A stretch of 16,981 nucleotides of DNA from Candidatus Asgardarchaeum abyssi (lineage in GTDB: Archaea > Asgardarchaeota > Asgardarchaeia > Asgardarchaeales > Asgardarchaeaceae): positions 1 through 16,981 of the forward strand of contig JBECUL010000047.1 in the NCBI GenBank assembly GCA_040225955.1, read 5' to 3'. The position numbers were made by a program, and so were the translations under genes. This document shows, one piece after another, positions 1 to 16,981 of the stretch (position 1 is its first letter; every line of letters begins with the position of its first letter). The notes under the pieces are model-generated. The model had not been told where the DNA came from. It did no database searches and saw only the letters and a list, made by a program, of their open reading frames with translations.

Positions 1-43
1 AGCAGGAGTCCCCTTAAGTAAATTTTTAATCTGATTATAATTT

Positions 44-913
44 TCAAAAGGCATCATGAATTACTTTTGTGAGTTCTAATGAAAAACTAATGAATTCTGG
101 AAGAAGAGAGTATCCCTCAAATTCAAGCGGTAGATATTCACTTATAATGATAAATAAGTACTTCTTCGCTCTCTTCTTCGTCATAATAATGTATACATGA
201 CCATCTAACGAGAACATCTCGGCATACTGATTTAGAAGTTTAAGGGTGTTAGTTTCATTTAATTCGGCTAAGTCAGTCTCTTCGTTATTAATAAAAAGTA
301 TCCACTTATGTTCATCATATATTAACTTAATTTCGTGCTTTATATCAAATTCTAACTCTTTTTCAACAACTAATAGTTTTCCTTGATAACCTAAAAAGTC
401 TTGAATGCAGTATATTCTTATTTTTTTATCTTTTCCCATAGTGTAAGTTTCTCCTCTCGGACCAAAAACTACATACTGGGGGAATGATGAGGAGAGTAAA
501 ATTATCTCCTTTTCTGTAGGAAGCCTCTCAATTTCTATACTGTGGTTCATATTTTTCTCAAAAACGCTCTTCTCGATATCTATTAGTAAAAGTACATCAT
601 CTGCTAATTTTTCTCTTTCTAATGCCTTTTTAACTTGCAGATTATGAAGTATACCCAAGACTATATTAATTGGAAATACAATAAGTGTTATTGCAAAAAT
701 TGATTGCATCAAAAGAAATGAAAATGCTTGTGAAAGATCTAAGAAGATTGGTTTAAAAAATAGAGATAGGAAGATCATTGCAATTAGTGTTTCTATTAGT
801 AAAAATTTTGTTGAGCGAAAGAGTGTAAATCTAGGATCATATTTTACTTCGAAAACTCTCTTAATTTTCTTTTTGATCTCATTTCTTAATTTTTCTATTT
901 CTTGATATTCCAA
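44..913 (-). CDS. Hypothetical membrane protein (two N-terminal TM helices plus a soluble C-terminal domain)
   Basis: 289-aa ORF with TTG start preceded by a GAGGGA SD-like motif. Hydrophobic stretches at about aa 38-58 and 63-88. No family recognised. Confidence 0.7.
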   Translation of the reverse strand: MEYQEIEKLRNEIKKKIKRVFEVKYDPRFTLFRSTKFLLIETLIAMIFLSLFFKPIFLDLSQAFSFLLMQSIFAITLIVFPINIVLGILHNLQVKKALEREKLADDVLLLIDIEKSVFEKNMNHSIEIERLPTEKEIILLSSSFPQYVVFGPRGETYTMGKDKKIRIYCIQDFLGYQGKLLVVEKELEFDIKHEIKLIYDEHKWILFINNEETDLAELNETNTLKLLNQYAEMFSLDGHVYIIMTKKRAKKYLFIIISEYLPLEFEGYSLLPEFISFSLELTKVIHDAF

Positions 914-932
914 AATAATCCCTCATAATGAT

Positions 933-1163
933 TTAAAATAATAAAGCTAAATGAACTGCAACAAAAAATATTGTATATCCAAAGCTTAGAGAAATTATAA
1001 GTATCGCAATCACTACTTTCTTTATTGAAAAACGCTCACTATACTCAACATGATAAATTAACCATATTGATGCAAAAATGCCTATTATGAAAATCGCCAA
1101 TACAATATAAGGAATCAGCCAAGGACCTAATTTTGGTAACCACTCTGGCCAACTTATTTGCAT
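933..1163 (-). CDS. Small two-TM protein, probable OST5/TMEM258-like oligosaccharyltransferase subunit
   Basis: GGAGG SD at 1171-1175 favours the ATG at 1163 over 1169. The pattern P-x(3)-P-Y...IGIF..(W)...E...K...I....SL..GY...F lines up by eye with human TMEM258 as I recall it (P-x(3)-P-H...IGMF..(W)...E...K..LI....SL..GF...F), with similar length (~76-79 aa). Confidence 0.6.
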   Translation of the reverse strand: MQISWPEWLPKLGPWLIPYIVLAIFIIGIFASIWLIYHVEYSERFSIKKVVIAILIISLSFGYTIFFVAVHLALLF

Positions 1164-1250
1164 GATCATACCTCCATTTTAAAGACATATAGTAGTATCG
1201 TTTTGATAAAAAGAAATGTATTTTCTTATCAATTTTTTGCTATAATAAAT

Positions 1251-1349
1251 GGTAACATTTGAGAATAGGTGATATAACACCGTTTTAGCACTTAGGAGTT
1301 GAAGGCTCATGGTAAATCATTTATAAATCACCCATTTTCGGATGTTACC
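1251..1349. mobile_element. MITE (non-autonomous IS derivative), 99 bp
   Basis: Left end GGTAACATTTGAGAATAGGTGAT (1251-1273) versus reverse complement of the right end GGTAACATCCGAAAATGGGTGAT (1327-1349): 19/23 identical. Flanked exactly by the direct repeat TAATAAAT at 1243-1250 and 1350-1357. Confidence 0.8.
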
Positions 1350-1357
1350 TAATAAAT

Positions 1358-2584
1358 TTAAAACAGTCTTATCTTTCCTTCAACAAGCTCATTTGTTAAT
1401 TTTGTAACATTTGCAACCTCACTTTCAACTAGGGAGGATATTTCTGATTTGATAACATTCCACTTCTCAGGGCTATTTACTCTTATAGAAACACTTACTA
1501 CTTGTGGTTGAGTGATAGGCTTTCCTATTTGACTTAGGATTTCAACGTATGCTTCATCTACATACTCAACTTTCTCTATAATTTGATTAGCAATTCTATT
1601 AGCAAGTACTGTATATATCTTCCCAACATGATTTACAGGGTTCTTCCCCGCTGTCGCTTCAAGTGTCATGGGCCTAAACGGTGTAATTAAACCATTAACT
1701 CTATTTCCTCTACCTACTTGGCCATCATCACCAGCCTCAGAACTAGTCCCAGTAACGGTAAGATATACGGATGGATTTTCTGGATCTACTATATCAGCAG
1801 TATTTACGAATATCTTCACCTCATACTCTGGAACAAGCTTAGCTGATAGATCTTTAACTTTCTCGATTATTCTATCTTTAACATCTAAATAATGATCCAA
1901 ATTAGGTATTAGTGATGCTATAGTAGCTACAGCTATTGTTAAATTCACAGTATTTCCTCTTCGTAATCCCATAACCTTAATATCTTCCCCTATTTCGGGA
2001 ATTTCTTTTTTTACGTCCTTTGAGTTTAGTAACGTTTCTGTTTCTAGGACTAGTTTTTCCAAGGGGGATAAGGGAGCAAACGATACGCCTACAGAAGTAT
2101 CATTTGCTAAAGGTGCTTCGCTTTTCGCATTAAAGATTGCACGAAGATCTTGCGATCCAGAACGAACTTTATAGTCTGGCATTATATGTAGATCTGGATC
2201 TAAAAACCTAAAGTTCCTTTTTATATAATCACGTATAGCAGATAGTACTATTGGCCCGACTGGAACTTCTACTTCGCCACCATCTTCAAGTCTTACACGA
2301 TTAGTAACCCTACCAACTACTAAAATATAGATAGGATCTAGAACATCGCCGCCTCCAAAGTCAACTTGAACCGAGCCTCCAACCAAGACTGCTTTATCAA
2401 CATTGTGATGCAATATAGTCCCGAATTGTTCTATGTAATATTTACTTAACCTTCTGCTAACTTCGTCAACTATAGCATCACATATCGTATCTGGATGTCC
2501 AATTCCCTTACGTTCTACGATCTCAATGTCTCTTTTACTTACAGGTACATCGGTTAATTGCATAATGTCGACAAAATCCATCAT
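1358..2584 (-). CDS. mat: Archaeal-type S-adenosylmethionine synthetase (methionine adenosyltransferase)
   Basis: Motifs [45 protein letters not shown] and [12 protein letters not shown]. An AGGTGA SD places the start at 2584 or 2581, not the ORF-track 2659. Confidence 0.97.
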
Positions 2585-2688
2585 TATGATCACCTTTAAA
2601 TTGAAACTATATGAAAAACTATGACTCAATAAATAAATTTTTTGTATAAATATAATCAAAAAAATTACTCAGAGTAATAAAAATAGTA

Positions 2689-3441
2689 TTATGCCTTAAA
2701 TGAATATTCTATTTTATATTTTGAATCATCAAACTCAATAGTTCTTATAAGTTTTCCTATTCTAATAGCTTTTTGTCTTTTTATACTAGCACTGGAATCT
2801 TTATACTCAGGTGGTATTTCCAGTTTAGTAACAACTATCTTGTGCCTTAATGTGAATTTGTTAATATCAGTTATTTTGTCCTTAAAGTCGGGTGCTATTT
2901 CATTTAATATGATGCTATTAATTTCTTCAGAGGGGGGAACAATCAACTTAACAAAATCAAGTGCTACTGAAACATCAGCTGATGATTTTGACGGTTTAGG
3001 AAAAGATGTTTTACAGGTAATCTTAAGCGTTCTTGCTACCTTTTTATCTAATGGAGTTATAGTTAGGAATAGATATTCCTCATAGAGCATTTTTGAAATT
3101 AGTTCCTTTAATTTTTCTTTATTTAGTATTGTTTCCACTTTCACTTCATACAATAATTCTTTAGATTTCATTGGTTGAATTCCAAAGTTTCTCAGAAAGT
3201 CTGTATAGTCTTTATGACTATATATTTTCCCAGAAATCTTATAGTCGCACTCTTCTAAATTTCTAACAAATATATCCATTAGCAAAGATTCGTATCCGAA
3301 AGACCCAGAGAACGTAACCTTATTTTTCGATATATTTACTTGTAATACTGGACCTTCGAATTCTCCACGGCCATACTTTACAAATTCTCTATGTACCCCT
3401 TCATCGATTTTATTCATAATTATTTTTGTGATATAATGCAT
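2689..3441 (-). CDS. Hypothetical protein (soluble, 250 aa)
   Basis: Long ORF with a GGAGGA SD, co-directional between RLI and MAT. No function recognised. Confidence 0.8.
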   Translation of the reverse strand: MHYITKIIMNKIDEGVHREFVKYGRGEFEGPVLQVNISKNKVTFSGSFGYESLLMDIFVRNLEECDYKISGKIYSHKDYTDFLRNFGIQPMKSKELLYEVKVETILNKEKLKELISKMLYEEYLFLTITPLDKKVARTLKITCKTSFPKPSKSSADVSVALDFVKLIVPPSEEINSIILNEIAPDFKDKITDINKFTLRHKIVVTKLEIPPEYKDSSASIKRQKAIRIGKLIRTIEFDDSKYKIEYSFKA

Positions 3442-3500
3442 TGTTTTTCCTCCTTAAATCGTACACAAGGTAAATAGCACTTTCCAGATATATTAAAATA

Positions 3501-5315
3501 TCAGTTTTCTTCCTCTTCTGGTAATCCAGTTAATGCAACATAATAAAATTCTCCAATTTGCTTTTGATACCTGTCAAGCCTTGATCCCTCTTTATTAACT
3601 CTCGGTCTCCCTGTTTGAGGATCTCTTCTAAATGTTATATCTACATCTTTAAGGAACTTGTTCATAGCCGTTCTTAGATCTAATGGTGTTGTAGCAAATC
3701 CTTCCATAGCTGGTTTGCCCGAAAATACTATCATACTATCGCTTATTAAGTCCTGAACTATTAAATCATGTTCTACTATAAAGGCAGCGGCATCTCTACT
3801 CTTAATTACTCTTCTTACGATTTTTGCCATTGCAAATCTTTCTTCTACATCAAGGTACGCACTTGGCTCATCCAAGAGATATAAATCAGCATCCCTGCCA
3901 AGAGTTGCAGCAATAGCAACTCTTTGTAACTCTCCACCACTGAGGGTCTTTATATCTTGATCCATAATTCTTTCTATACCAAGGGGACGCAACACCATAG
4001 TAAGATACGATGTATCATGTAGCTTATCACCAACTACTTTTCGTAAGAACATTCTAACTGATCCGCTAAAGTCTGCTTTAAGATACTGAGGTTTGTATGC
4101 AACTTTAAGTCCTTCTAATTTTAATTCTATGTTATCTGGTTTTATAATACCAGCAAGAAGCTTAACAAATGTCGTTTTACCTATTCCATTAGGTCCAAGT
4201 ATTCCTATTATCTCACCCTTGTGAATTACTCCTGCAGATGTATGAAGTGTAAAACCATCAAGACTTTTTATCAACTCCGGATATTCTAGTAAGATATCTT
4301 CTGAGGACCAAGAACTTTCGAGAGACGCAGTTACACTAAAGCGTATTGGTTCATCTCGAAATCTGATATTTTCTTCGGGTATCATTCCATCTAAATAGAT
4401 ATTTATTCCATTCCTTACTGAATAGGGAAGTGAAATAATACCATATGCCCCTGGCCTACCATAAACTATAGAAACATAGTCAGATAGATAATCTAGAACG
4501 GCTAAATCATGCTCCACTATGATTACAGTTTTTCCAATGGTAGAAAGGCTATGTATAAGTTTAGCAACACGAATTCTTTCTCTCACATCTAAATAACTTG
4601 ACGGCTCGTCGAATATATAAACATCAGCATCTCTTAAGAAAACAGCAGCTATTGCTATTTTTTGCAACTCTCCACCAGAGAGTAAAGAAACTTTTCTATC
4701 CCAGATGTTTGTAAGTTCAAGAATGTCTTTAATCTCATCAATTTTTCCTCTTTCATCAGCTTTCTGTAAAAGTTCATTTACATTCCCTTTAATAACTGAA
4801 GGTATTTCTGTTATATACTGTGGTTTAAAAACAACTTTCAATTTGTCATTTGCTAATCTTGTAAAGTAAGCCTGTAATTCACTTCCCTTAAAATATTCTA
4901 TAATTTCATCCCAATCTGGAGGGCTCTCATAATTTCCTAGATTAGGTTTGATTTTTCCAGCAAGTATTTTTAGCGCTGTAGATTTACCAGCACCATTAGG
5001 GCCTATTAAGCCAGAAACCTTTCTAAATTTAGGAACTATCATTCTATATAATCTAAACATATTTGGCCCATATTGGTGAACTATACCCTCTTTGAATTCT
5101 TCAGGTAGGTTAATTATCGTTATAGCCTTAAATGGACATTTCTTTACACATATACCGCAACCAATACACAAGGTCTCTGATATTATAGGATACCCATCCT
5201 CACCAAAAGTAATACAAGAACTGCCAACTCTAACTACTGGGCAAAAACGATAACATTCTTTCTGACAATCTTTGAATTTACACTTGTCTCTGTCAATAAC
5301 CGCTATTCTTACCAT
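3501..5315 (-). CDS. rli: ABCE1/RLI ribosome-recycling ATPase
   Basis: N-terminal Fe-S domain (CKFKDCQKECYRFCP; CIGCGICVKKCP), two Walker A motifs (GPNGAGKS, GPNGIGKT), two LSGGELQ signatures, DEPS Walker B motifs and C-terminal ITFRRD...GRPRVNK. Confidence 0.98.
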   Translation of the reverse strand: MVRIAVIDRDKCKFKDCQKECYRFCPVVRVGSSCITFGEDGYPIISETLCIGCGICVKKCPFKAITIINLPEEFKEGIVHQYGPNMFRLYRMIVPKFRKVSGLIGPNGAGKSTALKILAGKIKPNLGNYESPPDWDEIIEYFKGSELQAYFTRLANDKLKVVFKPQYITEIPSVIKGNVNELLQKADERGKIDEIKDILELTNIWDRKVSLLSGGELQKIAIAAVFLRDADVYIFDEPSSYLDVRERIRVAKLIHSLSTIGKTVIIVEHDLAVLDYLSDYVSIVYGRPGAYGIISLPYSVRNGINIYLDGMIPEENIRFRDEPIRFSVTASLESSWSSEDILLEYPELIKSLDGFTLHTSAGVIHKGEIIGILGPNGIGKTTFVKLLAGIIKPDNIELKLEGLKVAYKPQYLKADFSGSVRMFLRKVVGDKLHDTSYLTMVLRPLGIERIMDQDIKTLSGGELQRVAIAATLGRDADLYLLDEPSAYLDVEERFAMAKIVRRVIKSRDAAAFIVEHDLIVQDLISDSMIVFSGKPAMEGFATTPLDLRTAMNKFLKDVDITFRRDPQTGRPRVNKEGSRLDRYQKQIGEFYYVALTGLPEEEEN

Positions 5316-5369
5316 AAAAAACCTCCAAAAGATACTCTAAAGGAAACAAGAACAGTGCAAATTTAAAAT

Positions 5370-6308
5370 TTATGAAAGATTGTATTTTATCCCTGCTCTC
5401 ACTTTTTCATCTTTTTCAGTCATTACTGCCCAACCTAGATTCTTAGTCAAATGCCCTATTCCTATTTCACCATTTCGGTCTATAACTATCACGCCAAACT
5501 GAGGATCAGGAATTCTTCTCTTTGCTACTTCAAATACTAATTTTATAGCATTGGTTGGAGAAAGACCTTGAATAATAAGAGAGTTTATTCTGCACGCTAC
5601 AGCAAGTTTAACTATATGTTCACCTATTCCAGTAGCGCTAATAGCAGCACCCTCATTATCTGCATATGTCCCGCATCCGATTAATGGTGTATCTCCTATT
5701 CTTCCTGGAAGTTTTAAAGTTAAGCCACCAGTTGATGTAGCAGCTGCTAAATTGCCATCAGAGTCGATAGCTACAGCACCAACAGTATCAAAGAACATGT
5801 CCATCTCTTTTAATAGCTTATAGTTTTTAGATAAATAGCTTAAATTGTTTTTCGAAAATTTATCCTTAAGTTCCATCCACTTTTCTCTTGACCGTGGCGA
5901 GATTAAATTTTCCTCTAATGGAATTTTAAATTTATTAGCTAGTTTTTCTAAGAAATCTCCTGCGATGAGGACGTGATCTGTTTTCTCCATAATTATCCGA
6001 GCTAAAGATATGGGATATTTTATTCGCTTGGCAAGTGCGACAGCACCACAATTTAGAGTACGCCCATCCATTATTGCCGCATCCATTTCTATATGACCAT
6101 TTATATTTAAAGCAGAACCATACCCCGCATTAAATACAGGGTTTTCTTCTAGCTCTTTTACAGCTGCTTCGACAGCATCAAGAGCAATACCACCGCTTTT
6201 TAGTATTTCGTACCCAATCTCAGCTGCTTTGCTAACACCTTTTAGTACACTATTAACATATTTTTCTTTAACCCTTCCAGCTCCACCATGTACTACTATT
6301 CTGTACAT
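5370..6308 (-). CDS. Isoaspartyl peptidase/L-asparaginase (Ntn-hydrolase, asparaginase type 2)
   Basis: VVHGGAG, FNAGYGS, EMDAAIMDG, autoproteolytic site D|TVGAVA, ATSTGG, GRIGDTP and TGIGE. Confidence 0.95.
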   Translation of the reverse strand: MYRIVVHGGAGRVKEKYVNSVLKGVSKAAEIGYEILKSGGIALDAVEAAVKELEENPVFNAGYGSALNINGHIEMDAAIMDGRTLNCGAVALAKRIKYPISLARIIMEKTDHVLIAGDFLEKLANKFKIPLEENLISPRSREKWMELKDKFSKNNLSYLSKNYKLLKEMDMFFDTVGAVAIDSDGNLAAATSTGGLTLKLPGRIGDTPLIGCGTYADNEGAAISATGIGEHIVKLAVACRINSLIIQGLSPTNAIKLVFEVAKRRIPDPQFGVIVIDRNGEIGIGHLTKNLGWAVMTEKDEKVRAGIKYNLS

Positions 6309-6450
6309 GAGAACAACACCTCAGTGCTGTGACGTTTTCGTTTTGAAATATAAAAATATTTGAATATAGCGCGTTAATTCTCCTTTCAATGTTTAATATT
6401 TTTAAGTTCTAAGAAGAAAAATGATATGTTATAACATGAGGTGAAGATGT

Positions 6451-6843
6451 ATGAATAGGAATTATGACAAATTTAGTGAAGACTATTGGAAAGGGGTCCT
6501 AGATGCATTATCACTTATTGAAGATTTTATTTACTGGCAGAGAGAACATCCAGACGAAAGTAAAGATATCTTAGAATTTGTTCAAGAGTGCATTAGTGAG
6601 GTTAGGAAAAAAATAGGTCCTTCTCTTCTTGACATATTGGGAATTGCCTTTGCTAAGGAAAGAAAAGAAGAAATTGACAAAACGAAAGAATCCACCTTAT
6701 ATGTAGAAACGACTTCGACAAGAGAAAGTGAACCACAACAAAAAATTCAAGAGAGAGGAGAGACAGCAGAATCAAGTGAGAATGAGATAATTTCAGAGAT
6801 TGATAAGTTAGACTTAGATTTAAATGATACAGAGGGTAACTGA
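6451..6843 (+). CDS. Hypothetical protein: helical N-terminus, acidic low-complexity C-terminal tail
   Basis: 130-aa ORF with a GAGGTGA SD and a T-rich terminator downstream. Confidence 0.8.
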   Translation: MNRNYDKFSEDYWKGVLDALSLIEDFIYWQREHPDESKDILEFVQECISEVRKKIGPSLLDILGIAFAKERKEEIDKTKESTLYVETTSTRESEPQQKIQERGETAESSENEIISEIDKLDLDLNDTEGN

Positions 6844-6855
6844 TAAATAATAAGA

Positions 6856-6890
6856 TTTCTTCTTTTTATATTTTCAAAATAAAAAAGAAA
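6856..6890. terminator. Bidirectional oligo-T terminator region
   Basis: T-rich TTTCTTCTTTTTATATTTT (6856-6874) on + after ORF 6451-6843. A-rich AAAATAAAAAAGAAA (6876-6890) reads as a T-tract on -. Confidence 0.55.
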
Positions 6891-6898
6891 CAGTCATC

Positions 6899-7098
6899 AA
6901 GTGCTAGGTTGATTTTAGGGCCCAATTGCCCTAAGTATAACTTACTATTTAGTATTTAACAAAAACATCGCCGCCTAATATATTACTTTGATATTTTTGA
7001 CATTAAGGCGGCTCTGAACCAAGACTTTCTGAAATATATGAAACTTAAAAATTTTCACAGTAATATGTATTTGGTTTCCCTATCAACCCAGCACTTTC
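6899..7098 (-). ncRNA. Candidate structured ncRNA of unknown class (~200 nt, multi-branched)
   Basis: 15-bp closing helix 7082-7096/6899-6913, fully paired with one G-U only on the minus strand. Internal stems at 7017-7022/7071-7076, 6970-6981/7000-7012 and 6915-6921/6928-6934. BRE/TATA upstream and U-tract downstream on the same strand. Confidence 0.65.
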
Positions 7099-7121
7099 AA
7101 GATAATATATCTCTATCATTC

Positions 7122-7136
7122 TATTAAAACTTTTTT
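7122..7136 (-). promoter_or_regulatory. Archaeal BRE + TATA box for the candidate ncRNA
   Basis: Minus strand reads AAAAAAG-TTTTAATA, ending about 24 nt upstream of G7098, which is where the closing helix begins. Confidence 0.55.
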
Positions 7137-7258
7137 ATTATAGAGAAATAATTTTTAAGGATACTTATGATTTTTAAAGAAAGAGTAAGAATTTTAATAA
7201 TCTTATTTACTATTTATCAGAGAATGCTAACGAAGTATATCAGCAGAATGGTGATTTT

Positions 7259-8626
7259 ATGTTACAATCATTCTTTGAACCGAAAAGTATTGCCATTATA
7301 GGAGCCTCAAAAAAACCAGGTAAGATTGGATATGAGATACTTAAAAACATAATCGAAGGAGGATATGTAGGGAAAATATTTCCAGTGAATCCAAAGGAGA
7401 ATGAAATACTTTCACTTAGGTGTTATCATAACATTAAGGAAATAAAAGATCATGTCGATTTAGCTATAATAGCAATTCCAGCAACTGCTATTCCATCTGT
7501 ATTAGAAGATTGTGGAGTTAAAGGAATCAAAAACGTGATAATAATTTCAGCTGGATTTAGTGAAGTGGGAAATATTGAACTTGAAAATAGAGTTAAAAAA
7601 ATTGCGCAGAGACATGGAATAAGAATAGTAGGGCCGAATTGTGCAGGGATTATAAACACTTGGTATAATCTCTTTGCTTCTTTTGAAGTTAGATGTAAAC
7701 GTGGAGGCATTTCCTTGATTTCTCAAAGTGGGGCTTTTGGTGGAGCTTTTATTACTCGTGCAAACTACGAAAACGTTGGGATTTCAAAGTTTGTAAGTTA
7801 TGGCAATGCAATCGATATAAATGAAAGTCATCTAATAAGATATATGGCTGATGATAAAACTACAAAAGTGATAGGGATTTATTTAGAGTCGACAAAAGAT
7901 GGTAGAGAGTTCATTTCGGCTGCTAAATTAGCTTCTAAGAAAAAACCAGTAGTTGTTCTAAAAGCTGGTAGAACGATGTCAGGAAAGAGAGCTACAGTAT
8001 CACATACAGGGTCTTTAGCAGGAGATGATAAAATATATGATGCTGCATTTAGGCAAGCAGGGGTCATCAGAGTTTTTGATTTTGATGATTTTATTGATAC
8101 ACTATATATTCTAGAAACTGGTATGCTACCAAGTAATGATAACATTTTTATAGTTACAAATAGTGGTGGACCTGGCGTTTTAGCCGTCGATGAATGTGAA
8201 TATATAGGGTTAAAGGTACCAGAAAGTAGCTATGAGTTAAAGGAAAAACTATCATTTTTACCACCTATATGTAGTATTAAAAATCCAATAGATTTGGTAG
8301 CAGATGCTAACTATAGCCGTTATTACGATACATTAAAGGTTTTAGCAGAAAGTAATGAGGTGGGCGGAGTTATAGTAATATGTGTTCCCCCAATTTTTAT
8401 AGATCCTATGGATATTGCTAAGGCTATAGTTGATGTAAAAGCAATATTTGATGAAAAAAAGAAACCCATGATAGCATGCTTTATGAGTGGAGATGTTGTG
8501 GCAGAGAGTATAAAATTTTTGAAAGAAAACAAAATACCTGTTTTTCAAACTCCAGAAAGAGCTGCCCGTGCAATGCAAAAGTTAGTTTTAAGAAAAAAGA
8601 TCATAGAACGATTACAATCATCATAG
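7259..8626 (+). CDS. acdA: Acetate/acyl-CoA ligase (ADP-forming), alpha subunit
   Basis: CoA-binding N-terminus (FEPKSIAIIGAS...GKIGY, PVNP), IVGPNCAG, SQSGA, phospho-His motif SHTGSLAG, TNSGGPGV, NPIDL and TPERA. No ATP-grasp domain is fused. Confidence 0.93.
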   Translation: MLQSFFEPKSIAIIGASKKPGKIGYEILKNIIEGGYVGKIFPVNPKENEILSLRCYHNIKEIKDHVDLAIIAIPATAIPSVLEDCGVKGIKNVIIISAGFSEVGNIELENRVKKIAQRHGIRIVGPNCAGIINTWYNLFASFEVRCKRGGISLISQSGAFGGAFITRANYENVGISKFVSYGNAIDINESHLIRYMADDKTTKVIGIYLESTKDGREFISAAKLASKKKPVVVLKAGRTMSGKRATVSHTGSLAGDDKIYDAAFRQAGVIRVFDFDDFIDTLYILETGMLPSNDNIFIVTNSGGPGVLAVDECEYIGLKVPESSYELKEKLSFLPPICSIKNPIDLVADANYSRYYDTLKVLAESNEVGGVIVICVPPIFIDPMDIAKAIVDVKAIFDEKKKPMIACFMSGDVVAESIKFLKENKIPVFQTPERAARAMQKLVLRKKIIERLQSS

Positions 8627-8637
8627 AGATCTTAAAA

Positions 8638-8943
8638 TTAGCCCCCACCAACTGGAGGAAAGATTGCTATATTTGTATCTTTCTCTATTTTTGTATCCAA
8701 TCCATTTAAAAAACGTATATTCTTTCCGTCAATAAATATCGCGAATGAGTCTCTCAGTTGATTTGTTTTCCTATCTATCACTAAATCTAAAATTTTAGGA
8801 TTTGTCTCATTAATAAATCTGATTAGTGCTTCTCTTAGGCTTGTTCCTTTTTCAACATATAATTCATACTTATTTGATTCAACAAGTTCTCTGATAGATG
8901 CAAAGAGGCGAAATGTAACCTTAATTTTATTTTTCATAGCCAT
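8638..8943 (-). CDS. moaD: MoaD/SAMP family ubiquitin-like sulfur carrier
   Basis: Beta-grasp pattern IKVTFRLFASIRE, IDGKNI..L.GLDT and C-terminal IAIFPPVGGG. Divergent from moaA. The start may be 8937. Confidence 0.9.
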   Translation of the reverse strand: MAMKNKIKVTFRLFASIRELVESNKYELYVEKGTSLREALIRFINETNPKILDLVIDRKTNQLRDSFAIFIDGKNIRFLNGLDTKIEKDTNIAIFPPVGGG

Positions 8944-9090
8944 GAGTATAACACCATTATTTTTCTTTCAAATAACTTTTAATTAATATTTTTAATTTTA
9001 AAAAGAATCGCATGGAATAGTATTTAAAGTTGAAAAAAATAAAAAGCAAATCAATAGAAAATATACTTAATATAATCAGACGTGGTATAT

Positions 9091-10086
9091 ATGGTTCTAT
9101 ATGACAGATTTGGTAGAGCAATCTTAAATTTAAGAATTGCAATCACTGATAGATGTAACCTTAACTGCATCTATTGTCATCATGAGGGAGAGTATATTAC
9201 ATCACAATGTAGTAAGGAGAACAGTAATGTCGAATTGACTGTAGACGAAATTGAGAGAGTTATCAGAATTGCAGCAGAGCTTGGAATTAAAAAGGTAAAA
9301 ATCACTGGAGGAGAACCACTAATAAGAAAGGATGTCGTTGATATCGTTGACAGAATAAGCAGCATACCAGGAATAATAGAAGTTTCAATGGTAACAAATG
9401 GATTGTTGTTAGAAAGATATGCACTGAAATTGAAAAAAGCAGGACTTAAAAGAATAAATGTAAGCCTTCCAAGTCCTATACCTGAAAAATATAAAGAAAT
9501 CACCGGATATCCGTTATTAGACGGCCCAGAAAGAGTTATTCGTGGCATTAAAGAAGCTATAAAAAGTAAGTTGTATCCTGTCAAAATAAACATGGTTATT
9601 TTAAAAGGAATTAATGACGTGGATATAGAAGCTGAAATGAAAATAGCTAAGGAACTAGGTGCAATATTGCAATTGATTGAGTTACAAGATCCTTCTGCAA
9701 AAAGCGATTTTTTTCAAAAATACCATCATCCACTTATTGATGTGGAATCAGAACTTTCCAAACGAGCTAAAAAAATAATTATTAGAGAACTACACCATAG
9801 GAAAAAGTTCTTTTTAGAAAATGGTCTTGAGGTAGAGGTTGTTAGACCAATGCATAACTCGGAATTTTGCAAGTATTGTACTCGACTTAGAATAACGAGT
9901 AAAGGCGAGTTCAAACCTTGTCTTTTAAGAAACGATAATCACGTTCCGTTTTTAGATGCTTTAAGGAAGAATGTAAGTGATGACACTTTAAAGAAATTAA
10001 TGATAGACGCTATTATGAGAAGAGAGCCGTACTTTAAAGATAACAGTCTGGTGATTAAAAATGAGTATAAAGATGGTGGATATTAG
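9091..10086 (+). CDS. moaA: GTP 3',8-cyclase (radical SAM)
   Basis: LYDRFGR...LRIAITDRCNLNCIYC, KITGGEPL, TNG, and second Fe-S motif FCKYCTRLRIT..G.FKPCL. ATG 9091 preferred over GTG 9082. Confidence 0.96.
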   Translation: MVLYDRFGRAILNLRIAITDRCNLNCIYCHHEGEYITSQCSKENSNVELTVDEIERVIRIAAELGIKKVKITGGEPLIRKDVVDIVDRISSIPGIIEVSMVTNGLLLERYALKLKKAGLKRINVSLPSPIPEKYKEITGYPLLDGPERVIRGIKEAIKSKLYPVKINMVILKGINDVDIEAEMKIAKELGAILQLIELQDPSAKSDFFQKYHHPLIDVESELSKRAKKIIIRELHHRKKFFLENGLEVEVVRPMHNSEFCKYCTRLRITSKGEFKPCLLRNDNHVPFLDALRKNVSDDTLKKLMIDAIMRREPYFKDNSLVIKNEYKDGGY

Positions 10087-10504
10087 TGAAAAAAGAGATA
10101 TTATAAGAGTTGCAAAAGCTAGTGGAAAAATAAAGCTGAAGAAAGAAACAATTAATCTAATTAAAGAGATGAAAATTGAGAAGGGGGATGTCATATCTGT
10201 TGCAAAAACGATGGCTATTCTTGCTGTTAAGAAAACACCAGAGCTCATACCGCTCTGTCATCCTATTCCAATTACAAATGTAAGGGTTGATACCAACTTT
10301 CTAAATGATTCTATAGAAGTGACGGTAACTGTTAAATCCATTGCGAAAACTGGTGTAGAGATGGAAGCTCTATCGGGAGTTGTTGCCGCGCTATTGAACA
10401 TATGGGATATGGTAAAAGCTTACGAAAAAGATGAAGCAGGTCAATATCCAACGACACTGATTTATGACATTCGTGTTATTAAGAAAGAAAAAATTGATAC
10501 ATGA
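10061..10504 (+). CDS. moaC: Cyclic pyranopterin monophosphate synthase
   Basis: MVDISEK, KGDV, AVKKTPELIPLCHPI, TGVEMEAL and WDMVK. GGTGA SD at 10050-10054. Confidence 0.97.
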   Translation: MSIKMVDISEKRDIIRVAKASGKIKLKKETINLIKEMKIEKGDVISVAKTMAILAVKKTPELIPLCHPIPITNVRVDTNFLNDSIEVTVTVKSIAKTGVEMEALSGVVAALLNIWDMVKAYEKDEAGQYPTTLIYDIRVIKKEKIDT

Positions 10505-10505
10505 G

Positions 10506-11015
10506 ATGATCTTGATGGAAAAAGTAAAAATTGTAAAGAGAAATGAGATCGACATACAAAGAGTTTTTAATGAAATAAGAAAGACGACACATGCTGTTGA
10601 ATGCGGCGCTATAGTTTCCTTTTTGGGAATAATTCGTGGTATAGGACATGATGGGGCAAAAGTAAAAAAAGTAATATACGAAGCCGACTTTGATTTCGCA
10701 CTTAAGAATTTAAAAGAAATTAGAAGAAGACTATTAGATAAATACCCAGATGTAAAAGATTTATACATATATCATGTTGTGGATGAAATGAATGTTGGCG
10801 ATAGCTCAATTCTTATAGTTGCTATTTCTGGGCATAGGCAACAAGCATTTAAAGCGGTCGAAGACGCGATTAATATCATCAAAAAAGAAACTCCGATCTG
10901 GAAGAAAGAGATTACTGAAAAAGGAGAATATTGGATTTCTGAAGAAGAAATAATCAAGATAAACAAAAAGGATTTTACAAGAATAGAAAAAAGAAAAGCA
11001 AATAAAATATTTTAG
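10506..11015 (+). CDS. moaE: Molybdopterin synthase catalytic subunit
   Basis: [20 protein letters not shown] and [10 protein letters not shown]...W. Start likely 10506 or 10515, just after the moaC stop. Confidence 0.93.
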
Positions 11016-12178
11016 AAGCAGCGTCTAACAGCTGCAGGTCCTTCTTCGTCGTAGTGCTTTCTTGTTACCCAGAGTCTCTGGAAGGTCTTAAGTGATGCTA
11101 GAATGCTGCCGCCGATCCAAACAGAGAATTGTCTTTCTGGAGGAGCAATTATTTTTATCTCGGTTCCTTCTGGAACTAATTCCCTCAGTTCCTTGTATAG
11201 TCTTTCCTTAAGCCCTGGAAACATTGTAGAGCCGCCACTTAGTACTATATTAGCATATAGATCCTTACGTAAGTCTATGTCACATTGGTTAACAACGTCA
11301 ACTATTACTTCATCGATTGGATCTTCTTCTAATCCTATTAAGCTTGGATTAAAGAAGACCTCTGGCGCTTGAAATCTTTCTGGACCTATTCTCAATATGC
11401 TACCATCAGGCATTGTATATGACTTCTCCATTTTTTCGCCCATCTTTGTATAAAGTTCTAATTCCTTCTCAGGATCAAGAGCAACATAACATAATGTCTC
11501 TTTGATGTCTCTTACTATTTCTCTTTCAGCCGATGTTGTCAATGCATAGCCTCTCTGTCTTAATAACTTTCTTAGATATTCAGTTATATCCCTACCGCCA
11601 AGGTCTATTCTTCTTATAGCATGAGTTATAGCGAAGCCTTCAAATATTGGAACTATGTGAGTAACACCATCTCCAGAGTCAACAACAAGGCCAGTGGTTC
11701 TACCAGAAGCATATAATGATAGTACAGCTTGCATTGAGACGTAAATTGCTGGCACACCAAAAGTTTCAAACATTATTTCAGCCATTTTCTCTCTGTTCTT
11801 TATTGGGTTTTGTGGAGGCTCTGTTAATAAGACAGGATACTGAGTTGGGTCCACCTTTAAATCGTTAAAGAATGTATAGTGCCATATTCTGGTCATGGCA
11901 TCCCAATCTTTGATTATACCGTGCTCGATTGGATATATTAGCTTAAGGACTCCCCTTATAGACATAGCTTCTTTACCAATATAATACTCACGCTGATAGT
12001 GATCAACATCACTCATTATTGCAGTGTATTTCGGAACACCAATAAGAGTCGGCCAAACAGATCTAGGATTGTCTTCTCCAGCAAATCCGTTTTTCGTAAA
12101 ACCAGTTCCATTATCTATAACTATTGCTTGACGAGCTAACCATTCTTCGGGAGGGGCTTCCATAAAATCATCCTCCAT
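11012..12178 (-). CDS. Eukaryote-like (Lokiactin-type) actin
   Basis: [137 protein letters not shown] and C-terminal RRCF. Its stop overlaps the moaE stop. Confidence 0.98.
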
Positions 12179-12184
12179 TATACG

Positions 12185-12200
12185 AAATTTATATAAATTT
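12185..12200. promoter_or_regulatory. Perfect 16-bp palindrome, candidate operator
   Basis: AAATTTATATAAATTT, 6 nt upstream of the actin ATG and downstream of a TTTAAATA TATA-like box on - (12227-12234). All A/T, so it may be chance. Confidence 0.3.
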
Positions 12201-12300
12201 GTACATAGAATAAATTAAAATAAGCATATTTAAATTCTTAGTGTATTACTTTTATCATTTGTATCACTTTTAAAACAGATAAAAATGACGGTGGGGTTAT

Positions 12301-12942
12301 TTGGTGAATTTAGAATTCATTGAGAGGGTGATTGGAGGCGTTGAAGCAAGAAGGTGGATTTTATTAAGATTACTTAAGGGAGGGGCTAGTGGCATTGATG
12401 TAAAAGAAGAAATGGAGAAAGAATTAGGATTCTTTAGTGACACGGTGGTATATTATAATCTTAATAAGTTAGTGGAGGAGGGGCTTGTTAGAGTTTCAAG
12501 AAGATGGAGAGAAAAAATATACGAACTCTCACCAAAATGGATTCCCTCAATAAGGCGATATTTTGGAATAAAGGCACCAATGGCTTATATAGGTGGTTTT
12601 GAAAGCGAAATTCCATTTAGTATGAGAGGAAGATTAAGAAGTTTTCTTGGCGAAGAAATAGCATGGTTCATTTTAATAGTCTCTGAGAGCATGAGAGGAC
12701 AAGTAAGACTTTATGGCGCGGAATGTGTTTATATAGATGATGGTATATGGGATGGTAGTGTAATAGATGTCATGCCCAGATTAAAAAGTGTGATAGAGGA
12801 AAAGCTTTATAATTTTGATTTAGTAGTCGATATAACTCATGGAAGTGAGCCAACAAAAATAGCTTTATTACAATTGGCGTATGAATACAATTTACCATGT
12901 TTTAGATATGAGAAGGGACGCTACGTTTGGTTAAAAAAGTAA
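12301..12942 (+). CDS. Winged-helix (ArsR/PadR-like) transcription regulator with C-terminal CARF-like Rossmann domain
   Basis: N-terminal R..IL.LL...S...VYYNLNKLVEEGLV......KIYELS matches a wHTH. C-terminal LVVDITHGSEPTKIALLQLA resembles the CARF D-h-T-G-G-x-K motif. Start is TTG 12301 or GTG 12304. Confidence 0.75.
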   Translation: MVNLEFIERVIGGVEARRWILLRLLKGGASGIDVKEEMEKELGFFSDTVVYYNLNKLVEEGLVRVSRRWREKIYELSPKWIPSIRRYFGIKAPMAYIGGFESEIPFSMRGRLRSFLGEEIAWFILIVSESMRGQVRLYGAECVYIDDGIWDGSVIDVMPRLKSVIEEKLYNFDLVVDITHGSEPTKIALLQLAYEYNLPCFRYEKGRYVWLKK

Positions 12943-13061
12943 AACTTATACTTAGGAAAAGCTTATAGCGTAGCCATTAAAATATATTAAATATAGTAGG
13001 CAAATAGCACTTTAGATACTTGTGATTAGTGAAAGTTGCATAGTTATATTAAGAGGATGAT

Positions 13062-13622
13062 ATGGTGTTTATTGATTCAGCAAAAGATATTCAAGACAGA
13101 CCTAAGTATGCATTTAAAATAGTAACTATTGGAAACCCAGCTGTTGGAAAGACCTCACTGGTTCTTAGGTATACTAGAAACACATTTAGTGAACAATATA
13201 TAGTCTCTTTAGGAGTTAATTTTCTGAGTAAAATTATACATATAAATAATGAGACTATACAACTACAGATATGGGATACAGGTGGTCAGGAACGTTTTAA
13301 AGTTTTAAGATTAACATATTATAGAGGAGCTGATGGCGGAATATTAGTTTATGACGTAACAAATGAAGAATCTTTTGATAAGGTTGATGAATATTACTAT
13401 GAATTAAGGAAAATTTGCGGCAACATACCTCTAATTCTATTGGGAAATAAGATTGATCTTGAAAATAAAAGAATGATAAGTACTGAAAAAGGTAGGGCAA
13501 AAGCCAGAAAATTAGGGTTACTTTTCTTTGAAACCAGCGCTAAGGAAAACATAAATGTTACAAAAGCTTTTGAAGAACTAGCAAAATTGGTTTTTGAAAG
13601 GCAAGTTATGAAGAAAGAGTGA
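13062..13622 (+). CDS. Rab-like Ras-superfamily small GTPase
   Basis: G1 GNPAVGKTS, G3 WDTGGQE, G4 NKID and G5 ETSAK. RabF-like motifs LGVNF, QLQIW, YYRGA and LVYDVT. No C-terminal Cys. Confidence 0.95.
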   Translation: MVFIDSAKDIQDRPKYAFKIVTIGNPAVGKTSLVLRYTRNTFSEQYIVSLGVNFLSKIIHINNETIQLQIWDTGGQERFKVLRLTYYRGADGGILVYDVTNEESFDKVDEYYYELRKICGNIPLILLGNKIDLENKRMISTEKGRAKARKLGLLFFETSAKENINVTKAFEELAKLVFERQVMKKE

Positions 13623-13655
13623 GTGATATTTAGAGATTCTTAATAATTATGGATT

Positions 13656-14351
13656 TTATACGTATAATGGAATGAAACCTAGGCCGTTAAATAATGCCAC
13701 AACATTATATATATCAATTTTAGACGAGAAAGATACGTCTCTTAAGCAGTTACTCCTTACTAGAGATTTTCCATGGGGAGATTCCCTAAGAAAGGTATAA
13801 ACATCTATTTTAGGATATTCTAATTTTTTAAGACTACATAGAAAGTACAAGCTACACAAGTGATCTGGGTAAGAAATTTTTGATTCATCTCCAGCTTCAA
13901 CTATGAGTATTTCTAACCCATAGTCATTAGCTATTCTTGAAATATACTTACTGGTAGAACTTATGTTAAGAAATGACAGAGCTATCAAATAAGGAGCTCT
14001 ATTAAAAAGTTTCACTAATGGCGTTCCATTTGTCGTCTTTAAGATAATAGGTTTCCTATAATGCTTAATACTAAATTCATAAGGGGAATTTCCAACGTCA
14101 AAACCCTCTATTTTTATATTATTTATCTCACCTGCAAGTATAACAGCGGATTCCTTATTAGAAGAAATTTGTGACCTGATAGTATAAGCTTCTTCTACGG
14201 ATTCAACTGGTATCACAATAGAACTACCATTTGCAAGTGCAGAAACTATAGTCGAGGTTGCTCTAAGCACATCCACTATTGCTACTATTTTATTTTTCTG
14301 AGATATGTGTGACAGTTCATTACGTGGAACAGCAAGTATAGTGACATCCAT
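13656..14351 (-). CDS. comB: 2-phosphosulfolactate phosphatase (ComB family)
   Basis: VAIVDVLRATSTI, LAGE.....IEGFDVGNSP and TTNGT. Start revised to ATG 14351, which has a GGGTG SD-like motif and removes the overlap with the divergent gene. Confidence 0.88.
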   Translation of the reverse strand: MDVTILAVPRNELSHISQKNKIVAIVDVLRATSTIVSALANGSSIVIPVESVEEAYTIRSQISSNKESAVILAGEINNIKIEGFDVGNSPYEFSIKHYRKPIILKTTNGTPLVKLFNRAPYLIALSFLNISSTSKYISRIANDYGLEILIVEAGDESKISYPDHLCSLYFLCSLKKLEYPKIDVYTFLRESPHGKSLVRSNCLRDVSFSSKIDIYNVVALFNGLGFIPLYV

Positions 14352-14434
14352 AGTTGCACCCACATAATAGGAATTTATTTTCTTATTAAACTTTATTATG
14401 AAGATAATGTATAAGAAATTTAGAGGGACTAAAA

Positions 14435-15058
14435 ATGGTAATAATTTTAAAAGTACCACTGAGTGATAACGATCTTAAAAATGTGAAAAAAGTTTTTGAT
14501 GATGGCGGAGTAATAGTATATCCTACAGATACTGTTTATGGCGTTGGCGGAAATCCATACAACATACATGCTGTGAAAAAAGTTTTCGATATAAAGAAGA
14601 GACCTTATGATAAGGGATTACCTATATTATCTAATTCTTTAGAGATTCTTGAGAAAATAGTAGAATTTAACGATAAAGCAAGAACTTTAATTAAGAACTT
14701 TTGGCCTGGTGCACTAACAATAGTAGCTCCTCTTAAAGACAAAAGATTAAGATTTGTTTCAGGGGGAGAAGATAAGATTGCTGTCAGAATTCCAAATGAT
14801 GAAATAACATTAAAGTTAATTGAAGCGATTGGTGGGTTAATTATAGGCACTAGCGCTAATATATCTGGAAAAAATCCATGCATTGATTCAGAATGTGTTA
14901 TGAAACAAATAGGAAAAAAGGTCGACATATTGATAGATGCGGGGATACATGGTATAGGAAAACCATCAACAGTTATAGAAGTAGAAGACGACGAGATAAA
15001 GATCTTGAGAACTGGTACAGTTGATGTAAAAGCAATAATGTCTGTTCTGGAGGAATGA
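14435..15058 (+). CDS. Threonylcarbamoyl-AMP synthase, single-domain YrdC/TsaC form
   Basis: YPTDTVYG, K.RP..K.L, FWPGALT, AVRIP, GTSANISG, PSTV and ILR.G. At 207 aa it lacks the C-terminal SUA5 domain. Confidence 0.95.
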   Translation: MVIILKVPLSDNDLKNVKKVFDDGGVIVYPTDTVYGVGGNPYNIHAVKKVFDIKKRPYDKGLPILSNSLEILEKIVEFNDKARTLIKNFWPGALTIVAPLKDKRLRFVSGGEDKIAVRIPNDEITLKLIEAIGGLIIGTSANISGKNPCIDSECVMKQIGKKVDILIDAGIHGIGKPSTVIEVEDDEIKILRTGTVDVKAIMSVLEE

Positions 15059-15582
15059 TAATGATCGACTTTAATCTAGTTATTTCTTGTGGAAGAAACT
15101 TAGAAAGAAGAGCGCGAGATGAAATTTTACGATTCCTTAAGAAACTTGGAGATGATAAGGCTGCAGCTATAGAGTTTGGATATACAGGACTTATTGGAGT
15201 CAAAACAAAATTGGACCCATTCAAAGTAGTTAAAGAGATCGATAACACTGTAAATGAGGATCCGTGGGCTTTTAGATTTATTTTAAAGGTTGTACCAGTA
15301 GAAAAAGTGGTACCTACGGAGATTAATAAAATAAAAGAAGCAGTAAAAGATCTCTTAGATAAAATAAAACCAGATGAAACATTTAAAGTCCAAGTAAGGA
15401 AAAGAGGATCAAGTATATCGAGTAGAGAGTTAATAAAAGAAGTTGCAGAATTAGTTGACAACCCAGTTAATTTAGATAAGCCAGATAAAATAATTCAAAT
15501 TGAAATAATTGATGAACATACGGGTGTAGCAATCATACGTCCTAAAGATATTGTTTCTGTTGCTAGCAAAAAAGGGTTATGA
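15055..15582 (+). CDS. Stand-alone THUMP-domain RNA-binding protein
   Basis: KVVPVE, ETFKVQVRKRG and VNLDKPDKIIQIEII. ATGA overlap with the upstream gene. Confidence 0.9.
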   Translation: MIMIDFNLVISCGRNLERRARDEILRFLKKLGDDKAAAIEFGYTGLIGVKTKLDPFKVVKEIDNTVNEDPWAFRFILKVVPVEKVVPTEINKIKEAVKDLLDKIKPDETFKVQVRKRGSSISSRELIKEVAELVDNPVNLDKPDKIIQIEIIDEHTGVAIIRPKDIVSVASKKGL

Positions 15583-15600
15583 TTTCTCATGAATTTTGTG

Positions 15601-16206
15601 CTATATTTCTAAAGATAAAAGCGCGATTTTCTCTATTATGCAATTTTTAATTGCTGATTTCTCATCTTTAGTTATTTTTGATGCTAATTTTAACTCTTGG
15701 TCGGATATCTGATAAAGTGATGTTAATTCCATTATTTTCTCAGAATTTAGAGCCAAAACTCTATCATCTTCGATACCATTGAAGATAGAAACTATCTCTT
15801 TCTTAGCATCTAATGTCTTTGCTAAACCATCTGGCTGGTTTGATGATATAATTACACATGCTACATTTCTTGTTTTTTCAGTTATGCCTAAGCGTGAAAT
15901 AGCTACTTTTATCTGTCTCGTTGCTGCTGCATATAGAAGAATTTCAATATTAAGTTTTTTAGAAATATTATACCCCTTTTTAAATGCATAAAGAGCATGA
16001 TATGCAGAGAAATAGAGATGCTCCCAATCAGCTATTTTTTTGGCATCAAATACTTGAATGTAAACATTTAACTTATTCATGAGAGACTCAATTTTCTTAA
16101 TATAAATCATAGGATCATCCATGGATTTCACTCTAAAACCAAATACAGCGAATATATTATTTAATCCAGATTTAGTTAACCATTTAACAATCAAGTATAT
16201 CACCAA
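15601..16206 (-). CDS. cgi121: KEOPS complex subunit Cgi121
   Basis: QVFDA..IA..EHL..SA.HA..AF..G.NISK.L.IEILLYAAATRQI..AI..LG and C-terminal IIEKIALL. Exact start uncertain. Confidence 0.9.
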   Translation of the reverse strand: MVIYLIVKWLTKSGLNNIFAVFGFRVKSMDDPMIYIKKIESLMNKLNVYIQVFDAKKIADWEHLYFSAYHALYAFKKGYNISKKLNIEILLYAAATRQIKVAISRLGITEKTRNVACVIISSNQPDGLAKTLDAKKEIVSIFNGIEDDRVLALNSEKIMELTSLYQISDQELKLASKITKDEKSAIKNCIIEKIALLSLEI

Positions 16207-16806
16207 TTAAAGCAGTTTATCCTCTTTTGCCCATTCAATAAATTTTTTTATTAGTTTTTTATCGAGTCCTGTAACCTTAAGTTTAAGGATTAAATCATCC
16301 TCAGATATCTCCTTATTTTCCAAAAGAAAATGCCTAATTAAGTCATTTATTGTTTCTCTTCGTTCCCATGGGTATATTATCCATTTTGAGGTTACTGCGA
16401 CATGATAGTCTGGAACAAAGATAGTCCTCGGTTTGTAGTGCAAGGTTGCTGTTTTTATTATTTCTGGTTTTCTCTCAAGCAGATGTTCATAAGCCGCTTT
16501 AAGACTAACACCAGTATCTGAAACGTCATCACAGAGAAGGACTCGCTTATTTTCAATTCTTATATTAACAGGCTGCGAGACAATCGGCTTATCCATGGTT
16601 TTACCAACTTGTCTATAGAATCTAATTCTAACACTGCCAACAGAATCCACATCGAGTAAATCTGAGAGCATTCTTGCTACAACAAGACCCCCTCTAGAAA
16701 TTCCTATAATTACATCAGGAACAAAATTAGACGCCCTTATCTTTTCAGATAACTTTATAGCCATTTCATATGCTTCATCCCAACTAAGGGGTAAAAACTC
16801 AAGCAT
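16207..16806 (-). CDS. Type I phosphoribosyltransferase (purine salvage, HGPRT/XGPRT-like)
   Basis: LSW, PDVIIGISRGG, PRPP-binding loop VLLCDDVSDTGVSL, PDY and WIIYPWE. GGAGGA SD. Confidence 0.92.
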   Translation of the reverse strand: MLEFLPLSWDEAYEMAIKLSEKIRASNFVPDVIIGISRGGLVVARMLSDLLDVDSVGSVRIRFYRQVGKTMDKPIVSQPVNIRIENKRVLLCDDVSDTGVSLKAAYEHLLERKPEIIKTATLHYKPRTIFVPDYHVAVTSKWIIYPWERRETINDLIRHFLLENKEISEDDLILKLKVTGLDKKLIKKFIEWAKEDKLL

Positions 16807-16870
16807 TATTCAGTCCTCCTATTACACATTAATCTCAATATATAACAGATAAAAATATGTTTCTGAGATA

Positions 16871-16981
16871 TTATAGGCATGAAATAGATAAACTTGTATA
16901 ATTAAGCAGCAATAATGCAACACTGACCATGATTGTTAGAAATATAAACAAATAGTCTATTGGACGAATATGTAACTGATA
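16871..16981 (-). CDS. Partial CDS (3' end only), hydrophobic C-terminus, possibly EcfT/CbiQ-like
   Basis: Open frame from the window edge: YQLHIRPIDYLFIFLTIMVSVALLLLNYTSLSISCL*. The 'L...x.D + terminal TM helix' pattern recalls EcfT C-termini. Confidence 0.4.
   Translation of the reverse strand, partial: YQLHIRPIDYLFIFLTIMVSVALLLLNYTSLSISCL

Follow-up and report, generated by a model that had tools for sequence, protein, structure and literature searches.

A candidate structured small RNA gene beside acdA in Candidatus Asgardarchaeum abyssi, probably an orphan of one genus-level Asgardarchaeia lineage

To our knowledge, apart from the universal ones, the non-coding RNAs of Asgard archaea are almost unknown. 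For other AT-rich archaea (Methanocaldococcus and Pyrococcus), Klein, Misulovin and Eddy reportedly described in 2002 a set of orphan non-coding RNAs recognizable as GC islands (HgcC, HgcE, HgcF, and HgcG). The candidate presented here resembles the Hgc RNAs in its predicted organization as a stand-alone gene with its own BRE/TATA and oligo-T stop, in its length (100–250 nt for the Hgc RNAs), in its narrow phylogenetic range and orphan status, and in having paired segments that form GC-richer islands within an AT-rich spacer. Unlike them, it has a GC content of only 33% overall, and it shows neither sequence nor covariance-model similarity to the Hgc RNAs, which are represented in Rfam and of which none scored.

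The window analyzed (16,981 nt in total; contig JBECUL010000047.1 of assembly GCA_040225955.1) belongs to a genome (G000) of 2.64 Mb in 189 contigs, which is 93% complete with 34% GC and alone represents its class in the reference set. An earlier note, made from the letters of the window alone, had proposed a structured RNA gene of unknown class in a probable Asgard archaeon; the host assignment is consistent with the syntenic loci, which contain an actin gene, and with relatives' records named 'Asgardarchaeia' and 'Odinarchaeota'. The site of the candidate RNA is the 415-nt spacer between a 130-aa open reading frame (ORF130; 6451-6843, plus strand) and acdA (7259-8626, plus strand), which encodes an ADP-forming acetyl-CoA synthetase (Pfam). 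ORF130, considered as a possible partner, gave no Pfam or Atlas lead. These two genes are the neighbors of the element, and no transposase, integrase, Orc1/Cdc6, tnpB, or regulator gene adjoins it. The ORF track, which had been described as empty here, indeed contains no ORF of at least 60 aa at the element, and the element is GC-richer than its AT-rich flanks, as had been noticed (0.33 for 7098-6899 vs. 0.22–0.27).

We consider it moderately probable that the minus strand of the window from 7098 to ~6880 is an independently transcribed, non-coding, structured sRNA gene of ~200–220 nt (Table 1). The minus strand of 7098-6899 has a minimum free energy (MFE) of -56.5 kcal/mol in RNAfold, vs. -36.7 ± 3.8 kcal/mol for 200 dinucleotide shuffles (z -5.22, with 0 of 200 as good), which places the fold beyond chance. 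Base-pair probabilities yield four robust helices: the closing helix P1 (RNA positions 3-17/186-200), an AU-rich hairpin (40-62), a GC-rich arm (83-133), and a 3′ hairpin (165-184). P1, with its single G-U pair, and the 3′ hairpin were found exactly where they had been drawn from the letters alone; the GC-rich arm, previously delimited as 7012-6970, is present and extends further at its base through a tandem G-A 2x2 loop. This arm begins at its base with CA/UG and the tandem G-A loop, continues through GCCGCC/GGCGGC and, past a bulged U, UAAUGU/AUAUUA, and is capped by an 18-nt loop.

Table 1. Predicted features of the candidate RNA gene, in window coordinates.
Feature	Position	Strand	Evidence and remarks
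BRE/TATA, AAAAAAG + TTTTAATA	7122..7136	-	Sequence; start shared with the SRP RNA promoter; invariant in L023 and L030
Predicted RNA body, ~200 nt	6899..7098	-	Fold z -5.22; predicted 5′ end at G7098
P1 closing helix, 5′ arm	7082..7096	-	15 bp with 6899-6913; pair probability 0.9–1.0; invariant in all variants
Mini-hairpin GG-GAAA-CC	7073..7080	-	Pair probability 0.71
AU-rich hairpin	7037..7059	-	7 bp in the window; lengthened to 10 bp in L023 and L030
GC-rich arm	6966..7016	-	Core pair probability 0.9–1.0
U/A-rich linker including U5 tract 6965-6961	6935..6965	-	U-tract invariant; no part of the RNA varies more than the 3′ half
3′ hairpin, 7 bp, loop AAUUGG	6915..6934	-	Pair probability 0.7–1.0
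P1 closing helix, 3′ arm	6899..6913	-	U6906 pairs with G7089 (G-U; A-C on the plus strand)
3′ tail GAUGACUG + oligo-U terminator	6876..6898	-	T3, T6, and T4 runs directly after P1; conserved in L023 and L030

The minus-strand BRE/TATA and the U-tract (6890-6876) were likewise located as the earlier note had given them, so that the own promoter (BRE/TATA at about -27) and oligo-T stop of a generic stand-alone archaeal sRNA gene are both present. The first ten promoter bases, AAAAAGTTTT, are identical to the start of the promoter of the SRP RNA gene of the same genome (C79:728). Aligned at the BRE, the candidate reads AAAAAG-TTTTAATA, the region upstream of the SRP RNA gene AAAAAG-TTTTTTAA, and that upstream of the RNase P RNA gene GAAAAG-TTTATATT. 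The distance from the BRE G to the predicted 5′ end is 31 nt in the candidate (to G7098), as against 30–32 nt in the SRP RNA gene and ~30 nt in that of RNase P RNA, and G7098 is preceded by T, a typical initiator context. The 12-mer class formed by AAAAAGTTTT plus two A/T has only 21 occurrences on both strands of the genome (5.3 Mb), and it appears unlikely that such a string would by chance be correctly spaced from the fold's first base. The AT-rich flanks could supply TATA-like and T-rich strings on either strand. The SRP and RNase P RNAs thus resemble the candidate in promoter type, in spacing, and in a long helix formed from the 5′ and 3′ ends; unlike the candidate, which is AT-rich and lacks their conserved motifs (covariance-model scoring), they are present as full-length copies elsewhere in the genome. 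Archaeal RNA polymerase could stop early at either of two internal minus-strand U5 tracts (7052-7048 and 6965-6961), a caveat on full-length synthesis of the predicted ~200–220-nt transcript.

In the genomes and contigs searched, homologues were found only close to the host. BLAST against 60 genomes of the same phylum gave only chance matches of 20–40 nt, and a covariance model built from the single sequence (R1) found no credible homologue in 150 same-phylum (Asgard) genomes: the best match reached 28 bits, and the most sequence-like one (L018) was rejected because it lies inside a 681-aa ORF. Among the metagenome and genome contigs scanned with acdA, the matches were one short contig identical to the window and otherwise distant homologues. 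Protein searches of unbinned assemblies identified relatives of acdA at 94% and 70% identity, then 58%, and the relatives of ORF130 have 100, 84, 62, and 58% identity. On relatives' contigs, the RNA occurs in three distinct versions, namely the window type (identical in L035 and L037), L023 (2636-2838, 216 bits), and L030 (3471-3673, 220 bits; identical in L032), all with the same surrounding gene order and the same four helices; the fold z-scores are -6.95 (L023) and -6.40 (L030). The homologues that the earlier note had hoped to collect from Asgard genomes therefore amount to three syntenic variants on metagenome contigs, at ~92% identity and from one genus-level clade, and to none credible among the 150 Asgard genomes.

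The nearest other genus has a shorter spacer at this locus. Contig L025 (source name Candidatus Asgardarchaeia; complete genome GCA_052584985.1), with an acdA that is 70% identical, keeps the gene order RLI - asparaginase - ORF131 - acdA - ThiS - MoaA - MoaC - MoaE - actin, and its syntenic spacer of 214 nt contains no 200-nt RNA. Present in this spacer is a 30-nt hairpin (L025:2910-2939, minus strand; 11 bp and a 6-nt loop) with exactly the flanks of P1, UGA and GAUGA. Three of its six basal pairs differ from those of P1 by changes on both sides, and R1 aligns it to P1 with the interior deleted (11.6 bits; E 0.092 for 29 kb, or ~1e-3 scaled to the spacer). The hairpin is a probable homologue of P1, the interior having been either added in the lineage of the window or deleted in L025. 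We claim no RNA gene in L025, since the predicted promoter spacing would place the start inside the hairpin. More distant contigs with acdA have another gene order and no room for the RNA. Given its absence from the L025 spacer and from the 150 sampled Asgard genomes, the RNA is either young or dispensable. A genome-wide search of G000 for the pattern 'UGA-stem-GAUGA', run without a shuffle background, gave 14 matches that are mostly AU/GU-rich.

Within the genus-level clade, evolution over a short time span has preserved pairing. All 129 cells of the comparison (43 core pairs in three variants) are standard pairs on the minus strand. None of the 30 columns of P1 varies; the 14 pairs of the GC-rich arm are 100% kept, with one G-U/A-U change; and in L023 and L030, one A-U pair of the 3′ hairpin is replaced by G-C, a compensatory change. 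In the AU-rich hairpin, one pair changes from G-U to A-U (such changes affect two core pairs overall) and a new C-G pair lengthens the stem in L023 and L030, in which the mini-hairpin reads GGG-ACG-CCC and is thus kept through an indel and substitutions. Variation is found in 4 of 86 paired vs. 19 of 117 unpaired columns (Fisher p 0.013), and all three indels fall at unpaired positions. Because the set comprises three variants at ~92% identity, the compensatory change is a single pair, and a shuffle control is not significant (156/500).

Part of the multi-way architecture drawn in the earlier note withstood this comparison: the four core helices persist in every one of the three variants, one with the compensatory change, whereas two further helices fail. 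An AACCAA/UUGGUU closure of a long arm (7076-7071/7022-7017) is absent from both the MFE and MEA structures and is 72% paired across the three variants; a weak UACU/AGUA hairpin has a pair probability of ~0.5, is likewise absent from the MFE and MEA structures, and is broken by substitutions in L023 and L030. The single-strandedness that had been ascribed to the U-rich linker is not conserved, as the predicted folds of L023 and L030 have it paired.

No known RNA class was recognized. Scans against Rfam 15 on both strands gave 0 matches at the gathering threshold anywhere in the window; relaxing to E ≤ 10 over 6700-7300 gave none on the minus strand and three chance-level matches on the plus strand, far below the cut-off. 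Rfam scans of the relatives' loci gave nothing, and ARAGORN found no tRNA or tmRNA in the window. The exclusion of RNase P, SRP, tRNA, and 5S hallmarks in the earlier note agrees with these results and, for RNase P and SRP RNA, with the positions of their genes on other contigs: the candidate is unmatched, and the full-length matches, both above the Rfam cut-off, are at C8:13066-13357 for RNase P RNA (RF00373, 175.5 bits) and C79:766-1076 for SRP RNA (RF01857, 193 bits). For 5S rRNA, expanded forms included, the genome has no RF00001 match above the cut-off, and at E ≤ 10 the candidates are only on contig C78. An H/ACA sRNA was rejected, there being no ANA box after the arms (as had been remarked) and no Rfam H/ACA match on the minus strand; the only pocket-like arm relied on the unconserved AACCAA/UUGGUU stem. 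The view that this is possibly an undescribed family is supported in that there is no Rfam match, and is narrowed in that the family consists of three near-identical variants in one genus-level clade; the locus is a probable orphan sRNA gene, confined to one genus-level lineage of Asgardarchaeia.

Two further RNA classes share general traits with the candidate. Y RNA and the bacterial YrlA, which are bound by Ro60, likewise combine a long terminal stem formed by the two ends with a pyrimidine-rich internal region and a U-tail at the 3′ terminus, but no conserved bulged-C helix was identified in the candidate and no Rfam Y_RNA match was obtained; the absence of a TROVE/Ro60 gene (PF05731) from the 93%-complete genome, in a search in which control genomes scored as expected, removes this analogy. 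The guide RNAs of TnpB and IS200-IS605 elements (omega RNA or reRNA) are like the candidate in size, in a multi-branched fold, and in an outer stem of ~15 bp. They differ in that the candidate has no adjoining tnpB and no second copy (covariance model), and the 3′ regions of the nine best TnpB-like loci (nine of ten; E ≤ 1e-5) are 50–60% GC and unrelated.

The main rival explanation, to which we assign a minor though real probability, is that the element is a young, near-neutral insertion or expansion in a pre-existing spacer palindrome, such as the remnant of a small non-autonomous mobile element whose terminal inverted repeats measure 15 bp, and that it has no cellular function even if transcribed. 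It agrees with the syntenic presence and absence of the element (a spacer of 415 nt in the window vs. 214 nt with an 11-bp hairpin in L025) and with ends that form a near-perfect inverted repeat. L030 is a mosaic, with acdA and asparaginase genes ~99% identical to those of the window and an ORF130-plus-RNA block of the L023 type, which forms a recombinant patch in otherwise 99%-identical flanks; contigs L036 and L031 end inside or beside the element. Furthermore, the RNA is no more conserved than the neighboring spacer (91.5 vs. 91.6% identity between the window and L023); both exceed the four-fold degenerate sites of the flanking genes (71–78%).

Against an insertion or relic stands the copy number: both BLAST and the covariance model find the element once in the 2.6-Mb genome, although this is a metagenome-assembled genome in 189 contigs, in which repeats may have collapsed. 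Short-word BLAST found no solo ends of the element in the same genome. The many dispersed copies that, according to the earlier note, would mark a MITE were thus not seen, and that objection does not apply to a single-copy element. MITEs are similar in length (~200 bp), in inverted repeat ends of 15 bp, and in presence or absence between relatives; the candidate is unlike them in being single-copy, in having no target-site duplication (the flanks ..CTTGA and GATGA.. share only GA), and in the pair-preserving substitutions of its internal hairpins. No transposase is nearby, and no homologue was found in viral contigs (pattern scan) or in phage and plasmid records (BLAST). Moreover, the changes in stems are all pair-preserving, variation avoids stems, and a strong promoter of the ncRNA type lies at the correct distance. 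A short BLAST for trans targets or paralogous segments was also carried out, and the four best matches, which were examined, lie inside coding regions and appear to be chance codon words.

An improbable alternative is that the element acts in cis on the plus strand, as a structured 3′ UTR of ORF130 or as a long regulatory leader of acdA. These two genes are co-directional on the plus strand, and the plus strand of the same stretch also folds well, albeit more weakly than the minus strand (-49.7 kcal/mol; z -4.70); the exceptional fold is thus strand-biased. A TATA-like TTTTTATATT is located ~25–30 nt upstream of the plus-strand start of P1, but it lacks an A-rich BRE and is 22 nt further off in L023 and L030, owing to an insertion on this side of the element that alters the spacing; on the minus strand, the distance from promoter to P1 is kept within 1 nt in the variants. 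The three G-U pairs of the window would become A-C mismatches on the plus strand, acdA has TATA-like strings and a GGTGA ribosome-binding site near its own start (in the window and in L025), and L025 manages without the element. The promoter evidence and the G-U pairs together favor transcription from the minus strand.

It is very unlikely that the locus is a palindromic site acting at the level of DNA (a protein-binding operator, or an inverted repeat related to recombination or replication) from which no RNA is made. The invariance of both P1 arms and the palindrome at the same place in L025 would fit such a site. However, the interior hairpins show changes of an RNA type (G-U/A-U, and the compensatory A-U to G-C), the G-U of P1 is a mismatch in DNA, no Orc1/Cdc6, integrase, or regulator gene adjoins, and the L025 hairpin shares only basal pairs and flanks with P1, with no binding-site-like sequence.

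Slightly less credible still is a C/D-box-like or K-turn RNA bound by L7Ae, in which the 200-nt fold would be held between D′-like and C′-like boxes. In L023 and L030, AUGAUGA lies 11–12 nt upstream of UUGA (the spacing of C to D′), and UGAUGA follows P1; UGA before and GAUGA after P1 would form tandem G-A pairs plus U-U, and the same flanks border the L025 hairpin. The window has AUGAUAG instead, so only L023 and L030 have an intact C-like box, which falls between the TATA box and the predicted start, and thus would not be transcribed from that promoter. As the earlier note had observed of terminal C/D boxes, none is evident: no variant has a D box (CUGA) at guide distance, and no C/D family matched on the minus strand. 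By sequence reasoning, the tandem G-A abuts a perfectly paired P1 without a bulge, and the shifted K-turn register would open three P1 pairs, leave no 3-nt bulge, and give an A-A clash; both a box C/D sRNA and a K-turn geometry were rejected. The least tenable reading is a gene for a small protein. The minus-strand frame at 7058-6975 would encode 27 aa from a GTG start, and its counterpart in L023 and L030 reaches 37 aa from an ATG; the frame is open in all variants, with conservative amino-acid changes (I/L, K/R, V/I), but was rejected on the codon positions of the changes (4 first, 1 second, and 2 third), a 1-nt indel that gives differing C-termini, the missing GGTGA-type ribosome-binding site, and its overlap with strongly paired helices.

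Under the preferred reading, that of a minus-strand sRNA gene, transcription would start at G7098, ~31 nt after a BRE/TATA of the SRP/RNase P RNA promoter type, and stop in the oligo-U run after P1. The RNA would adopt a multi-way junction, in which P1 is stacked on a terminal tandem G-A (the 5′-terminal GA with the GA that follows P1) and encloses the mini-hairpin, the AU-rich hairpin, the GC-rich arm on a tandem G-A, the U/A-rich linker, and the 7-bp 3′ hairpin; the same kind of G-A platform would thus lie under the GC-rich arm. The conserved unpaired segment 7036-7021, like the loops, would remain available for contacts. By pure inference, the most likely mode of function is that of a trans-acting RNA in a protein-bound particle, in which the putative partners are SmAP/Lsm proteins, bound at either the U-rich linker or the U-tail of the 3′ end, and further proteins held by the G-A motifs.

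SmAP binding is a candidate property of this putative particle. Like Sm-class snRNAs and the archaeal sRNAs bound by SmAP, the RNA has an invariant GAUGUUUUUGU between stem-loops, and the genome contains three LSM-domain genes (C80:4814-5005, C15:34938-35132, and C96:5458-5646). Unlike in Sm-class snRNAs, the tract departs from the RAU4-6GR consensus, there is no similarity to snRNA models, and the tract is predicted to be paired in two of the three variants (L023 and L030); for its imperfect fit and predicted pairing, we regard SmAP binding only as a candidate. U-tracts are common in this genome of 34% GC.

The RNA may have grown from a simple hairpin of the kind still present in the spacer of the nearest other genus, or its interior may have been lost there. 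A bolder reading, which we put forward as a small chance, combines this origin with protein binding: the RNA would be the founding member of an Asgardarchaeia-specific class of ribonucleoprotein (RNP) RNA, a scaffold with a four-to-five-way junction that arose recently from an ancestral spacer hairpin and acts in trans, with one of the three Lsm/SmAP proteins attached at the U-rich segment or the 3′ U-tail and further proteins held by the tandem G-A motifs.

The practical value of the finding is limited, because the RNA is confined to one genus-level clade, the organism is uncultured, and the RNA is an orphan. If real, it would add an undescribed RNA family, and comparison with the 30-nt hairpin of the sister genus would bear on how a complex RNA fold arises or is lost over a short evolutionary time. 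Were the RNP reading true, the locus would represent the de novo birth of a structured RNP RNA, caught in the act in the archaeal lineage nearest to eukaryotes.

The stretch of the syntenic metagenome contig L030 that corresponds to window 6451-7258, which spans ORF130, the predicted ~200-nt structured RNA on the minus strand and the spacer up to acdA, is a mosaic. Its flanking asparaginase and acdA genes share 98.6-99.4% DNA identity with those of the window, its ORF130 has just 84% protein identity to window ORF130, and its RNA is of the type carried by a second syntenic contig, L023. This combination of near-identical flanks with a diverged ORF130 and an L023-type RNA indicates, at the sequence level, that the block formed by ORF130 and the RNA is a recombined patch. 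In L023 itself, gene calling breaks the ORF130 homologue into two ORFs that overlap (93 and 54 aa); either a frameshift or a sequencing error accounts for the split.

Two further contigs retrieved with the neighbouring genes differ from the window within this region (see table for coordinates). L036 encodes an ORF130 that is 100% identical to that of the window, and immediately past a common ..TATTTTG boundary the RNA and acdA are replaced by an unrelated sequence of 45% GC, absent from the genome of Candidatus Asgardarchaeum abyssi, which includes an ORF start that by eye would be the N-terminus of a putative PfkB-type sugar kinase. Either misassembly has produced a chimeric contig here, or the ORF130-acdA spacer has undergone a strain-level rearrangement. 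In L031, the RNA lacks its 5' third, and with it the 5' arm of its 15-bp closing helix (P1); unrelated sequence stands there instead and runs to the contig end, so either the contig is chimeric or it carries a disrupted RNA allele. The spacer of L025, the relative listed in the table by its acdA identity, is without the 200-nt RNA; its hairpin is flanked by UGA and GAUGA, as is P1 of the window RNA, and may represent either a vestige of that RNA or the structure from which it grew.

Coordinates of features at the RNA locus and elsewhere in the genome
Feature	Location	Strand	Remark
Inverted repeat	window 1274-1304/1657-1687		one arm (1274-1304) matches flank of TnpB-like gene on C10
C-box-like heptamer position	window 7113-7119		between TATA box and P1
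Mosaic region	L030:3001-3840
ORF130 homologue, split	L023:2165-2552
Region with unrelated sequence	L036:1925-2266		replaces RNA and acdA
Region with unrelated sequence	L031:3600-3749		replaces 5' third of RNA
Perfect 11-bp hairpin	L025:2910-2939	minus	syntenic spacer of 70%-identical relative
Two 5S rRNA-like pieces	C78:8475-8677 (= L085:1501-1703)	minus	weak RF00001 matches

Upstream of P1, at the position where the window reads AUGAUAG, L023 and L030 have AUGAUGA, which matches the C-box heptamer perfectly and precedes UUGA by 11-12 nt. This match to a C box is probably fortuitous, because no accompanying D box was found at this locus in the window, L023 or L030. Elsewhere in the window, the arm of the inverted repeat noted in the table is the same as a ~30-nt sequence downstream of the TnpB-like gene 53701-53862 on genome contig C10.

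No 5S rRNA scoring above the Rfam cut-off was found in the genome, and weak matches to the 5S family (RF00001) comprise only two neighboring pieces on contig C78, both below the cut-off: a gamma-domain piece (25.5 bits) that aligns with the 3' half and a beta-domain piece (21 bits) that aligns with the 5' half. On the minus strand the gamma piece lies upstream of the beta piece, an order suggestive of circular permutation or rearrangement of a 5S gene. Directly downstream of the two pieces is a tRNA whose intron is 66 nt long.

The genes for SRP RNA and RNase P RNA have in common a BRE/TATA form, RAAAAG-TTT(W)5 (at C79:728 and on C8 at about 13020, respectively), which precedes the 5' end of each RNA by about 30-32 nt. 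Several orphan occurrences are present in the genome (e.g., on C24 and C58). The motif is useful for locating further ncRNA genes in this genome.
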